Source: an uncultured archaeon
GTDB lineage: Archaea; Asgardarchaeota; Lokiarchaeia; Sigyniarchaeales; Promethearchaeaceae
DNA: 5,082 nt
NCBI GenBank assembly: GCA_964426185.1
Contig: CAYRPF010000061.1
Location: forward strand, 2,966 to 8,047
Reading direction: 5' to 3'
A program made the position numbers and the translations under genes. Under the pieces are notes generated by a model. The model was not told where the DNA came from. It did not search any database and saw only the letters and a program-made list of their open reading frames with translations. Numbering within the stretch: position 1 is the stretch's first letter; each line of letters begins with the position of its first letter. Positions 1 through 5,082 of this stretch are shown piece after piece.

Positions 1-616
1 CCTTTTCATAATTTGTAGATTCACTTACTTCATGTTCCAATTTTGTTTCAAAAACGTTTTCTTTAGTATTAGCTGCTTCAATTTCGGCACGTTCTTGCAT
101 CGCTTTTTCCGTCAGTATTTTCAATTCTTGGTCCTTTTTCCATTTAGTTAAAGTAATTTCCTGTTTTTTTTTTTCTTTCTTGGTCAAATCTTCATTTGAT
201 TTAATCTCATTCAATCTTTTTTCGTAATCTTGCTCCAATTTTTCCAAACGCTGTTCCATATCAGAAATGTCGGTTTTAACGTTAAAATCTTCTTCTTCTC
301 CTTCCTTTCCTTTCTTTTCTTTCCCTTTTTCTTTTTCTTTTCTGTATTCTTTTCCTTCTATTTTATTTGAACTTTTTTGGAGAGAAGAAGAAATTTGAGA
401 ATTATATGCTATATCTCCCAGTTTATCAATCAGGTAATTAATGCGGTTGGTTATTTGCTGGAGCATGAACTTTTCATTAGGAAGATTTAATTTCTGGTAT
501 TTGAGGATTTTATAACAGATTCGTAACTCTTCTAAACTTGTTAAGGGGTTCTTACTTTCTACTTGATTGGCTTTACGTAAATGAAGATAAAACTTTTCTT
601 GTTCTGGTGTTCGCAT
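1..616 (-). CDS. Hypothetical protein, 3'-truncated by the window edge (>=205 aa): helical N-terminal domain, K/E/G low-complexity linker, then coiled coil
   Basis: Manual translation from ATG at 616 is stop-free to position 1: MRTPEQEKFYLHLRKANQVESKNPLTSLEELRICYKILKYQKLNLPNEKFMLQQITNRINYLIDKLGD...KEKEKGKEKKGKEGEEED...DMEQRLEKLEQDYEKRLNEIK...NYEK. A GGGGT purine patch lies at 634-630. Probably absent from the ORF track because no stop codon is in the window. Confidence 0.85.
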   Translation of the reverse strand, partial: MRTPEQEKFYLHLRKANQVESKNPLTSLEELRICYKILKYQKLNLPNEKFMLQQITNRINYLIDKLGDIAYNSQISSSLQKSSNKIEGKEYRKEKEKGKEKKGKEGEEEDFNVKTDISDMEQRLEKLEQDYEKRLNEIKSNEDLTKKEKKKQEITLTKWKKDQELKILTEKAMQERAEIEAANTKENVFETKLEHEVSESTNYEK

Positions 617-731
617 TGGAAATTTCTTACCCCTTAATTGATTTAAGATTAGCCCACTAGTAGCTTCTAGTTCATAATAGGGCTTTTCTTTAAATAAAAG
701 ATCCGCTTTAAATGAAAATTTGGTAATTCAC

Positions 732-790
732 AGAAGTGGTTACTTTAAGCGGGGAATTTTGCCATTCCCCAACCAGCCATCGCCACTTTT
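732..790. other. GC-rich stem-loop element in the intergenic region downstream of the TSUP gene; function unknown
   Basis: Perfect 7-bp stem GGGGAAT (751-757)/ATTCCCC (764-770) with a 6-nt loop, nested within AAGTGG (734-739)/CCACTT (783-788). Much higher GC than the flanks. Confidence 0.5.
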
Positions 791-808
791 CTTAAAATTA
801 GTTTCTTT

Positions 809-1606
809 TTAAAAACTCCATGTTTTTACCAATGTCCATACTCCAAGCCCACAAGTAATAATCCCAACCAAAGGTTGGAACTTTTCCACTTGAATCTTTT
901 TAACGGTAAGTACTGCAAAGGGAACAGAGCTTAGTGCTCCAGCTAGTAATGCTAGAACGAATTGAAAATTAAAAGGAAACGTTTTTGTTAGTATGTAAAT
1001 AATTAAAGCACCTGCACACACTGCAGCTTCTGATAAAGAAGTCGATGCCACAGCTTGTTTGGGGTTTCTATCGGTAACGATCTGTCCTGAAGAGACTAGG
1101 GGGCCATATCCACCTCCCGACATGCCTTTGTTGAATGCTGCCAGCAATCCAATCCCTACAATTTTAGCCCAACTAAATTTCCATTTGAAGTTGAGCAGAA
1201 CTAAAAGCCCCACCATAGTTACCAATATACCAATATATGTATTCACAATTGCAGCAGGGATGTTAATTGCAACCAAGGCCGCTACCACTCCCCCTAAAAC
1301 ACCAAAAATTCCTAAAATAATTGCAATTTTGGCATCTTGGGAGATCAACAGTGCTTTTTTATTGAGATTTCGATCGATTTCCAAGGTGAAGTTAGCATTA
1401 CCGGCTCTATGATGCATAATTGCTGAAATTATACCTGTAAAAAACTCTGTGATCAATATCGCTGGTACAACCATGGCCTTGTCTAGCCCTAAAATTAAAA
1501 GAATAGGAGTCAAAATGGTACCGTAGCCGCCACCTAAGGCAGAATCTATGTATTCGCACACAAGGGCCAACCCAGCTACAAAAACTAAAAACAATACGGA
1601 TTCCAT
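809..1606 (-). CDS. Sulfite exporter TauE/SafE (TSUP) family membrane transporter, 265 aa
   Basis: About 8 hydrophobic segments. Two internal repeats carry the TSUP glycine motifs (DSALGGGYGTILTP; KGMSGGGYGPLVS) and there is a 'AVASTSLSE' motif. SD-like GGTGTGA lies just upstream of the ATG. Confidence 0.9.
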   Translation of the reverse strand: MESVLFLVFVAGLALVCEYIDSALGGGYGTILTPILLILGLDKAMVVPAILITEFFTGIISAIMHHRAGNANFTLEIDRNLNKKALLISQDAKIAIILGIFGVLGGVVAALVAINIPAAIVNTYIGILVTMVGLLVLLNFKWKFSWAKIVGIGLLAAFNKGMSGGGYGPLVSSGQIVTDRNPKQAVASTSLSEAAVCAGALIIYILTKTFPFNFQFVLALLAGALSSVPFAVLTVKKIQVEKFQPLVGIITCGLGVWTLVKTWSF

Positions 1607-1611
1607 TTTTC

Positions 1612-1641
1612 ACACCAATATATATTGTAATGTATTGGTGT
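1612..1641. promoter_or_regulatory. Inverted repeat ACACCAATA-N12-TATTGGTGT covering the TSUP ribosome-binding site (operator and/or RNA hairpin)
   Basis: Perfect 9-bp arms at 1612-1620 and 1633-1641. The gene-proximal arm contains the GGTGT part of the SD-like sequence. Confidence 0.6.
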
Positions 1642-1675
1642 TGATCCATTATAAATTTTTTTCAAACCAACTTAA

Positions 1676-1687
1676 ATTTATATAAAT
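1676..1687 (-). promoter_or_regulatory. Probable TATA box of the TSUP transcript
   Basis: Palindromic ATTTATATAAAT contains the archaeal TTTATATA consensus, ~70 nt upstream of the TSUP ATG. It is flanked by direct repeats CCAACTTA (1667-1674, 1688-1695). Confidence 0.55.
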
Positions 1688-1812
1688 CCAACTTATTTTT
1701 TATGACTTAACATGCAAGTAGTGCTGTACCTTATGACATAGTTAATCTTTGTTTAGTAAAACGACTTAAAAACATAAAATATTTCTTATATTGTAACATC
1801 TGTAAAATCAAA

Positions 1813-1828
1813 ACCAATAAATATTGGT
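1813..1828. promoter_or_regulatory. Palindrome ACCAATA-AA-TATTGGT upstream of the AbrB-like gene (putative operator)
   Basis: Perfect 7-bp arms 18-33 nt upstream of ATG 1846, where a TATA box for a leaderless transcript would lie. Same half-site as the repeat at 1614-1639. Confidence 0.6.
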
Positions 1829-1845
1829 AATTCGTAAATATATTA

Positions 1846-2040
1846 ATGGTGCAAATCAACCTCGATGAAGTGTCTTTTATCAGCGAAACATCAATCACAA
1901 TCCGCAATAGCCGTCGAAGGACAACCGTCCCCAAAGAAATCGTGGAAAAATTTCACTTAAAAGATGGAGATCGCCTCCGTTGGATCCTTTTCGATGATGG
2001 AAAGATCTTGATTAATTGTGTCCATTCAAATCCGAGCTAG
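1846..2040 (+). CDS. AbrB/MazE/SpoVT-family (swapped-hairpin) DNA-binding protein, 64 aa
   Basis: RRTTVPKEIVEKFHLKDGDRLRWILFDDGKILI matches the family pattern x-TIPKEI-x3-LxLxxGDxLxW/F-x3-DGKIxI. Confidence 0.85.
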   Translation: MVQINLDEVSFISETSITIRNSRRRTTVPKEIVEKFHLKDGDRLRWILFDDGKILINCVHSNPS

Positions 2041-2301
2041 AAAAGTGCCAATAAATGACGATTCTCCTTACCCCATTAAATCTGGTAATTATATATTAAT
2101 TGAAATTCAAGATGAAGGTAAGGGTATTCCTTTAAACATTCAACATAAAGTTTTTGAACCATATTTTACCACGAAACCTAATTGAACCGGATTAGGATTG
2201 GCCACGATTTATAAATTGATGTAAAAATTCAAGGATATATTCTGTATGAATCTTTGGAAAACAAGGGCACCACTTTTTTTCTTTATTTTCCCAAGAATTA
2301 A
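2018..2301 (+). pseudogene. Remnant of a sensor histidine kinase C-terminal HATPase_c domain
   Basis: The frame from 2018 reads VSIQIRARKVPINDDSPYPIKSGNYILIEIQDEGKGIPLNIQHKVFEPYFTTKPN*TGLGLATIYKLM*, showing the G1 box DxGxGI, F box FEPYFTTK and G2 box (G)TGLGL. Stops are at 2183-2185 (TGA) and 2222-2224 (TAA). After a frameshift it continues IQGYILYESLENKGTTFFLYFPKN* to 2301. No H box or N box is present. Confidence 0.88.
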
Positions 2302-2322
2302 CTAAATCTAAAATAATTCACT

Positions 2323-2327
2323 AAAAA
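2323..2327 (-). terminator. Oligo-T tract directly after the tRNA (probable archaeal terminator)
   Basis: TTTTT on the minus strand immediately follows the discriminator base at 2328. Confidence 0.5.
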
Positions 2328-2401
2328 CGGGCTATAAGGGATTCGAACCCCTGACCAACGGATTAAGAGTCCGCCGCTCTACCTGGCTGAGCCAATAGCC
2401 C
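2328..2401 (-). tRNA. tRNA-Lys(CUU), intronless, CCA not encoded
   Basis: GGGCTATTGGCTCAGCCAGGTAGAGCGGCGGACTCTTAATCCGTTGGTCAGGGGTTCGAATCCCTTATAGCCCG. Acceptor stem GGGCTAT/ATAGCCC, D stem GCTC/GAGC, anticodon arm GCGGA-CT CTT AA-TCCGT, T loop TTCGAAT, discriminator G. Confidence 0.97.
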
Positions 2402-2418
2402 TTCTTTCTTCCATAGTG

Positions 2419-2427
2419 AAAAAAAAA
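2419..2427 (-). terminator. T9 tract downstream of rpl2 (probable terminator)
   Basis: Nine T on the minus strand, 12 nt after the rpl2 stop codon. Confidence 0.45.
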
Positions 2428-2439
2428 GTTGAAGGAAAT

Positions 2440-3159
2440 TTATCGGGTCTTGCGTCCAGATTGTCTTGCTGCGATCATACCTACTTTACGACCCGGAGGT
2501 GCGTTTCGTGAGGTTGTAGTTGGTCGACCAGATGTTTTCTTTCGGCCACCTCCGAATGGATGACTACATGCGTTCATTCCACTTGAGGTGATGACTGGCC
2601 AATTAGTAGCTTTTGTTTTCATTAAGTGAAACTTTGCACCGGCTTTCATGAAAGGTTTGGTCGTAATACCTCCTCCTGCGACAACTCCAATAGTTGCTCG
2701 GCAATTTGGGTTTAGAGTTTTACGATGGCCAGATGGAAATAGAAGTACCACTCCGTTTTCAGCGCGGGTCATTACTGTGGCAGTAGTGCCTCTGGCACGA
2801 ATGAATTTTCCTCCATCGCCTGGTTGTCCTTCAATATTGAATACTAATGAACCTTCGGGGATGTATTTCAGCGCCATAGTGTTTCCTATCTTCAAAGGGC
2901 ACTTATCGCCTATTTGAAATTGGTCTCCCATGAAGATACCTTCAGGAGGGAGCCATAAAGTGGTGGTGCCATTATCGTATTTAATACGAGCGAGGGGGGT
3001 TCCCCGGCCACCTTCGTGGATAAAATCTACTACAGTTCCAGTACGAGTTTCATTTGGGGCCGTATGAATGTATTTTACGGCACCACGTTTTTTATGTTTT
3101 GGAGATCGGAAATTTTGGGTTCCTCGTCCCCGTCTTTGAACTAGAATTCTTCTTCCCAT
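2440..3159 (-). CDS. rpl2: 50S ribosomal protein L2 (uL2), archaeal type, 239 aa
   Basis: N-terminus MGRRILVQRRGRG, plus IHEGGRGTPLA, NIEGQPGDGGKFIRARG, CRATIGVVAGGG, HPFGGG and SRNAPPGRKVGMIAAR. Start placed at ATG 3159 because the ORF-track start at 3168 is the GTG within the SD-like GTGAT. Confidence 0.98.
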   Translation of the reverse strand: MGRRILVQRRGRGTQNFRSPKHKKRGAVKYIHTAPNETRTGTVVDFIHEGGRGTPLARIKYDNGTTTLWLPPEGIFMGDQFQIGDKCPLKIGNTMALKYIPEGSLVFNIEGQPGDGGKFIRARGTTATVMTRAENGVVLLFPSGHRKTLNPNCRATIGVVAGGGITTKPFMKAGAKFHLMKTKATNWPVITSSGMNACSHPFGGGRKKTSGRPTTTSRNAPPGRKVGMIAARQSGRKTR

Positions 3160-3242
3160 ATGAATCACATAACGAAATCAAGCGCATTTGACCCGGGAAT
3201 AAGGGTTTATCGCACTTGTTCGTGAGTGATAAAAAGTTTCAT

Positions 3243-3258
3243 AATATAAATTTTTTTT
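3243..3258 (-). promoter_or_regulatory. Candidate BRE/TATA promoter of rpl2
   Basis: Minus strand AAAAAAAA-TTTATATT (A-rich BRE followed by TATA). A second candidate, GAAAC-TTTTTAT, lies at 3240-3229. Confidence 0.45.
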
Positions 3259-3493
3259 GAAAATGGTGGAATGAATGGATTAGAAAAAGTACTAATAAAA
3301 GAGCAAATGAAACGTAATAAAGGAGCAATAGAAGAGTAAGAAAAAAAAATGCTACCTATAACGAATAAAAAAAGCGTATTGGAAGAGTAAGAGAAGAATA
3401 TGAGAAGTGCTAAAAAGGTTCTAGAGAAGTGCAGGAAATAGGGGGATAAATGATGGCAAAGAATAGTTGAAAAAAGGAGTTAAAAATTAGAAA

Positions 3494-4711
3494 TTACCAA
3501 ACTTTGACTTTTCCTTCCAGAAGGTCTTGTCTTAATGTGAGATAATCGTCCAATTCTGTTTGTAGTATTTCCTTCGCCCGTAAGCTGACATTATCGAAGT
3601 TTACATTGGCTGCGGGGATAAGTTCGATATCTCCCATCCAAGGTTTATTGATTGGGTGCCCGATTTGGCTGAGAATTCTAATTTGACATTCAACCACATC
3701 GCCTTGCAATTCATCAATGATTTTTCGAGCAGCGCGATTTGCTACCAGAGAATAAAGTTTTCCCACGTGGTTATTACTGTTTTTCCCGGCAGCTGCTTCC
3801 AAGGTTTGCACCCTTCCTGGGGTGATTAAACCGTTTGCTCGATTTCCTCGACCCACTTGGCCGTCATCTCCTGCTTCAGCACTGGTACCGGTAATAGTGA
3901 GGTATAGAATATCCTTTTCTAAAATATCTCCCGTATTAACCGAAACGCGCACTTCATGGTCGCATGAAATTACACTGCAGACTTCTAATGCGGCTTGTTT
4001 CACAGTTTCCACGGCGTTAATATATTCAGATTTGTCGTGTACATATTTAGAGACCATAGCATTGCAAATGGTGAGTTCAATTTGATCTCCATTTCTCAGT
4101 CCCATGACTTTAATATCTTCGCCGGAAGCGGGGCATTTATTTTTAAATGCATCAGAATTTAAGTATTGTTCTACGTTATAAACCATCTGTTCCGTCGGGC
4201 TAAATGGAGCAAAACCCACTCCAAAACTGGTGTCATTGGCTAATGGGACCATATTCAGTCCTGCATCGTATAGTCCGGTTAAATCAACTGAGCCGCTTTT
4301 GGTGCGGGCGTCTATAATTACATCTCGATTCAGGTCAATATTTCGAAAGGTGGAAAGAAATACATCTTTAATCGTGTTGCGTAAGAGAGTTCTTACAGGT
4401 ATTTGCTGAATTTTACCATCAATCAACACAGTATCAACGGCTCGACCGATGATTTCAAATTCTTGTGGCTGGAAAATTTTACCACCTCCGAATTCTGGAA
4501 TTGCTTGTCCCGCCACATAGGCGGCTTTATCTAAATTAAGGTGAAAATATTGTCCGTATTCTTCTAAATAGTATTTTGTTAATTCACGAGAACAAGCTTC
4601 CGCAGCTTCATCTGCCACGCTGTCTGGATGGCCTTTTCCCTTACGTTCGACCATTTCGGGGAAATCGCTTAACCCAGTTGGAACACGATTCGATTTAGTT
4701 ACATGTAGCAT
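3494..4711 (-). CDS. mat: S-adenosylmethionine synthetase (methionine adenosyltransferase), archaeal type, 405 aa
   Basis: Motifs EMVERKGKGHPDS, HLNLDK, PLANDTSFGVGFAP, GEDIKVMGLR, YLTITGTSAEAGDDGQVGRGNRANGLITP and EAAAGKN..NHVGKLY. Start set at ATG 4711 (MLHVTK...), which gives the usual ~400-aa length and has SD-like GGATCTGA at 4724-4717. Confidence 0.97.
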   Translation of the reverse strand: MLHVTKSNRVPTGLSDFPEMVERKGKGHPDSVADEAAEACSRELTKYYLEEYGQYFHLNLDKAAYVAGQAIPEFGGGKIFQPQEFEIIGRAVDTVLIDGKIQQIPVRTLLRNTIKDVFLSTFRNIDLNRDVIIDARTKSGSVDLTGLYDAGLNMVPLANDTSFGVGFAPFSPTEQMVYNVEQYLNSDAFKNKCPASGEDIKVMGLRNGDQIELTICNAMVSKYVHDKSEYINAVETVKQAALEVCSVISCDHEVRVSVNTGDILEKDILYLTITGTSAEAGDDGQVGRGNRANGLITPGRVQTLEAAAGKNSNNHVGKLYSLVANRAARKIIDELQGDVVECQIRILSQIGHPINKPWMGDIELIPAANVNFDNVSLRAKEILQTELDDYLTLRQDLLEGKVKVW

Positions 4712-4716
4712 TTTTT

Positions 4717-4842
4717 TCAGATCCAATGTTAAACTCTTTACAGGATTTGTGGGTTGAAACAATCCAATGATAGGATAAGAAGTGAGAAATTTGTAAATGT
4801 TATCCTTTAATGGGTATAGACTTGCACAACCGCACAAACACC
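4717..4842 (-). promoter_or_regulatory. Structured 5' leader of mat (candidate cis-regulatory RNA)
   Basis: Long imperfect hairpin: UUUGUG-C-GGUUG (4838-4827) pairs with CAACC-CACAAA (4756-4746). Inner helix AGGAUAA (4806-4800)/UUAUCCU (4778-4772). An alternative hairpin at 4746-4721 covers the SD-like GGAU. Confidence 0.6.
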
Positions 4843-5082
4843 AAATATTTAGATTAAATAATGTAAAATATTATTTGAATATTGTTCATTCCCATTAGGA
4901 ATACTTGATATGGGGAGAAAATCAGTTAATCTTTTGTATTTCATGGGGAAAATTACCAACAATGGTATGAAATGGTAAAGTAAATCAAAAAAAATGTACT
5001 TTGCAATTTTTCATATAATGAAATGATATGCATTTGAGGAATATTTTGTAATCCACCTAAATCTAATTCAATCACCTCTATC

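Follow-up and report, generated by a model that had tools for sequence, protein, structure and literature searches.

The metK gene is a classic target of SAM riboswitches. In the SAM-III class, three stems surround a three-way junction, the Shine–Dalgarno (SD) sequence lies within stem P1, and the ligand contacts are fixed (PMC6914780). Another class, SAM-VI, was validated although fewer than 20 examples were available and comparative support was poor (PMC6914780). In archaea, known riboswitches are few, chiefly those for TPP and fluoride (PMC5473149), and a literature search returned none for archaeal MAT genes. METTL16, the methyltransferase of the MAT2A feedback system, reads a UACAGAGAA consensus in the transition between loop and stem (PMC8287941). 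Simpler leader structures are also known: 5′-terminal stem-loops stabilize bacterial mRNA (according to titles of works cited in PMC3997798), RNase J-like activity is present in all archaea (PMC3997798), and in the methanogen Methanolobus, 5′-terminal structure and exposure of the ribosome-binding site set translation (PMC5499594).

The window analyzed here, a stretch of 5,082 nucleotides, contains an archaeal SAM synthetase gene, mat, preceded by a long interrupted hairpin. We know of no Asgard archaeon in which start sites or leaders have been mapped. An earlier note proposed that the hairpin is an undescribed SAM-feedback RNA, either a riboswitch or a hairpin bound by a protein or methyltransferase. 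Because the mat hairpins differ so much between relatives, we read the element as an ordinary protective or tuning structure rather than a SAM sensor.

The mat locus and its predicted leader

The mat gene occupies positions 3494–4711 on the minus strand and encodes an archaeal-type SAM synthetase of 405 amino acids (PF01941, E = 1.7e-140). Its ATG at 4711 is the start codon position common to mat orthologues in a locus comparison. The nearest named relatives of the protein, at 90% identity, are Ca. Harpocratesius sp. and H. repetitus, which identifies the window as that of a Ca. Harpocratesius species or Harpocratesius-like Lokiarchaeon; the sequencing runs in which it occurs come from vent and marine metagenomic DNA, and none of those listed is an RNA run, a listing that carries no information on expression. 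Public gene calls place the MAT start at TTG 4837 (447 aa, P0027) or at TTG 4726 (410 aa), and both appear to extend the 405-aa protein too far. The locus was compared across this species, H. repetitus-like strains (L010, L072, and L045), L073, which was recovered through the divergent gene and joins the overlapping L044 by an identical 66-nt segment, and the more distant L046, with 86% protein identity.

A BRE/TATA-like promoter core lies at 4861–4879 on the minus strand, with its TATA-like element at 4868–4861. It is gap-free and conserved in four lineages, and its layout matches those of the rpl2 promoter and the tRNA promoters of this genome. The block of ~60 nt at 4844–4902 is gap-free in all listed lineages and 74–79% identical among the first three. 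Archaeal TATA boxes usually lie about −30 to −23 from the transcription start, which puts the predicted start near 4839–4835, at the foot of the hairpin; within the predicted start zone (4835–4842, minus strand), spacing from the TATA-like box makes G4839 or G4835 most likely. In this model, the outermost two to five hairpin pairs may lie upstream of the start. The nearest gene upstream of mat is divergently oriented and rpl2, downstream of mat, has its own promoter; the hairpin therefore lies between the promoter and the mat start.

An SD-like GGA..TGA motif at 4717–4724 (minus strand) ends 5 nt before the ATG, and its GGA and TGA are invariant in four lineages. GAGGTGA-type motifs are enriched at −15 to −8 genome-wide, indicating that SD use is general in this genome. 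With a promoter-like block directly upstream, an SD-like motif before the ATG, a single copy, and relatives that fold on the mat strand, the leader position claimed in the earlier note holds up, and the mat transcript very probably carries 4743–4842 as its 5′ leader. No upstream open reading frame with an ATG occurs in the mat leader of this species, and those in the relatives are unrelated. A scan for sigma-70 promoters and terminators, a type unsuited to archaea, gave nothing.

The promoter block also contains a 5-N5-5 palindrome block at 4883–4902 (strand not assigned; palindrome at 4902–4888), which adjoins the BRE upstream and is a candidate transcription-factor site. The block contains invariant columns, the palindrome is perfect here and in L073 and has one mismatch in H. 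repetitus, and the pattern has only two intergenic copies in this genome. A search of 101 genomes with the promoter-block pattern, allowing two mismatches, gave matches that are coding noise, and the exact pattern across all GTDB genomes occurs in H. repetitus plus unrelated bacteria. The promoter/palindrome block, much better conserved than the hairpin, is the more likely site of any real mat regulation. By eye, a similar palindrome is seen just before the mat SD of Ca. L. ossiferum (L011 and L074).

Other parts of the window and contig show features of their own. An AbrB/MazE-like small gene at 1846–2040 (plus strand) is divergent from a TauE/SafE transporter gene at 809–1606 (minus strand). 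Between the AbrB/MazE-like gene and a tRNA-Lys gene lies a 55-codon HATPase_c fragment at 2018–2185 (plus strand), probably a remnant, as L045 and L072 carry whole histidine-kinase genes nearby. An assembly gap bounds the window at its end (5054–5082 and beyond); other assemblies resolve it as a 29-nt unit repeated 2.8 times in tandem (L039:2581–2661). Outside the window and two genes from mat, beside archease, the gene at G000:C61:8907–9950 (plus strand) encodes a protein of 345 amino acids whose N-terminus is a lysine/alanine-rich repeat (weakly HC2-like) and whose C-terminus is hydrophobic.

The hairpin in this copy and in its relatives

The long interrupted hairpin spans 4743–4842 on the minus strand. 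Folding recovers the pairings as they were first drawn: a 22-bp outer stem with three G-U pairs, a 10/5 internal loop, and a 7-bp inner helix (4806–4800 with 4778–4772) closing a 21-nt loop. The minimum-energy fold has −22.0 kcal/mol and a z-score of −2.67, a stability that 3 of 200 dinucleotide shuffles reach; the inner helix alone contributes −2.1 kcal/mol. This window was chosen by hand, and upstream regions of the same genome, scored alike, served as background. The proportion of such regions that fold as well is 31% by regression z (n = 1097), 18% by z, 16% by energy, and 5% by both in a second set (n = 681), and 27%, 11%, and 7.5%, respectively, in a third (n = 536). The third comparison, which used 300 shuffles for its targets, deserves more trust, as z-scores from 25–40 shuffles are noisy (L010 scored −1.35 in one run and −2.98 in another). 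The hairpin thus beats its dinucleotide shuffles but stands out only weakly from upstream regions of the same genome, 5–31% of which are as good. With flanks (143 nt), z becomes +0.08 and significance is gone. Computed stability falls to −10 to −4.5 kcal/mol at 60–70 °C. Taken alone, the hairpin of this copy is only weakly significant.

The note had also argued from G-U pairs that the element acts as RNA. The plus strand of 4743–4842 folds to −21.8 kcal/mol, with two G-U pairs against three on the minus strand, which makes the three G-U pairs weak evidence in this copy; the argument is stronger in the relatives, where sense and antisense folds (−36.9/−27.6, −21.1/−9.9, and −20.1/−13.0 kcal/mol) favor the mat strand in every case. 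The hairpin is single-copy in this genome (G000), which agrees with the view that it is not a multi-copy, MITE-like element, and the H. repetitus version is single-copy in G001. A sequence search of 161 genomes of the class with the hairpin gave nothing beyond short chance matches. Within the species, position 4812 (minus strand), in the internal loop, varies between C and U (L041, L043, and run X6, the last from one low-depth contig); contigs from four DNA sequencing runs contain no other leader variant.

Positional equivalents with other structures are found in L073, L045, and L010. H. repetitus has a compact hairpin of ~50 nt after the promoter block (z −3.0 to −3.2, hand-cut), and L073 has a branched structure of ~120 nt (−36.9 kcal/mol, z −3.0, hand-cut). 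Sizes across the three Harpocratesius lineages are thus about 50, 100, and 120 nt, with different pairing, and in all three the hairpin starts 30–32 nt behind the same gap-free promoter motif. Of the two lineages that had no share in the original finding, scored against the genome background, L073 ranks in the top 7% by z, 0.7% by energy, and 0.4% by both, and the H. repetitus strains in the top 13–23%, 8–15%, and 4–8%, respectively. The comparison rests on three hairpin-bearing lineages related by descent, and of 137 orthologous G000/G001 upstream pairs, 8% pass both thresholds (26% given the first, by a noisy regression z). For both reasons, the recurrence of a long mat-strand stem above background in the relatives is suggestive, not decisive.

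Sequence and pairing have changed extensively between these lineages. Identity is 41–51% in the hairpin region, 74–79% in the promoter, and 73–82% at the coding start, with the SD region also above the hairpin; hairpin-region identity equals or approaches that of shuffled sequences (p = 0.05, 0.09, and 0.75). Of 29 pairs, 13–17 are kept in L073 and 7–10 in H. repetitus, with 0–2 compensatory changes, depending on the alignment. The consensus fold reaches −5.0 kcal/mol with many pairs broken. A covariance model of this copy (R1), run with filters off, gave no other match among 24 mat loci, missing both relatives at E ≤ 10, and matched none of 140 other genomes of the class (141 searched in all). 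Conservation and covariation in orthologous leaders, whose absence the earlier note named as a refutation of its proposal, are therefore largely lacking. Smaller resemblances exist: the stem foot is common to L073, in which 2 nt inserted on one arm are opposed by a 2-nt difference on the second arm; two H. repetitus-like strains differ at seven hairpin positions, five of them apical, and share an identical 9-bp core helix; and GGAU occurs near the apex in all three lineages. Position, strand, and a long stem recur in the three congeners; sequence and pairing do not.

L046 shares the promoter and has a leader of 35–45 nt, a promoter–SD gap ~95 nt shorter, and no hairpin, and the structure is therefore dispensable. 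The regions upstream of mat at more than 30 further loci from Lokiarchaeia showed neither a similar sequence nor a comparable hairpin; two of these regions have z below −2.5, which is the background rate, and several of the loci have a TATA-like box ~25–35 nt before the ATG, leaving no room for such a leader. A metagenome scan returned three loci, all distant.

The rpl2 (uL2) leader of the same window provides an internal control. Its hairpin, at 3172–3223 on the minus strand, has 13+4 bp, and the gene has its own BRE/TATA at about 3243–3258. The leader is 88% identical in H. repetitus, and across three lineages it keeps 17 of 17 pairs, with three compensatory changes; the consensus fold has −20.8 kcal/mol, and with so few sequences, shuffle counts are not probabilities. 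The rpl2 leader was not found outside the genus. It is a candidate ribosomal-protein autoregulatory leader and an RNA with better support than the mat hairpin, which behaves very differently at the same distances. Elsewhere in the genome, the upstream region of G000:C65:709–1483 (minus strand) gives a strong fold in each of the two species compared, at −27.9 and −28.7 kcal/mol per 100 nt, and may, on these predicted folds, be another conserved leader.

Proposed SAM sensing and a possible METTL16 parallel

The mat hairpin matches no SAM class in Rfam, as the earlier note had judged by eye. Scanning all 4227 Rfam 15 families with cmscan, among them the other SAM/SAH classes (SAM-II, IV, V, VI, SAH, and SAM-SAH), gave no match over 4700–4850 at E ≤ 10 and none on the relatives' leaders at E ≤ 5; the only Rfam matches in the window and relatives are tRNAs. 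SAM-III (RF01767) is missing from the locus at E ≤ 10, with a best score of 16 bits elsewhere in the genome against a cut-off of 45, and SAM-I (RF00162) is likewise missing, its best score in the genome being 14.9 bits against 44.4. A TPP riboswitch, considered from a loose motif echo, was rejected as having no Rfam match. A SECIS element was also rejected: the AUGA/GA core is missing, neither strand has a selenoprotein gene upstream, and mat contains no in-frame TGA.

Like SAM-III and SAM-VI, the mat hairpin precedes a SAM synthetase gene, contains a GGAU/AUCC helix, and has a possible SD-masking fold; unlike them, it has no conserved core and no model match, and its SD lies outside the main fold. 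Whereas SAM-III is built on a three-way junction, the mat fold is a single unbranched stem that ends 18 nt before the SD. The ligand contacts of SAM-III are invariant, whereas mat loop bases vary within the species and between congeners, and the internal loop of this copy is a helix strand in L073. A loose echo of the SMK motif had been suggested; it falls away because SAM-III does not match at the locus, the fold has neither a three-way junction nor an SD helix, and other strains of the species carry U at 4812 in place of the third C of the "SMK-like" CCC. A conserved aptamer with covarying pairs was not found among the three carrier lineages, a comparison that a very young element could escape. 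Taken together, the absence of conserved pairing or sequence in relatives and the failed SAM-class tests speak against SAM sensing by this hairpin.

In an alternative fold, the last bases of the stem pair with the SD; this fold is 3.8 kcal/mol less stable than the best one but overtakes it for a transcript starting at 4835. The SD-masking hairpin alone has −3.1 kcal/mol and z +0.96. SD switching is thus possible in the folding model but weak, and its form is not common to the relatives.

The locus resembles MAT2A/METTL16 in having a hairpin on a SAM synthetase mRNA in a genome that encodes a distantly METTL16-related methyltransferase with an NPPY motif; it differs in that the hairpin is 5′ rather than 3′, is unconserved, and has no UACAGAGAA, and in that the enzyme is present where the hairpin is absent. 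The nonamer does not occur within one mismatch in this leader or in that of L073, contrary to a METTL16-type reading, and a one-mismatch copy in the H. repetitus leader lies outside its hairpin and is absent from the other lineages. The methyltransferase (G000:C75:12564–13508; L157:1065–2009) has 314 amino acids and an intact NPPY motif. It is closest to P. furiosus PDB 3EVZ (E = 8.6e-35) and then to U6/METTL16 enzymes (E about 1e-9), and it has a partial PF05971 match of 50 bits, far below the RlmF cut-off. The 3EVZ protein, a possible structural homologue of METTL16, itself is without the N/D of the motif (PMC8287941). The 314-aa enzyme also occurs in 8 of 13 further genomes in the family, including genera without the hairpin; searched with this query, families f3 and f4 gave no match.

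Competing explanations for the leader hairpin

We give about even chances to a genus-restricted 5′-terminal stem-loop that is kept for being double-stranded and serves mRNA stability or translation tuning. The promoter suggests an untranslated leader of ~125 nt whose transcription would start at the hairpin foot, and the predicted stem would begin at the 5′ end of that transcript. The leader would fold back on itself, with the stem ending 27–44 nt before the ATG and the SD left mostly open; in the best fold, opening the ribosome-binding site costs 2.6–3.0 kcal/mol here. In the comparison, the lineages retain a long double-stranded 5′ end and neither individual bases nor a pocket, a pattern consistent with pairing, not sequence, being what matters. 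By analogy, the likeliest job of the hairpin would be constitutive, shielding the 5′ end from 5′-to-3′ ribonucleases and setting the translation rate of SAM synthetase, a housekeeping enzyme. The closest described parallels are 5′-terminal stem-loops of the E. coli ompA/papA and B. subtilis aprE type and the long, structured 5′ UTRs of methanogens (Methanolobus rpsO): as in these, a long hairpin occupies the predicted first nucleotides of the mRNA upstream of an open SD, and its shape is kept rather than its sequence. The mat hairpin differs in being longer and more interrupted and in its Asgard host.

The stretch may instead hold no selected structure, a somewhat unlikely reading in which a drifting spacer has a G/U-rich start and a C/A-rich end that pair by chance, and the tendency is inherited. 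The hairpin region is the least conserved part of the locus, the fold differs in each lineage, background rates are 5–31%, this copy has no strand preference, and L046 has no hairpin, all as drift predicts; against it, both other lineages outrank the majority of upstream regions in folding (L073 is within the top 1% by energy), and position and strand have stayed the same despite change enough to destroy a neutral stem. Less probable is a regulatory hairpin recognized by a protein, be it one that binds double strands, a processing nuclease, or a METTL16-like methyltransferase that would provide SAM feedback of the mammalian MAT2A kind; release of the foot would free the 3′ end of the stem to pair with the SD. 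The small energy gap to the SD-masking fold, the start at 4835 that would favor it, the encoded 3EVZ-like NPPY enzyme, and the apical GGAU all fit a protein reader. The missing nonamer, the occurrence of the enzyme, with its low RlmF-family score, in genera without the hairpin, and the insignificant SD-masking hairpin do not, and the rpl2 leader, which resembles a protein site, is 88% identical between the same species.

For a new SAM/SAH riboswitch class, in which SAM bound at the internal loop shifts the stem foot onto the SD, we retain a very small probability because of the gene context and the SAM-VI precedent, to which the predicted 5′ leader position and the near-isoenergetic SD-masking fold may be added. 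Opposed to this are the lack of a conserved unpaired core in three congeners, a loop that is polymorphic within the species and becomes a helix strand in L073, the Rfam and covariance-model results, and the scarcity of archaeal riboswitches. The broader proposal of a young, Harpocratesius-specific SAM feedback, with either SAM or a METTL16-related methyltransferase shifting the foot onto the SD, is only slightly less improbable. A decayed mobile insertion, a MITE-like palindrome placed between promoter and SD in the genus ancestor, would explain the shorter L046 gap and the complementary element ends, and is slimmer still as a prospect: the element is single-copy in G000 and G001, no target-site duplication is common to the lineages, and G-U pairing in the relatives is strand-biased. 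That the stretch encodes a 42-residue N-terminal extension of MAT is scarcely credible. The frame is open from TTG 4837 and the 447-aa public record adopts it, but relatives have in-frame stops 2–25 codons upstream of the ATG, an SD precedes the ATG at 4711, and the predicted transcription start lies too close to 4837 for a ribosome site to fit ahead of it.

A SAM response, if true, would to our knowledge be the first archaeal case of control by a SAM-responsive RNA, and an Asgard parallel to MAT2A; it would show how an archaeal SAM synthetase is controlled and bear on the origin of MAT2A/METTL16 feedback, an outcome that we judge unlikely. The better lead in the window is the conserved rpl2 leader rather than the mat hairpin. 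If the 5′-terminal stem-loop of mat only stabilizes or tunes its mRNA, it would be a small undescribed case of Asgard leader structure, in which shape outlasts sequence.
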